Below are positions 1 through 64,000 of a stretch of 64,000 nt of DNA, piece after piece (the stretch's first letter is position 1; each line of letters begins with the position of its first letter). The notes beneath the pieces are model-generated. The model was given only the letters and a program-made list of their open reading frames with translations. It had not been told where the DNA came from and did no database searches. This DNA is from Myxococcota bacterium (lineage in GTDB: Bacteria; Myxococcota_A; UBA9160; UBA4427). Location of the stretch: positions 1,152,001-1,216,000 of the forward strand of contig OZ252299.1 of the NCBI GenBank assembly GCA_965250285.1. Reading direction: 5' to 3'. The position numbers and the translations under genes are program-made.

Positions 1-1025
1 TAGTGGACGCTGCGCGTCGGGTAGGCGTCGAAGCCGCGCATCTGCTTGTACTCGCCGCCGGCGCCGGGCTCGAACTTCTGCAAGCCATAGTCGATGCAGT
101 GCTCGACGGCGGCGTAGTAGCAGACGTTGAAGTGCAGGTGCCGCAGGTCGACGGTCGCCCCCCAGTAGCGCCCGTAGAGCGTGTCGCCCTTGGCGACGTT
201 GAACGTCCCGGCGATGGGCTCGTCGCCGCGCCACGCCACGATGAACACGAGCCGGTGCTTCCAGCGTTGGCGCAGTAGATCGAAGAGCTCTTCGTTCAGG
301 TACTGCCGGCCGTAGTAGTGGCCGCGCACCGTCGCGACATAGAACCGATACATCGGCTCGAAGAGCTCGTCGGGGATGTCCTCGCCGACGTGGTGGCGGA
401 TCTCGACGCCCTGTCGATCGAGCTCGCGTCGCTCGCGCTTGATCTGATTGCGACGCTTGCTGCGAAAATGGGCGAGGTAGTCGTCGAACGTTGCGTAATC
501 GTGGTTCAGCCAGTGGTACTGCAGCCCGACGCGCAGCATGTAGTCGCTTGCCTCGAGGCCTTCGATCTCGTCCTCGAGGCAGAAATTGACGTGCACGCCC
601 GATAGCTCGTTGCCCTCGCAGGTCGCGCGCAGGGCCTGGGCCAGCAGATCGCGCCAGGGCCCCGGGTCTTCGCCTTCGGCGACGAGCAGCCTTCGGCCCG
701 TGACCGGCGAGAAGGGCACGCCGACGAGCATCTTGGGGTAGTAGGCGATGCCGGCGCGCTCGGCCGCGTCGGCCCAGCCCCAGTCGAACACGAACTCGCC
801 TTCGCTGTGGCTCTTGATGTAGAGCGGGGCGGCGGCGACGAGGCGCCCATCCTCACGGATGGTCAACGGCCGGGCGTCCCAGCCCGTTCGCGGTCCGACG
901 CAACCCGCCTCTTCGAGCGAGGCCAGCCAGTCCCACTCGAGAAAGGGCGATGCGTCGCCGACGAGGGTGTTCCACTCGTCTCGGTCGATCGCAGCGACGC
1001 CCTCAGCGAGCTCCAGCTCCGGCAT
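1..1025 (-). CDS. FemAB-related GNAT-fold protein (DUF482 family), truncated at the window edge
   Basis: Manual minus-strand translation: MPELELAEGVAAIDRDEWNTLVGDASPFLEWDWLASLEEAGCVG...LYIKSHSEGEFVFDWGWADAAERAGIAYYPKMLVGVPFSPVTG, typical of DUF482. Alternative in-frame ATG at 1037. Confidence 0.85.
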   Translation of the reverse strand, partial: MPELELAEGVAAIDRDEWNTLVGDASPFLEWDWLASLEEAGCVGPRTGWDARPLTIREDGRLVAAAPLYIKSHSEGEFVFDWGWADAAERAGIAYYPKMLVGVPFSPVTGRRLLVAEGEDPGPWRDLLAQALRATCEGNELSGVHVNFCLEDEIEGLEASDYMLRVGLQYHWLNHDYATFDDYLAHFRSKRRNQIKRERRELDRQGVEIRHHVGEDIPDELFEPMYRFYVATVRGHYYGRQYLNEELFDLLRQRWKHRLVFIVAWRGDEPIAGTFNVAKGDTLYGRYWGATVDLRHLHFNVCYYAAVEHCIDYGLQKFEPGAGGEYKQMRGFDAYPTRSVH

Positions 1026-1098
1026 TCGGCGCAGCATAACAGCCGTGCGCAGAAGCCGTGGCGTCGAAGCCCCGGTCTGGCCGAGCTACCATGAGGCC

Positions 1099-1566
1099 AT
1101 GTCCGAAAGCTCGAACGCGGTCGACTCGCCCGACCGGCAAGCATCCGGCGGGGACGAGGGGCGAACGCCCGATTCTCCGGGCGACGAGGCCCGAGCGAGT
1201 GCGTTCGGACGCGAGCGCGCGCATCGGCCCATCCGAGCCGCGGCCGGCGAACCGCCGCCCGACGCGCCCGAGCGCGAGGGTGGGCTCCAGACTCAGATCC
1301 GAAAGAAGACCACGCGGCCCGACAAGTACAAGGTGCTGCTCTACAACGACGATTACACGCCGATGGAGTTCGTCGTCGCGCTCCTGCAGAAGCTTTTCGG
1401 CAAGGGACCCGCAGCGGCCACCCAGATCATGCTCGCGATCCACAGATCTGGAATCGGGGTGGCCGGTGTCTATGTGCTCGAGGTCGCCGAGACCAAGGTG
1501 GCTGCGGTGCATCGAATGGCGGAGCAGCGGGGCTATCCCCTGCGGGCAGGCCTGGAAAAGGAATGA
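1099..1566 (+). CDS. clpS: ATP-dependent Clp protease adaptor ClpS with a long N-terminal extension
   Basis: YKVLLYNDDYTPMEFVV...IHRSGIGVAGVY...AETK motif; lies directly upstream of clpA. Confidence 0.93.
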   Translation: MSESSNAVDSPDRQASGGDEGRTPDSPGDEARASAFGRERAHRPIRAAAGEPPPDAPEREGGLQTQIRKKTTRPDKYKVLLYNDDYTPMEFVVALLQKLFGKGPAAATQIMLAIHRSGIGVAGVYVLEVAETKVAAVHRMAEQRGYPLRAGLEKE

Positions 1567-1573
1567 AAGAGGC

Positions 1574-3832
<2,259 letters not shown>

Positions 3833-3835
3833 CCA

Positions 3836-4483
3836 TCACGCGGCCCGGCCGCGGATCAGCTCCTCGTAGAACCCCATCAGGATCGACACCGTCACGCCGA
3901 CGACCCAGTTCGGGCCATCGACGAGGCAGTAGTGCGCGTGGAGCGCGTCGGCGCTGCGGCGGCGCAGCTCGTAGGCATCGGCGCTGAACACTCGGTCGAG
4001 CGGGATCTCGACGATCTCTTCGACCTCGCGCGGATTCGGCCGAAGCTCGAGCGGGGGCTCGAGGACGCCCACGTACGGCGCGATGTGATGACCGCTGTGC
4101 GAGACGTAGTCACCCAGTCGACCGAGGACGCGGACGTCGCTCGGCGCGACCCCGATCTCTTCGTGTGTTTCGCGCAGCGCCGTCGCCTTTCGGTCGGCGT
4201 CGGTCGCATCGGCGTGGCCGCCGGGAAAACAGAGGTGGCCCCCCGACGAGAGCGCGGGATGTCGTCGCGTGAGCAGCAGCTGCAGCGCGTCGTCGTACGC
4301 GACGATCGGGATCAGGACCGCCGAAGGCCGTGCGTTCTTGCGCGTCGCTTCGGGCAGGGGCTGCTCATGGTGGAAGTTGCGAAGAGGTCGCTGGGCGCGG
4401 CCCACGTCGCTGTCGAAGTGGGCTGCGAGCGACGCGAGCGTCTCGCGCAGCGGCGGGTGGTCGAATTCGGAGTCGATCCCCAT
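3836..4483 (-). CDS. CoA pyrophosphatase, Nudix (NudL/Pcd1) family
   Basis: SAVLIP...GHLCFPGG...ALRETHEEIG Nudix box and the NPREV motif. Confidence 0.85.
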   Translation of the reverse strand: MGIDSEFDHPPLRETLASLAAHFDSDVGRAQRPLRNFHHEQPLPEATRKNARPSAVLIPIVAYDDALQLLLTRRHPALSSGGHLCFPGGHADATDADRKATALRETHEEIGVAPSDVRVLGRLGDYVSHSGHHIAPYVGVLEPPLELRPNPREVEEIVEIPLDRVFSADAYELRRRSADALHAHYCLVDGPNWVVGVTVSILMGFYEELIRGRAA

Positions 4484-4540
4484 CGACCCCGAACCTAGCA
4501 GGCCCGCTCGACGCGCCCGCCCGCGATCGCCGGGGTTGGT

Positions 4541-5377
4541 TCAGGCGGAGAGGCCCGTGAGCCGGGCGCTCTCTTCCCACAGGCGCTTTGCGAGCGCTTC
4601 ATCGAGCGCAGCGTCCGAGGGCCGCTTCTCGGTCGTCTCCATGAAGTAGCGCCCCGTCTTGCCGTCGAGCTCGGCATCGCATGTCAGCATGAGCGGCCCT
4701 TGTGCGCCTTCGTCGACGCCCTTGAACATGAAGCCGACCGCCTTGCGCGCGATCCAGGGCATGTCGCGCACGATGTCGGTGGCGATGGCGCCGGGATGCA
4801 CCGCGTTCGAGGTGACGTCGGTGCCCTCGAGGCGCCTCGCCAGCTCATTCGAGAAGAGCAGGTTTCCGAGCTTGCTCTGGTTGTAGGCCACGCTCGCCTT
4901 GTATGGCTTCTCACCCCGAAAGCTCTCGAAGTCGATCGCGCCGCGCTTGTGGAGCATCGAGGTCAGGTGCACCACGCGTGCGGGCGCGCTCGCCTTCAGC
5001 TTGTCGAGCAGCAGATTCGTCAGCAGGAACGAGCCGAGGTGGTTCGCACCGAACTGCATCTCGAAGCCGTCGGCGGTCGTGGCGGCCTTCTGGGGGAACA
5101 CTCCGGCGTTGTTCACGAGGACGTCGATCCGGTCGAGCTCGGCGTTGGCCCCGTCGGCGAACGCCCGGATCGAATCGAACGAAGCGAGGTCGATCTCGCG
5201 CAGCTCGAGCCGGCCCGAGAAGCCGGCATCGGCCTCGATCTCGCGCTGAGCGGACCGCGCCTTCTCGAGATCTCGGCAGGCCATCACGACGTGGGCGCCT
5301 CGACGCGCGAGCTCGAGGGTCGTCTGCTTGCCGATGCCCGAGCTCGCGCCGGTGAGTACGATCGTCTTGCCCTGCAT
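4541..5377 (-). CDS. Short-chain dehydrogenase/reductase (retinol dehydrogenase-like)
   Basis: TGASSGIG, NNAG, YNQSK and HPG motifs. Confidence 0.9.
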   Translation of the reverse strand: MQGKTIVLTGASSGIGKQTTLELARRGAHVVMACRDLEKARSAQREIEADAGFSGRLELREIDLASFDSIRAFADGANAELDRIDVLVNNAGVFPQKAATTADGFEMQFGANHLGSFLLTNLLLDKLKASAPARVVHLTSMLHKRGAIDFESFRGEKPYKASVAYNQSKLGNLLFSNELARRLEGTDVTSNAVHPGAIATDIVRDMPWIARKAVGFMFKGVDEGAQGPLMLTCDAELDGKTGRYFMETTEKRPSDAALDEALAKRLWEESARLTGLSA

Positions 5378-5400
5378 GTGGGTCCTCCCGAGACCGGATC

Positions 5401-6942
5401 CTATCCCAGCTGTTCCTTCCACTTGCCGCGCCGGAAGCTCCAGATCAGCAGCACCGAGCGCGCGATGTGGTCGACGACGAGGGCGTACCACACCCACACG
5501 ACGTCCCAGTGCAGCACGAACGCGAAGAGGCACGCGAGCGGCACGCGGAACACCCAGTTGCCGAGCGCCGCGCCGAGCATCGGCGTCCAGGTGTCGCCGG
5601 CGCCGCGGTGGGCACCGCCCAGGGTGAAGTGCAGCTGGAGAAAGGGCTGACCGATGGCGAGGGCGAGCATGAAGGGGCCGAGCGCAGCGACCACCGCGGC
5701 GTCGCTGGTGAACGCCTCGCCGAGGGGTTGTCGGAACACGGCGTAGAAGAGCCCGAGCGGGATCGACGTGCCGATGGCGAGCCAGACCGCGCGCACGCCG
5801 GTCTTGGTCGCGGTGTCTGGATCCTTCGCGCCGAGGGCCTGACCCACGAGTGTCGCGCAGGCCTGCGCATAGCCGCTGCCCGGGATCCACGAGAACGAGA
5901 GCAGCGGCACGCCGACGGTGTAGGCCGCCACCGCGACGGTGCCGAACGACTCCGACAGCACCCAGAAGTAGCTGAGCAAGCCCAGGTTCAGCACGACGCG
6001 TTCGCCGATGCCCGGCAAGGCGATGCGGACGACCTCGCGCGTCTGGGGGTTGACGCGCCCGAGCTCTCGCCAGTCGAGCCGGTCGGGGGCGTCTTGGCGC
6101 TTGTTCACGAACACCGCGATCAAGAGCAGCAGCCCGACCCCCTGGCTGATCGCCGTGGCCACACCCGCGCCGGTGAGACCCATCGGAGCGAAGCCGAGCT
6201 CGCCGTAGATCAGCACCCAGTTGAGCGCGAGCTTCACGACGGTGACCACCGCGCCGATGAACATCGGCGTGCGCGTGTCCTTGTTCGCGCGCAGCGCGCT
6301 CTCGAGCACGATGCTGACCGCGAGGAGCGTCGACGAGCCGATGACGAGGCGCAGGTAGGGCAGGCCGGCGTCGACCACCTCGTCCGATGCGCCGAGCAGA
6401 TCGAGGAGCGGGCGGGGCGCGACGAGCATCGACGCCGTGAAGAACAGCGTCACCACGACGCTCACCTGCATCGAAGACACGAGGGCCTGCCGCGAGCGTC
6501 CGGGGTCGCCTGCGCCGATGCCTCGCGCCATCAAGGCCACGCAGGCGAGACCGACCGCAAAGAGCGCCGACTGAATCAGGTGGAAGAGCTGCGTCGCATA
6601 GCCGACGGCGGCGAGGGCGGTCGCGGGCGCGATGTCGCCCTGCAGGTGGCCGATCATCATGCGGTCGACGATCCCCGCGATGCTCATCAGCACCTGCGAG
6701 AGCATGACCGGCACGCCGAGGCGAACGATCTCGGCGGTGATGCCGGTCTTCACGGCGACGCGGCGCGGGCCGATCGGCTCGGGATGGATGGCGCGGCTCG
6801 CGGCCGCGAGCGTCGTCGAAGGAAGCGTGGGCCCCGCTTCGGGATCGCCGAGGTCTTCGATCTCGCCCTCGACCGAACGCGCGAGGGCCTCGTCGTCGTC
6901 GGTCGAGCTCGCCTCGTCTTTGGGATCCGACCGCCGGGACAT
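5401..6942 (-). CDS. MATE family efflux transporter
   Basis: About 12 hydrophobic segments; DRMMIGHL, RANKDTRTPM, GLTGAGVAT and RGAGDTWTPM motifs; acidic N-terminal extension. Confidence 0.9.
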   Translation of the reverse strand: MSRRSDPKDEASSTDDDEALARSVEGEIEDLGDPEAGPTLPSTTLAAASRAIHPEPIGPRRVAVKTGITAEIVRLGVPVMLSQVLMSIAGIVDRMMIGHLQGDIAPATALAAVGYATQLFHLIQSALFAVGLACVALMARGIGAGDPGRSRQALVSSMQVSVVVTLFFTASMLVAPRPLLDLLGASDEVVDAGLPYLRLVIGSSTLLAVSIVLESALRANKDTRTPMFIGAVVTVVKLALNWVLIYGELGFAPMGLTGAGVATAISQGVGLLLLIAVFVNKRQDAPDRLDWRELGRVNPQTREVVRIALPGIGERVVLNLGLLSYFWVLSESFGTVAVAAYTVGVPLLSFSWIPGSGYAQACATLVGQALGAKDPDTATKTGVRAVWLAIGTSIPLGLFYAVFRQPLGEAFTSDAAVVAALGPFMLALAIGQPFLQLHFTLGGAHRGAGDTWTPMLGAALGNWVFRVPLACLFAFVLHWDVVWVWYALVVDHIARSVLLIWSFRRGKWKEQLG

Positions 6943-6986
6943 GGTGGGGCAGCCTAACGGATGCCCGTGGCGGCCGCTCCGGCGCG

Positions 6987-7814
6987 TCAGTCGAGTCGGC
7001 GGTTCAACCCGAAGCGGTCTGCACCGCGCAGCATCACGGTCGGCGGCGGTGTCGGATCCCAGATCGTGGGCTCCCAGGCCGTCATCGGAATGCGCACGCG
7101 TTGGTCGGGGGCGCTGAAACGCAGGCCCATGGCGGTGCGGGCTTCGTCGGTCGGGTTGTCCGATGCATGCCACAAGTTGCCGTTGAACACGATGAACTCG
7201 CCGTCGTGCACGGGTGGGCGCACGATCTCTGCCTCCGGTTCGACGGTGCGCGCGAGCTCGAGCGCGCGGTCGTCGTTCTGCAGCTCGAGCATCGTCACTG
7301 CGCCTGTCGAGAGATCGTCCTCAGGGCGACGGCCGTAGCGATGCGAACCGGGCATGATCTTGAGTGCGTTCTCGGGCGTGGTGTTCGCGGCACCCATCCA
7401 CACGCTGACGCCACTCACGTGATGGAACTCGTTGTCGCTGTGCCAGTGAAGGCGCCCGCCGGCGTCCTGGGCGAAGCAGATCGTCGCCCACAGCATCACG
7501 TCCGGCCCGATCAGCTCGGCGACGCGATCGGCGATGGCGTCGCGCTGGGCCGTTTCGAGCAGGCGGGGCGACAGCGCGTGCAGGCTCTGGAACCAGGGCG
7601 TATCCGCGTAGCAGCTCTCTTGATCAGCGTAGATGCGCTCGAGGTCCTCGCGCGATGGGTAGAAGTATCCGCGGGTGCGCGCGAAGGCGGCCTTCAGCTC
7701 GGGCTCCAGCGCGCGAGCTTGGCCCGGCTCGAGCAGGGGGAAGGGCCCGATCCAGCCGGCCTCGTCGAAGTGGCGACGTTCGTCTTCGGTCAGCCGAGTG
7801 GCCGGCGTGCTCAA
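6987..7814 (-). CDS. Phytanoyl-CoA dioxygenase (PhyH) family Fe(II)/2-oxoglutarate dioxygenase
   Basis: HWHSD...PGSH...WHAS...R motifs; start overlaps the ispH stop. Confidence 0.82.
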   Translation of the reverse strand: MSTPATRLTEDERRHFDEAGWIGPFPLLEPGQARALEPELKAAFARTRGYFYPSREDLERIYADQESCYADTPWFQSLHALSPRLLETAQRDAIADRVAELIGPDVMLWATICFAQDAGGRLHWHSDNEFHHVSGVSVWMGAANTTPENALKIMPGSHRYGRRPEDDLSTGAVTMLELQNDDRALELARTVEPEAEIVRPPVHDGEFIVFNGNLWHASDNPTDEARTAMGLRFSAPDQRVRIPMTAWEPTIWDPTPPPTVMLRGADRFGLNRRLD

Positions 7815-8740
7815 TCGCGCAGCTCGGCCGGCAGCTTGAAGTGCATGCCTTCGTCGACCTCGGGGAGCGAATCGCGCACGACGCCCTCGCCGGCCAGTCG
7901 CTCGAGTCGCTGCACCACCTGTTCGACGAGAAACTCGGGCGTCGAGGCGCCGGCGGTCACGCCCACGCAGGCGACATCGGCGAGCCAGCGCTCGTCGATG
8001 TCATCCGCCGACTGAATCAGATGGCTCAGTACGCCGCGCTTCGTCGCGACCTCGACCAGTCGGTTGCTGTTCGACGAGGCGGGCGCGCCGACGACGAGCA
8101 CGAGCTGGCAGTGATCTGAGAGTGCCTTCACGGCATCCTGACGGTTCTGTGTTGCGTAACAGATGTCGTCGCGCTTCGGCAGCTGGATCTGCGGGAAGCG
8201 CTCGGCGAGGGCGTCCATGATCTCGCGCGTGTCGTCGACCGAAAGCGTCGTCTGAGTGACACAGCCGAGCTTCTCGGGCTGAGTGACCTCGAGCTGCTGC
8301 ACGTCCTCGACGGTCTCGACGAGGTGCATTGCACCGGGCGCCTGGCCCATGGTGCCTTCGACCTCGACGTGGCCGGCGTGGCCGATCATCACGATCTCGA
8401 AGCCTTCGCCCTGCATGCGGCGAACCTCGTTGTGCACCTTCGTCACGAGTGGGCAGGTGGCGTCGATCGTGTCGTGGGACTGATCTGCGGCCCGTCGGCG
8501 GACGTCGGGCGAGACGCCATGCGCGCTGAAGATGAGCTTCACGCCTTCGGGTGCCTGCTCGGGCTCGTCGACGAACACGGCGCCCTTGGCGCGCAGGTCG
8601 TCGACGACGTGCTGGTTGTGGACGATCTCGTGGCGCACGTAGACCGGCACGTCGCTGCGCTCGAGGGCGCGCTCGACGATCTCGATGGCGCGATCGACGC
8701 CGGCACAGAAGCCGCGGGGGCTGGCGAGCAGGATCTTCAC
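7811..8740 (-). CDS. ispH: 4-hydroxy-3-methylbut-2-enyl diphosphate reductase
   Basis: PRGFCAGV, IVHN, DATCPLV, ICYATQNRQ, SSNS and TAGASTP motifs; GTG start at 8740. Confidence 0.96.
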   Translation of the reverse strand: MKILLASPRGFCAGVDRAIEIVERALERSDVPVYVRHEIVHNQHVVDDLRAKGAVFVDEPEQAPEGVKLIFSAHGVSPDVRRRAADQSHDTIDATCPLVTKVHNEVRRMQGEGFEIVMIGHAGHVEVEGTMGQAPGAMHLVETVEDVQQLEVTQPEKLGCVTQTTLSVDDTREIMDALAERFPQIQLPKRDDICYATQNRQDAVKALSDHCQLVLVVGAPASSNSNRLVEVATKRGVLSHLIQSADDIDERWLADVACVGVTAGASTPEFLVEQVVQRLERLAGEGVVRDSLPEVDEGMHFKLPAELRD

Positions 8741-8969
8741 GCCGTCAGGGTAGCAAGGCCGCGCGCGAGGCGGTCGATCCGGCAGGGTTCGAACGCGGCA
8801 GACAGCGCGGGGCGGTCGATCTGGACGCGTGCGCGCGGGGCGGCGCCGCGCCGCGCGGCCGTTACACTGAGGCACCCGCGTCGCGTCCCCCCGCTCGCCC
8901 CTGCGCCGGCCGTCGGACGCCCGATGCGAGATCTGGACAGCTCGATTGCGAGCGAAAGGAGAAGGTCCC

Positions 8970-10175
8970 ATGGCCGACCTCGAACAGTTTCGACAGGACA
9001 CCCGCGCGTGGCTCGAAGAGAACGGGCCCGAGAGCATCCGTGGCATGTCGGCCGACCCGATCAACGGGGTCTGGGGCGGCCGCCGGGGCGACTTCGCTCA
9101 CCCCGATCAGAAGATCTGGCTCGAGCGCATGGGCGCGAAGGGCTGGACGGCGCCGACCTGGCCCGCCGAGTTCGGCGGCGGTGGCCTGTCGAAGGCCGAA
9201 GCGAAGGTGCTCGCCGAGGAGATGCGCGCCCTGAAGCTGCCGCCTGCGCTGATTGGCTTTGGCCTCACGATGATCGGCCCGACGCTGCTCCAGTTCGGCA
9301 CCGATGATCAGAAGAAGGAGCACCTGCCGCCGATCGTGCGCGGCGAGATCCGCTGGTGTCAGGGCTATAGCGAGCCGGGTGCGGGTAGCGACCTGGCTTC
9401 GCTCGCGACGAAGGCCGAGGACGATGGCGACGGCTACGTCCTGAACGGCACGAAGGTGTGGACGTCGTACGCCGACAAGGCCGACTGGATCTTCGCTCTC
9501 GTGCGCACCGGCCCGGTCGAGCCCAAGCACGATGGCATCACCTTCCTGCTCCTCGATATGGACTCGCCCGGCGTTTCGGTCTCGCCGATCAAGCTGATCA
9601 GCGGCAGCTCGCCGTTCTGCGAGACGCACTTCGAGAACGCGCGCGCGCTCAAGAAGAACGTGATCCTCGGTGAGAACAAGGGCTGGACGGTGGCGAAGGC
9701 GCTGCTCGGTCACGAGCGCTCGATGATCGCCGACGCATTCGGCGCAGGCGGCGGCAAGTCGAAGTCGGCGCGCGGCCGGCTGGTCGACATGGCGGCCGAC
9801 TATCTCGGCGAATCGAGTGGCGGCGTGCTCGACGACGCGATCGTGCGCGACGAGATCGTGCAGGCCGAGATGGATACGCGTGCGTTCGGGCTCACCGTGC
9901 AGCGCAGCAAGGACAACGCGAAGGCCGGTCACATGCCCGGCGCCGAGACGAGCATGTTCAAGATCTACGGCACCGAGCTGAACCAGAGGCGGCACGAGCT
10001 GATGGTGCGCATCGCCGGGCCTCAGTCGCTCGGCTGGGAAGGGCCGGGCTTCGACGACGAGGAGCTCACGCTCACTCGCGACTGGCTGCGCACGCGCGGC
10101 AACACGATCGAGGGCGGCACCAGCGAGGTGCAGCTGAACATCATCGCCAAGCGTGTGCTTGGCCTTCCCGACTGA
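8970..10175 (+). CDS. Acyl-CoA dehydrogenase (catalytic subunit of a PimC/PimD- or ChsE-like pair)
   Basis: WCQGYSEPGAGSDLASL, NGTKVWTS and TIEGGTSEVQ motifs. Confidence 0.92.
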   Translation: MADLEQFRQDTRAWLEENGPESIRGMSADPINGVWGGRRGDFAHPDQKIWLERMGAKGWTAPTWPAEFGGGGLSKAEAKVLAEEMRALKLPPALIGFGLTMIGPTLLQFGTDDQKKEHLPPIVRGEIRWCQGYSEPGAGSDLASLATKAEDDGDGYVLNGTKVWTSYADKADWIFALVRTGPVEPKHDGITFLLLDMDSPGVSVSPIKLISGSSPFCETHFENARALKKNVILGENKGWTVAKALLGHERSMIADAFGAGGGKSKSARGRLVDMAADYLGESSGGVLDDAIVRDEIVQAEMDTRAFGLTVQRSKDNAKAGHMPGAETSMFKIYGTELNQRRHELMVRIAGPQSLGWEGPGFDDEELTLTRDWLRTRGNTIEGGTSEVQLNIIAKRVLGLPD

Positions 10176-10193
10176 GCGCTGGAGCCCCCGAAG

Positions 10194-11336
10194 ATGGAAC
10201 TTGTACTCACCGAAGACCAGGAAATGATCTCGCAGACCGCGGCCGACTTCGCGAACGATCGCTCGCCGATCACGCGATTCCGCGAGCTGCGCGACTCGAA
10301 CGACGAAGTCGGCTTCAGCCGCGCACTGTGGAAGGAGATGGCCGAGCTCGGATGGGTGGGCATCGCCTACCCCGAGAGCGTCGGCGGCGCCGACATGGGC
10401 TTTGCCGAGCTCGCGCTCGTGCTCGAGCAGCTCGGCCGCCAGCTCGCGCCCGAGCCGCTGCTGTCGTGCGCCGTCCTCGGTGGCCGCGCGCTACTGCACG
10501 CGGGCACCGATGCGCACAAGAAGGAGTGGCTCCAGCCCATGATCGAGGGCGACAAGCTCGTCGCGCTCGCGACGCAGGAGCCCAAGAGCCGCTGGGCACT
10601 CGAGCACGTCACCACGACGGCGACGTCGAGCGGCGGGGGCTGGCAGATCTCGGGCACGAAGATCCAGGTGCTCGACGGTCATGTCGCCGATGCCTTCGTC
10701 GTGAGTGCCCGCACGTCGGGCGAAGCCGACAGCGAGCAGGGCGTCGGTCTCTTTCTGGTGCCGGCCGACGCGCCGGGCGTCGCGATCGAGCGGCAGCATC
10801 GCCTCGACGATCGGGGGGCGGCGATCGTGACGCTCTCGAACGTCGAGGTCGGGGCCGACGCGCTGCTGGGTGATGCCGAGGGCGGTCTCGCCGTGCTGCG
10901 GCAGGTCGTCGAAGAAGGCACGGTGGCGCTCTGCGCCGAGATGCTCGGCGGCATGGCTCAGGCGTTCGACATGACCATCGAGTACCTGAAGGAGCGCGAC
11001 CAGTTCGGCGAGAAGATCGGCTCTTTCCAGGGGCTGAAGCACCGCGCAGCGCGCGTCTTCATGGAGGTCGAGCTGTCGCGCAGTGTGGTGATGGCGGCCG
11101 CGCGGGCGCTCGATGCGGGCGACCCGGATGCGCCGAAACTCGTGAGCCTTGCGAAGGCCCGGCTCTCGGACGCCTACGTGCTCGCCACGAACGAGGGCGT
11201 GCAGATGTTCGGCGGCGTGGGCATGACCGAGGAGTACGACATCGGCCTGTTCATGAAGCGGGCGCGCGCGACCGAGCTCACGTTCGGCGACGCGGCCTTT
11301 CACCGCCGCCGTTGGGCGGAGATCTCGGGGTACTAG
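10194..11336 (+). CDS. Acyl-CoA dehydrogenase (partner subunit)
   Basis: RDQFGEKIGSFQGLKH and QMFGGVGMTEE motifs; adjacent to the first ACAD gene. Confidence 0.9.
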   Translation: MELVLTEDQEMISQTAADFANDRSPITRFRELRDSNDEVGFSRALWKEMAELGWVGIAYPESVGGADMGFAELALVLEQLGRQLAPEPLLSCAVLGGRALLHAGTDAHKKEWLQPMIEGDKLVALATQEPKSRWALEHVTTTATSSGGGWQISGTKIQVLDGHVADAFVVSARTSGEADSEQGVGLFLVPADAPGVAIERQHRLDDRGAAIVTLSNVEVGADALLGDAEGGLAVLRQVVEEGTVALCAEMLGGMAQAFDMTIEYLKERDQFGEKIGSFQGLKHRAARVFMEVELSRSVVMAAARALDAGDPDAPKLVSLAKARLSDAYVLATNEGVQMFGGVGMTEEYDIGLFMKRARATELTFGDAAFHRRRWAEISGY

Positions 11337-12385
11337 CGCTGTCCCTGACGCCGGAACAGAGGCTGCTGCGAACCTGCCGTGGTGAGCCCGTCGATCGACC
11401 GCCCGTCTGGCTGATGCGCCAGGCGGGCCGGTATCTGCCCGAGTACCGCGCGGTGCGCCAGGGCGTGAGCTTTCTCGAGATGTGTCGCGACGTCGACCGC
11501 GCCGTCGAGGTGTCGCTGCAGCCGATCGACATCGTCGGCAGCGAAGCCGTGATCATGTTCCAGGACATCTTCACCCCGATCCCGGGGATGGGCGTCGATC
11601 TCGACTTCGCGCCCGGGCCGATCGTGGCCGAGCCGATCCGAAGCCAGGCGCAGGTCGACGCGCTCGTCGTGCCCGATTCGCGCGAGTCGGTGCCCTTCGT
11701 GTTCGAGATCATCCGCACGCTGCGCCGTGAGCTCGAGAGCCGGCGCATCCCGCTGCTCGGTTTCGCGGGCGCACCGTTCACGTTGGCGGCCTACATGGTC
11801 GAGGGCAAGGGCTCGAAGGATTTCGGCACGCTCAAGCGCATGATGCACCGCGAGCCCGCGCTGCTGCGATCGTTGCTGGCAAAGCTCACCGATCTCACCG
11901 TCGACTATCTGGCTGCGCAGCTCGAGACCGGCAGCCAGGCCGTACAGCTCTTCGACACCTGGGCGGGGCTGCTCTCGCCCGCCGAGTACCGCGACTGGGC
12001 GCTGCCCTACCACCGAGAGATCGGCGACCGCCTCGACCGCTCGCTCGGCCCGTTGATCCTGTACGTGAACAACGGCGCTCATGTCGTCGACGCGGGCGTC
12101 GAGTCGGGCTTCGACGTGCTCTCGCTCGACTGGCGCTGTCGACTCGACGAGGTCGCGAAGCAATACGGCGACCGCATCTCACTGCAGGGCAACCTCGATC
12201 CCTGCGCGCTGGCTGCACCGCCCGAGCAGATCGCGCAGTGGGTTGGCGAGATGCACCGGGCCGCGGCGCCGGCGCGGGGTCACATCATGAACCTCGGCCA
12301 CGGCCTGCTGCCCGAGACGCCCGTCGAGGGCGTGAAGGCCTTCATCGCCGCGGTGAAGGCGCTGCCGACGCGCGACATCGGTTGA
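11312..12385 (+). CDS. hemE: Uroporphyrinogen decarboxylase (start codon uncertain)
   Basis: PVWLMRQAGRYLPEY, GFAGAPFTLA, QLFDTWAG, QGNLDP and NLGHG motifs. Confidence 0.95.
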   Translation: MGGDLGVLALSLTPEQRLLRTCRGEPVDRPPVWLMRQAGRYLPEYRAVRQGVSFLEMCRDVDRAVEVSLQPIDIVGSEAVIMFQDIFTPIPGMGVDLDFAPGPIVAEPIRSQAQVDALVVPDSRESVPFVFEIIRTLRRELESRRIPLLGFAGAPFTLAAYMVEGKGSKDFGTLKRMMHREPALLRSLLAKLTDLTVDYLAAQLETGSQAVQLFDTWAGLLSPAEYRDWALPYHREIGDRLDRSLGPLILYVNNGAHVVDAGVESGFDVLSLDWRCRLDEVAKQYGDRISLQGNLDPCALAAPPEQIAQWVGEMHRAAAPARGHIMNLGHGLLPETPVEGVKAFIAAVKALPTRDIG

Positions 12386-12408
12386 GGCCGGGCGGTGGGC
12401 AGGCGGGC

Positions 12409-13401
12409 TCAGAGACGCGTGAGCCTGAGTACGCCCTCGACGACCAGGTTTCGTTCCTCGTCGTAGGGGATCTCGGCATCCAGTTCGATCGTCAGCAGCT
12501 CGCCAAATCGCGAGCCGCGCGCCGGAACCATCAGTGCGCGGTCGAACTGCGTGATGAGGAGCGCCCCCTCGAACTGGTTGTCGTTCTCGAAGTCGCCGAC
12601 TAAGTCGAAGGTCGCCGCAGGTCGCCCGTTTTGAAAGCACTGGCCTGCGACCTCGACGGCGTCCCCAAATCGACCCTCGACGGTGCCGCTCGCGCGACCA
12701 TTGCACGGCGATTCGTAAGGCGGAGCGCCGACGAGCAAGGTGCGAAAGTCGGCATCGCCCACGTAGAAGCCGCTTGCGGGATGGGCCCCGGGCTCGAGCC
12801 GTTCGAAGTGGTCGATCTCGATGCGAACGGATGCTGTCGCGGCGCACGGGTCGAGGCCGCCGCGGTCCAGCATGACCTCGAAGTCCCCGTCATAGCCGTC
12901 TCGGAGACACACGCCCGGTGTGGGGCCGTTGATGTGGTACCAGCATCGATCGTCCTCGAGCCAGACGAACGCGAATGCCTCTGCCGCGATCCCGAAGTCG
13001 CCCACGGCGCCATCCCACTCGTCGATGGTCACAGCCGCGATGAAGCTCGCGAAGTCGGCTACGCGCAGCTGAGCTCGCGAGGTGAGGCCGATCGGCACGG
13101 AGCCCACGCCGGCTTCGATGGCGGCGCCCACGCGAGATAGTTGGGTCGGCTCGCCGTCGACATCCGTCTGCGCTTGCGCGACCAGCCGGAAGTCGCCGGC
13201 CGTACTCGCTGGGGTGTCCGACGCGTCGCACTCATCCCGCACGTCGAGCTGCTCGATCTCGACCGTGACCGCGGCCCACGCCGTCGGGATCGACAGCGCG
13301 AGCGACGCAGGGTCGTTCGAGGGGTCGCAGGCCGAGACCATCAGCGACGCGGGCAGGAGAGCGGTCAGCAGGAGCAGTCGGGTGAGCGAGGGCATCGTCA
13401 T
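12409..13401 (-). CDS. Hypothetical lipoprotein
   Basis: 330-aa ORF with a hydrophobic signal and lipobox-like LMVSAC; acidic, beta-rich mature part; no family recognised. Confidence 0.65.
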   Translation of the reverse strand: MTMPSLTRLLLLTALLPASLMVSACDPSNDPASLALSIPTAWAAVTVEIEQLDVRDECDASDTPASTAGDFRLVAQAQTDVDGEPTQLSRVGAAIEAGVGSVPIGLTSRAQLRVADFASFIAAVTIDEWDGAVGDFGIAAEAFAFVWLEDDRCWYHINGPTPGVCLRDGYDGDFEVMLDRGGLDPCAATASVRIEIDHFERLEPGAHPASGFYVGDADFRTLLVGAPPYESPCNGRASGTVEGRFGDAVEVAGQCFQNGRPAATFDLVGDFENDNQFEGALLITQFDRALMVPARGSRFGELLTIELDAEIPYDEERNLVVEGVLRLTRL

Positions 13402-13477
13402 TGAGGTGCGGGCCGGTGGGCCGCGGGGAATTGCGATCCCCGGAGACTAGCGGGTCACGCGCGCCGCCGGCGTGTGC

Positions 13478-14758
13478 TCAGAACCCCGCCCAGCGCGGCA
13501 GCGCGAGCGACAGCGCGGGGATCGCCGTCACGAGGGCGAGCACGATCAGCATCGCCGCGTACATGGGCAGCAGCGGCCGCAGGATCGATCGCACGTCGGT
13601 GCCGCCCACGGCGCAGCCGACGAAGAGCACGGAGCCGACCGGAGGCGTGCAGAGCCCGATGCAGAGGTTCAACACCATCACGACGCCGAAGTGAACCGGG
13701 TCGACGCCGAGCGCCGTGACGATGGGCAGGAAGATCGGCGTGAAGATCAGAACGGCCGGGGTCATGTCCATGAAGGTCCCGACGAGCAGCAGCACGAGGT
13801 TGATGAGCAGCAGCGTGAGCCAGGGCGAGTCGCCGAGTGCGAGGATCGAATCGGCGACCTCGGTCGGCACACGCTCATACGCGAGCAGCCACGAGAGCGC
13901 CACAGACGTCGCGATGAGCAGCATCACGACGCCCGTCGTGCGCCCGGCTTCGCGCAGCACGTCGGGCAGATCGCCGAGCCCGATCTCTCGGTAGGCGAGG
14001 GCGAGGCCGAGCGCGTAGACGACGGCGATCGCAGAGGCTTCGGTGGCGGTGAAGATCCCCGCGACGATCCCACCCATGACGACGACCAGCAGCCCGAGGC
14101 TCGGCAACGCATCGATCGTCGCGCGGGTGAGTCGACGGGTTCGACCGTCTCGCTGGGTCGGACGGCGCGACGAGAGGGCCGCCGCGACCATCAGGGCGGC
14201 GCCGACGAGGAGCCCGGGGCCGTAGCCGGCCAGGAAGAGCGCCGCGATCGAGACCCCGCCGCTCGCGAGCGAGTAGACGATCAGGATGTTGCTCGGTGGA
14301 ATGATCAGGCCCGTCGTTGCGCTCGAGACGTTCAGCGCAGCGGCGAACTCGCGCGCGTAGCCCTCTGCGCGCATGCGTGGCCCCATCACACCTCCAACGG
14401 CCGATGCCGCGGCCACGGCTGAGCCCGAGATCGCGCCGAAGAGCATCGAGGCGACGACGTGGACGTGGGCGAGCGGCGCGGGCAGGCTGCGCGTGACGAT
14501 GCGCGCGAGTTCGATCAGCCGCCGCGCGATGCCACCCCGGCTCATCAGTTCACCCGAAAGGATGAAGAACGGGATCGCCAGCAGCGGGAACGAGTCGAGG
14601 CTCGTCGCCATCCGCTGCGCGACGGTGATCAGCGCAACATCGGCCGGCAGCACCACGATCAGGGCGAGGGTCGAAGCTGCACCGATCGCGAAAGCGACCG
14701 GCACGCGCAGCAGGAGCAGCAGCAAGAGCATGAGCGCGAGGGTGGCAGTCGCCGTCAT
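13478..14758 (-). CDS. dctM: TRAP transporter large permease
   Basis: LLAIPFFILSG, ISGSAVA, IIPPS, FTATEAS, GVDPVHFG and TPPVG motifs. Confidence 0.93.
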   Translation of the reverse strand: MTATATLALMLLLLLLLRVPVAFAIGAASTLALIVVLPADVALITVAQRMATSLDSFPLLAIPFFILSGELMSRGGIARRLIELARIVTRSLPAPLAHVHVVASMLFGAISGSAVAAASAVGGVMGPRMRAEGYAREFAAALNVSSATTGLIIPPSNILIVYSLASGGVSIAALFLAGYGPGLLVGAALMVAAALSSRRPTQRDGRTRRLTRATIDALPSLGLLVVVMGGIVAGIFTATEASAIAVVYALGLALAYREIGLGDLPDVLREAGRTTGVVMLLIATSVALSWLLAYERVPTEVADSILALGDSPWLTLLLINLVLLLVGTFMDMTPAVLIFTPIFLPIVTALGVDPVHFGVVMVLNLCIGLCTPPVGSVLFVGCAVGGTDVRSILRPLLPMYAAMLIVLALVTAIPALSLALPRWAGF

Positions 14759-15294
14759 GGCTTCCCGCCGTTCGGTGCTTCGCCGGGGACTCGGCGCGTT
14801 GCCTCGACCAGGGAGAGGCCGGCGTGCGTGGCGATGACGAGCCCGGCGACCGGGAGCGCGGCATACACCGCGCCCATCGGCAGCCCGAGTGCGGCCGAGC
14901 GCTGACCGAGCTCGAACGACATCGAGACGAGCCCGAGACCTCCGCCGATCATGACGCTGCTCGCAAATGCGAGGACGACCCCGTGCGCGACCACGGTCAC
15001 CACGCGTTCGACAACTCGGGGTGTCGCGCGCGGCCACAGATCGACCGCGACGTGCGTCCCGCGACCGGCTGCGGCTGCGGCGCCGACGAGCCCGATCCAC
15101 ACGAGCAGCGTGCGGGCGAGCTCGTCCGTGCCTGCGCTCGGCTGAGCGAGGGCGTAGCGTGAGAAGACCTGCCAGACGACGTTCACGACCGCGGTTGCCA
15201 GGAGCACCGCCAGCGCCGTGCCCACGATGCGATCGAGCGCGATGCGTGCCTCGGCGACGCGGTCGGCCCGGGGCTGCGATTCGCCGGCGCTCAT
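14755..15294 (-). CDS. dctQ: TRAP transporter small permease
   Basis: WQVFSRY...TDELAR...HVAVD motif; about four TM segments; overlaps dctP and dctM. Confidence 0.9.
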   Translation of the reverse strand: MSAGESQPRADRVAEARIALDRIVGTALAVLLATAVVNVVWQVFSRYALAQPSAGTDELARTLLVWIGLVGAAAAAGRGTHVAVDLWPRATPRVVERVVTVVAHGVVLAFASSVMIGGGLGLVSMSFELGQRSAALGLPMGAVYAALPVAGLVIATHAGLSLVEATRRVPGEAPNGGKP

Positions 15295-16283
15295 GGGCCC
15301 GTCGCCTCGATGCGGTCGAGCAGGGGGCCGACCTCGGGGTCGGAGCGCATCCGTTCGCGCACGCTCTTCGTGGCGGCCACGAAGGGTCGCTTGTCGGGGC
15401 GCACGATCTCGACGCCCGCCGCCTCGACCGCTTCGAGGGCGCGGGCGGTCGCATCGCTCCAAAGTCGGCGCTGCAGCGTCGCGGAGTCGCGGGCCGACGC
15501 TTCGAGCCACCTGCGCTCGTCTGCATCGAGGCGATCCCAGAGCAGCGTGCTGACGAGCAGGACGTCGGGCACCGCGGTGTGCTCGTCGAGGCTGTAGACG
15601 CGGGCGACTTCGAAGTGCCCGGCGCGCTCGAACGAAGGCGGATTGTTCTCGGCGCCGTCGACGACGCCCTGCTGCAGCGCGGTGTACAGCTCGCCCCATG
15701 CAATGGGCGCGGCCGCCCCGCCGAGGGCGCCGACCATCGCGATCGCGGTCGGGCTCTCCTGCGTGCGGATCTTGAGGCCACGCAGGTCTTCGGGCGTGTG
15801 GATCGCTCGATCGCGGGTGTAGAAGCTGCGGTGGCCCGCGTCGTAGAAGGCGAGTCCACGCAGACGCCCCGGCGTCGATGACTGGAGCAGCTCGCGACCG
15901 ACGTCGCCGTCGAGCACCGCGAAGCGGTGGGCGTCGCTGCGAAACAGGTAGGGCGCCGACAGCACGCGATAGCCCGGTGCGAAGTTCTCGAGGACGGCCG
16001 CCGAGACCTTCGTCAGGTCGAGGCTGCCGATTTGCAGCAGCTCGAGACACTCGCGCTCACTGCAGAGCTGTTCACTCGGATAGAGATCGACCCGCAAGCG
16101 GCCGTTCGAGCGCGTCTCGACATGGCGCCCGAACGCGCGCATCGCCTCGTGAACCGGGTGGCTCGGTGCGAGGCCATGACCGAGCGTGAGTCGCTTGGGT
16201 GCCGTCTCGGACGTGCATGCGAACCACGCGCAGGCGAGTGCGAGCAGGGCCCCCTCCGCGCGGCGCAAGCGCGCGAGGCTCAT
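15291..16283 (-). CDS. dctP: TRAP transporter substrate-binding protein (probable lipoprotein)
   Basis: PEDLRGLKIR and ELYTALQQGVVDGAENN motifs; N-terminal signal ending WFAC. Confidence 0.92.
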   Translation of the reverse strand: MSLARLRRAEGALLALACAWFACTSETAPKRLTLGHGLAPSHPVHEAMRAFGRHVETRSNGRLRVDLYPSEQLCSERECLELLQIGSLDLTKVSAAVLENFAPGYRVLSAPYLFRSDAHRFAVLDGDVGRELLQSSTPGRLRGLAFYDAGHRSFYTRDRAIHTPEDLRGLKIRTQESPTAIAMVGALGGAAAPIAWGELYTALQQGVVDGAENNPPSFERAGHFEVARVYSLDEHTAVPDVLLVSTLLWDRLDADERRWLEASARDSATLQRRLWSDATARALEAVEAAGVEIVRPDKRPFVAATKSVRERMRSDPEVGPLLDRIEATGP

Positions 16284-17335
16284 GCCCCAGCCGACGCCCC
16301 CGCGTGCCGCCGGACGAGCGCGGCGACGGCCTCGACCCAGGCGGGGTGATCGTTGAGCGAGGGCACGAGCTTCATCGACTGCCCCCCGAGCTCGGCCCAC
16401 TGCTCGGCGAGCTGCATGCCGAGCTCTTCGAGCGTCTCGAGGTTGTCGGCGACGAACGCGGGCGAGAGGACGGCGAGGTGCTCGACGCCCCGATCGCGCA
16501 GCTCGTGCACGACCTCGTCGGTATAGGGCTTGATCCAGGGCGTGCGGCCGAGACGCGACTGGAACGAGGTCGTCGTCGCAGCCGGGTCGAGCCCCAGGGC
16601 GTCGACGATCAGCGCCGTCGTGCGGTGGCACTGTGCGCGGTAGCAGTTTCGGTTGGCCGTTCGAATGGCGGCACAACAGTCGTCCTGGGCGAGACAGAAC
16701 GTGCCCGTCGGATCGCTCTCTCGGATCTGACTCTCGGGCAGCCCGTGGTAGCTGAAGAGGACGTGGTCGGCTTCGTAGCCGTCGAGCGCGTCGCCGGCGA
16801 CCTGCCGCCAGGCGTCGATGAAGGCCGGGTCGTCGAAGAAGTCGCCGATCGTCGTGAGCGGGCGCACGTCCCAGTAGCGACTCTGCTCCTCCTGCACGTG
16901 CGCGAGCACCGACGCCGTGGTCGCGGCCGAGTACTGCGGGAAGAGCGGCAGCACGAGGACGCGATCGACGTCGGCATCGCCCAGACGTTCGAGGCCCGCG
17001 GCGATGCTCGGCTGGCCGTAGCGCATGGCGAGGACGACCTCGAAGTCGCTCCCGAGCGCCTTCGACACGCCCAGGGCGAGCGCCTGCGAGTGGACCATGA
17101 GCGGTGAGCCCGCATCCGTCCAGATCTTCGCGTAGGCCGCGGCACTCTTTCGCGGTCGCGTCGGCAGGATCACGCCCTCGAGGAGCAGCTTGCGCGCGAT
17201 GGCCGGCATGTTGAGAACGCGCGGGTCGGACAGGAACTCGCGCAGATAGCGGCGCACCTCGCGCGGTCGCGGCGCGTCGGGCGTGCCGAGCTGAACGAGG
17301 AGCACACCGATACGCGAAGGCGGGGAGGGCGGCAT
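16280..17335 (-). CDS. hemH: Ferrochelatase with an internal [2Fe-2S]-type Cys motif
   Basis: LGTP, AMRYGQP, PLFPQYS, FSYHGLP, FQSR and DNLETLEE motifs, plus a C-x5-CC-x9-C insert. Confidence 0.95.
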   Translation of the reverse strand: MPPSPPSRIGVLLVQLGTPDAPRPREVRRYLREFLSDPRVLNMPAIARKLLLEGVILPTRPRKSAAAYAKIWTDAGSPLMVHSQALALGVSKALGSDFEVVLAMRYGQPSIAAGLERLGDADVDRVLVLPLFPQYSAATTASVLAHVQEEQSRYWDVRPLTTIGDFFDDPAFIDAWRQVAGDALDGYEADHVLFSYHGLPESQIRESDPTGTFCLAQDDCCAAIRTANRNCYRAQCHRTTALIVDALGLDPAATTTSFQSRLGRTPWIKPYTDEVVHELRDRGVEHLAVLSPAFVADNLETLEELGMQLAEQWAELGGQSMKLVPSLNDHPAWVEAVAALVRRHAGASAGA

Positions 17336-17397
17336 GACCTGGCAAAGATGCCACAGGCGCACCCGAGGTCACCCCGGCGTTCGACCCGCCGCACCGT

Positions 17398-18129
17398 TCA
17401 GGAAGGTCTTTCCCACCAGCGGCCCATGAAGGCCGAGAGCAGCATGTACAGCGCGGGATAGACCAGCGAGATCTCGATGGCGTGGGTGCGAGCGGCCCAA
17501 TCGGGGTTGAGGATCGCGATGGCGAGCCAGGCCGCCCAGAGCATGCCGCCGTAGCTGATCGAGTAGCGCATCCACAGCTTGGGCAGCTTCGAGGGGTACA
17601 GATACTTGAAGGGCACGAACACCATCAGGCCGAGCCCCGCGACCCAGACCGCGCCGCCCCAGGGCGAGATGTCGAACTTCCACAGGTAGATCGCCAGGAT
17701 GTTCCAGTAGGACGGGAACCCGAGGAAGAAATCGTCGTCCGTCTTCGCGTCTTCGCGCGAGAACCCGTAGGCGCTGCTCAGAATCGGAATGGCGATCCAC
17801 CAGGGCGACGGCAGATTGCCGGCCGAAGCCATGAAGATCGCCCCCACGACGACGAAGTTCAGGAAGTCGACCATGTCGTCGAGACGCCGACCGTTCATCT
17901 GCGGCAGGTGGCGGGTGACGCCGACCATGCGCGCGAAGGCCCCGTCCATCGAGTCGATGCTGAGGGCCAGGAGCATGTAGATGGTTGCGACGTCGAGGCG
18001 GCCGAACGAGATCTCGAGCAAGGCGAGCCCGCCGAGTACGCCCCCCATGGCGGTGAAGAGGTGCACACCCCAGCTCAGGGCGCGCCCGCCCGGCGTCGAG
18101 TCGGGAGCCATGTCACCGTGAGCGCTCAT
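17398..18129 (-). CDS. pcs: Phosphatidylcholine synthase-like CDP-alcohol phosphatidyltransferase
   Basis: VHLFTAMG, DSMDGAFAR..GRRLDDMVDF and FLGFPSYWN motifs. Confidence 0.78.
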   Translation of the reverse strand: MSAHGDMAPDSTPGGRALSWGVHLFTAMGGVLGGLALLEISFGRLDVATIYMLLALSIDSMDGAFARMVGVTRHLPQMNGRRLDDMVDFLNFVVVGAIFMASAGNLPSPWWIAIPILSSAYGFSREDAKTDDDFFLGFPSYWNILAIYLWKFDISPWGGAVWVAGLGLMVFVPFKYLYPSKLPKLWMRYSISYGGMLWAAWLAIAILNPDWAARTHAIEISLVYPALYMLLSAFMGRWWERPS

Positions 18130-18352
18130 CTTGCGGTCCCCATTGCCCGATGTGTGGGGGACGCGGCAGGGCCGCGCGGGCTCGGTGCGACCACCTTACC
18201 AGAAGCGCGCGGGGCGCTCCGAGAGGGCGATCGGCCCCGCGGCGCGAGATAGATCCATCGTTTCATTGCCGGCGCGGAGGGCGCGCGGTACCACCGCCGG
18301 GCATCGAACGAGCACGTCGGGCCCGCTGGGGTGGGTCGCGAAGGAGTCTGGA

Positions 18353-19684
18353 ATGTCGATCGCACTGGAGCTGCCGTCCCTCGGCGAGAGCGTCGTCGAA
18401 GGCACCGTCTCGCGCTGGCTCGTCGCCGAGGGTGAGTACGTCGAGATGGATCAAGCGATCGTCGAGGTGACGACCGACAAGGTCGACGCCGAGATCCCGT
18501 CGCCGAGCGCCGGTGTGATCGAGAAGATCCTGGTCGCCGAGGGCGACGTGGTCGAGGTCGGTGCGCAGCTCGCGCTGATCGACGCCGACGCGCAGCCCTC
18601 GGCCGCGGCACCCGCCGCATCAGCGGCTCCAGCCCCTGCCCCGGTCGCGCCTGCGCCCACGCCGACCCCCGCGCCCGCACCCGCCCCCCCGCCCGAAGCC
18701 GCGCCCGCGGCGACGCCGGTCGCGCGCCGCATGGCCGAAGAGGCGCGGGTGCCGCTCGATCAGATCGCAGGCAGTGGGGCCGGCGGGCGCATCACCAAGG
18801 CCGACGTCGAGCGGGCCACCCAACCCGAGCCGGCCCCGGTGGCGCCGGCCCCCGCCGCAGCGGCCCCGGTCGCCCCCGCACCGCAGGCAGCGGCGCCGGC
18901 ACCCGCGCGTCCCCCCGTGCCCTCGCCCTCGCCCTCGCGCACGACGGCGAGCAAGCCCGCGTACGCCACGTACGCACTCAAGGAGGGCGACCGCGTCATC
19001 CCGATGACGCCGATGCGCCGGATTACCGCCGAGCACATGGTCTACTCGAAGCACACCAGCCCGCACGTCGGCACGGTGGCCGAGATCGACATGGGCGGCG
19101 TCGCCGACGTGCGCCAACGACACAAGCGCGCCTTCGAGGAGGCGCACGGCTTCGGTCTCACGTTTCTGCCGTTCATCGTGCACTCGGTCGTGCGGGCGCT
19201 GCGCGAGTACCCGGCGCTCAACGCCTCGGTGCTCGAGGACGCGATCGTCGAGAAGCGCGACATCAACGTGGGTCTCGCCGTCGAGACCGAGAAGGGGCTG
19301 GTCGTGCCCGTCGTTCGGCAGGCAGACCGCCTCTCGCTGGCCGGCCTCGCGGCGGCGATCGACGACGTCGCGACCCGAGCACGCAATCGCAAGCTCACGG
19401 CCGACGACCTTCAGGGCGGGACGTTCACGGTCTCGAATCCGGGCCGGAAGGGGAATCTCTACGGCTTCGCGATCATCAATCAGCCGCAGGTCGGCATCGT
19501 GCGCATGGGCGAGATCGTGAAGCGACCGGTGGTGCGCAGCGTCGAGGGGCAGGACGCGATCGTGATCCGGCCCATGATGCATCTCTCCCTCTCGTACGAT
19601 CACCGCGCCGTCGACGGCGCGCCGGCCAACGGCTTTCTGTGGCGGATCCGGGATCTGCTCGAGACCGCAGACTTCGACGTCTAG
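18353..19684 (+). CDS. 2-oxoacid dehydrogenase E2 (dihydrolipoamide acyltransferase)
   Basis: One lipoyl domain (TDKV), Ala/Pro linkers, E3-binding domain (GSGAGGRITKAD), catalytic DHRAVDG; GGAG RBS. Confidence 0.93.
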   Translation: MSIALELPSLGESVVEGTVSRWLVAEGEYVEMDQAIVEVTTDKVDAEIPSPSAGVIEKILVAEGDVVEVGAQLALIDADAQPSAAAPAASAAPAPAPVAPAPTPTPAPAPAPPPEAAPAATPVARRMAEEARVPLDQIAGSGAGGRITKADVERATQPEPAPVAPAPAAAAPVAPAPQAAAPAPARPPVPSPSPSRTTASKPAYATYALKEGDRVIPMTPMRRITAEHMVYSKHTSPHVGTVAEIDMGGVADVRQRHKRAFEEAHGFGLTFLPFIVHSVVRALREYPALNASVLEDAIVEKRDINVGLAVETEKGLVVPVVRQADRLSLAGLAAAIDDVATRARNRKLTADDLQGGTFTVSNPGRKGNLYGFAIINQPQVGIVRMGEIVKRPVVRSVEGQDAIVIRPMMHLSLSYDHRAVDGAPANGFLWRIRDLLETADFDV

Positions 19685-19754
19685 AGCGAGGGCGGCGCGC
19701 GGGGTGCAGCGTGAAGCCGCGCCGGCCCGGGCAGGGGTCGAGTAGACTCACGTC

Positions 19755-20489
19755 GTGCAGAGCGAACCCGACATCGGAGCCACCGACGCGCTGGCCGTGG
19801 CCTCTCCAACCGGCGGCGATCTGAGCGTCGAGTGGTGCGGGCGCGTGCCCTATGCGCGTGCGCTCGAGCTCCAGGCCGCGGCCCGACTGGCCCGGGCGCA
19901 GGGCGAGACCGGAGATCGACTGCTTCTGCTCGAGCACCCGCCGGTCGTGACCCTGGGCCGCAGCAGCCACGATGCCCACCTCCTGCTCGACCGCGACGCG
20001 TACGCAGCGCGCGGCATCGAGGTGTTCGAGGCGGCGCGCGGGGGCGACGTCACCTACCACGCGCCGGGGCAGCTCGTCGGCTACCTGATCGTCGATCTCG
20101 ACGCCCGGGGCGAGCGCGACCTGCACCTCCACGTGCGGCGGATCGAGGGCGCGTTGATGCGCGCGCTGTCGACGTTCGACCTCGCGACGAAGCGCGTCGT
20201 GGGTCGTTCGGGTGTCTTCGTGGATGCGCCGGGTGCCGGCCCCGACCGCAAGCTCGCGTCGATCGGCGTCGGCGTGAAGCGCTGGGTCACGTGGCACGGC
20301 TTCGCGCTCAACGTGACGACCGATCTCGATGGCTTCGACGTGATCGTGCCCTGCGGTCTCGACGACGTCGTCATGACGTCTGTAGCGCGTGAGAGCGGGC
20401 GGGCCTCGCTCGGCCTCGATGCCGAGGCGCGCGAAGCGGTGGCCGAGGCCTTTCGCGCGACTTTCGGTGCAGGAGATGCTCGAGCGTGA
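19755..20489 (+). CDS. lipB: Lipoyl(octanoyl) transferase
   Basis: LLEHPPVVTLG, RGGDVTYHAPGQ, KLASIG, HGFALN and IVPCG motifs. Confidence 0.93.
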   Translation: MQSEPDIGATDALAVASPTGGDLSVEWCGRVPYARALELQAAARLARAQGETGDRLLLLEHPPVVTLGRSSHDAHLLLDRDAYAARGIEVFEAARGGDVTYHAPGQLVGYLIVDLDARGERDLHLHVRRIEGALMRALSTFDLATKRVVGRSGVFVDAPGAGPDRKLASIGVGVKRWVTWHGFALNVTTDLDGFDVIVPCGLDDVVMTSVARESGRASLGLDAEAREAVAEAFRATFGAGDARA

Positions 20490-20956
20490 GCACGCCGGGT
20501 CCGCCGCCGCTTCGTCCGTTCGGCCTCGTGCTGCACCACGACGGGCGTTGGAGTCACGAGGGGCAACCGATCCTGAACCGCCGGCTGCGCGAACACTTCG
20601 ATCGCTCGGTCGAGTACCTGCCCGAAGAGCAGAAGTACATCGTTCGGCTGCGCCACTTTCGCGGCGAGATCGTGATCGAAGAGGCGGGCTTCTTCGTCCG
20701 CGAGGTCGACGCGGACCGCGGCGAGGTGATGCTCTCGGACGGCTCGCGCTCGGCCGTCGACCTCTCGACGTTGCGTGCTTCGCCGATCGACGGCGCGCTC
20801 CTCTGCCGCGTGAAGCCCGAAATGGGCGGCGGGGGTGTGCTCGCTCGCTTCACGCACGCCGCGCAGTCCGAGCTGCTCGGGGCCATCGAACTCGATGACG
20901 CCGACGCGCCGGGGGTCGTCTGGGCCGGCCGCTGGACGTCGCTTCCCAACGTCTAG
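20486..20956 (+). CDS. DUF1285-like hypothetical protein
   Basis: DGRWSHEGQPI N-terminal motif; GTG start overlaps the lipB stop. Confidence 0.65.
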   Translation: MSTPGPPPLRPFGLVLHHDGRWSHEGQPILNRRLREHFDRSVEYLPEEQKYIVRLRHFRGEIVIEEAGFFVREVDADRGEVMLSDGSRSAVDLSTLRASPIDGALLCRVKPEMGGGGVLARFTHAAQSELLGAIELDDADAPGVVWAGRWTSLPNV

Positions 20957-20984
20957 GCGCGGCGCGCCGCGCACCCGCGTCGCC

Positions 20985-21061
20985 TCCGCCGTGACCGGCG
21001 CTCGAGCGCGTGCATGCCGCCGGTCCGCCGTGACCGGCGCTCGAGCACGCGCACGCAGCCG
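20985..21061. repeat. 39-bp tandem duplication (2 copies)
   Basis: tccgccgtgaccggcgctcgagc occurs at 20985 and 21024. Confidence 0.85.
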
Positions 21062-21085
21062 ATCTGCGTACGCGGGAGCCATCGA

Positions 21086-21113
21086 TTGACGCGGCGCCGG
21101 GGCCGCGTACTCT
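21086..21113 (+). promoter_or_regulatory. Candidate sigma70 promoter for tRNA-Cys
   Basis: TTGACG-N16-TACTCT, about 55 nt upstream of the tRNA. Confidence 0.5.
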
Positions 21114-21168
21114 CTGCGGTCCTTCCACGCCGGGCGTGCGCGTTCGCCTGGCCGGGCGCAAGCCCCGA

Positions 21169-21242
21169 GGCGGCGTAGCCAAGTGGTAAGGCACGGGCCT
21201 GCAAAGCCCTGATCACCGGTTCGAATCCGGTCGCCGCCTCCA
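21169..21242 (+). tRNA. tRNA-Cys(GCA)
   Basis: GGCGGCG/CGCCGCC acceptor stem, CTGCAAA anticodon loop, GGTTCGAATCC, encoded CCA. Confidence 0.97.
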
Positions 21243-21291
21243 CTTCGCCTCCCCCATCCATCCTCCCCGCTCGTCCGCCGCCTGCGACCTG

Positions 21292-21485
21292 GTGCGCTCC
21301 GTGACGTGATGCGACGGGTGTTCGGACGATGCCCCCGTTCGGGCGTGCGCCGTGGCCGTCGACCTGTTTGCACGCGAGTTTCGTCCTCGAAGCGAGACCG
21401 TTCGAGCGTCTGCTTGGGTGGCAGCTTCACGGCCACGTCGAACACGCGTGCTGCTGGTGGCACGCGATCGTCTAAGCTGAACCGA
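21292..21485. repeat. Dispersed ~195-bp non-coding repeat, copy 1
   Basis: Aligns end to end with 22998-23193; about 24 substitutions plus one 2-nt indel by manual count. Confidence 0.9.
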
Positions 21486-21802
21486 CTTGTACGTCTGGCA
21501 GATCCGGTTGCCGTTGGCGAACGATGGCATGAGTCGGCGCGAACCCTTCGTTGCTGCGCGGCCGGCGCTCGGCCATGCGCGTCGGAGCCCGGCTCAGGCC
21601 CGTCGCCGTCAGGCGCATCGCTCGAGCCCTTCCCGATCGGTCCCCTCGATGACGCCGCCGCCCGCCCCACGCGGGGGTCGGGTCGGCCGCCATGCGCAGG
21701 CCCGGGTCCCTGCAGTAGACTCGCGCGCCGCCGCTCGCGAGCGCCATCGACGCCCAACGCGGTGACGAACGACGACGTCGGTCTCCTTCACGCATACGTC
21801 CG

Positions 21803-22777
21803 ATGCGTTCCGGCGGACTACGAGGGGCGGTCAAGCTGCGACTCTGGGGCATCACATTCTTCTTCAACCCGTCCCGCTCGGTTTTGCGGAGCGAGAACTA
21901 TCGAGTGTTCCGCGAGGCGTCGCGCCGCCAGGGGCTCCCGCTGCTCGCGATCGAGCTCGCGTTCGGAGACGACGCGTTCGAGCTGAAGCCCGGCGTCGAC
22001 GCCGAGATCCTGGTTCAGAAGCGCGCCCGCAGCGTCCTGTGGCAGAAGGAGCGAATCGTCAATCTCGCAGTCGAATCGCTGCCGCCCGAGGCCGAGTTCG
22101 TCTGCTGGATCGATGCGGACCTCGTCTTCGACGATGACGATTGGATTGCCGAGACCGAGGCGCTGCTCGCGAGCAACGTGGCGGTCCAGCCGTTCTCTCA
22201 GATCATCTTTCTGCCCGAGGGCGGCCGTGTCGAGGACTTTCCGAGTCGCGAGATCGGGCGGTCGATTTCGAGAGGATCTCACGAGGGACACTTCGACGAT
22301 TCGGTCGCGTATCGACTCAAGGGCTGGCGCCGCAAGTTCGCCGGCGTGACCGGCGGCGCCTGGGCGACGCGACGCGGCTTCCTCGAGGACGTGGGCCTCT
22401 ACGATCGGTGCGTCGTCGGCGGCGGAGACCGCGAGTTCTCGCTGGCCATCGGCTACCGACCGGGGCGAGCCCCGCTGCAGCGGGTCAAGATTCACCACCC
22501 GCCCGTGCGCGCGCACATCCTCGACTGGCAGCGACGGGTCCACGAGTGCGTCGGCCGTCGCTTCACGTGCCGAAAGGGCGTCATCCACCATCTCTGGCAC
22601 GGCAATCGAGAGCGTCGGCAGTACGACGATCGCCACAAGATCCTGGCCGAGCACGACTTCGACCCCGAGACCGACCTCGTGCTCGACGAAGAAGGCTGCT
22701 GGACCTGGGCGCCGGGTCGGGAAGCACTGGCCAGCGCGGTCGAGCGATACTTCGATTCACGCGACGACGACGGCTGA
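21803..22777 (+). CDS. Putative GT-A fold glycosyltransferase-like protein
   Basis: WQKERIVN...WIDAD (DxD)...VQPF...GGGDRE...HLWHG pattern resembling GT2/GT7-like folds. Confidence 0.7.
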   Translation: MRSGGLRGAVKLRLWGITFFFNPSRSVLRSENYRVFREASRRQGLPLLAIELAFGDDAFELKPGVDAEILVQKRARSVLWQKERIVNLAVESLPPEAEFVCWIDADLVFDDDDWIAETEALLASNVAVQPFSQIIFLPEGGRVEDFPSREIGRSISRGSHEGHFDDSVAYRLKGWRRKFAGVTGGAWATRRGFLEDVGLYDRCVVGGGDREFSLAIGYRPGRAPLQRVKIHHPPVRAHILDWQRRVHECVGRRFTCRKGVIHHLWHGNRERRQYDDRHKILAEHDFDPETDLVLDEEGCWTWAPGREALASAVERYFDSRDDDG

Positions 22778-22997
22778 CCGCTCCACTCCGCCTCGAGCCC
22801 AGACGAGACCACGTTTCGTCTCGAACCCGCGCGTGCGTACCCGGAGACGCTCTGGTGCGAGCGCGCGAGCTGCGCGCGTCGCCTCGAATCGCTCGGCCCG
22901 GGCCGCCGTACGGTGACGCCGCGCGGTCAGCTGATTGCCCCGCGTCGCCGGCCCCGACCCACCGGGTGGCTTCGATGCCCGCCGGCGACGAGTCTCT

Positions 22998-23193
22998 GTG
23001 CGCTCCGTCACGTGATGCGACGGGCGTTCGGACGATCCCCCCGTGCGGGCGCGCACCGTGGCAGTCGACCTGTCTGCATGCGAGCTGCGTTCTCGAAGCG
23101 CGAGACCGGTCGAGCGTCCGTTCGGGTGGGAGCTTCACGTCCACGTCACACACGCGTGCCGCCCGTGGCACGCGATCGTCTATGCTGAACCGA
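22998..23193. repeat. Dispersed ~195-bp non-coding repeat, copy 2
   Basis: Same orientation as copy 1; ends about 40 nt before the S41 peptidase ATG. Confidence 0.9.
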
Positions 23194-23234
23194 TTCGCCG
23201 CCGGCTCGGCGGCGCCGTCGAGGATCGAGGCCCG

Positions 23235-24581
23235 ATGCCGACCCGTCGTCCCCCGTCGCACCGCTTCGCCCGCCGCGCGCTCGCGGTCTGCGTGCTGGTG
23301 CTCTCTGCGGGCTGGGCCGGATGCCGCAACGACACGTGCTCGACCGAGATGCACAACGCGTCGCTGTTCCAGCTGATGGAGTACTACTACTTCTTCAACG
23401 GCGAGCCCGACCAGGTCGCGAAGTATCAGGGCGTCGACCCAGCGTCGTTCGCTGGCCCCGAGGCGGTGCTCGACTACCTGCGATACCAGCCCGACCTCTA
23501 CGATCGGGGCTTCACCTACATCACCACGCCTCAGGTCGAAGAGCAGTTTCGCAATGCCGGCCTGCTGGTCGCGTTCGGCATCGGTCTGCTCTCGCCGGCC
23601 GAGGGCGAGCTGTTCGTGTCGTACGTCGAGCCGCTGTCGCCCGCGTGGCGCGCGGGACTCGCGCGCGGGGATCAGCTGATCGAGATCGACGGGGTGACGG
23701 TGGCCGCGCTCGAGGCTTCGGGCGCCACGCGGTCGGCGCTCGGTCCCTCGGTCGAGGGCTATCAGGTGACGTTCCTGGTCGAGAAGGGCGACAGCAGCGG
23801 TCAGCAGGAGATCACGCTCGCGAAGGAGACGATCGTGAGCGACGTCGTGCCCGACGTGTGGGACGTCTTCGACGTCGACGGTGAGGACGTCGGCTATCTG
23901 CTCTTTCACTCGTTCATTCCGCCCGCGATCAGCGAGCTACGCGCTGCCTTCCAGAGCTTCGCCGATGCGGGCGTGACCAAGGTCGTGATCGACCTGCGAT
24001 ACAACGGCGGTGGCCATCTTGCGATCGCCGAGTCGATCATCAACGTCCTGGGCGGCGACGGCAACGTCGGCGAGGTGCAGTACACGGCGCGCTTCAGCTC
24101 GAGTGAGCCGGCCCAGAGTGAGGACGTCGAGTTCGCCGCCGACGAAGACGCCTTTCCGGTCGACACCATCGTCTTCATCACGACGGCTCGCAGTGCTTCG
24201 GCCAGTGAGTTGCTGATCAACGCCCTCGAACCGCATCGCACGGTGCTCGTGGTCGGCGACACGTCGGGCGGCAAGCCCGTCGGGCAGGGCGCGATCGACT
24301 ACTGTTTCGGCGAGTACCGACTGCGTGTCGTCGCATTCGACCTCGTGAACAGCGAGGGCGAGGGCGAGTACTACGCCGGGATCGACGCCGATTGCCCGGC
24401 CATCGACGATCTGGGGAACGCGCTCGGCGATCCCGCCGAGGCGTCGATGGCCACGGCGCTCACCGCCGCCGCGACCGGCGCGTGTCCGCCAGCCACGGCG
24501 CGCGCAGCCACCGCGCCGCGCGCACCGACCGTGCCGGCCTGGCTCGGCCCGACGCCGGTGCCCTGGCTCGACGTCTACTGA
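23235..24581 (+). CDS. S41 family (C-terminal processing) peptidase lipoprotein with a PDZ domain
   Basis: Lipobox WAGC, SPAWRAGLARGD (PDZ), IDLRYNGGG, SASASE and GKPVG motifs. Confidence 0.88.
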   Translation: MPTRRPPSHRFARRALAVCVLVLSAGWAGCRNDTCSTEMHNASLFQLMEYYYFFNGEPDQVAKYQGVDPASFAGPEAVLDYLRYQPDLYDRGFTYITTPQVEEQFRNAGLLVAFGIGLLSPAEGELFVSYVEPLSPAWRAGLARGDQLIEIDGVTVAALEASGATRSALGPSVEGYQVTFLVEKGDSSGQQEITLAKETIVSDVVPDVWDVFDVDGEDVGYLLFHSFIPPAISELRAAFQSFADAGVTKVVIDLRYNGGGHLAIAESIINVLGGDGNVGEVQYTARFSSSEPAQSEDVEFAADEDAFPVDTIVFITTARSASASELLINALEPHRTVLVVGDTSGGKPVGQGAIDYCFGEYRLRVVAFDLVNSEGEGEYYAGIDADCPAIDDLGNALGDPAEASMATALTAAATGACPPATARAATAPRAPTVPAWLGPTPVPWLDVY

Positions 24582-26071
24582 GCCGCCGATCCGGCCGCCT
24601 CGTCTGGCGCGAGCCCGGTGCCCATCAGGTGCACGTAGAACTGCACCATCGGTCCGAGTGAAGCGACGGCGATGCGCTCATCGAGTCCGTGGAATCGCGA
24701 GATGTCGTCGCGATCGACGATGACCGCCGCAAAGCGGTACGTGTCCTCGGTGACGTCCTGGTACTGGCGCGAGTCGGTGCCACCCATCAGCAAGCCGGGG
24801 ACGACGATCGCGTCGGGAAAGATCGTTCGTGCGCTGCGTTCGATGCTCTGCCACGACGCGTTGTCGGTCGACGACACCGACGACGGGTCGCGGCCGATCT
24901 CGCCCGCGCGCACCTCGATGCGATCGTCTTCGACGAGCGCGCGCACGCGCTCGGTGACCGATTCGGCGGTCTCGCCCGGGATCACCCGAAAGTTGACCTT
25001 TGCCGTCGCGGTCTGCGCGAGCACGTTCTCTTTCGGGCTGGCCTCGAGCATCGTCGGGGCGGTCGTCGTGCGCAGCATCGACGCCATGATCGGATCCCGC
25101 CCCGCGGCCGCCCGCGCGATGATCGGATCGAAGAGCCAGCGATTCGCGGTCACGAGCCGCACCGCGAACGGCGACCGGGCGCCGATGCGCTCGATCATCG
25201 TGCCCATCGTGTCGTTGACCGAGGCGGGGAAGGGCGACGCCTGGAGCGCCACGATCGCCTCGGCGAGCGCGCCGACGGCCGTCTCGTCCGGTGGGGTCGA
25301 GCTGTGGCCCCCGTCCGCCGACGCGCTGATATCGAGGGTCAGGTAGCCCTTCTCGGCGACCGCGATCATTGCGATCGGCGCGTCGAGGCCCGGAAGCGTG
25401 CCGACCGAGACCATGCCGCCCTCATCGAGGACGAAGGCGAGGCGCTCGCCGCGCGACTCGAGCAGGCGCGCGATCTCGTGCGCTCCGGCGCCGCCGCCCA
25501 CCTCTTCGTCGTGGCCGAACGCGAGGTAGATCGTGCGCGCGGGCTTCATGTCGCGGGCCAGCATCCACTCGACCGACTCGATCAGCGCGATCATGATGCC
25601 CTTCATGTCGAGGGCGCCCCGGCCCCAGACGTAGCCGTCGTCGACCACGCCACCGAAGGGCGGGTGGGTCCAGGCATCGAGCGTCGAGTCGTCGACGGGC
25701 ACGACGTCCATGTGCGCGAGAAAGGCGACGGGCAGCAGCGACGGGTCGGTGCCCTCCCATTTGAAGAGCAGGCTCTCGCCATTCACCACATCGCGCTCGA
25801 GCGCGGCGTGGGTGAGGGGGTAGGTGGCTGCGAGCCAGTCGTGGAGGGCATGAAAGGCCTCGGCGCTGGCGTGCGGCTCGCCGCGGGCCGAGATCGTCTC
25901 GAACCGAAGGGCTTCGCCCAGATGCCGGGCGACGCGGTCGGCATCGATCTCTGCGAGATCGGCAGGTTCGACGGCGTCTTGCACCGGCGCCTCGGCGCGC
26001 AGCGCGTTCACCACCAGGATCACGAGCAGAGCGGCGAACGCGCCGCCGACGATGAGCAGGGCTCTCTTCAC
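24575..26071 (-). CDS. M20 family peptidase (PM20D1/carboxypeptidase S-like)
   Basis: AHMDVVP, WGRGALDMKG, HDEEVGG, GGHSSTPP, GGTDSR and HGLDERI motifs; N-terminal anchor; GTG start. Confidence 0.9.
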   Translation of the reverse strand: MKRALLIVGGAFAALLVILVVNALRAEAPVQDAVEPADLAEIDADRVARHLGEALRFETISARGEPHASAEAFHALHDWLAATYPLTHAALERDVVNGESLLFKWEGTDPSLLPVAFLAHMDVVPVDDSTLDAWTHPPFGGVVDDGYVWGRGALDMKGIMIALIESVEWMLARDMKPARTIYLAFGHDEEVGGGAGAHEIARLLESRGERLAFVLDEGGMVSVGTLPGLDAPIAMIAVAEKGYLTLDISASADGGHSSTPPDETAVGALAEAIVALQASPFPASVNDTMGTMIERIGARSPFAVRLVTANRWLFDPIIARAAAGRDPIMASMLRTTTAPTMLEASPKENVLAQTATAKVNFRVIPGETAESVTERVRALVEDDRIEVRAGEIGRDPSSVSSTDNASWQSIERSARTIFPDAIVVPGLLMGGTDSRQYQDVTEDTYRFAAVIVDRDDISRFHGLDERIAVASLGPMVQFYVHLMGTGLAPDEAAGSAAQ

Positions 26072-26174
26072 GCTTGATCTCTCCGTGGCGTGCACCAAAG
26101 CGGGCCGGGACTGTGCGGAGACTAGCCCGGTCGCCCCGGCCGCGGCCGCGCGCGCGTTCCGCTGCCCTTGCTGG

Positions 26175-26397
26175 CAAGCGCTCAGCACGCCCTCGAGCGA
26201 GCACGCCCTCGAGACAGACGACGGCGTCGACGCGAGTCGGCATGATCCACGCACGCTTGCGTTCAAGCGCCGAGCATACGCTCGAGACAGACGACGGCGT
26301 CGACGCGATTCGGCATGATCCACGCGCGCTTGCGTTCAAGCGCCGAGCACGCCCTCGAGATAGACCACCGGGTCTTCGCGGATCGGCATGAAGTACA
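26175..26397. repeat. 73-bp tandem repeat derived from the metF 3' end
   Basis: Units start at 26198, 26271 and 26344, with a partial unit at 26175; the third unit is the metF coding end. Confidence 0.9.
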
Positions 26398-27085
26398 CGC
26401 CCTGCTCGCGCCTGCGGGCCCACGCGAGCGCATCGCGACCGAACCGCTGGGCCGCGTCGAGCGTGGGCTCGAACGTGCACGGAAAGACGACGCCGTTCTT
26501 CGTCTCCCAGTAGCGTCGCGACGCCGCACGCGTGACCGGCGAGATGCCCCAGTACATGTCGGTCGAAGGGCCCAGGGCGTCGGCCCAGATCTCCATCCAG
26601 CGCAGATCGAAGAAGGGCTGCGTGAAGAAGCCATCCGCCCCGGCATCGAGCTTGGCGCGCGCCGTCTCGAGCTCGCCGCGAATCGACTGCCTGTAGGGAT
26701 CGAGCGCGGCGTGAATCGTCAGATGGGGCGCGGCGGCCTTGAGCGCCGCGATCAGCTGGGCGCTCGTCGTCGGGTGGACGAGCCGCCCGGGCGTCTGGGG
26801 CGGGTCGCCCCGCACGACGATCACGCGCCGCAGGTCGAGGGCGTCGAGGCGCGCCACCCAGCGATCGATCTCGGCCAGGTCGACATCGAGGGCGCGCAGG
26901 TGCGGGATCGCGTGGGCGAAGCGCGGGCGGGCCAGGGCGCACGCATCCCAGCTGCGCAGGTCGAAGCGCTCGAGATCGGGGATGTTTACCGTGCAGAGCG
27001 CCGGGAACCGTGCGCCGACCGCCTCGAGCTCGGCGCGCAGGCGCTCGGGGCTCCGGGGCACGAGCTCGACCGAGATGCGATCCAT
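26336..27085 (-). CDS. metF: 5,10-methylenetetrahydrofolate reductase (short form)
   Basis: ISVELVP, IPHLRA, VRGDPP, KLDAGADGFFTQPFFD motifs. Confidence 0.8.
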   Translation of the reverse strand: MDRISVELVPRSPERLRAELEAVGARFPALCTVNIPDLERFDLRSWDACALARPRFAHAIPHLRALDVDLAEIDRWVARLDALDLRRVIVVRGDPPQTPGRLVHPTTSAQLIAALKAAAPHLTIHAALDPYRQSIRGELETARAKLDAGADGFFTQPFFDLRWMEIWADALGPSTDMYWGISPVTRAASRRYWETKNGVVFPCTFEPTLDAAQRFGRDALAWARRREQGVYFMPIREDPVVYLEGVLGA

Positions 27086-27125
27086 GCGAAGCCTCCTCCG
27101 GAGGGAGGCAGACTAGCATGGTTGG

Positions 27126-27141
27126 ATCAGCATATCCGGAT
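27126..27141. promoter_or_regulatory. Palindromic operator candidate (SahR/SamR-like) upstream of metF
   Basis: ATCAGCATATCCGGAT (ATC-N10-GAT, AT-rich core), about 40 nt upstream of the metF start. Confidence 0.5.
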
Positions 27142-27169
27142 GTAGTAATTCAGTCTGAGGCCGGCGGGC

Positions 27170-27988
27170 TCACGCCCCGGCGTCGCTCCCTGCGGCAATC
27201 GGCTCGGGCCGGTCGACGTCGTCGGGCTTGACGTCGAGGTGGCGCCCACCCGGCTCGAAGATGCGCGCGCGGGCGAAGCCGCGTCGATGCGCGAAGAGCT
27301 GCAGCGACGTGCCGATCACGCCCAGGCCGTAGGTCACCGAACGGCGGAAGTTGATCGAAGACGCGTCGTCGAAGTAGGCGGCCGGGCAGGTGACCTCGCC
27401 GATCTCGAACTCGGCGTGGATGATCTGGGCGAGCATCTGATTGTCGAACACGAAGTCGTCCGAGTTCTCGAGCAACGGCAGGCGTTCGAGCACCTCGCGC
27501 GTGAACGCGCGGTAGCCCGTGTGGTACTCGGAGAGCTTCGCGCCGCAGAGCAGGTTCTGCGTCGCCGTCAGCAGCCGATTCGCGAAGTACTTGTAGGCCG
27601 GCATGCCGCCGGCCCGCGCCTTGCCGCCGAGGATCCGCGACCCGAGCACCACGTCAAAGGGCCCGTCGGTCAGCATGCTGATCATCGCGGGGATCAGCTT
27701 CGGCGTGTACTGATAATCGGGGTGGAGCATGACGGCGACGTCCGCCCCGAGTCGCAGCGCCTCGGCGTAGCAGGTCTTCTGGTTGGCGCCGTAGCCGCGG
27801 TTCTGCGGATGCACGAGGGTGCGGAGCCCGAGTCGCCGGGCCACCTCCACCGTCTCGTCGGACGACGCGTCGTCGGTCACCACGACCTCGTCGACCAGAT
27901 CCATCGGGATCTCGTCGACGGTCTGCTCGATCGTGCGCGCCGCGTTGTAGGCGGGCATGACGACGACGATCTTCTTGCCGTGGAACAT
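27170..27988 (-). CDS. GT2 glycosyltransferase (polyprenol-phosphate mannosyltransferase-like)
   Basis: [33 protein letters not shown] and EYHTGYRAF motifs. Confidence 0.9.
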
Positions 27989-28193
27989 GGGGCTTCCGTC
28001 TCTTTCGTACGCCGGTCTCGCACGGCTGTCTCGCACGCCTGCGCCGCATGCCTCCGCCCGGCACACGCTCGCTCGCCGTGATCTGGGCGCCGATGCTTCG
28101 GTCGGCCGAACGATCGTCCGATGCGATGGGGCGCCGTCTCGAGCCGGTTTCGCTCGGCCCGCCGGGCCGAAGGAGTATAGACTCGGGGCCCTT

Positions 28194-28275
28194 GCCCGGG
28201 TGGCGAAATGGTAAACGCGGCCGACTTAAAATCGGCTGTCCACAGGACATGCAGGTTCGAATCCTGCCCCGGGCA
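28194..28275 (+). tRNA. tRNA-Leu(TAA)
   Basis: GCCCGGG/CCCGGGC stem, gccga-CTTAAAA-tcggc anticodon arm, long variable arm, GGTTCGAATCC; CCA not fully encoded. Confidence 0.95.
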
Positions 28276-28325
28276 CCCTCAACCTTCCAGTCTCGACGGA
28301 ACGGCGGTTCTGCCGTGACCGGCCG

Positions 28326-28793
28326 CTAGCCGGTTGCCTCCGCGAGCAGCTCGTCGATGACCGCCGCGAAGTTCGGGTTGAGCTGGGAGCGGTTTCGTTC
28401 GAGGGCCTTTCTGCCGCCGTGCGAACCCACGATGAGTCGCATCGAGGCCTTGAAGCCGGCCCAATACTCGTCGTCGACGAGGCCCCATTCGACCTGCAGC
28501 CAGGCGCTCTCGATGCCGCGCAGGAAGCGCATGACCAGCAACTGAAAGCGGATGCGCTCGTTGCGGTCGAGTGAATCGTAGTCGCTCAATGCGCGGACGT
28601 AGAGGTCGAGCATGACTTCGTCTTCGATGACACGATCGATCCACGACTCGGTCGACTCGCTGATGCGCGTGATGGCCGAGAGCTGATGGCTGCGATTGCT
28701 CTGTCGGATCTGTAGGGCGAGATAGGCGAGCGTCGCGATCGTCGCGATGGCGGCGAGCAGCTCACCGAGGTTGCCGAGCTCTTGCAGGGTCAC
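28326..28793 (-). CDS. Hypothetical protein with an N-terminal membrane helix
   Basis: MTLQELGNLGELLAAIATIATLAYLALQIRQ followed by a helical domain; protein-like composition. Confidence 0.75.
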   Translation of the reverse strand: MTLQELGNLGELLAAIATIATLAYLALQIRQSNRSHQLSAITRISESTESWIDRVIEDEVMLDLYVRALSDYDSLDRNERIRFQLLVMRFLRGIESAWLQVEWGLVDDEYWAGFKASMRLIVGSHGGRKALERNRSQLNPNFAAVIDELLAEATG

Positions 28794-28829
28794 GGCGCGG
28801 TGCGCGCTTCTCTGCGGTGCATCCGTGGC

Positions 28830-29141
28830 TCAGCTCACCACGCCGTGCGCGTCGATGATGCGCTCGCGTACGCCGTCGGTCTCGAGCAGGTCCTCGAGTG
28901 AATCACGGTCGAGGAGCGTGGTGCGGTAGTAGTGAAACTCGGGTTCTTCGATCTCGAGGCGGAAGATCTCGCGCGGCGTCTCGAACACCTGGCGCAGGCG
29001 CAGGTGCTGGCCCGGGCCGCCGGCGAGGATCTGCGCACGCAACGAGTCGACGATGCGGCCTTCGCGGCCGAACGGGTCGAACTCGGCGGGCTCGGATGTG
29101 CGCCGCTTGTTCGTGAGCTTGTAGTTGCCGGGCGGTCTCAT
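28830..29141 (-). CDS. Hypothetical protein
   Basis: About 103-aa protein-like segment (MRPPGNYKLTNKRR...) between co-oriented genes. Confidence 0.65.
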   Translation of the reverse strand: MRPPGNYKLTNKRRTSEPAEFDPFGREGRIVDSLRAQILAGGPGQHLRLRQVFETPREIFRLEIEEPEFHYYRTTLLDRDSLEDLLETDGVRERIIDAHGVVS

Positions 29142-29176
29142 GGGCACATGAGGATACTCGCTCCGGCTCCCGTCGA

Positions 29177-29605
29177 TCAAGCGAAGCGGAAGGACGAAAC
29201 TCCGAAGCGAGATGCTCTGCGCCGCACGAGCGTCCGTCGACGTTGGCGCGATTGCTGCAAAGCGCGAAGCAGCTCGCCGAGTGCGAACAGGTCGGGGCTC
29301 GTCGGCGCGAAGTCGACGCGCAGGCGACCGCCGAGCGACTGGTCGACCTTGCCGCACAAGAGCGCGGGCGCCGAAGTCGTGATCGACCAGCTCACCGTTC
29401 CGTGCAGCTTGAGCGTGCGCTGGTGCGGCAGCGTGAGCACGAGCTCGAGGCCATCGCCGGGCGCCGGTACGACGTCGGCTTCGAGATGGGCTTCGAGGGA
29501 GCTCAGGTGCGTGCAGGTCGCCGACAGGAACTCGCCGTGACCCGTCCGCGCGAGTGCGGCGGGGAGATGAACGCGCAGGCGTTCGGTCTGGAGCCGGAGA
29601 CCCAT
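29177..29605 (-). CDS. PilZ-like domain protein (degenerate)
   Basis: RLQTERLR...THLSS...LELVLTLP...LHGTVSW...LRVDF; AGGAGG RBS. Confidence 0.55.
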   Translation of the reverse strand: MGLRLQTERLRVHLPAALARTGHGEFLSATCTHLSSLEAHLEADVVPAPGDGLELVLTLPHQRTLKLHGTVSWSITTSAPALLCGKVDQSLGGRLRVDFAPTSPDLFALGELLRALQQSRQRRRTLVRRRASRFGVSSFRFA

Positions 29606-29880
29606 CGGTGGTCCTCCTGCCGGGCGCCCACACGCTCGGCCGGCGAGATCACCGGGCGAGGGCAGGGCCTCGCTCCCCGTTTCGGTTTCAGCGATGTGCA
29701 ACTTGAGTGCAGCTTCGCCTGGCCGATGCGCACGCGACCGGCGGTGCGGGGACCCCGCCCCGCGCCAGCCCGTGTGCGGATCAAGCCCCGGTGCCGGCGA
29801 GACGATGAGCGGCGAAGCCTCGAACGGCGACGCGTCATCGCGATTCGCACCGCAGAGGCCGCGAACGGCAGGAGAACGAC

Positions 29881-31158
29881 GTGGGCGACGAGTGGGATCC
29901 CCAGAGCTTCGACGAGGCCGCCGCCGGCGCGCTCGAGTCGCTCGACCTCGCGCCCGGCACGCTCCAGCGTCCGCTTCGAACCAGTCAGCGCAGCGTTCTG
30001 CTCGAGCGCCGATTCGGTGACGGGCCCAGCCCGATTCCGTGGGATCGAGACCTCGTGCTCACGGCCGACGTGCGCGCGTTCGCGCTCGCTGACTTGCTCA
30101 AGCTGATCCACTCGAGCCGCAAATCGGGCTACCTGCTCTTCAATCACGAAGACCACGAGAAGAGCGTGTTCATCCATCGCGGTGAGGTGGTCTTCGCGAC
30201 CTCGAATCAGCGGGTCGATCGCCTGGGTGAGTGTCTGCTGCGCGAAGAGCGCATCTCGACCGAGCAGCACGCCGAGGCCGAGCGCCGCTTCACGCGCGAG
30301 GGTCGGTTCGGCAAGGTCCTCGTCGAGCTCGGCGTGTTGACACCCCGCGATCTGTGGGATGCCGTGAAGCTCCAGGTCGAAGAGATCGTGCGCTCGCTGT
30401 TCGCGTACGCGGCGGGCGAGGTGCACTTCTGGGAGGGCGAGATCGAGCCCGACAATGTCGTGCGCCTCTCTCTCCCGACGAAGCGCTTGATTTCGGAAGG
30501 GCTCCGTCGCCGCGACGAGCTGATGCGCTTTCTCACGACCCTCGAAGCGCCGACGACGAAGCTCGAGGTGCTCGACGCGATGCAGGGCACGATGTCGGCG
30601 AGCGAGCGGTCGTTCATCGACGGTCTGGCGTCGGGCGACGAGTTCAGCTCGATCTGCCGACGCATCGGTCTCGATCCGCTCTCCGCGGCGCGCACCGTCA
30701 AGCTGTTGATCCTGGCCGGGGCGGTCCGCCTCGACAAGGGCGAAGCCAGCGAGACCGACGACCTCGGCGCGACGAGTGAGAGCGTCGATTCGGAAGCGCG
30801 CATCTGCCAGGCCGTGAACGATCACCTGCGCCTGCTCTCCGAGCTGCTCGCCCCGCTCATCGCCATGGAGGGCCCGAGCGACGTGGCCGACCGGCTCGCC
30901 GCGGCGATCGCCGAGGTCGCCATGCGCCACCCGGGTCTGCTCGGCGACGTGCCGCTCACGCCCGAGGGCCTGCCCGAGCCCGACGGGCTGCTCATGCGGG
31001 CCCTTCGTGTGGCGGGCGACCGCGAGCGGATCGTTTCTTCGGCGCTCACCGAGGTCGCCGCGTATCTCGAGTTCGAGCTGCGCAACCATCCTCAGATCGA
31101 CGACGCGACGCCGTATCTCGAGGCCGTCGAGCCCCTGCGCGCGCGCCTCGAGATCTGA
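29881..31158 (+). CDS. DUF4388 (PatA-N-like) domain protein
   Basis: LADLLKLIHSSRKSGYL...GEVVFATSN...RLGECLL...FGKVLVELG. Confidence 0.8.
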   Translation: MGDEWDPQSFDEAAAGALESLDLAPGTLQRPLRTSQRSVLLERRFGDGPSPIPWDRDLVLTADVRAFALADLLKLIHSSRKSGYLLFNHEDHEKSVFIHRGEVVFATSNQRVDRLGECLLREERISTEQHAEAERRFTREGRFGKVLVELGVLTPRDLWDAVKLQVEEIVRSLFAYAAGEVHFWEGEIEPDNVVRLSLPTKRLISEGLRRRDELMRFLTTLEAPTTKLEVLDAMQGTMSASERSFIDGLASGDEFSSICRRIGLDPLSAARTVKLLILAGAVRLDKGEASETDDLGATSESVDSEARICQAVNDHLRLLSELLAPLIAMEGPSDVADRLAAAIAEVAMRHPGLLGDVPLTPEGLPEPDGLLMRALRVAGDRERIVSSALTEVAAYLEFELRNHPQIDDATPYLEAVEPLRARLEI

Positions 31159-31352
31159 TCCGCCCCTGATTCCAGCGCTCCGCCGAGCCCTCGAGGCCCC
31201 TGCCCCCGTTCGTGCTCGAGGCGGGGCCAGGCCCCGTCTCTGCACCCATCGGCGAGGCCGAAGGCAGGCCGAGGCGTGCTGCTAGGCTCGGCCGCCGAGC
31301 GAGGGCTGGCCTCGCACCGCAGGCGAAGCGAGCCATCGACGGAGGAGCACGC

Positions 31353-32198
31353 GTGGCGCGCCGAAGGGATTCGGGATCGCGAGGCGCTGGCGCACGCCCG
31401 GCCCGAGGGCGCGGGCCGGGGCGAGGACGACGGTCCGGCGGTCGCGAGTGGATTCACGGGCTGCACTCGATCGCCGAAGCGCTGGCTGCGGGCCGCCGCG
31501 AGCTGCATGCGCTGTGGCTCCGAAAGGGCCCGCCGCGCCGCGAGCTCGAGCCGCTGGTCGAGGCGGCCCGCGCCGCCGGCGTGCTCGTGAAGAGCGCCGA
31601 GGCCGACGAGCTCACCGACCGGCTCGCCGACGACGGCATCAACTGGCAGGGCGCGCTGCTCGAGGCCGGGCCGATCCCCGAGCTGGCGGGCATCGGGCCG
31701 CTGCTGCGCGCGCAGCCCGAGGGGCCCGTGCGCCTCGTAGCGCTGGACGGCGTCGAGGACCCCCAGAACGCGGGCGCCATCGCGCGGGTCGCCGATGCCG
31801 CGGGCGTGGGCGGGCTGCTGATGACCGAGCGGCGGGCGCCTCCGCTGAGCGCCGCCGTCTCGCGGGCCAGTGCCGGCGCCATCGAGTGGCTGCCGACGGC
31901 TCGGGTGCCGAACCTCGTGCGCGCGCTCGAGGGGCTCAAGGAGCGGGGGGTCTGGGTGCTCGGGGCCGACCTGCGCGACGCCGAGCCGCTCTGGCGGGTC
32001 TCCGATGCGCTCTTCCAGGGCGACTTCGTGCTCGTGATGGGCGCCGAGGGGCGGGGGCTGCGGCCCAGCACGCGCGCTGCGCTCGATCTCGCCGTCGAGA
32101 TTCCGATGGCCGGCCAGGTCGCCTCGCTCAACGTGGCCACCGCCACCGCGGTCCTGCTCTTCGAGGCGATGAGGCGTTCTGCCCCCAGCGGGGAATGA
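31353..32198 (+). CDS. rlmB: 23S rRNA (guanosine-2'-O)-methyltransferase RlmB (TrmH/SpoU family)
   Basis: LDGVEDPQNAGAIAR, GAEGRG and IPMAGQVASLNVA motifs; GGAGGA RBS before GTG 31353. Confidence 0.88.
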   Translation: MARRRDSGSRGAGARPARGRGPGRGRRSGGREWIHGLHSIAEALAAGRRELHALWLRKGPPRRELEPLVEAARAAGVLVKSAEADELTDRLADDGINWQGALLEAGPIPELAGIGPLLRAQPEGPVRLVALDGVEDPQNAGAIARVADAAGVGGLLMTERRAPPLSAAVSRASAGAIEWLPTARVPNLVRALEGLKERGVWVLGADLRDAEPLWRVSDALFQGDFVLVMGAEGRGLRPSTRAALDLAVEIPMAGQVASLNVATATAVLLFEAMRRSAPSGE

Positions 32199-32283
32199 GT
32201 CAGGCTTCACCGACCATTCGAGTTTGCCCGACCAGACGGCAAAAAATCTTGCAAGGACGTGTGGATCCGGGCCTTCCCCCGGG

Positions 32284-32311
32284 TTGCCGGGCCGACTTCC
32301 TCCGCTATGTT
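32284..32311 (+). promoter_or_regulatory. Candidate sigma70 promoter of the tRNA-tuf operon
   Basis: TTGCCG-N16-TATGTT just upstream of tRNA-Thr. Confidence 0.5.
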
Positions 32312-32329
32312 CTGCGCCCTCGATTCCAG

Positions 32330-32405
32330 GCTGGCGTAGCTCAACTGGTAGAGCACCGGATTTGTAATCCGAAGGTTATGGGTTCGAGTCCCCTCGCCAG
32401 CTCCA
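32330..32405 (+). tRNA. tRNA-Thr(TGT)
   Basis: Cloverleaf with TTTGTAA anticodon loop and encoded CCA. Confidence 0.96.
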
Positions 32406-32452
32406 TTCGGTGTGTTTCGGATCCGCTCCGACGCCCGTTGGAGCAGCACAGG

Positions 32453-32467
32453 TGGCACGCGCATTGC
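32453..32467 (+). promoter_or_regulatory. Sigma54 (-24/-12) promoter consensus
   Basis: TGGCACGCGCATTGC, an exact match to TGGCACG-N4-TTGC. Confidence 0.6.
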
Positions 32468-32941
32468 GTAGCCACCATCATGTGTCGGGCGACGGGGCGG
32501 GTCTGGCGCGAGCGCGGTCCGACGCACACGGTCCGCACGATGCAACGCGCACGAGACGGGCACGGCGAGCGAAGCGGCGAAGCGAGACGGCAGGAAGCAC
32601 GGCGATTAGGCGTAGGCGTAAGGGCGACGGCGGCCGCAATGGCCGAGAGATAGACGACAGACAAAGACAGATCAGGTTCCAAGGGGTCGACGGACTCTCC
32701 CGCACGTTGGAGTGCCGACCTTCCCGACGACGCATCGAGGCTAGCCACAGTGCAGGCTCGATGAAGCAACCCAGCGTCGATCGGGTCGGTGCATTCGTGA
32801 CAGCGGGCTTCGTGCGCTCTGCACGAAGAGAGTAAAGAGTCGACGTCGAACGCGCCCAGCGAACCGATCGTGGAATGAACGACGACGGATCACCAGGGAG
32901 GGTGTCGCGAGCGAACGTGCTGAGCACACCCGCCTGGACCT

Positions 32942-33027
32942 GGAGAGGTACCGAAGCGGTCAACCGGGGCAGACTGTAAATCTGCTGGCTCATGCCTACG
33001 GAGGTTCGAATCCTCCCCTCTCCACCA
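32942..33027 (+). tRNA. tRNA-Tyr(GTA)
   Basis: CTGTAAA anticodon loop, long variable arm, encoded CCA. Confidence 0.96.
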
Positions 33028-33173
33028 CATATCGACCATCCACCACGCGCGCGTGCGAACGCGGGCGTGCGGCATGGGAAGGAAACGAAGCGGACGCCCC
33101 TGAACGGGTCGGATGCGGGCCCGTTGCGGGTCGGGATCCGGACGGCAATGCGCGAAACATGCGCCGGGAATGC

Positions 33174-33247
33174 GCGGGAATAGCTCAGTTGGCTAGAGCA
33201 CAAGCCTTCCAAGCTTGGGGTCGCGGGTTCGAGTCCCGTTTCCCGCT
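33174..33247 (+). tRNA. tRNA-Gly(TCC)
   Basis: GCGGGAA/TTCCCGC stem, CTTCCAA loop; followed by CCG, so CCA is not encoded. Confidence 0.95.
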
Positions 33248-33430
33248 CCGCCCAGCCCGAGAGTCGCAAGCCGAGAGTCGAGAGCTGCGAGCCGAGAGCC
33301 GAAAGCCAAGAGTCGAGTCGGTGCCCGACCGGCATGGAGAGGGTCGAGGCGGTCGAGGCGGTCGAGACGGATGGGGCGCGAAGAGCTGCGACGGAGCGAC
33401 GTTCGAGGAAGAGCCGCTGCAAAGTAAGAC

Positions 33431-33506
<76 letters not shown>

Positions 33507-33763
33507 GACAACGCCCGGCCCGGGCGCACGCGAACACGGTTCACGTGGCAGGGGCAGAAGCGGGAAGCAAGGAGCAGGAAGCAAGACCCGAGAAGCAAGC
33601 ACCGTACGCAAGTCGATCGAAGCAACGAAACCCAAGCAAGGCCAGAAAAACGCCAACCAACGCCAACCAAGGCACGCAGCACCGCGGGGTGCGAGCTCGG
33701 TGAGCCGAGCAGGGCGCGAGAGAGCGTCTGCTCCAGCCGAGCGGAGAAAAGGAACGAACGAGG

Positions 33764-34954
33764 ATGGCCAAGGAGAAGTTCGAGCGGACGAAGCCCCACG
33801 TGAACGTGGGAACGATCGGACACGTTGACCACGGCAAGACGACGCTGACGGCAGCGATCACGCAGCGGCAGGCTGCGAAGGGTCTGGCGGATCAGATGCG
33901 TTTCGACCAGATCGACAAGGCACCGGAGGAGCGCGAGCGCGGTATTACGATCGCGACGGCGCACGTCGAGTACCAGACCGAGGGTCGCCACTACGCGCAC
34001 GTCGACTGCCCCGGCCACGCGGACTACGTGAAGAACATGATCACGGGTGCCGCTCAGATGGACGGCGCGATCCTGGTGGTGTCGGCAGCCGATGGCCCGA
34101 TGCCGCAGACGCGCGAGCACGTTCTGTTGGCTCGCCAGGTGAACGTTCCGTACATCGTGGTGTTCCTGAACAAGGTGGATCAGGTCGACGACGAGGAGCT
34201 GCTCGAGCTGGTCGACATGGAGATCCGCGAGCTTCTGAACGGCTACGAGTTCCCGGGCGACGACATCCCGATCATCCCGGGCTCGGCGCTGAACGCGCTC
34301 GAGGATCCTTCGAACGACGAGAACAACAAGTGCATCGATGATCTGATGGATGCGCTGGACGCGACGATCCCCGAGCCTGAGCGTGCTCTGGACAAGGACT
34401 TCCTGATGCCGATCGAGGACGTGTTCTCGATCACGGGCCGCGGGACGGTTGTGACGGGCCGCATCGAGCAGGGCGTGATCCACACGGGTGATGAAGTCGA
34501 GATCGTGGGCATCAAGGACACGACGACGACGACGATCACGGGCGTGGAGATGTTCCGGAAGCTCCTCGATGAGGGTCAGGCGGGCGACAACGTGGGCTGC
34601 CTGCTTCGCGGTACGGCGAAGGAAGAGGTGGAGCGCGGTCAGGTTCTGGCCAAGCCCGGCTCGATCACGCCGCACACGAAGTTCAAGGCTCAGGCGTACA
34701 TCCTGACGAAGGACGAGGGTGGTCGTCATACGCCGTTCTTCAACGGGTACCGGCCGCAGTTCTACTTCCGGACGACGGACGTGACGGGTGTCGCGAACCT
34801 TCCGGACGGGACGGAGATGGTGATGCCGGGCGACAACGTCGAGATGACGGTGGAGCTGATCACGCCGATCGCGATGGACAAGGAGCTTCGGTTCGCCATC
34901 CGTGAGGGTGGCCGCACCGTCGGCGCCGGCGTCGTCGCCGAGATCATCGAGTAG
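33764..34954 (+). CDS. tuf: Elongation factor Tu (copy 1)
   Basis: [14 protein letters not shown] and NKVD motifs. Confidence 0.99.
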
Positions 34955-35009
34955 GTCATTCGTTTCGCTCACCGAGGGCCGGGTCGGCCCTCGGTGAGCT
35001 GAATGACCT
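34953..35009 (+). terminator. Long stem-loop after tuf (terminator or stability hairpin)
   Basis: aggtcattc...gctcaccgagggccg-ggt-cggccctcggtgagc...gaatgacct; no clear U-tract. Confidence 0.55.
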
Positions 35010-35105
35010 GGAGTGCGTTCGGGTGACGGGAGCGTGAATCGGTCTCGTCATGCGGGCAGAGGCGGAATCTTCGATCGACAGGGTGAAAATCAAGTCGATC
35101 GATCT

Positions 35106-35181
35106 AGGCGCGTAGCACAATTGGTAGTGCATCGGACTCCAAATCCGGAGGTTGGGGGTTCAAGTCCCTCCGCGCCTGCCA
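35106..35181 (+). tRNA. tRNA-Trp(CCA)
   Basis: CTCCAAA anticodon loop, encoded CCA, upstream of secE. Confidence 0.96.
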
Positions 35182-35217
35182 CATCAAGCGCTGCTTCGAG
35201 CTGTAGGTGACACCGCA

Positions 35218-35424
35218 ATGGCCGACGAATCGACGAACCCCGTGAAGAACGCGACCTCGTATCTGAGCGAGGTGCGTGGCGAGGTCGACAAGATCGTTTG
35301 GCCGCAGCAGGACGAGGCGATCGCCGGCACAGTCGGCGTGCTCGTCATCGTCGCCGTCATTGCGACGGTGCTCGGTCTGGTCGATTTCGGCTTGAGCCGG
35401 GTGATGCAGGTGATCCTGCAGTAG
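35218..35424 (+). CDS. secE: Preprotein translocase subunit SecE
   Basis: EVRGEVDKIVWP followed by a TM helix; lies before nusG. Confidence 0.92.
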   Translation: MADESTNPVKNATSYLSEVRGEVDKIVWPQQDEAIAGTVGVLVIVAVIATVLGLVDFGLSRVMQVILQ

Positions 35425-35510
35425 CAGGCAGCTCGTCGGGGCCTCGCCCCGATCAATGGATGCGGTCGATTGAGTCACGGCCGTGTGTGCGACGACACCA
35501 GGGGGGTCGG

Positions 35511-36041
35511 ATGTCCAAGAAGTGGTACATCGTCCACACCTACTCCGGGCAGGAGAACAGGGCGAAGAAGGCGCTGCTCGAGCGGGCCGCTTCGCTGGGC
35601 TTCGAAGAAGCCATCGACGAAGTGCTCGTCCCCGAGGAGAGCGTCGTCGAGACGGTGTCGGGTCAGAAGCGCACGTCGAAGCGCAAGTTCTTTCCGGGCT
35701 ACATCATGGTCCGGATGGAGCTGAACGACGAGACGTGGCACGTGGTCAAGGGCACGCCCAAGATCACGGGCTTCGTTGGTAACGCGACGGATCCGCCGTC
35801 GATCTCCGATGAGGAGGTCGCGCAGATGACGCAGCGGGTGAAGGAAGGGGTGGCCAAGCCCAAGCCGCTCATCCGCTTCGATGAGGGCGAGAGCGTGCGA
35901 GTGGTCACTGGGCCGTTCGCCAACTTCTCGGGCTTCGTCGACGAAGTGATGGAAGACAAAGAGAAGCTCAAGGTGATGGTTCAGGTGTTCGGGCGAGCGA
36001 CGCCCGTCGTGCTGGACTACGCGAGCGTAGAGAAGGCCTAG
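35511..36041 (+). CDS. nusG: Transcription termination/antitermination factor NusG
   Basis: WYIVHTYSGQE, FFPGY and KOW domain motifs. Confidence 0.97.
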   Translation: MSKKWYIVHTYSGQENRAKKALLERAASLGFEEAIDEVLVPEESVVETVSGQKRTSKRKFFPGYIMVRMELNDETWHVVKGTPKITGFVGNATDPPSISDEEVAQMTQRVKEGVAKPKPLIRFDEGESVRVVTGPFANFSGFVDEVMEDKEKLKVMVQVFGRATPVVLDYASVEKA

Positions 36042-36050
36042 GAGAATCCG

Positions 36051-36476
36051 GTGGCCAAGAAACTGAAGGCAATCGTCAAGCTGCAGTGCCCGGCGGGCCA
36101 GGCGAATCCTGCGCCGCCCGTGGGTCCGGCACTCGGCCAGCATGGCGTGAACATCATGGAGTTCTGCAAGGCGTTCAACGCGCGCACGCAGGACCAGCAG
36201 GGGATGATCATCCCCGCTGAGATCTCGATCTTCGCGGACAACAGCTTCACGTTCGTCCTCAAGTCGCCGCCCGCGGCCGTCCTCCTGAAGAAGGCGGCCA
36301 AGATCAACAAGGGCTCGGGCGAGCCGAACCGCACCAAGGTCGGCAAGGTGACGCAGGCGCAGCTGGCCGAGATCGTCGAGATCAAGAAGAACGACCTCAA
36401 TGCCCACGACCTCGAGCAGGCGAAGAAGATCATCGCCGGCACGGCGCGCTCGATGGGCCTCGAGGTGGAGGGCTAG
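36051..36476 (+). CDS. rplK: 50S ribosomal protein L11
   Basis: [21 protein letters not shown] motif. Confidence 0.98.
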
Positions 36477-36478
36477 GC

Positions 36479-37189
36479 ATGCCGAGTCAGAGCAAGCGAT
36501 ACAAGCAGGCCTTCGAAGCCGTCGACGCCGACCGGCTCTATTCGCTCGAGGACGCCTTCGAGACGATGCTGGAGCTGCCCACCGCGAAGTTCGACGAGAG
36601 CGTCGACATCGCCATCAACCTTGGCGTCGATCCGAAGCACGCCGATCAGATGGTGCGCGGCGCGATCGTGCTGCCGCACGGCGTGGGCAAGGACGTTCGG
36701 GTGCTCGTGTTCGCCAAGGGCGACAAGGAGAAGGAGGCCCAGGAAGCAGGGGCCGACTTCGTGGGCGGCGACGAGCTGGCGAAGAAGATCACGGACGAGG
36801 GTTGGCTCGAGTTCGACCGGGTGATCGCGACCCCCGACATGATGGGCGTGGTCGGCCGTCTCGGTAAGGTGCTCGGCCCGCGCGGCCTGATGCCGAACCC
36901 GAAGCTCGGCACGGTCACGCCGAACGTGGCCCAGGCCGTTTCGGATCAGAAGTCGGGCAAGGTCGAGTACCGCGTCGACAAGAGCGGGATCATCCACTGC
37001 GCGATTGGCAAGCGCTCGTTTTCGCACGAGAAGCTCGTCGAGAACGCGTCGGCCCTGATCGACGTCGTGCTCAAGGCCAAGCCTGCCTCGGCCAAGGGCA
37101 CTTACATGAAGAAGATCGCCGTCAGCACGACGATGGGGCCGGGTATCAAGGTCGATCCCGCCGCTCGCCTGACGGTCGACGCCGCATAG
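36479..37189 (+). CDS. rplA: 50S ribosomal protein L1
   Basis: KFDESVD and [11 protein letters not shown] motifs. Confidence 0.98.
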
Positions 37190-37203
37190 GGAGGAGTCGA
37201 ATC

Positions 37204-37743
37204 ATGCTGACCCGTGCGCAGAAAGAAGAAGCGGTCACCACGCTGAGCGACAAGTTCACCCGCGCTACGAGCGTGGTCGTCGCCGATTACCGTGGTCTCA
37301 ACGTTCCCGAGCAGGAGGAGCTCCGCAGCAAGCTGCGCGAGGCCACCGATGGGGAGACCGAGTACCAGGTGGCGAAGAACTCGCTGCTGAAGCTCGCGGC
37401 CAATGGCTCGACCACCGAGGTGCTCAGCGAGCACTTCCAGGGCCCCACCGCCGTGGCAATCTCGTTCGGGGATCCGGTGAGCGCGGCGAAGGTGCTCGTC
37501 GACTACGCCAAGGATCACGACGCGTTCGAGATCAAGGGCGCAATGCTCGACGGCAAGGCCCTCGACGAAGGCGAGTTCGCGAAGCTCGCGACGCTGCCGA
37601 GTCTGCAGGAGCTGCGCGGCAAGCTGGTGGGGCTGCTCCAGGCCCCGGCCGGCAAGCTCGCCCGCCTGCTGAACGAGCCCGCAGGCCAGATGGCCCGCAT
37701 CGTCGCCGCTCGCAAGGACGCCCTCGGCGAGGCCGAGGGATAG
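37204..37743 (+). CDS. rplJ: 50S ribosomal protein L10
   Basis: DYRGL, KNSL and LATLPS motifs. Confidence 0.97.
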   Translation: MLTRAQKEEAVTTLSDKFTRATSVVVADYRGLNVPEQEELRSKLREATDGETEYQVAKNSLLKLAANGSTTEVLSEHFQGPTAVAISFGDPVSAAKVLVDYAKDHDAFEIKGAMLDGKALDEGEFAKLATLPSLQELRGKLVGLLQAPAGKLARLLNEPAGQMARIVAARKDALGEAEG

Positions 37744-37911
37744 AAGAAGGAAGACGCCGGAGCCGGAACGGCCGGCTCCGGGCAACGATCGAATTGCCGC
37801 TCGCTCATGCATGGGTGCTCGGCAGAAGAAATTCGAGATTGAAAACGCGGGCGGGAGGAGGGGGCACCCCTCTGTTCGACCGCCCCGAACCCAAGAAGGA
37901 ATCGTTCCAAA

Positions 37912-38292
37912 ATGGCCGATCTGAACGAAATCGCAGAAACGCTTTCGAGCCTCACGGTGATGGAGGCGGCCGAGCTCGCCACGCTTCTCGAGGAGAAGTG
38001 GGGCGTCAGCGCCGCCGCGCCCGTGGCCGTCGCTGCTGCCGCTGGTCCCGCCGCTGCAGGGGGCGAGGCCGCCGCTGACAAGACGGACTTCGACGTGATC
38101 CTGACCGCCTTCGGTGACAAGAAGATCCAGGTCATCAAGGAGGTGCGCGGCATCACGGGCCTCGGTCTCAAGGAGGCCAAGGAGCTCGTCGAGGGCGTGC
38201 CGAAGCCGCTGAAGGAAGGCGTCGAGAAGGATGAGGCCGACAAGATCAAGGCTGCAATCGAAGAAGCGGGCGGTCAGGTCGACATCAAGTGA
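37912..38292 (+). CDS. rplL: 50S ribosomal protein L7/L12
   Basis: EEKWGVSA and [12 protein letters not shown] motifs. Confidence 0.98.
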
Positions 38293-38489
38293 GGCTCGCT
38301 CCTTGTGAGCCTCGCAGAGCGCTCACGCCCACAGGGGCGTCGAGCGCCAAACTCGCTTCGTGGTCGCGAGTGACGCATTCGTGCGTCGCATCGCGTCGTT
38401 TGCGGGTGGTGCATTCGTGCGCCGATTTGTGCTTCACGCTGGCGGTGCCCACGTGCACCGCCAGCGCTTGACCGGGGGGATCGGTACCC

Positions 38490-42668
<4,179 letters not shown>

Positions 42669-42784
42669 AAGTCATTCCACCCGGGTCGGCCGCATGTCGA
42701 CCCGGGGCCCAGCCCACCCGGCCGGCCGTGCCGTTCGGGTCAAGCAGTTCCGAGTATCGAGAACGAAGAAGGGAGACAGCCACC

Positions 42785-46966
<4,182 letters not shown>

Positions 46967-46995
46967 GCCCACACGGCACTGAAGCCGAGAACCAA

Positions 46996-47036
46996 ACACC
47001 GGCCGGGTGTCCTTCGGGACCCCGGCCGGTGTCGTT
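46996..47036 (+). terminator. Stem-loop after rpoC (probable intrinsic terminator)
   Basis: acaccggccggg-t-gtcc-TTCG-ggac-cccggccggtgt with a weak U tail. Confidence 0.65.
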
Positions 47037-47190
47037 CAGGGCGGCCGATCGGCGAGGTGGGATGCCCCCGAACGGTGTCTTAGGCGCTACGGCCCGGGGG
47101 GACGCGGCGTCGATTCGGAGCGCCCGGTCGCCGGCACCCGCAGCGGCGGGCAGTCGGTCTATGTGCCTGAAATTCCGTGCTGGGGCGGCG

Positions 47191-47218
47191 TTGACACCCA
47201 CCTTGGGCTGGCTAGAAT
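47191..47218 (+). promoter_or_regulatory. Sigma70 promoter of the str operon
   Basis: TTGACA-N16-TAGAAT, about 260 nt upstream of rpsL. Confidence 0.8.
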
Positions 47219-47478
47219 GCGCCCGCTTCTGCGACAGGGGCCGCTCTCCGCGGTCCGCTTTCAGTCCCTCGGAGAGAGGGCCCGAGTCAGGCGCCAACGA
47301 CTCCGGTCTCTTCGATGCTGGAAAGCGGTACCGGGGGGACATGCGTCTCTGGCTTTCCCCTTTTCCGCGAGCGACCACTGGCGATCGACTTCGCCGAGTT
47401 CGTTCGTGCTCCGGTTCCAACGACATCCCCACCGCGCATCACGACGCATGTGCGGTACCAGGAGGCGGTCAAGCACTC

Positions 47479-47853
47479 ATGCCGACCATCCAGCAGCTCA
47501 TTCGCAAGCGACGCAAGCCGAAGCCGGCCAAGTCGAAGTCGCCCGACCTCGCCAAGTGCCCCCAGCGGCGCGGCGTGTGCCTGCGCGTCTTCACGAAGAC
47601 GCCGAAGAAGCCGAACTCGGCCCTTCGCAAGGTCGCGCGTGTGCGTCTCACCAACGGCAACGAGGTGAACGCGTACATCGGCGGTGTCGCGCACACGCTG
47701 CAGGAGCACTCGGTCGTGCTCGTGCGCGGTGGCCGCGTCAAGGACCTGCCCGGCGTCCGCTACCACATCGTGCGTGGCACGCTGGATGCGACGGCCGTAG
47801 AGGGGCGCAACCGCGGCCGCTCGAAGTACGGCACGAAGCGCCCGAAGAGCTGA
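47479..47853 (+). CDS. rpsL: 30S ribosomal protein S12
   Basis: [17 protein letters not shown] and RVKDLPGV motifs. Confidence 0.98.
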
Positions 47854-47860
47854 TCCATTT

Positions 47861-47908
47861 CTCGTCGAGGCGCGGCCTCGGCGACTCGTCGAGGCGCGGC
47901 CTCGGCGA
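47861..47908. repeat. Perfect 24-bp tandem duplication of a hairpin in the rpsL-rpsG spacer
   Basis: ctcgtcgaggcgcggcctcggcga x2. Confidence 0.9.
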
Positions 47909-47959
47909 GATGATTCGAAGAGCGAATCGATCGAATCGCTCGAGTCGAGAGACGAATAG

Positions 47960-48430
47960 ATGCCGAGACGCCGAGAAGTACCGAAGCGCGAAACCCCCGC
48001 CGACCCCAAGCACGGCGACAAGCTCGTGGGCCGCTTCATCAATGTGTTGATGAACGATGGCAAGAAGAGCACCGCCGAGGGGATCATCTACGGGGCGTTC
48101 GACGAGATCGAGAACAAGATGCGCAGCGACCCGCTCGCGATGTTCCGCCGCGCCCTCGACAACATCCGGCCGCGCCTCGAGGTGAAGAGCCGCCGTGTGG
48201 GTGGTGCCACCTACCAGGTGCCGGTCGAGATCTCGCCGCAGCGCGCGACGTCGCTGGCGATGCGTTGGCTGGCGCTGTACTCGCGGGCGCGTCCCGGCAA
48301 GAGCATGCGAGAGAAGCTCGCGAACGAAATCATCGACGCGGCCAACGAGCGGGGCGAGAGCGTGAAGAAGCGCGAAGACACGCACCGCATGGCCGACGCC
48401 AACAAGGCCTTCGCCCACTATCGATGGTGA
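47960..48430 (+). CDS. rpsG: 30S ribosomal protein S7
   Basis: [12 protein letters not shown] and [10 protein letters not shown] motifs. Confidence 0.98.
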
Positions 48431-48540
48431 GCCTTCGCCCTATGTCGACCCGGCCCTAGGCTGGGCGGCGCGGGGTCGAGCGGGCATCTCGAGCGTGTGC
48501 GAAGACGGGAAGCGCGGGTCACCGCGAGCCGAGTAGAGAC

Positions 48541-50610
48541 ATGGCCCAACGCATCCCGCTCGAGCAGACGCGCAACATCGGCATCATGGCGCACATCGAT
48601 GCCGGCAAGACCACGACGACCGAACGGATCCTCTACTACACGGGCGTCAACTACAAGATCGGTGAGGTGCACGACGGCGCCGCCACCATGGATTGGATGC
48701 AGCAGGAGCAGGAGCGCGGCATCACCATCACGTCGGCCGCGACGACCTGCGAGTGGAAGGGCCACCGCATCAACATCATCGACACCCCGGGCCACGTCGA
48801 CTTCACGATCGAAGTCGAACGCTCGCTGCGGGTGCTGGACGGCGCGGTGGCCGTCTTTTGTGGAGTGAGCGGCGTCGAGCCGCAATCGGAGACTGTCTGG
48901 CGACAGGCTGACAAGTACCGGGTTCCCCGGATTGCCTTCGTCAACAAGATGGATCGCATGGGCGCAAACTTCGAAAACGCAGTGGAGATGATCCGAGATC
49001 GCCTCGGCGCGAACCCGCTGCCTCTTCAGCTGCCGATCGGGGCAGAGGAGGGGTTCGAGGGGGTCGTCGACGTGCTGCGCGGCCGTGCGCTGTATTGGGA
49101 AAGTGACGATCTCGGCGCCGAGACTCGCGAAGACGACGTACCGACCTCGCTCGTCGACGCGACCGCCGCCGCGCGCGAGCAGGTCGTCGAAGCGGCGGCC
49201 GACTTCGATGACGAGCTGATGGCCCGCTATCTCGACGGCGAAGAGATCGGCGAAGACGAGCTCCGCAAGGCCCTGCGCCGCGGCACGCTCGAGCTGGGCC
49301 TCGTGCCCGTGCTCTGCGGCAGCGCCTTCAAGAACAAGGGCGTTCAGCCGCTGCTCGACGCGGTCAACGATTACCTGCCTTCGCCGCTCGACGTGCCGCC
49401 GGTCGAAGGCACGCGACCGAAGGACGGCGAGACGGTCACGCGCAAGGCCGACGAGAAGGAGCCGTTCTCGGCGCTCGCGTTCAAGATCATGAGCGACAAG
49501 CACGCCGGCTCGCTGACGTATCTGCGCGTCTACTCGGGCCATGTGAAGACGGGCGACCAGGTCCTCAACGTCAACAAGAACAAGAAGGCGCGCATCGGCA
49601 AGCTGCTTCAGATGCATGCGAACAAGCGCCAGGAGATCGATGAGGTCTTCGCCGGCGACATCGTCGCCGCGGTCGGCCTGAAGGGCATCACGACCGGCGA
49701 GAGCCTCGCTGCCGTGAAGCAGCCGGTGCTGCTCGAGAGCCTCGACTTCCCCGACCCCGTCATCTCGATCGCGATCGAGCCGAAGACCACGGCCGACATG
49801 GACAAGCTGGGGAGCTCGCTGGAGCGCCTCGAGATGGAGGATCCGTCCTTCCAGGTCTCGACCGACGCCGACACGGGGCAGACGCTCATTTCGGGCATGG
49901 GCGAGCTGCACCTCGAGATCATCACCGACCGCCTGCTGCGCGAGTTCAACGTCGACGCCAACGTGGGTCGTCCGCAGGTCGCCTACAAGGAGGCGATCAC
50001 CAAGACCGTCGAGGTCGAGGGGCGCTACGAGAAGCAGACCGGCACGACCAACGAGTACGCGGTCGTGCAGCTCGAGCTCTCGCCCGGTGATCGGGGTGAA
50101 GGCTTCGTCTTCGAAGACGCGTCGAAGGGCAGCCCGATTCCCCGCGACGCGGTCTCGCACATCGAACAGGCGTGCCTCGAGTCGACCCAGAGCGGGATGC
50201 TCGGCGGGTTTCCGGTCGCCGACGTCCGGGTGAAGCTGACTGGCGGCGAGTTCCGCGACGAGGAGTCGACCGAGCAGGCGTACATGGTCGCCGCCAGCAT
50301 GGGCATGGCCCAGGGGCTGCGCGAAGCCGACCCGGTGCTGCTCGAGCCGGTGATGAAGGTCGAGGTCGTGACGCCGGATGAGTATCACGGAGCCGTGCAG
50401 GGCGATCTCAGCAGTCGGCGCGGTCAGATCACCGGCATCGGCCTTCGCGGTCCCGCTCAGGTGATCGACGCAGAGGTGCCGCTCTCGGAGATGTTCGGAT
50501 ACGTCAGCGCGGTGCGGTCGATGACCCAGGGCCGTGCCAGCTACACGATGCAGTTTTCGCACTACGCACAGGCACCCGAGTCGGTGTCGAGCAAGGTCGT
50601 GGCCTTCTGA
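48541..50610 (+). CDS. fusA: Elongation factor G with a divergent domain IV
   Basis: [19 protein letters not shown] and NKMD intact; domain IV loops non-canonical. Confidence 0.95.
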
Positions 50611-50690
50611 TTCGAAGAGAAGGTCGAAGATCAATCCGCCCCGATGCGGGGCAGGTCGGAGCGCCGAGGCGCTCGTAGAAGGAAGACAGG

Positions 50691-51881
50691 ATGGCCAAGG
50701 AGAAGTTCGAGCGGACGAAGCCCCACGTGAACGTGGGAACGATCGGACACGTTGACCACGGCAAGACGACGCTGACGGCAGCGATCACGCAGCGGCAGGC
50801 TGCGAAGGGTCTGGCGGATCAGATGCGTTTCGACCAGATCGACAAGGCGCCGGAGGAGCGCGAGCGCGGTATTACGATCGCGACGGCGCACGTCGAGTAC
50901 CAGACCGAGGGTCGCCACTACGCGCACGTCGACTGCCCCGGCCACGCGGACTACGTGAAGAACATGATCACGGGTGCCGCTCAGATGGACGGCGCGATCC
51001 TGGTGGTGTCGGCAGCCGATGGCCCGATGCCGCAGACGCGCGAGCACGTTCTGCTGGCTCGCCAGGTGAACGTTCCGTACATCGTGGTGTTCCTGAACAA
51101 GGTGGATCAGGTCGACGACGAGGAGCTGCTCGAGCTGGTCGACATGGAGATCCGCGAGCTTCTGAACGGCTACGAGTTCCCGGGCGACGACATCCCGATC
51201 ATCCCGGGCTCGGCGCTGAACGCGCTCGAGGATCCTTCGAACGACGAGAACAACAAGTGCATCGATGATCTGATGGATGCGCTGGACGCGACGATCCCCG
51301 AGCCTGAGCGTGCTCTGGACAAGGACTTCCTGATGCCGATCGAGGACGTGTTCTCGATCACGGGCCGCGGGACGGTTGTGACGGGCCGCATCGAGCAGGG
51401 CGTGATCCACACGGGTGATGAAGTCGAGATCGTGGGCATCAAGGACACGACGACGACGACGATCACGGGCGTGGAGATGTTCCGGAAGCTCCTCGATGAG
51501 GGTCAGGCGGGCGACAACGTGGGCTGCCTGCTTCGCGGTACGGCGAAGGAAGAGGTGGAGCGCGGTCAGGTTCTGGCCAAGCCCGGCTCGATCACGCCGC
51601 ACACGAAGTTCAAGGCTCAGGCGTACATCCTGACGAAGGACGAGGGTGGTCGTCATACGCCGTTCTTCAACGGGTACCGGCCGCAGTTCTACTTCCGGAC
51701 GACGGACGTGACGGGCGTCGCGAACCTTCCGGACGGGACGGAGATGGTGATGCCGGGCGACAACGTCGAGATGACGGTGGAGCTGATCACGCCGATCGCG
51801 ATGGACAAGGAGCTTCGGTTCGCCATCCGTGAGGGTGGCCGCACCGTCGGCGCCGGCGTCGTCGCCGAGATCATCGAGTAA
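50691..51881 (+). CDS. tuf: Elongation factor Tu (copy 2)
   Basis: Protein identical to copy 1. Confidence 0.99.
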
Positions 51882-51979
51882 CTGTTTTCGCTCACGGCGA
51901 CTTGGGGTCGCCGTGAGCTGAGCGATATGAAGCTGCTTCCGGGTAACCGGTCTCGAGCTGAGCGACATGGAGCCACTGC

Positions 51980-52294
51980 ATGGCTGACGCAACGGCAAAG
52001 ATTCGCATTCGCATGAAGGCGTTCGACTACAAGCTGCTCGATCAGAGCGCGGGCGAGATCGTCGACACCGCCCTTCGGACGGGTGCGCGCGTGGCGGGGC
52101 CGATCCCGCTGCCGACGGACATCAACAAGTACACCGTGCTGCGTGGCCCGCACATCGACAAGAAGTCGCGGGAGCAGTTCGAGGTGCGCACCCACAAGCG
52201 CCTGATCGACATCCTCGATCCGACGCCGCAGACGGTGGATGCGCTGATGAAGCTCGAGCTCGCCGCGGGTGTCGACGTGGAGATCAAGCTGTAG
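51980..52294 (+). CDS. rpsJ: 30S ribosomal protein S10
   Basis: GPIPLPT and SREQFE..THKRL motifs. Confidence 0.98.
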
Positions 52295-52296
52295 CC

Positions 52297-52947
52297 ATGG
52301 CGAACATCGACGTCGTCAACATGAAGAATGAGAAGGCGGGCTCCGTCGAGCTGGCCCCGGCCGTGTTCGAGGCCGAGGTCAAGGAGCACCTCTTTCATGC
52401 CGAGGTGCGGCGACAGCTCGCTCTGCGCCGCGCGGGTACGCATGCGACCAAGAACCGCGCGCTGGTGTCGGGCGGCGGTGCGAAGCCGTATCGCCAGAAG
52501 GGCACGGGCCGCGCCCGGCAGGGTACGACGCGTGCGCCGCAGTTCGCCGGTGGTGGTGTGGTCTTCGGCCCGGTGCCGCGTGCGTACGACCACAAGCTGC
52601 CCAAGAAGGTGCGGGCCGCTGCGCTGAAGAGCGCGCTCTCGCTGCGCCAGGGCGAAGGGGCCATCAAGGTCGTCGACGCCTTCGACGTGCCCGAGTTCAA
52701 GACGAAGCAGATCGTCGCGATGCTCGAGGCGCTCGGCGTGGCCGGCCAGAAGACGCTGATCGTGAGCGCCGAGCCGAACGTGCAGCTCGAAGCGTCGGCC
52801 CGCAACATCCCGGGCGTATCGGTGATCCGAGCCGAGGGCCTGAACGTGTACGACGTGCTCCGACACGGCCAGCTCGTGCTCGCGCAGGACGCCGTCGCCG
52901 CACTGACTTCGCGGTTCGATCGCAAAGCTGCGGGAGAGGAGGCCTAG
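52297..52947 (+). CDS. rplD: 50S ribosomal protein L4
   Basis: [14 protein letters not shown] and GGVVFGP motifs. Confidence 0.97.
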
Positions 52948-52949
52948 TC

Positions 52950-53237
52950 ATGGAGCTGCATCAGGTCATCCAGAAGCCGCTCATCACCGAGAAGAGCTCG
53001 ATCGGTCGTGAGGAACAGAACCTCGCGACGTTCGCCGTCGACCCGAACGCCACCAAGCACGACATCCGGCGCGCGGTCGAGACGCTCTTCGAGGTCGAGG
53101 TGAAGACCGTTCGGACGATGCGCCAGCCCCGCAAGAGCCGCCGCGTGGGCATGAAGATCGGCCGCCGAGCGGAGTGGAAGAAGGCCATCGTGGAGCTCGC
53201 CGAGGGCCACTCGATCGAGTTCTTCGAGGGAGTGTAG
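52950..53237 (+). CDS. rplW: 50S ribosomal protein L23
   Basis: PLITEK and WKKAIV motifs. Confidence 0.97.
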
Positions 53238-53241
53238 AGAG

Positions 53242-54075
53242 ATGGGCATCAAGGTCTACAAGCCGACGAGCGCCGGCCGACGCAACATGAGCGTCAACGA
53301 CTTCGCCGAGCTGACGAAGGGCAACAGCCCCCAGCGCAGCCTGGTCGATGGCGGCATCGGCAAGAGTGGTGGCCGCAACAACCGCGGACGCATCACGTCG
53401 TTCAGCCGGGGTGGTGGCCACAAGCGCCGCTATCGCAAGATCGACTTTCGCCGCGAGAAGACGGGCATCCCCGCGCGTGTTGCGGCGATCGAGTACGACC
53501 CGAACCGGTCGGCGAACATCGCGCTGCTGAACTACGCCGACGGCGAGAAGCGATACATCCTCTCGCCGCTGGGCCTGAAGGTCGGCGACACCGTTTCGTC
53601 GGGCGTCGACGCCGAGATCCGTCCCGGCAACGCGCTGCCCATCGCGAACATCCCGCTCGGTACGCAGCTGCACGCCATCGAGCTCAAGCCGGGCAAGGGT
53701 GCGCAGATGGTGCGCTCGGCCGGGACGAGCGCTCAGCTGATGGCGCGTGAGGGCAAGCTCGCAACGTTGCGCCTGCCGAGCGGCGAGATGCGGCAGGTTC
53801 ACATCACGTGCATGGCGACGATCGGTCTCGTCGGCAACAGCGACCACGAGAACCAGCGCATCGGCAAGGCCGGTCGGAATCGCTGGAAGGGCCGACGCCC
53901 GATCGTGCGTGGCGTTGCCATGAACCCCGTCGATCACCCGATGGGTGGCGGCGAGGGGCGATCGTCGGGTGGCCGACACCCGTGCACGCCGTGGGGCAAG
54001 CCCACCAAGGGGCGCAAGACGCGCAACAACCCGCAGTCGGACAAGTACATCGTGAAGCGGCGAGGTAAGAAGTAA
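53242..54075 (+). CDS. rplB: 50S ribosomal protein L2
   Basis: EYDPNRSA and [13 protein letters not shown] motifs. Confidence 0.98.
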
Positions 54076-54350
54076 TGGCACGTTCCCTTCGGAAGGGGCC
54101 CTTCGTCGACCCCAGCCTCCAGAAGAAGATCGACCGCCTGCAGGCGTCGGGCGCGAAGCAGGTCATCAAGACCTGGTCGCGACGCTCGATGATCACGCCG
54201 GATTTCGTCGGTCTCACCTTTCATGTCCACAACGGCAAGCTCTTCATGCCCGTCTTCGTGACGGAGAACATGGTGGGTCATCGCCTGGGAGAGTTCGCGC
54301 CGACCCGAAAGTTCACGGGTCACGCGAGCGACAAGAAAGTGAAGCGCTGA
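54075..54350 (+). CDS. rpsS: 30S ribosomal protein S19
   Basis: KTWSRRS and [11 protein letters not shown] motifs. Confidence 0.98.
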
Positions 54351-54351
54351 C

Positions 54352-54699
54352 ATGGACGTCAAGGCCAGCCTCAAGAACTACCGGGTGAGCGCTCAGAAGG
54401 CGCGCCTGCTCGCGGACCAGATCCGTGGCAAGGGCGTCGAAGAGGCGCTGACCCTGCTCACTCTGTCGCAGAAGCGGTTCGCCAAGCCGCTCGCGAAGCT
54501 CGTTCGCTCGGCCGTCTCGAACGCCGAGTTCAAGAACGAGCAGCAGGAGTCGGGCATCGACATCGACAACCTGGTCGTCTCGACGATCACCGTGAACGAA
54601 GGGCCGAGCCTCTGGCGGATCCGCCCTCGCGCTCAGGGCCGCGCCACGTGGATCCAGAAGCGCACCAGTCACATCACCCTGGTTCTCTCGGAAGACTAA
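54352..54699 (+). CDS. rplV: 50S ribosomal protein L22
   Basis: [14 protein letters not shown] motif. Confidence 0.97.
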
Positions 54700-54746
54700 T
54701 TCCAAGCGCTAGGCAAGCAGGTCTCCCACAGAGACGAGGAGCGAAC

Positions 54747-55430
54747 GTGGGTCAGAAGGTTCATCCCTACGGATTTCGGGTCGGCACCCTCTACGGGTGG
54801 CAGTCGAACTGGTTCAACGACAAGCACTACGCGAGCCAGCTGCACGAAGATCTCGAGGTCCGCAAGTACATCAAGAAGAAACTCTTTCACGCGGGCATCT
54901 CGAAGGTCGTCATCGAGCGCACCGGCGAGAAGATGGTGATCAACATCCATACCGCGCGGCCGGGCATCTTGATCGGCAAGCGCGGCGCCGAGATCGACGT
55001 GCTCCGCAAGGATCTCAAGCAGTTCACGAGCGCCGACATCTTCGTGAACGTGAAGGAGATCCGGAAGGCTGAGCTCGACGCCCAGCTCGTGGCCGAGAAC
55101 ATCGCCTCGCAGATGGAGCGCCGCGTGGCGTTCCGGCGCGCGATGAAGAAGGCCATGGTGTCGACGATGAAGTTTGGCGCCGAGGGCATCCGTATCCAGT
55201 GCTCGGGTCGCCTCGGCGGTGCGGACATGGGTCGACGTGAGTGGTACCGCGACGGACGCGTCCCGCTGCACACGCTGCGCGCCGACATCGATTACGGCTT
55301 CGCCGAAGCCCGGACCACGTACGGTGTCATCGGCGTGAAGGTCTGGATCTTCAAGGGCGAAGTCGGTGACAAGGATCTCCGCAAGGGCCCGCTCAACGAG
55401 TCGTCGGCGCCCGAGCAGGGGGCGAGGTAG
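54747..55430 (+). CDS. rpsC: 30S ribosomal protein S3
   Basis: GQKVHP and [11 protein letters not shown] motifs; GTG start. Confidence 0.98.
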
Positions 55431-55432
55431 TC

Positions 55433-55843
55433 ATGCTTCAGCCGAAGAAGGTCAAGCATCGCAAGATGTTCAAGGGGCGTCTGCGCGGCCAGGCGCATCG
55501 CGGCAACGAGGTTTCGTTCGGCGACTATGGGCTGCAGGCGACTTCGACCGGGTTCATCACGGCGCGCCAGATCGAGGCCGCTCGTATCGCGATGACCCGG
55601 CACATCAAGCGCGGTGGCAAGGTGTGGATTCGCATCTTCCCCGACAAGCCGATCACGAAGAAGCCGGCCGAAACCCGAATGGGTAAGGGCAAGGGCAATC
55701 TCGAAGCCTGGGTGTGCCCCGTGAAGCGCGGCCGCATGCTCTACGAGATGGAGGGCGTGACGCCGGAGATCGCCCGCGAGGCGTTTCGCCTGGCCGCCCA
55801 CAAGCTGCCCGTCTCGACCCGCTTCGTGATGCGGGAGGACTGA
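55433..55843 (+). CDS. rplP: 50S ribosomal protein L16
   Basis: RMGKGKG and AAHKLP motifs. Confidence 0.98.
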
Positions 55844-55845
55844 TC

Positions 55846-56043
55846 ATGAAGGCGTCCGAATTGAGGGATCTCGGCGTCGAGGAGCTCGAGCAGAAGGCGC
55901 TCGAGACCCGCCGCGAGCTGTTCAACGCGAAGGTCAAGCACGCGACCGGACAGCTCGAGAACACCGCATTGCTGGGCACCCTGCGCAAGGACGTTGCGCG
56001 GGTCGAAACCGTGCTGGCTGGAAAGCGCGAGGCGACGAAGTGA
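55846..56043 (+). CDS. rpmC: 50S ribosomal protein L29
   Basis: MKASELR...GQLEN...RKDVARVET. Confidence 0.95.
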   Translation: MKASELRDLGVEELEQKALETRRELFNAKVKHATGQLENTALLGTLRKDVARVETVLAGKREATK

Positions 56044-56303
56044 GCGAGCGAGGAAGTCGAAGAACGCTGGTCGGAACCGTGGTCAGCGACAAAATGGACA
56101 AGACCGTCGTTGTGCGTGTGGAGCGCCTGGTTCAGGACTCCCGGTACAAGAAGTACATCCGTCGCTATTCGCGGTTCATGGCCCATGACGAGGGCAACGA
56201 CTGCAAGAACGGTGACCGTGTGCGGATCATCGAGCACCGTCCGCTCTCCAAGCGGAAGAAGTGGAAGGTGCAGGAGACGCTCGTCAAGGCGACGGGGGTC
56301 TAG
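56040..56303 (+). CDS. rpsQ: 30S ribosomal protein S17
   Basis: [10 protein letters not shown] and RPLSKRK motifs. Confidence 0.97.
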
Positions 56304-56314
56304 CGGAGAGAGCC

Positions 56315-56683
56315 ATGATCCAGCCCGAATCCACACTGCAGGTCGCAGACAACTCCGGCGCGCGCAAGGTCAAGTGCATCCGCGTGCTGGGTGGCTCGAA
56401 GCGCAAATTCGCTTCGGTCGGCGACATCATCGTGGTCGCCGTCAAGGAGGCGATCCCGAACGGCCGCGTCAAGAAGGGCGACGTGCGCCGGGCGGTCATC
56501 GTCCGAACCAAGAACGCGATCAATCGCCGCGACGGCTCGCACATCCAGTTCGATGAGAACGCCGCCGTGCTGATCAACAACGAGAAGGAAGTGGTGGGGA
56601 CACGCATTTTCGGTCCCGTCGCGCGAGAGCTGCGCGGCGCGGGTTTCATGCGAATCGTGTCCCTGGCGCCGGAGGTCCTCTGA
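56315..56683 (+). CDS. rplN: 50S ribosomal protein L14
   Basis: [15 protein letters not shown] and SLAPEVL motifs. Confidence 0.98.
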
Positions 56684-56684
56684 G

Positions 56685-57227
56685 ATGAATCCGAGGCTCC
56701 AGACCAGATACCGCGAAGAGGTGGTGCCGAAGCTCAAGGACGAGTTCGGTTACGCCAACCCTCATCAGGTGCCGAAGGTCGAGAAGGTCGTGATCAACAT
56801 GGGCCTGGGCGAGGCCGCCCAGAACCCGAAGATCATCGACCGCGCGCTCGAGGAGCTGGCCCAGATCACCGGCCAGCGCCCCGTCGTGCGTCGCGCGACG
56901 AAGAGCGTCTCGAACTTCAAGCTGCGCGAAGGGCAGGCCATCGGCTGCATGGTGACCCTGCGCGGTGCACGTCAGTGGGAGTTCCTGGATCGCCTGATGA
57001 GCGTTGCGCTGCCGCGCGTGCGCGACTTCAGCGGCGTGTCGGCGCGGGCCTTCGATGGCCGCGGCAACTACACGCTCGGGCTGAAGGATCAGACGATCTT
57101 TCCTGAAGTCGACTATGACGCCGTCGAGCGCACCACGGGCATGAACGTGAGTGTGGTGACGACGGCGAAGACGGATGCCGAAGGGCGAGCGCTGCTCACC
57201 CATCTCGGTATGCCGTTCCGTAAGTGA
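56685..57227 (+). CDS. rplE: 50S ribosomal protein L5
   Basis: FKLREG, LPRVRDF and FDGRGNY motifs. Confidence 0.98.
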
Positions 57228-57237
57228 GGATTCGACC

Positions 57238-57636
57238 ATGATGACCGATCCGATCGGTGACATGCTGACCCGCATCCGCAATGCGGGTTCGGTCAAGCAC
57301 GCCGCGACGTCGTGCCCGAGCTCGAAGCTGAAGCTCTCCATCGCCAAGGTGCTGAGCGATGAGGGGTTCATCTCCGACTACTCGGCCGAGCCCGGCGACA
57401 ACAACAAGACGACGCTCCACCTGACGCTCCGCTACACGGACTCGGGCGATCACATGATCGATGAGATCCACCGTGTGTCGAAGCCGGGCTGCCGGGTGTA
57501 CGTCGGCTCCAACGAGATCCCCAAGGTGCGCAACGGCCTCGGCATGGCCGTGCTGTCCACCTCGAAGGGGGTGATGTGCGATCGAGACGCCCGCGAACAG
57601 AAGGTGGGCGGCGAGATCCTCTGCGAGGTCTGGTAG
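57238..57636 (+). CDS. rpsH: 30S ribosomal protein S8
   Basis: TDPIGDMLTRIRNA, STSKGV and GGEIL motifs. Confidence 0.98.
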   Translation: MMTDPIGDMLTRIRNAGSVKHAATSCPSSKLKLSIAKVLSDEGFISDYSAEPGDNNKTTLHLTLRYTDSGDHMIDEIHRVSKPGCRVYVGSNEIPKVRNGLGMAVLSTSKGVMCDRDAREQKVGGEILCEVW

Positions 57637-57638
57637 CC

Positions 57639-58178
57639 ATGTCCCGAATCGGCAAGAAGCCGGTCGCGATTCCCGACGGCGTCACCGTCACGCTGAACGA
57701 CTCGGCGATCGAGGTGAAGGGCCCGAAGGGCACGCTTTCCGGCACCGTTCCGGCTCAGATCGAGGCGAAGGTCGAAGACGGCCAGGTCGTGTTCGCGCCG
57801 CTGGCGCAGGACAAGCACACCCGCTCGCTCTTCGGTCTGGCGCGCGCGCTGACCAACAACATGGTCACGGGCGTGACCGAGGGCTTCGCGAAGGAGCTCG
57901 AGATTCAGGGCGTCGGCTACCGCGCCGACGTGAAGGGCAAGAACCTGAATCTCACCCTCGGCTTCTCGCACCCGGTGGAGATGCCGGTGCCCGAGGGCCT
58001 CGAGATCAAGATGGACGGCAATACGAAGATCCGGATCGAGGGCATCGACAAGCAGGCCGTAGGGCAGTTCGCGGCCGAGATCCGCAAGCTGCGGCCGCCG
58101 GAGCCCTACAAGGGCAAGGGTGTGCGCTACGTCGATGAGCATGTCCGGCGCAAGGTCGGCAAGACCGGAGCGAAGTGA
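57639..58178 (+). CDS. rplF: 50S ribosomal protein L6
   Basis: MSRIGKKP and PEPYKGKG motifs. Confidence 0.98.
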   Translation: MSRIGKKPVAIPDGVTVTLNDSAIEVKGPKGTLSGTVPAQIEAKVEDGQVVFAPLAQDKHTRSLFGLARALTNNMVTGVTEGFAKELEIQGVGYRADVKGKNLNLTLGFSHPVEMPVPEGLEIKMDGNTKIRIEGIDKQAVGQFAAEIRKLRPPEPYKGKGVRYVDEHVRRKVGKTGAK

Positions 58179-58186
58179 GGTCAGTC

Positions 58187-58555
58187 ATGAAGCCCAAGGT
58201 GCAAAACGACAATCGACGGAAGTGGCTGGCGCGCCGCCAGCGCACCCGCAACTCACTCGGCCGCACGGATCGCGTGATGCTCTCGGTCTTTCGCAGCTCG
58301 AAGCACATCTACGCCCAGCTGATCGAGCCCGAGTCGGGTAAGACGCTCGGTACGGTCTCGAGCCGAAACAAGAGCATCTGCCCGGGTGGCAACGGCGGCA
58401 ACATCGAGGCTGCCAAGCAGGTGGGTACGGCCGTGGCCGAGCTGGCCAAGAACAACCAGGTCGGCGAGGTGGTCTTCAATCGAAACGGGTTCCTCTACCA
58501 CGGCCGCGTGAAGGCTCTGGCAGATGCGGCTCGCGAAGCGGGGTTGCAGTTCTGA
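58187..58555 (+). CDS. rplR: 50S ribosomal protein L18
   Basis: [11 protein letters not shown] and [14 protein letters not shown] motifs. Confidence 0.97.
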
Positions 58556-59061
58556 TGTCCAAGCTCATCAAGTCATCGATGATCAACCCGAACGACTTCG
58601 AGCTGAACGACCGGGTGATCCACATCAACCGCGTCGCGAAGGTGGTGAAGGGCGGTCGTCGCTTCAGCTTCAGCGCGCTCGTCGTCGTCGGTGACGGCAA
58701 CGGCGTCGTCGGCGTCGGGCTCGGCAAGGCGGGAGAGGTGCCCGAGGCGATTCGCAAGGGCGTCGAGAAGGCGCGCCGCTCGCTGATCCGGCTGCCGTTG
58801 GTCGACGGGACGCTGCCTCACGAGGTGATCGGGCGCTTCGGCGCGGGCAGCGTGCTGATGAAGCCCGCTTCGGCCGGTACCGGCGTGATCGCGGGCGGAC
58901 CCGTGCGCGCCGTGGTCGAGACGGCCGGTGTGCACGACATCCTCACGAAGACGCTCGGGACCAACAACCCGCGCAACGTCGTGAACGCCGTGATGGCCGG
59001 CCTGCAGAGCCTGCGCTCGCCCGAAGAGCGGCTGGCGGAGCTCGGAAGGAGGGCGTCGTGA
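58555..59061 (+). CDS. rpsE: 30S ribosomal protein S5
   Basis: [11 protein letters not shown] and GTGVIAGG motifs. Confidence 0.98.
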
Positions 59062-59246
59062 GCGACAAGCCCACGCTCAAGGTCAAGCAGACCAAGAGCG
59101 AGATCGGATACAACCGCCGCCAGCGCGCGACCCTCAAGGGGCTCGGGCTGCGCCGCCTGAACCAGGTGAGCGAGCTCGAGGACACGCCGGCGGTGCGAGG
59201 CATGATCAACAAGGTCATCCACCTCGTCGAGATCGTGGAGGAGTAG
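59058..59246 (+). CDS. rpmD: 50S ribosomal protein L30
   Basis: TLKGLGLRR...RGMINKV motif. Confidence 0.96.
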
Positions 59247-59250
59247 GTCG

Positions 59251-59688
59251 ATGTTGGATCGACTCAGCCCCAACGCCGGATCCCGCAAGCCGCGCAAGCG
59301 CGTCGGCCGAGGTCCCGGTTCGGGCAAGGGAAAGACCTGCGGGTCGGGCGTGAAGGGGCAGGGCACCCGCTCGGGTGGCAACACCCCCGCCTGGTTCGAA
59401 GGCGGACAGATGAATCTGCTGCAGCGCGTACCGAAGCGCGGCTTCACGAACATCTTTCGCAAGGACACCGAGGTGGTGAACGTCGGTGCGCTCGCGGTGT
59501 TCGGTGACGGCGCGACGGTGGACGCGAAGGCACTCGCCGAGCGCGGTCTGATCCGTGGCTCGGGTTGCGCCGTGAAGCTGCTCGGCGAGGGCGATGCCCC
59601 GAAGAACCTGACGGTCAAGCTCGATCGCGTGAGCGCTGGTGCGCGCACGAAGATCGAGTCGGCCGGCGGTACGGTGGAGCTGGTCTAG
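59251..59688 (+). CDS. rplO: 50S ribosomal protein L15
   Basis: GRGPGSGKGKT, FEGGQ and PKRGF motifs. Confidence 0.98.
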   Translation: MLDRLSPNAGSRKPRKRVGRGPGSGKGKTCGSGVKGQGTRSGGNTPAWFEGGQMNLLQRVPKRGFTNIFRKDTEVVNVGALAVFGDGATVDAKALAERGLIRGSGCAVKLLGEGDAPKNLTVKLDRVSAGARTKIESAGGTVELV

Positions 59689-59757
59689 TGCCCGTTCGTC
59701 GGTTGAACATGGAGTGGGTCTAGTGCCCGGTCGTCGCCTGAACATGGAGTGGGTCTA

Positions 59758-59760
<3 letters not shown>
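59676..59760 (+). repeat. 35-bp tandem repeat encoding two 11-codon mini-ORFs between rplO and secY
   Basis: GGAG..GGTCTAGTG at 59676, 59711 and 59746; mini-ORFs at 59688-59723 and 59723-59758. Confidence 0.9.
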
Positions 59761-61064
<1,304 letters not shown>

Positions 61065-61068
<4 letters not shown>

Positions 61069-61637
61069 GCGCGACGAAGATCGTATTGATGGGCGCCCCG
61101 GGCGCTGGCAAGGGGACGCAGGCGGCGCTGCTGATCGAGACGCTCGGCATCCCGCACATCTCGACCGGCGACATGCTTCGGGCTGCGGTGAAGGCCGAGA
61201 CCGAGGTCGGGCTGAAGGCGAAGGCGGTCATGGACTCTGGCCAGCTCGTCAGCGACGAGATCGTCATCGCGATCGCCGAGGAGCGACTGGCGCAGGCGGA
61301 TTGCAAGAAGGGCTTCATCCTCGACGGCTTCCCGCGCACCCTGGCGCAGGCCGAGGCGCTGACCGAGGTGCTCGAGCGTATCGGCTCGAGCCTCGACTGC
61401 TGCCTCGCGATCACGGTCGACAACGATGAGGTCGTGAAGCGCCTGCTGAAGCGCGCCGAGATCGAAGGGCGCGCGGACGACAACGAGGAGACGATTCGCG
61501 AGCGGATGAGCGTCTACGACGAACAGACGGCGCCGCTGCTCGACTACTACCGGGGTCGTGGCCTGCTGAAGGAGGTCGACGGCATGGGAAGCGTCGAACA
61601 GGTGTCGGAGGCCCTTGCGGGAGCGCTCGGCGCGTGA
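61065..61637 (+). CDS. adk: Adenylate kinase (short-LID type)
   Basis: GAPGAGKGTQ, STGDMLR, LDGFPRT and GRADD motifs. Confidence 0.97.
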
Positions 61638-62422
61638 GCTTCGCAGAGCGCATCCAGGTCAAGACCCGGCGCGAGGTCGAGAAGATGCGGGAGGTCGGCC
61701 GCCAAACGGCGGAGATTCTCCTGACCTTGAGAGAAGAGGCAAAGGAAGGAGTGACGACGGGCGAGCTCAACGAGCACGCCGCGCGGGAGCTGAAGAAGAG
61801 AGGCCTGAACTCACCGTTCCTGGACTACGCGCCGGGCGGTGTGCCGCCGTACCCGGCGGTGCTGTGTACGTCGGTCAACGACGAGATCGTCCACGGCATT
61901 CCTGGCTCGAGGGTGTTGAAGAACGGCGACATCCTCAGCCTCGACTTCGGTGTGGAGAGTGAGGGCTGGCACGGTGACTCGGCCCTCACGATCGCCATCG
62001 GCGACATCCCCGGCGAGGTGCAGCACCTGCTCGAAGCGACGCATCGATCACTCTACGACGGCGTTGAGAAGATGGTGGCCGGGAAGAGGCTCTCGGACAT
62101 TGGCAACGCGGTACAGAAGACGGCAGAAGGAGCCGGCTACTCGGTGGTGAGACAGTTCGTGGGGCACGGGATCGGTCGGCAGATGCACGAGCCGCCGCAG
62201 ATCCCGAACTACGGACGCCCTGGACGGGGGCCGCGGCTGCTGCCGGGCATGGTCTTCGCGATCGAGCCCATGGTGAACGTGGGCACCGAGCGAGTCCGAA
62301 TGCTGGACGACGAATGGACGGCGGTCACCGCCGACGGAGAGCTGAGCGCGCACTTCGAGCACACGGTGCTCATCACAGACCACGGTCCCGAGGTGCTCAC
62401 CCGGGTCGAGGGGTCGCACTGA
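61634..62422 (+). CDS. map: Type I methionine aminopeptidase
   Basis: [24 protein letters not shown] and SAHFEHT motifs. Confidence 0.97.
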
Positions 62423-62481
62423 GAGCCCGAGCGAGGGGTGCGAGAGCGAGATCGCCGCGCAGAGCGCGGGAGGAGAGAGAG

Positions 62482-62595
62482 ATGAAGGTCCGAGCTTCGG
62501 TCCGAAAGATGTGTGACAAGTGCCGGATCATCCGGCGTCGCGGCGTCGTTCGGGTGATCTGCGAAAACCCCAAGCACAAGCAGCGCCAGGGCTGA
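62482..62595 (+). CDS. rpmJ: 50S ribosomal protein L36 (Zn-ribbon, C+ type)
   Basis: [14 protein letters not shown]...[12 protein letters not shown]. Confidence 0.97.
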
Positions 62596-62661
62596 GGCGC
62601 GAGACGATTTCGTACGCGTCGAATCGGCTGAACCTGCCGGCGCGTACACGGAGGTAATCCA

Positions 62662-63042
62662 ATGGCCCGTATCGCGGGTGTCGATCTTCCGCGCAACAAG
62701 CGCATCGAGGTCTCGCTCACGTATATCTTCGGCGTGGGCAAGACTTCGGCCGGCAAGATCTGTGACAAGGCGGAGATCGAGCGGTCGACGAAGACCGATC
62801 ACCTGAGTGAGTCCGAGGTGATCCGGCTGCGCGAGATCATCGAGCGCGAGTACAAGGTCGAGGGTGACCTGCGCCGTGAGGTCAGCCAGAACATCAAGAT
62901 GCTGATGGACATCGGCTGCTATCGCGGGCTGCGGCATCGCCGAGGCCTGCCCGTGCGTGGCCAGCGCACGCACACCAATGCTCGGACGCGCAAGGGTCCG
63001 AAGAAGACCGTCGCGGGCAAGAAGCTCGCGCCCCGGAAGTAG
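62662..63042 (+). CDS. rpsM: 30S ribosomal protein S13
   Basis: MARIAGV and GLPVRGQRT motifs. Confidence 0.98.
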
Positions 63043-63051
63043 AGGCGATTC

Positions 63052-63444
63052 ATGGTCGCGAAGAAGACCGTCAAGGGTAAGAAGAGGGTCAAGAAGAACG
63101 TCCCCAGTGGGGTCGCTCATATTCAGTCGACCTTCAACAACACGATCATCACGATCACCGACCCGGCCGGCAATGCCCTGTCGTGGGCGAGCGCTGGCCA
63201 GCAGGGCTTCAAGGGCAGTCGTAAGTCGACGCCCTTCGCCGCCCAGATGGCTGCCGAAGAAGCCGCTCGCAAGGCGATGGAGCACGGTGTTCGCAGCATC
63301 GGTGTGGTGGTCAAGGGCCCGGGTGCGGGCCGCGAGTCGGCGCTGCGTTCACTGCAGGCTGCCGGTCTGAAGATCACGATGATTCGGGATGTCACTCCCA
63401 TCCCGCACAACGGCTGCCGGCCGCCCAAGCGGCGCCGGGTCTGA
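63052..63444 (+). CDS. rpsK: 30S ribosomal protein S11
   Basis: STFNNTI and [13 protein letters not shown] motifs. Confidence 0.98.
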
Positions 63445-63457
63445 GTCGGAGCGAGAC

Positions 63458-64000
63458 ATGGCACGATATCGAGGTTCTGTCTGCCGGTTGTGCCGGCGCG
63501 AAGGCACCAAGCTCTTTCTGAAGGGCGATCGCTGCTTCAGCGAGAAGTGCGCCATCGAGCGCCGCGCGTATCCGCCGGGCATGCATGGGCAGGGTCGCGC
63601 GCGGTTCAGCGACTACGGCTTGCAGCTGCGCGAGAAGCAGAAGGTGAAGCGCATGTACGGTCTGCTCGAGAAGCAGTTCCGCGCCACTTTCGACAAGGCG
63701 TCGGCGATGAAGGGTCGAGCGGGTGAGAACCTGCTGATCCTGCTCGAGCGTCGGCTCGACAACGTCGTGTTCCGTCTCGGCTACGCGACGTCGCGGGCCG
63801 AAGCGCGCCAGCTGGTGAAGCACGGTCACTTCCTGCTCGACGGGCAGAAGGTGAAGACGCCGTCGATCATGGTGAAGCCGGGCCAGAAGGTCACTCTGCG
63901 TGAACGCTCGCAGAAGGTCGAGCGAATCACCGCGGCCCTTGACGCGCTCGAGGGCAAGAGCGTGCCGCAGTGGCTCGAGATCGACCGGGAGCAGCTGGCT
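63458..64000 (+). CDS. rpsD: 30S ribosomal protein S4 (Zn-binding type), truncated at the window edge
   Basis: Manual translation: [31 protein letters not shown]...LREKQK...[13 protein letters not shown]. Confidence 0.97.

Follow-up and report, generated by a model that had tools for sequence, protein, structure and literature searches.

The domain IV tip of elongation factor G (EF-G) has residues that contact tRNA and mRNA and push them in translocation. The spd groups of EF-G were reportedly defined by Atkinson and Baldauf in 2011. A division of labour between translocation and recycling is already known from spirochaetes and mitochondria, where recycling-only factors (spdEFG2, Borrelia burgdorferi EF-G2 and EF-G2mt) are paired with spdEFG1 or EF-G1mt. 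The loop-I glycines of EF-G2mt and Borrelia EF-G2 are reported to be altered, and the C-terminal extension of EF-G1mt to clash with RRF (PMC8203779). In P. aeruginosa, EF-G1A, an EFG-I-type protein encoded in the str operon, appears to recycle ribosomes while EF-G1B, whose gene lies elsewhere in the genome, serves as translocase, and this pair is described as 84% identical recent duplicates (PMC3832671). It is debated how one factor serves both translocation and splitting, and whether the domain IV tip, especially loop II, is needed for splitting; the published evidence consists of E. coli mutants and two specialised pairs (Borrelia and mitochondria).

Among the E. coli mutants, Q507D/E are reported to give the most frameshifting and to lower the translocation rate from 20 to 0.8 per second (PMC6924986). 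H583R is described as dominant-lethal and frameshift-prone and D586V as dominant-lethal, and the tip mutants are reported to translocate still, only more slowly (PMC7749637). Recycling activity is said to survive deletion of loop I as well as point mutations in it, but to be abolished by loop II deletions and S588P, which makes loop II important for recycling as well (PMC4666400).

In the str-operon EF-G studied here, called type A below, the natural residues are E where E. coli has Q507 and R where it has H583, and in this the protein resembles the Q507D/E and H583R/K mutants. However, the mutants are single laboratory changes in a sole bifunctional EF-G and are deleterious or dominant-lethal, whereas the changes in type A are fixed in a lineage with a second EF-G. 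Like spdEFG2, Borrelia EF-G2 and EF-G2mt, type A shares its genome with an spdEFG1-type paralog and has altered loop-I glycines; the unnamed spirochaete and Myxococcota paralogs that we take as spdEFG2-like have degenerate tips too. In contrast to these factors, type A is far closer to canonical EF-G, lies in the str operon and has a 14-residue tail. It also differs from P. aeruginosa EF-G1A, in that its partner is an spdEFG1-type protein of 47% identity and its tip residues are visibly rewritten. The same three-paralog inventory was tabulated as "EFG, EFGII, spdEFG1" for Myxococcales (Stigmatella, Sorangium) by Atkinson 2015 (PMC4342817); that table gives classes only and holds nothing on the tip of the "EFG" copy, which is altered here.

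The str-operon gene and its domain IV tip

The window, which is the whole stretch of 64,000 nucleotides analysed, contains the gene order rpsL-rpsG-fusA-tuf of a str operon (Table 1). On the + strand, a sequence scan, which is not firm on expression, detected no terminator-like site in the rpsG-fusA or fusA-tuf gaps.

Table 1. Features of the str operon and of type A fusA in the window
Feature	Positions	Strand	Remarks
Sigma-70-like promoter match TTGACA-16-TAGAAT, 5' of rpsL	47191..47218	+	11/12, consensus match only
rpsL (S12), gene 1 of the str operon	47479..47853	+	ORF translation; presumably rpsL, name assigned by reading its translated sequence
rpsG (S7), immediately 5' of fusA	47960..48430	+	110-nt spacer to fusA
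fusA, str-operon EF-G (type A)	48541..50610	+	689 aa, five EF-G domains; ORF and translation
P-loop AHIDAGKTT, residues 17-25	48589..48615	+	G1 motif
Domain IV loop (loop I), residues 498-509	50032..50067	+	
Middle tip loop SKGSPIP, residues 528-534	50122..50142	+	Replaces xxGGxIP
Domain IV loop (loop II) GEFRDEEST, residues 569-577	50245..50271	+	
tuf (EF-Tu), immediately 3' of fusA	50691..51881	+	

The product has the Pfam domains GTP_EFTU, EF-G_D2, EFG_III, EFG_IV and EFG_C, and passes the equivalog cut-off of TIGR00484 (1013 bits, cut-off 659.4). This model does not discriminate between subfamilies, because the cut-off is likewise exceeded by the spdEFG1-type paralog of the same genome, at 993 bits, and by spdEFG2-like paralogs, at 853 and 830 bits, and NCBIfam holds no model separating EF-G subfamilies. 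In a phmmer comparison with solved EF-Gs, the product scored 859 bits against T. thermophilus EF-G and 523 bits against EF-G2mt. Together with an identity of ~60% to canonical EF-G, these data indicate a protein that appears EFG-I-like and not a typical divergent spdEFG2.

All GTPase motifs were described as intact from the letters of this stretch alone, and they are: besides the P-loop, the translation contains RGITI, DTPGH, NKMD and GSAFKNK, completing G1-G5. Moreover, G1, G2 and G3 are identical in 25/25 type A copies covering them. The fusA region is identical in contigs of three public runs, which belong to one study, possibly of the source sample, and are not independent. A contig joint skipping 49917-50341 (X3) was treated as unsupported, having only 24 letters on one side. 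Six RNA runs contained 0.06-0.07 of the sampled words, and in no RNA run did the gene reach a useful share; runs X1-X4 exist as contigs and do not bear on expression.

The original prediction also named three altered strings in 49990..50330 and the loss of a conserved His, and both statements were borne out in the translation. In the 12-residue loop I string, the second Gly is replaced by T, Arg by T, the next Gly by N and His by V, and E505 takes the place of Q507. In loop II, the equivalent of H583 is R572, V is replaced by E, D586 by E and S588 by T, while S587, E589 and the loop length are kept. The phmmer alignment to solved EF-Gs pairs the three strings with rqtGGRGQYGHV, ivGGvIP and the H-[DE]-V-D-S-S loop. 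Thus G-T, E and R stand in place of the conserved canonical tip (GG and Q of loop I, His of loop II). GG, Q and H are kept at these columns in 22/22 EF-Gs from other phyla, and hence the changes are not chance variation. To call the translocation loops "lost", as was done originally, is an overstatement, since the residues are replaced while the loop lengths remain. The phmmer alignment and an indel scan found no domain IV indel relative to canonical EF-G, and in an AlphaFold2 model the mean pLDDT values for 10-residue blocks of domain IV are 82-92. The tip loops are rewritten, not deleted.

Subfamily placement and partner factors

According to Margus 2011 (PMC3150367), location in the str operon (rpsL-rpsG-fusA-tuf) marks canonical EF-G, co-occurrence with spdEFG1 in a genome without another EFG I marks spdEFG2, and a three-residue switch-I insertion with consensus KDG marks spdEFG1; in that study delta-proteobacterial copies were called ambiguous too. 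Type A has the str-operon location of canonical EF-G and also the spdEFG2 features of spdEFG1 co-occurrence without other EFG I and of altered loop-I glycines and tip. The short C-terminal helix or tail that EF-G2mt is reported to have is absent, with 14 residues following T.G[RK]..F..[YF], which is near canonical, compared with 4-11 residues in spdEFG2-like sequences (n=4). Identity to the spdEFG2-like paralogs is 46-52%. In the best tree, EF-Gs with intact loops from the sister order form the sister group of type A (SH-aLRT 97; FastTree 88). AU tests of type A with the spdEFG2-like clades (IQ-TREE LG+F+G4, fast searches) gave p values of 0.175-0.549 and rejected nothing; the spdEFG2 references in tree and tests are unnamed spirochaete and Myxococcota paralogs that we chose as spdEFG2-like. 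The indel scan revealed no diagnostic core indel between spdEFG2-like sequences and canonical EF-G, and only spdEFG1 has indels of its own. PDB scores were discarded as an spdEFG2 test because they do not discriminate: a spirochaete spdEFG2-like paralog scores 487 with EF-G2mt, 482 with EF-G1mt and 673 with bacterial EF-G.

It had been proposed that a second EF-G with intact loops is encoded elsewhere and that type A is not the only EF-G, and the genome (1 contig, 6.25 Mb, 95% complete) agrees with both. It encodes a second, spdEFG1-type EF-G, called type B (G000:C1:919384-921423), with an intact tip (KKQTGGSGQYG, GGAIP, SHSVDSSE), and an EFG-II-type paralog. No other EFG-I-type factor is present, and frr, which encodes RRF, is a single-copy gene. 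Type B carries an insertion of 3 residues in switch I and ends in a C-terminal tail of 25 residues, and its best PDB match is mitochondrial EF-G1 (831 bits, against 688 for bacterial EF-G and 414 for EF-G2mt). The insertion occurs in 34/34 type B copies versus 0/25 type A copies covering the site, the type B tail is 19-26 residues long in 16/16 fetched sequences, and support for the spdEFG1 clade is 100. Codon adaptation to ribosomal-protein genes is 0.785 for type B (93rd percentile, equal to tuf) and 0.751 for type A (78th percentile), a modest difference. The EFG II proteins that have been characterised are not known to act in recycling (PMC9067457); the EFG-II paralog of this genome could also take part.

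Variation and selection across the order

The same three-paralog set is found across the order. Type A, whole or partial, was found in 28/40 relatives and type B in 38/40. We discount the apparent absence of type A from some MAGs, because rpsG, too, is missing from four of the five tested, and many assemblies have the ~15-kb stretch flanked by the two tuf copies as a separate contig; in the fifth, rpsG lies at a contig end. One sequence (L116, from G009) was left out of the type A tallies as likely contamination, being an alphaproteobacterium-like EF-G on a 3-kb contig.

At the Q507 position, the 27 type A copies of the order, this one included, have D (21) or E (6), while type B has Q in 34/34. 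At the H583 position the same 27 copies have H (23), R (2) or Q (2), against H in 34/34 type B copies. GG, Q and H are all kept in 34/34 spdEFG1 copies, so the tip is invariant there and variable in type A. This order-wide contrast, with D/E in 27/27 type A copies, fits the split between recycling and translocation that the original prediction put forward. In a signature scan of columns conserved at >=90% in 37 loop-intact EF-Gs, only three are fixed otherwise in type A, including Q507 to D. Every genome in which D/E was seen at this position has spdEFG1 as well. The altered tip reads GGSGD[FY]GVV and HDVDSSERS in most of the order. Tip decay is graded, with the source genome at the extreme end. 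Two other groups bear on these changes: sole EF-Gs of other Myxococcota (G059, G086, G095 and G050, one EF-G match each) have Q-to-M or GH-to-AE, and unrelated paralogs with degenerate tips (L168, L174, L183 and L185) repeatedly show R in place of the His.

Domain IV is the most variable part of type A, with an entropy of 1.12 versus 0.70 in type B. On the source-genome branch, dN is 0.35-0.37 in domain IV versus 0.09-0.19 in the other domains. Whole-gene dN/dS of type A is 0.04-0.26 (0.15-0.26 against the nearest relatives), and the rest of the gene is under purifying selection. In four pairs of relatives the tip dN/dS is 0.06-0.15; the altered tip is itself conserved, and hence still does something in those relatives. 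On the source-genome branch, tip dN/dS approaches 1 (0.85 vs L093). Free tip decay is confined to a few lineages.

Proposed division of labour and competing explanations

We consider it probable, from sequence and comparative analysis, that type A is specialised for recycling and that the spdEFG1-type paralog performs translocation. The recycling role is likely by comparison with homologues and E. coli mutants. According to this explanation, type A, with an intact GTPase and replaced tRNA-mRNA contact residues, would work only with RRF in splitting post-termination ribosomes. It would still bind the ribosome and hydrolyse GTP, and the body of domain IV would push domain II of RRF against bridge B2a. 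Given a dedicated translocase, the frame-keeping tip contacts of the str-operon copy may have ceased to be under selection, such that Q changed to D/E first and order-wide, and GG and His were lost later in a few lineages including the source genome. A collision between RRF and its C-terminal extension, of the kind reported for EF-G1mt, would prevent the spdEFG1 protein from replacing type A in recycling. By the E. coli standard for loop II, however, the changes of H to R, V to E, D to E and S to T mean that recycling could suffer too. A recycling factor is needed once per protein chain; for such a factor, it is unexpected that the gene stays in the str operon, where a strong promoter match lies upstream and no terminator-like site precedes fusA. 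In addition, a factor of the Q507E/H583R type would need some means to avoid poisoning elongation.

The EFG-I-like proteins of the order form a natural, graded series, in which GTPase and body are under purifying selection and the tip decays after the E. coli "frameshifter" substitution has been fixed in it. If type A is recycling-only, the series would reveal which tip residues recycling can lose, and would provide a slow-evolving intermediate for the origin of factors of the spdEFG2/mtEFG2 type. It would also call for caution in annotation, as an "elongation factor G" of the str operon would not necessarily be a translocase. More tentatively, "spdEFG2" may be a recurrent end-state instead of one ancient clade, with the str-operon EF-G shedding its frame-keeping tip whenever a dedicated translocase, either spdEFG1 or another intact-tip paralog, is present. 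The order would then display the process in steps, from Q507 to D/E in all members to the loss of GG and His in few, and would give a natural deep-mutational map of EF-G residues needed for recycling versus those needed for translocation only.

An alternative, which we regard as unlikely, is that type A, unusual as its tip is, continues to serve as the main or a shared translocase, and that spdEFG1 is auxiliary or condition-specific. A str-operon position in which no terminator-like site separates rpsG from fusA, ~60% identity to canonical EF-G and a score above the TIGR00484 cut-off would all suit such a role for type A; the slower but persisting translocation reported for E. coli tip mutants (PMC7749637) and the tolerance of Q-to-M or GH-to-AE in sole EF-Gs of other Myxococcota point the same way. 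However, D/E at Q507 with R at H583 is frameshift-prone, slow or dominant-lethal in E. coli, and D/E is found only alongside spdEFG1. The tip is variable in type A and invariant in type B, and it is type B whose codon adaptation is higher and equals that of tuf. If type A were not recycling-only, D/E at the Q507 position would be a surprise of its own in a translocase.

It is likewise improbable that type A performs another job of a ribosome-associated GTPase, for example in stress or in splitting ribosomes that hibernate or have stalled, and that type B or EFG-II recycles. A shifted function would fit the conserved, non-random tip in most of the order, with its tip dN/dS of 0.06-0.15, and the recurrence of R at the His position in degenerate-tip paralogs, and three EF-G paralogs allow more than two jobs. 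Yet the genome has one frr only and no other EFG-I-type partner for RRF, the C-terminal extension of the spdEFG1 type is reported to exclude RRF, and the record of characterised EFG II proteins cited above offers no recycling activity. Least probable by far is that fusA is decaying to a pseudogene or that its odd residues are an assembly or sequencing artefact. A tip dN/dS near 1 on the source-genome branch is what decay would give, but the frame runs uninterrupted through 689 codons, the G motifs do not vary, and whole-gene dN/dS against the nearest relatives stays low. The predicted fold is confident, the contigs of the three runs are identical over the region, and related changes occur in relatives.

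The altered domain IV tip of the str-operon EF-G

Genes in this part of the window follow the order rpoC, rpsL, rpsG, fusA, tuf and rpsJ. The fusA product (type A) has the complete set of five EF-G domains, and gains 1013 bits from the EF-G equivalog model (cut-off 659) and 859 bits, at ~60% identity, against T. thermophilus EF-G; its nearest named records come from Myxococcota MAGs (67–69% identity). The original prediction held that this protein keeps its GTPase motifs and has lost the translocation loops of domain IV. Motifs G1–G5 are indeed intact, and the three quoted tip strings are all present opposite the canonical loops; residues are replaced, but the loops themselves are not lost. 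Their alignment with the canonical loops has zero indels, and in an AlphaFold2 model (38-row alignment, mean pLDDT 83.4) domain IV reaches block means of 82–92, with switch I as the sole poorly predicted part. This alignment and the confident domain IV model show a rewritten rather than a deleted tip. In E. coli numbering, the second loop-I glycine becomes T, Q507 E, H583 R, V585 E, D586 E and S588 T; S587 and E589 are unchanged. GG, Q and H are present in all 22 EF-Gs extracted from other phyla.

The fusA region is identical in contigs of three public runs, all from one study that may be the source sample. An in-frame 423-base skip in one contig of sequencing run X3, which would remove most of domain IV, is too weak to count as a real variant, with just 24 letters on one side of the joint. 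The stop-free frame opposite fusA resembles the antisense shadow ORFs that high-GC, codon-biased genes usually have.

Locations of EF-G genes, tip loops and neighbouring features (window positions unless marked; C1, contig of the own genome, G000)
Feature	Location	Strand	Size or sequence	Remark
fusA (type A)	48541-50610	+	689 aa	
Loop I	residues 498-509 of fusA product		[12 protein letters not shown]	canonical GGRGQYGHV
Middle loop	residues 528-534 of fusA product		SKGSPIP	canonical GGxIP
Loop II	residues 569-577 of fusA product		GEFRDEEST	canonical HDVDSS
Type B gene	C1:919384-921423		701 aa counted from MLGDISKV	47% identical to type A
Type C gene	C1:1091792-1093825			37% identical to type A
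tuf copies	~33800; 50691-51881			~16.9 kb apart
Frame opposite fusA	48418-50634	-	738 codons	
X3 skip	49917 joined to 50341		423 bases	
rpsJ-rplD	51980-52947			
rplC	G000:C1:4836559-4837170			TIGR03625, 268 bits

Paralogs, distribution and constraint

Beyond fusA, the genome (one contig of 6.25 Mb, 95% complete) holds two further EF-G paralogs and one frr. A second EF-G with intact loops had been expected, and the search of the genome found it in type B, whose tip reads KKQTGGSGQYG, GGAIP and SHSVDSSE. Switch I of type B carries a three-residue insertion, which the consulted part of Margus et al. 2011 (PMC3150367) gives as the spdEFG1 signature, and among solved structures type B matches mitochondrial EF-G1 best (831 bits; bacterial EF-G 688, EF-G2mt 414). 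Type C lies under the TIGR00484 cut-off (611 vs 659 bits), is fitted best by other 'EF-G' models and is read as EFG II.

A survey of 40 relatives from the same family and order turned up type A, entire or partial, in 28 of them, a type-B-like match in 38 and type C in most. Four of five tested MAGs without type A also lack rpsG, and the remaining one has rpsG at a contig end. Two tuf copies bracket rpoBC-rpsL-rpsG-fusA; many related MAGs have the DNA between them as its own 15–16-kb contig, or lack it along with rpsG, which mimics loss of fusA. Type A of relatives frequently lies ~13 kb into this contig or at a contig end. Because rpsG is mostly missing too and the DNA between the tuf copies often stands as its own contig, the absences of type A are assembly or binning gaps.

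From relatives we took 27 type A and 33 type B loci, and added the own copies. One type A candidate, L116 (G009:C274, a 3-kb contig), was left out as alphaproteobacterium-like; it groups with Fodinicurvata and is probably bin contamination.

Residues at tip positions (E. coli numbering)
Position	Type A (n=27; 26 relatives and own)	Type B (n=34)
Q507	D 21, E 6	Q 34
H583	H 23, R 2 (own, L118), Q 2	H 34
First loop-I Gly	G 24	G 34
Second loop-I Gly	G 25	G 34
Middle-loop Gly, first	G 19	G 34
Middle-loop Gly, second	G 20	G 32

Over the order, the type A consensus is KQ[ST]GG[ST]GD[FY][GA]VV ... DGxxHDVDSSERS. All columns in which 37 loop-intact EF-Gs show 90% conservation or more were scanned, and only three of them are fixed to another residue in type A (364 E->Q, 505 Q->D, 580 A->S); the Q507 change is therefore the hallmark of the entire group. 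Extra tip decay is limited to few lineages: the own genome, L118/G008, L098/G019, L092/G018 and L115/G033.

Mean column entropy is 0.85 in type A vs 0.64 in type B; the gap is widest in domain IV (1.12 vs 0.70), and of the 12 windows of largest type A excess, four fall on the tip or next to it. Nei-Gojobori dN/dS, rough with dS near saturation, is 0.04–0.26 for whole type A genes. Four other type A pairs show an altered tip under the same degree of constraint as the rest of the protein (0.06–0.15); a fifth has saturated tip dS and gives no ratio. On the branch of the own genome, dN is 0.35–0.37 in domain IV vs 0.09–0.19 in other domains, with tip dN/dS of 0.85 and 0.28. From this comparison, the shifted tip is maintained in most of the order and has been further relaxed in the own lineage. 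Codon adaptation, referred to 20 ribosomal-protein genes of the window and ranked among 3,330 long ORFs, is 0.751 for type A (78th percentile), 0.785 for type B (93rd, same as tuf) and 0.740 for type C (73rd).

Family placement and other EF-G arrangements

Sampling took in 110 further genomes of the phylum, plus 40 from the phylum of locus L071 (record titled Leptospira), and 60 additional EF-Gs were fetched. In trees without tip columns (FastTree, 123 rows; IQ-TREE LG+C20, 60 rows), type A is a clade (support 99 and 97) whose sister group consists of the loop-intact EF-Gs from the sister order (88 and 97); this pair nests in a Myxococcota EF-G group (89), and spdEFG1 is a separate clade (100). 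The subfamily phylogeny thus sets type A beside loop-intact EF-Gs; a grouping with degenerate-tip clades is still compatible with AU tests (LG+F+G4, fast searches), which rejected no constraint uniting them (p 0.175–0.549), and no indel places type A relative to these clades. This agrees with Margus et al. 2011 (PMC3150367, in part), where delta-proteobacterial copies were not assignable to EFG I or spdEFG2. The inventories seen from Atkinson et al. 2015 (PMC4342817) list 'EFG, EFGII, spdEFG1' in Stigmatella and Sorangium and 'EFGII, spdEFG1, spdEFG2' in Haliangium.

Degenerate tips recur in spirochaete paralogs paired with spdEFG1 and in two Myxococcota paralog clades; in two of the genomes sampled from these clades (G116, G044), the degenerate-tip paralogs (L173, L174) are short-tailed and accompanied by an intact-tip EF-G, without spdEFG1. 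L168 (G065), 58% identical to the own type A, also has a degenerate tip, and its partner is an intact-tip paralog other than spdEFG1; the equivalent paralogs L177 and L179 of G060 and G071, two genomes of the same family, have intact tips. spdEFG1 occurs in eight of 20 other Myxococcota genomes checked; the resident EF-Gs beside it are intact to partly altered, and none has D/E at Q507. Met at this position (GGHGMYGHV) was seen in L157, L159, L160 and L163 (G059, G086, G090, G095). In three of these four genomes this protein is the only EF-G match, so Q->M, in contrast to D/E, seems to be tolerated in a sole EF-G.

Probable division of labour between type A and type B

Type A acting in RRF-dependent ribosome recycling and type B in translocation is the best-supported reading, which we consider likely but not proven. 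Q507 and H583 contact tRNA, and Q507D/E gives the most frameshifting, with translocation falling from 20 to 0.8 per second, in the part of PMC6924986 consulted. Q507H, H583R, D586V, S587Y/P and S588P are listed as dominant-lethal in E. coli (PMC7749637, excerpt). In the relevant passages of PMC4666400, recycling survives both deletion of loop I and point mutations in it, and H583K is recycling-competent yet toxic. The same passages report recycling lost in loop II deletions and S588P, and this E. coli requirement for loop II speaks against type A as a recycling factor, as do the conservation of the altered tip in most relatives and the str-operon position. An EF-G division of labour is of an already known kind; in P. 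aeruginosa, PMC3832671 (in part) describes the str-operon EF-G1A as apparently in recycling and EF-G1B in translocation.

According to the section seen of PMC8203779, EF-G2mt has Asp in place of the second loop-I glycine and Borrelia EF-G2 has Ala in place of the first; RRF would clash with the C-terminal extension of EF-G1mt, and the EF-G2mt C-terminus is short. After the last conserved motif, type B has 25 residues and type A 14, near canonical; tails are 19–26 residues in 16/16 fetched spdEFG1-type proteins and 4–11 in four spdEFG2-like paralogs. The tails here match the mitochondrial pattern in part. What goes beyond the literature searched is the EFG-I-like character of type A, the E. coli 'frameshifter' residue fixed order-wide in it, and tip decay in steps across the order.

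At the spdEFG1 locus, ~850 bases upstream of the gene (L002:634-1485) are open in the same frame, without a nearby family match, and the flanking ORFs have no NCBIfam match. Downstream in the window, only 2 bases separate rpsJ (S10) from the rplD (L4) gene behind it. The usual S10 operon has rplC (L3) between them; in the own genome, rplC sits ~3.6 Mb off.

Follow-up and report, generated by a model that had tools for sequence, protein, structure and literature searches.

The canonical S10 operon carries rplC, the gene for ribosomal protein L3, between rpsJ and rplD. In the Myxococcota genome studied here (G000; 6.25 Mb in the single contig C1) this slot is empty, which raises the questions of where the gene resides and how its expression might be controlled. 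The window, which is the whole 64,000-nucleotide stretch of DNA that was analysed, contains tuf, rpsJ, rplD, rplW, and rplB, after which the other S10 genes stand in canonical order. The 3' end of rpsJ (...AAGCTG TAG) is followed by CC and the ATG of rplD (Table 1), confirming the 2-nt spacer described in an earlier note on this DNA, and neither neighbour carries a fused L3, as S10, L4, and L23 are all of full, normal length by their NCBIfam matches. Two copies of tuf, identical in protein sequence, are found 17 kb apart (window 50691-51881; G000:C1:1185764), and the contigs of many relatives end inside tuf, just upstream of rpsJ.

The single copy of rplC lies outside the window

A genome-wide search for uL3, as the earlier note had proposed, gave one PF00297 match in G000, and tblastn with that protein revealed no second copy. 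The gene is located about 3.63 Mb from the rpsJ–rplD junction; unlike its counterpart in the canonical S10 operon, it has been excised, leaving the 2-nt spacer behind, and has a promoter-like site of its own. It contains no internal stops, and its product matches TIGR03625 with 268.8 bits (cut-off 142.9; residues 5–208, model positions 2–202) and PDB entries with E-values down to 6e-61. rplC is therefore absent between rpsJ and rplD because its single intact copy sits elsewhere. The description of the gene as missing is correct for the canonical slot and incorrect for the organism, and the loss of an essential L3 is contradicted by the intact copy.

Table 1. Features of the S10–spc cluster in the window and of the relocated genes on contig C1 of G000. 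Plain positions are those of the window.
Feature	Position	Strand	Evidence or remark
rpsJ (uS10), 104 aa	51980..52294	+	NF001861 161.7 bits, TIGR01049 146.4 bits
CC spacer, 2 nt, at the usual rplC slot	52295..52296	+	sequence
rplD (uL4), 216 aa, ATG at 52297	52297..52947	+	TIGR03953 242.4 bits
rplW (uL23)	52950..53237	+	NCBIfam match
rplN–rplE spacer, 1 nt, rplX (uL24) slot empty	56684	+	rplN ends 56683, rplE starts 56685
rplE–rpsH spacer, 10 nt, rpsN (uS14) slot empty	57228..57237	+	
promoter-like site	G000:C1 4837411-4837383	-	TCGACA-17-TATATT
leader hairpin	about G000:C1 4837238-4837189	-	conserved predicted structure
rplC, GTG start, 215 aa	G000:C1 4837182-4836535	-	TIGR03625
rlmE-like gene	G000:C1 4836431-4835817 (L001:693-1307)	-	TIGR00438 below cut-off
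rplX (uL24)	G000:C1:6234099-6234425 (L304)		outside spc operon
S14, 101 aa	near G000:C1:5397923-5398225 (L305:1498-1800)	-	

The split operon predominates in the phylum

The high conservation of the order from which this genome departs was borne out by other phyla, where 66 of 67 loci are rpsJ–rplC–rplD and a contig end truncates the remaining locus. The split arrangement is not peculiar to this genome. A match to rpsJ was found in 33 of 41 genomes, three of which were not fetched, and all 30 fetched loci, that of G000 included, have rpsJ–rplD–rplW–rplB, 24 of them likewise with a 2-nt spacer. Comparison of S10 operon order across the phylum (n = 121) revealed rpsJ joined to rplD in 109 of 118 scored genomes; eight, in three families, are canonical, one has rplC–rplD without rpsJ, and three were unscored. 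Within the class (151 genomes searched) rplC and rplD are adjacent in none of the 137 genomes in which both could be placed, the genomes in the class and phylum counts including kin and hence not being independent, and the two genes are megabases apart in all four genomes that have both on one contig. Thirteen named loci with an L3 identity of 61–71% are titled Myxococcota or Myxococcales (nine), Deltaproteobacteria (two), and Spirochaetaceae (two).

The frequency of the rpsJ–rplD junction in the phylum, and the lack of any rplC–rplD pair in the class, indicate an old lineage trait and not an assembly error. The rearrangement is inherited and shared by most of the sampled phylum, and it is virtually certain that the relocation of rplC itself is real. 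The genome is metagenome-derived, with an estimated contamination of 3.9%, and it might be supposed that rplC was dropped artefactually at the junction or that the distant copy comes from a contaminating organism. This supposition is refuted by the comparative data and must be judged exceedingly improbable: the same junction recurs in the fetched loci and in most of the phylum, and the L3 of G000 groups with the class at 99% in the tree described below. Assembled short-read contigs, used in place of raw reads, contain no rplC at the junction; a contig of 8,148 nt from run X1, which may be the source sample and so does not give independent support, covers 51851–52900 across it at a depth of 43 with 0 differences. 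X1 likewise covers the rplC locus in one contig without differences and at a similar depth (38.1, compared with 43.1 at the junction).

The rpsJ–rplD gap could be used as a marker of the phylum, and it calls for caution in pipelines that expect all 16 syntenic r-proteins on one contig. G169, a single contig (L148/L149), keeps rplC beside rplD but has rpsJ on the opposite strand at a distance of 1.9 Mb, so that here the operon is broken at another point. In L309 (G256:C6) and G196:C79 the spc genes are on another contig than rplD despite room on the rplD contig, suggesting a break inside the S10–spc cluster in G256 and G196; L309 keeps rplN–rplX–rplE intact.

Phylogeny of the relocated L3

A quick maximum-likelihood tree of L3 (115 proteins, including 25 outgroup rows) placed all 83 relocated copies, plus one long-branch outgroup, on one side of a branch with 95% SH-aLRT, and the seven sampled phylum members with rplC beside rplD fell outside this group. 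In a control tree of L2, made by a quick method from 43 rows (both trees being based on about 220–275 columns), deep branches were unresolved and the split-operon genomes did not form one group, with six changes needed. The two trees agree on the shallow groups f15/f26/f29/f35/f37/f45, f24/f33/f39, f19/f32, and f41/f43. The simplest reading is that one ancient event took place in the common ancestor of most phylum members, in which duplication or transfer of rplC would have been followed by clean deletion from the operon.

Where the copy that survived came from is a separate matter. It could have been acquired horizontally in that ancestor and have replaced the native gene, as might be expected from the separation of relocated L3 from the canonical-position L3 of the same phylum, a split that L2 lacks, and from the S14 of this genome, which looks like a similar replacement (101 aa, without zinc motif, and beside an L31-like gene). 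We consider a foreign origin unlikely, since the 25 outgroup rows include no donor, with only one long-branch Cloacimonadota row at the base, and since the agreement of the shallow L3 and L2 groups fits vertical descent after the event. Such an origin would be compatible with the L3-leader explanation developed below.

The rplC locus and its neighbours

The promoter-like site before rplC is of the sigma-70 type, with one such site found compared with 0.1 expected. Downstream of rplC on the same strand are a gene for an RlmE/FtsJ-like methyltransferase and then a VOC-family gene. The methyltransferase scores 161 bits with TIGR00438, below the curated cut-off of 300.15, which is reached by no genome in the class or phylum samples. 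Its best PDB matches are MRM2 and FtsJ, and the complete tetrad Lys29, Asp117, Lys157, and Glu192, which we take to be the K-D-K-E catalytic tetrad of RlmE/FtsJ 2'-O-methyltransferases, is invariant in the five aligned sequences. In the class, rlmE follows rplC within 400 nt in 118 of 148 genomes, with 21 of the others having it 0.4–30 kb downstream, eight on another contig, and one unlisted; in many genomes of genus g14, insertions of 2–27 kb separate rlmE from rplC, or rlmE is on another contig. Outside the class the two genes adjoin in 16 of the 53 genomes with an rlmE match, across eight families, which suggests that the linkage is old. The relocated rplC probably forms its own transcription unit, likely together with rlmE.

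In G000, rplC is 80 kb from dnaA. A move toward the origin as the general cause was rejected for the phylum, as the direction varies among genomes, rplC being nearer to dnaA than rplD is in G035, G031, and G064 and farther in G170, G236, and G212. On G000:C1, rplC falls in the 135-kb interval that separates dnaA (4.756 Mb) from the GC-skew minimum (4.891 Mb), and the main r-protein cluster lies about 0.5 Mb from the GC-skew maximum. G000 has one rRNA operon only.

A conserved hairpin precedes rplC

About 20–55 nt before the rplC start is a predicted hairpin with a lower stem and a variable upper one, between which A-N-G faces C-CAA-U. The alignment comprises 19 distinct upstream regions, which two short motifs had singled out among 43 loci of the class, and has 11 invariant columns with 91.4% of cells paired. 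Covariation was 0.176, compared with 0.070 after shuffling, and slid controls reached no more than 0.081. Compensatory changes occur at three of ten pairs, in the flanking stems only, since the invariant core pairs never vary and hence give no covariation. The hairpin is accordingly a conserved 5' structure of an r-protein gene with covariation, as expected of an autogenous r-leader. In G000 the lower stem lies downstream of the promoter-like site and ends a few bases before GGGAG.

A covariance model built on the alignment gave matches in 41 of 150 genomes of the class. All 36 matches with E<1e-3, of which at least 11 and at most 15 were training sequences, are directly upstream of rplC on the same strand, and all belong to the family of G000 (36 of its 48 genomes); there was no match at rplC in the other 102 class genomes. 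Six weaker matches lie elsewhere than rplC, and G000 itself has a single match. No Rfam family matched the rplC locus at E<=1, the L19 leader RF00556 included. In an RNA run, a single contig of depth 3 links the leader of a relative to rplC, a weak indication of a common transcript, and RNA run X14 gave distant fragments only.

The hairpin core resembles an internal loop of 23S rRNA

The invariant core of the hairpin matches a 3x1 internal loop of 23S rRNA in the helix 96 region (E. coli 2680-2684/2725-2727). The 23S rRNA of G000 has CCAAU at 2734–2738 and AAG at 2779–2781, which by anchor numbering we take to be the two E. coli strands. A 3x1 loop closed by these pairs is supported by 22 23S sequences, in all of which C2681, U2684, and A2725 are invariant and in which pair 2680–2727 alternates between C-G (18) and U-A (4). 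The 23S loop positions that vary are also variable in the leaders. The rRNA match considered at first, GACGAAC/GUUC of the helix-96 stem, was dropped because the invariant leader bases are those of the loop. L3 presumably contacts the 2680-2684/2725-2727 loop, and L14 and L19 are also near H96. Against such a contact, the available text of two papers places L3 on helices 94–95 and domain VI (PMC2995063, PMC9508819), and in the accessible part of a third, L3 occupancy strengthened the density of domain VI except H96 (PMC9687910).

The leader of G000 has the two strands of the 3x1 loop in reverse order relative to 23S rRNA, as do those of f33, f24, f39, f40, f38, and f21; the order is native in f19, f20, and f31. 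A first descriptor of the loop, fixed in advance, was rejected as too loose after failing a shuffle control (31/39 compared with 21.4 by chance, 50/71 with 31.6, and 9/73 with 14.1). A strict descriptor with a folding filter was tuned on the discovery sets, in which 16 of 39 and 21 of 71 regions matched, and was fixed before the held-out regions were fetched. There it was found in 14 of 40, compared with 0.1 from shuffles, or 12 of 37 once three loci already seen were removed. It was absent from all 73 rplC genes in the canonical position and from the 11 held-out genomes that belong to the class but not to the family of G000, and it occurred in one of 1200 other upstream regions of G000. Many relocated rplC genes have a short leader that lacks the loop, and those of the remaining families of the class are among them. 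The idea that the leader loop tracks base 2682/2683 of the 23S rRNA of each lineage was not supported, with the loop bases equal to the genome's own 23S in G000 and G200 and not in G206, G210, G246, G217, G166, G170, and G164.

Two variants were noted. Genus g6 (L003, L018, L224, L225) has a leader ending ...GGCAG CCUCU (U/G)GCGAGGAG, which carries the commonest rRNA loop sequence, yet fails both the descriptor and the covariance model. Family f21 (L184, L187, L189, L190, L249, L250) has, downstream of the loop hairpin, a second element GACUCC-A(A/C)(A/C)AAG that is complementary to the GGAG ribosome-binding site and may be a switch partner.

Possible feedback by L3

According to the available text of PMC10931766, the S10 operon of E. 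coli is regulated by L4. Outside this operon rplC loses the shared control and would need a feedback of its own, which mimicry of rRNA by the leader would supply. On the strength of the sequence match, the hairpin is a candidate autoregulatory leader, and it seems probable, though well short of assured, that it serves feedback by L3. By analogy with the L1, L20, S8, and S15 leaders (PMC7247131, PMC10931766), surplus free L3 would bind the leader loop next to the ribosome-binding site. Since the stem ends just before GGGAG, and since the 3' arm of the hairpin contains Shine-Dalgarno-like bases in f24/f33/f40, bound L3 would be expected to hinder 30S loading and so block translation of rplC. During growth, nascent 23S rRNA would outcompete the leader for L3. 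These steps beyond the match are ones that we infer.

Alternatively, the relocation could be a neutral rearrangement and the hairpin could bind L14, L19, RlmE, or another factor, or serve only to stabilize the mRNA. The many relocated rplC genes with short, loop-free leaders would be expected in that case, as would the failure of leader and own rRNA loop bases to covary, and the removal of single genes from the cluster has precedents in the consulted portion of PMC8046335. RlmE as the ligand is made plausible by its adjacency to rplC in most of the class and by its being an rRNA-binding enzyme itself; against this, in the family of G000 rplC keeps the hairpin even when rlmE is no longer its neighbour (genus g14, 23 of 23 matches), and f19 and f21, which have no rlmE match, still carry the loop. 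Every strong covariance-model match being at rplC also argues against another ligand or a neutral origin, which on balance we consider rather unlikely. Feedback by L3 through the leader remains the preferred reading.

Relation to known systems

Like the rRNA-mimic r-leaders for L1, L4, L20, S8, and S15, as set out in the accessible text of Eckert and Weinberg 2020 (PMC7247131), the hairpin is a structured RNA before an r-protein gene, has a narrow lineage range, and has a core resembling an rRNA element. Several scaffolds would serve one ligand, as in the S15 and L20 leaders of that paper; unlike in those leaders, the same loop is used here in two strand orders. L3 is absent as a ligand from the consulted part of Table 1 and from Table S1 of PMC7247131; supplement file 2 of that paper has 255 mentions of rplC, an archaeal record included, which may bear on novelty. 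If the leader binds L3, it would add a new ligand to the known r-leaders, define a minimal RNA, roughly 40 nt long, to which L3 binds, and represent one rRNA loop reused in two permutations. The L19 leader (RF00556), in the portion of Yao et al. 2007 consulted (PMC1913097), is also a small bulged hairpin with a variable terminal stem and a conserved asymmetric internal loop, and it adjoins the ribosome-binding site of an r-protein gene that has its own transcript, as rplC probably does; it differs in preceding rplS in Firmicutes and in that its authors found no homology to the rRNA site.

Exits of single genes from this r-protein cluster are already known. In the available part of PMC8046335 a gene leaves while a copy exists elsewhere, with duplication and then deletion being proposed, as is the case here; those exits are in Gammaproteobacteria and Bacilli, with four in-depth cases that do not include rplC, whereas the present one extends to most of a phylum. 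The literature searched, with subscription journals mostly outside it, described neither a move of rplC in Myxococcota nor a leader for L3, and rplC appears only as a marker gene in the accessible text of PMC4765838.

Other genes gone from the cluster

The slots of rplX (uL24) and rpsN (uS14) are empty in the window as well. L24 is unlinked from L4 in all 19 sampled genomes of the order of G000, compared with linkage in 94 of the other 99, and rplN joins rplE directly in all 10 fetched loci of the order. In G000 rplX stands alone, with a promoter-like TTGAC site, and is followed by an L33-like gene. Inspection by eye of 11 upstream regions for a leader shared with rplX revealed the promoter-like TTGAC only, and no conserved hairpin was noticed.

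L3 and L24 are described as the two 50S assembly initiators. L3 is cited as an initiator of 50S assembly in the available text of PMC4081057, and L3 and L24 are listed among six proteins essential for the first 50S assembly step in that of PMC10931766. A broader scheme may tentatively be put forward, possible if on the less probable side: L3 would have been removed once in Myxococcota, with a candidate L3-binding r-leader in several lineages that uses two circular permutations of the helix-96 3x1 loop, and the exit of L24 in the order of G000 would have uncoupled both assembly initiators from the cluster, with L3, co-expressed with RlmE as an enzyme of late 50S maturation, acting as a separately tuned gate of 50S assembly.

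The only S14 in G000 is without a CXXC zinc motif, and its gene precedes an L31-like one, which looks as though a zinc-free paralogue had replaced the original S14. At least nine relatives have rplX downstream of the 23S gene, on its strand and at a distance of 2–17 kb; the distance in G000 is 43 kb.

Follow-up and report, generated by a model that had tools for sequence, protein, structure and literature searches.

How can the junction between two tightly coupled genes of an essential operon take in extra sequence and still keep the second gene coupled to the first? The question is raised by the rplO-secY junction of the window, by which we mean the whole stretch of 64,000 nt of DNA analysed here, part of a genome (G000) of 6.25 Mb with 69% G+C. 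In this junction, two mini-ORFs lie between the genes for ribosomal protein L15 and SecY, linked to each other and to both genes by overlapping stop and start codons. The closest named records, as judged by SecY, are MAGs labelled Myxococcota (74%) and Deltaproteobacteria (69%).

Structure of the rplO-secY junction

The rplO ORF (59251..59688, plus strand; Pfam Ribosomal_L27A, E 6.8e-15) ends with a TAG at 59686-59688, and its product is 92% identical to the L15 of a genome of the same genus (G001). The essential secY gene (59758..61068, plus strand; Pfam SecY, E 2.1e-112) starts with GTG 59758, which is homologous to the start used by relatives, as indicated by alignment of the SecY N-terminus with those of 29 of them. 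Pfam assignments give the usual gene order of the spc operon: S5, L30, L15, SecY and adenylate kinase. The neighbouring junctions are also tight: the ORF before rpsE overlaps rpsE by 1 nt (58555), rpsE and rpmD (S5/L30) overlap by 4 nt (59058-59061), and the secY stop and the adk ATG also by 4 nt (61065-61068).

A repeat search and TRF both located an array at 59675..59779 (plus strand), composed of three in-register 35-nt copies of the junction, each with an rplO tail, a stop/start overlap and a secY head. The repeat search placed the copies at 59675-59709, 59710-59744 (86%) and 59745-59779 (69%), and TRF reported a period of 35, 2.5 copies, 90% matches and a score of 139. The working start of secY falls within the third copy. 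The 15-nt sequence GGAGNNGGTCTAGTG occurs three times in the window against 0.08 occurrences expected, and none of 100 shuffles gave three.

The preliminary description of this DNA had reported a junction GGAG-x-GGTC-TAGTG repeated three times at a 35-nt period, two 11-codon mini-ORFs chained by TAG/GTG overlaps from rplO to secY, and a separate GGAG before each start; the sequence at 59676-59760, the translations and the coordinates agree with all three statements. Mini-ORF 1 (59688..59723, plus strand; unit U1, 59688-59722) reads VPVRRLNMEWV*, and the last base of its TAG is the first of the GTG that follows. Mini-ORF 2 (59723..59758, plus strand; unit U2, 59723-59757) reads VPGRRLNMEWV*, and its TAG shares 1 nt with the GTG of secY. 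Both consist of a GTG, given here as Val by codon and read as M when it serves as initiator, followed by ten codons and the TAG. The resulting TAGTG overlaps (-1) are at 59686-59690, 59721-59725 and 59756-59760. Shine-Dalgarno-like GGAG motifs occur on the plus strand at 59676..59679, within Val-Glu codons of the rplO tail, at 59711..59714, and at 59746..59749, the present putative ribosome-binding site of secY; they are placed 8 nt 5' of GTG 59688, GTG 59723 and the secY GTG, respectively. The 3' end of the 16S carries ...CACCUCCUU, the anti-Shine-Dalgarno, so that GGAG would be able to pair as a Shine-Dalgarno sequence. Every link in the chain shows the features of coupled genes, namely a -1 stop/start overlap and a Shine-Dalgarno sequence at 8 nt.

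U1 and U2 are identical at 32 of 35 positions, and the three differences are GTT/GGT (Val/Gly), CGG/CGC and TTG/CTG. Alignment of the units confirmed the earlier remark that the last two are synonymous; they affect neighbouring bases (59702-59703) and may represent a single event. Three differences carry no statistical weight, and an argument from the synonymous changes to selection on the peptide has no power; the peptide is not conserved in a 38-nt form of the unit (see below).

We found no promoter-like or terminator-like sites in 59300-60100, no match of the region to Rfam families at E up to 1, and no inverted repeats inside the array in the repeat search. Likewise, the minimum free energy of the RNA at 59640-59810 was not better than that of shuffled sequences (z = -0.13; 84 of 200 shuffles folded at least as well). 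In an exploratory calculation, a high energy, 11.6-13.8 kcal/mol, was predicted for opening the start region of secY, which weakly supports a dependence of secY on upstream translation. The predicted opening energies of constructs with 0-3 units spread over about 2 kcal/mol, values too rough to give the direction of an effect. In RNA runs X18-X23, 5-11% of the sampled words were present.

Local gene ends as the source of the units

We compared both units with a parental chimera made of secY nt 1-22 and the last 13 nt of rplO. U1 was identical to this chimera at 24 of 35 positions, with 13/22 in the secY part and 11/13 in the rplO tail, and U2 at 26 of 35, with 15/22 and 11/13, respectively. 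At fixed position, the probabilities of such agreement are 1.3e-4 for 15/22, around 3e-3 for 13/22 and 4.3e-5 for 11/13. Judged from these alignments, each mini-ORF is a SecY N-terminus (MLERIQN...) fused to an L15 C-terminus (...VELV*), both having diverged since. The units differ from their parent at 9-10 of 35 positions, and the third-position divergence between G000 and G001 is 0.30-0.34.

The search of both strands of the 6.25-Mb genome returned no further copies of the unit with up to eight mismatches. Among the 6.2 million windows of the plus strand, only two match U2 at 26 or more of 35 positions, and these are U1 and U2 themselves. A unit made of a diverged local secY head and a local rplO tail indicates local tandem duplication and not a mobile element. 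The selfish repeat considered as an alternative in the preliminary description is therefore not supported, given the copying from local flanks and the lack of another genomic copy within eight mismatches.

A direct overlap is the ancestral junction

A search with L15 matched 34 of 40 relatives and returned loci for 29 of them, to which the junction counts refer, the other five matches lying outside these counts. None of the 29 has a unit, and the stop of rplO and the start of secY always overlap or abut: 25 junctions are of the NTGA type (4-nt overlap), two overlap by 1 nt, and in two the TAG directly abuts the GTG. The junction of G001, from the same genus, is a TAGTG with a 1-nt overlap and zero units. 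These comparisons show the direct overlap, with no unit, as the ancestral state in the order.

In 27 of the 29 relatives, by hand count, a GGAG falls within the final 30 nt of rplO, mostly in the Val-Glu codons of the L15 C-terminus, indicating that the ribosome-binding site of secY is normally embedded in rplO. In distant phyla, the rplO-secY spacers are apparently non-coding, with the rplO stop and SecY residue 5 lying 4-216 nt apart at the 75 of 80 loci scored (L15 was missing from the flank at the remaining five).

Copy number and unit length differ among close relatives

Comparing the number of units among strains had been suggested beforehand, and it turned out that relatives carry 0, 1 or 2. 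Contigs derived from short reads of three runs of one study (X1-X3), possibly the source samples, contain two units and show no differences from the window at depth 33-43; they cover 59450-59998 in X1 and X2, and 59450-59973 in X3. In a contig from a marine metagenome run (X4), exactly 35 nt (59696-59730) are missing, and the one unit that remains agrees with U1 at the first variable site and with U2 at the second and third; this one-unit form is a single contig of 378 nt at depth 4.6, with seven differences in 360 aligned nt. In a contig from a sediment run (X7), exactly 70 nt are missing, which leaves no unit; this form is again a single contig (316 nt, depth 4.8, 14 differences). Run X6 covers only 59710-59867 and so has at least one unit, and runs X5 and X8 gave no cover over the array.

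The exact 22-mer of the unit junction had no matches in the metagenome contig collection, and a scan of metagenome contigs with a 31-mer from the secY head retrieved two. One of them (L112), 99% identical to G001, contains no unit. The other (L113), with flanks 92.1% identical to the window and 92.9% to G001, contains a single 38-nt unit: a TAGTG, a 12-codon frame reading VIARGMHIMELV*, and then TAGTG and secY. Compared with a chimera of secY codons 1-8 and the final 14 nt of rplO, this unit is identical at 29 of 38 positions. It differs in length from the window units by exactly one codon, and both lengths, 35 and 38 nt, are 2 mod 3. Four derived substitutions are common to the L113 unit and the window units (of 9 and 10 changes, respectively), as compared with around 0.9 estimated for units of independent origin; it is possible that the 35-nt and 38-nt units arose from independent duplications.

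Taken at the level of these contigs, the array is shown to differ in copy number among close relatives, with states of zero units, one or two of 35 nt, and one of 38 nt. The sites are too few to put the gains and losses in order. With copies arranged head to tail and in numbers that differ between related strains, the array has the properties of a minisatellite or VNTR.

Duplicated junctions elsewhere in the genome

TRF identified 262 non-redundant tandem arrays with periods of 15-150 nt in G000, 27 of which have co-directional open frames of high GC3 on both sides. Classifying these 27 by hand, we recognized 11 as duplicated stop/start overlaps, and nine of the 11, rplO/secY included, have a relay-compatible period. 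Against the one third expected, the probability of nine of 11 by chance is about 1e-3 for this post hoc classification by hand, so we regard the excess of relays among duplicated overlap junctions as suggestive. Over all 27 arrays, the period mod 3 was 2, 0 and 1 in 12, 9 and 6 cases, respectively, which is not significant alone. Arrays with relay-incompatible periods also occur between co-directional genes in G000. The formal relay-chain pattern, in a loose definition, was dropped as a statistic: it occurs 187 times genome-wide and is common by chance at 69% G+C, so that the pattern alone is no evidence.

Between ruvC and ruvA (L114:751-1026; G000 3650-3925), 3.5 copies of 80 nt with 97% matches form three mini-ORFs of 27 codons that all have an upstream GGGGGAG and an ATGA overlap; formally, either strand of this array makes a relay. 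Between a Pterin_bind (folP-like) gene and a gene for a CdaA-type diadenylate cyclase (L116:507-872; G000 1592906-1593271), 4.8 copies of 77 nt form four mini-ORFs of 26 codons with GTGA overlaps. Both arrays are absent from G001. A third array, between EthD and M1 peptidase genes (L117; G000 1102860-1102929), contains two 35-nt units that are 100% identical, and its match in G001 is one gapped piece. The other arrays are 83 nt × 2.2 between a short-chain dehydrogenase-like gene (weak Pfam match) and a luciferase-like oxidoreductase gene (L115; G000 582828-583009), 41 nt × 4 between an unnamed gene and a methyltransferase gene (L118; G000 4687506-4687668, minus strand), 43 nt × 4.4 with an 8-nt overlap (L119; G000 5104182-5104369, minus strand), and two short arrays with units of 26 and 20 nt. 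Pfam analysis of five junctions gave families on both sides at three of them (ruvC/ruvA, folP/cdaA and EthD/M1 peptidase); the other two had a downstream family, with a weak SDR match upstream of the luciferase-like gene and no upstream family at the last junction.

A probable relay filtered by reading frame

We consider it rather probable that the two 35-nt junction copies act as 11-codon relay frames keeping secY coupled to rplO, and, with similar confidence, that the array, rather than being a dedicated regulator, is a by-product of the frequent short tandem duplications that has passed a filter on frame and is tolerated. The first unit would have been made by a slippage-type tandem duplication, which in its simplest form comprised 38 nt, that is, secY codons 1-8 and the last 14 nt of rplO. 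After this old duplication, the free interior of the unit would have diverged at a roughly neutral rate. In the lineage of the window, the deletion of one codon would have been followed by a recent re-duplication, giving U1 and U2, and in other lineages the unit would have been lost by deletion between direct repeats.

Ribosomes terminating on rplO would restart at GTG 59688, read 11 codons and stop at the overlapping TAG, and the same restart at GTG 59723 would carry them on to secY. De novo initiation at each GGAG would provide an added entry point. Since the junction itself was copied, a ribosome-binding site, a start and an overlapping stop come with each unit, and a period of 2 mod 3 then makes a relay automatically and without design. 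With such a period at a -1 or -4 overlap, the extra start would read the frame of the downstream gene and then the open frame of the upstream gene until the overlap stop. With a duplication of any other length, ribosomes would cross the secY start in the wrong frame, and only frame-keeping lengths should thus survive at coupled junctions. One third of random junction duplications are perfect relays, and since the relay frame comes automatically with that third, the presence of a relay is weak evidence of function.

Against the relay, de novo initiation of secY would be possible at the GGAG directly before it, and every relay step starts at GTG. Coupling, on the other hand, is most efficient at distances of -4 to +3 nt and decreases 3- to 10-fold by about +40 nt, according to the available part of the source (PMC12548453). 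As it falls with distance, an untranslated gap of 70 nt is expected to weaken coupling and a relay is not.

The peptides themselves very likely have no function of their own: VPGRRLNMEWV and VIARGMHIMELV are not conserved, and the residues they share are those fixed by the start, Shine-Dalgarno and stop signals. If the mini-ORFs are translated, they would be clear cases of newly born translated ORFs, with a sequence free to drift and a constrained frame.

The locus thus suggests that a tightly coupled junction in an essential operon can absorb an insertion, with coupling likely kept. We propose a simple rule, by which a duplication at a -1 or -4 overlap survives when its period is 2 mod 3, and this rule may explain MIRU-like relay repeats with no need for a mobile element. 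The natural series of zero, one and two units, together with the 38-nt form, provides material for determining the restart efficiency of each relay step before secY.

Alternative explanations

The alternative that fares best, although we judge it rather unlikely, is that the array is a neutral spacer, with irrelevant mini-ORFs, secY initiated mainly de novo at its own GGAG and GTG, and 70 nt of extra sequence simply tolerated. The full Shine-Dalgarno sequence and start retained directly at secY would fit this explanation, as would the apparently non-coding spacers of other phyla and the relay-incompatible arrays between co-directional genes of G000. Nevertheless, a tolerated spacer does not account for the direct overlap kept in 29/29 relatives of the order, or for two unit forms that are both frame-keeping and exactly one codon apart; the nine relay-compatible periods in 11 duplicated overlap junctions (hand count) and the high opening energy predicted for the secY start region also argue against it.

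We think it unlikely that the number of units has been selected as a rheostat setting the ratio of SecY to ribosomal proteins, with each step passing on a fraction of the ribosomes or adding new ones. Unit numbers of 0, 1 or 2 among close relatives are compatible with a rheostat, although such variation is expected of any minisatellite, and we found no link of copy number to any trait. A precedent exists in the rnc-fpg1 VNTR of M. tuberculosis (VNTR3239), whose repeat length correlated with downstream expression, measured as mRNA, in the available part of the report (PMC2734929). However, similar arrays at unrelated junctions, such as ruvC/ruvA, folP/cdaA and others, point to a mutational process and not to a device specific to SecY. 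We also regard as improbable the broader proposal that duplication of overlap junctions is a general, frame-filtered route to chains of translated mini-ORFs in operons, and that the reversible copy number at rplO-secY (0, 1, 2) is a heritable dial on the ribosomes entering secY. If this were true, natural populations would hold standing variation in the stoichiometry of SecY to ribosomes.

The insertion of a mobile, MIRU-like element at the secY start codon is very unlikely. The layout resembles that of MIRUs, whose ORF ends overlap the flanking genes in the available text of two sources (PMC3184786; PMC12548453). Nonetheless, the genome has no second copy of the unit at up to eight mismatches, the exact unit-junction 22-mer is absent from the metagenome collection, and the unit derives from its local flanks. 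It is still less probable that the mini-ORFs encode a functional leader, that is, an arrest or sensor peptide regulating secY. Lying just before a secretion gene, the mini-ORFs bring secM/secA to mind; however, the peptides have 11 residues and no signal sequence, they differ between the 35- and 38-nt units except at residues set by the start, Shine-Dalgarno and stop, and they are absent from 29/29 relatives. Finally, tandem repeats are error-prone in assemblies, yet an assembly artefact is hardly credible here, since the units differ at three positions, contigs from three runs (possibly the source samples) reproduce the array exactly at depth 33-43, and a homologous unit occurs in the related contig L113, from another source.

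Relation to known systems

The closest parallels to the relay that we favour are the MIRUs, or MIRU-VNTRs, of mycobacteria, reportedly described by Supply et al. in 1997. The rplO-secY array, made of short tandem units within a polycistron, shares several properties with them.

In the available parts of three sources (PMC3184786; PMC12548453; PMC2734929), MIRUs are 40-100-bp units located between operon genes, variable in copy number and with ORF ends that overlap the flanking genes; they are assumed to maintain translation of the polycistron or to modulate it, and form a family dispersed over about 40-50 loci, with hints of transposition. As far as these texts allow comparison, the rplO-secY units are likewise tandem, with ORF ends overlapping the neighbouring stop and start and with a strain-variable copy number. 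Their lengths, 35 nt and 38 nt in L113, are just under the MIRU range. Unlike the dispersed MIRUs, the rplO-secY unit is unique in its genome and copied from local gene ends, and its overlap is -1 (TAGTG) as opposed to the -4 given for MIRUs. Instead of the target duplication and imperfect terminal inverted repeats that are signs of MIRU transposition, we found a copy of the flanks and no inverted repeat. Uniqueness and origin from local gene ends thus indicate that the array, which would work like a MIRU, is none.

Strict coupling was found for 13 of 14 overlapping gene pairs in the part available of one study (PMC6728339), and coupling by termination-reinitiation at overlapping pairs is also treated in PMC10666635, likewise available in part. 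The array resembles such pairs in that the stop overlaps the next start at all three links, with the Shine-Dalgarno sequence in the upstream frame. By contrast, the known cases in these partial sources consist of a single junction between two real genes, whereas here there are two extra predicted links through 11-codon frames with no conserved product.

VNTR3239, at rnc/fpg1 of the M. tuberculosis complex, is similar in that its two co-directional genes, a few bp apart in relatives, have been separated further by strain-variable tandem repeats (PMC2734929, available in part). It differs in being a complex array of 279-358 bp with units of 55 and 79 bp, and a frame-exact relay is not described in that part of the source. 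In addition, short upstream ORFs are described, in the available part of PMC12548453, as able to 'deliver' ribosomes to a coupled downstream gene. The role proposed here for the mini-ORFs is of this kind, as they would have no product of their own and would bring the ribosome to the next start; unlike those ORFs, which that text places in 5' leaders, they are repeated and lie inside an operon, between two coupled genes. Our search of open-access papers and preprints found no description of locally derived junction duplications acting as relay ORFs.

Other repeats in the window and genome

The window contains three further tandem repeats. One at 26198-26391 (minus strand; 73 nt × 2.7, 86% matches) copies the 3' end of a gene together with its stop codon, and its period, 1 mod 3, does not make a relay. 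The others are duplications of 39 nt (20985-21061; 2.0 copies, 89% matches) and of 24 nt (47861-47908; 2.0 copies, 100% identical).

TRF also revealed a dispersed family of related units of about 119-146 nt, organized in short tandem arrays at eight or more loci of G000 (5764131-5764670, 1539235-1539521, 1096153-1096425, 5069502-5069767, 5018971-5019266, 4146877-4147116, 2718539-2718769 and 7164-7424). Unlike the junction arrays, this family looks genuinely interspersed. A much longer array, at G000 3941570-3945914, contains 23.4 copies of 186 nt with 83% matches and a period of 0 mod 3, and is probably a gene for a repeat-domain protein.
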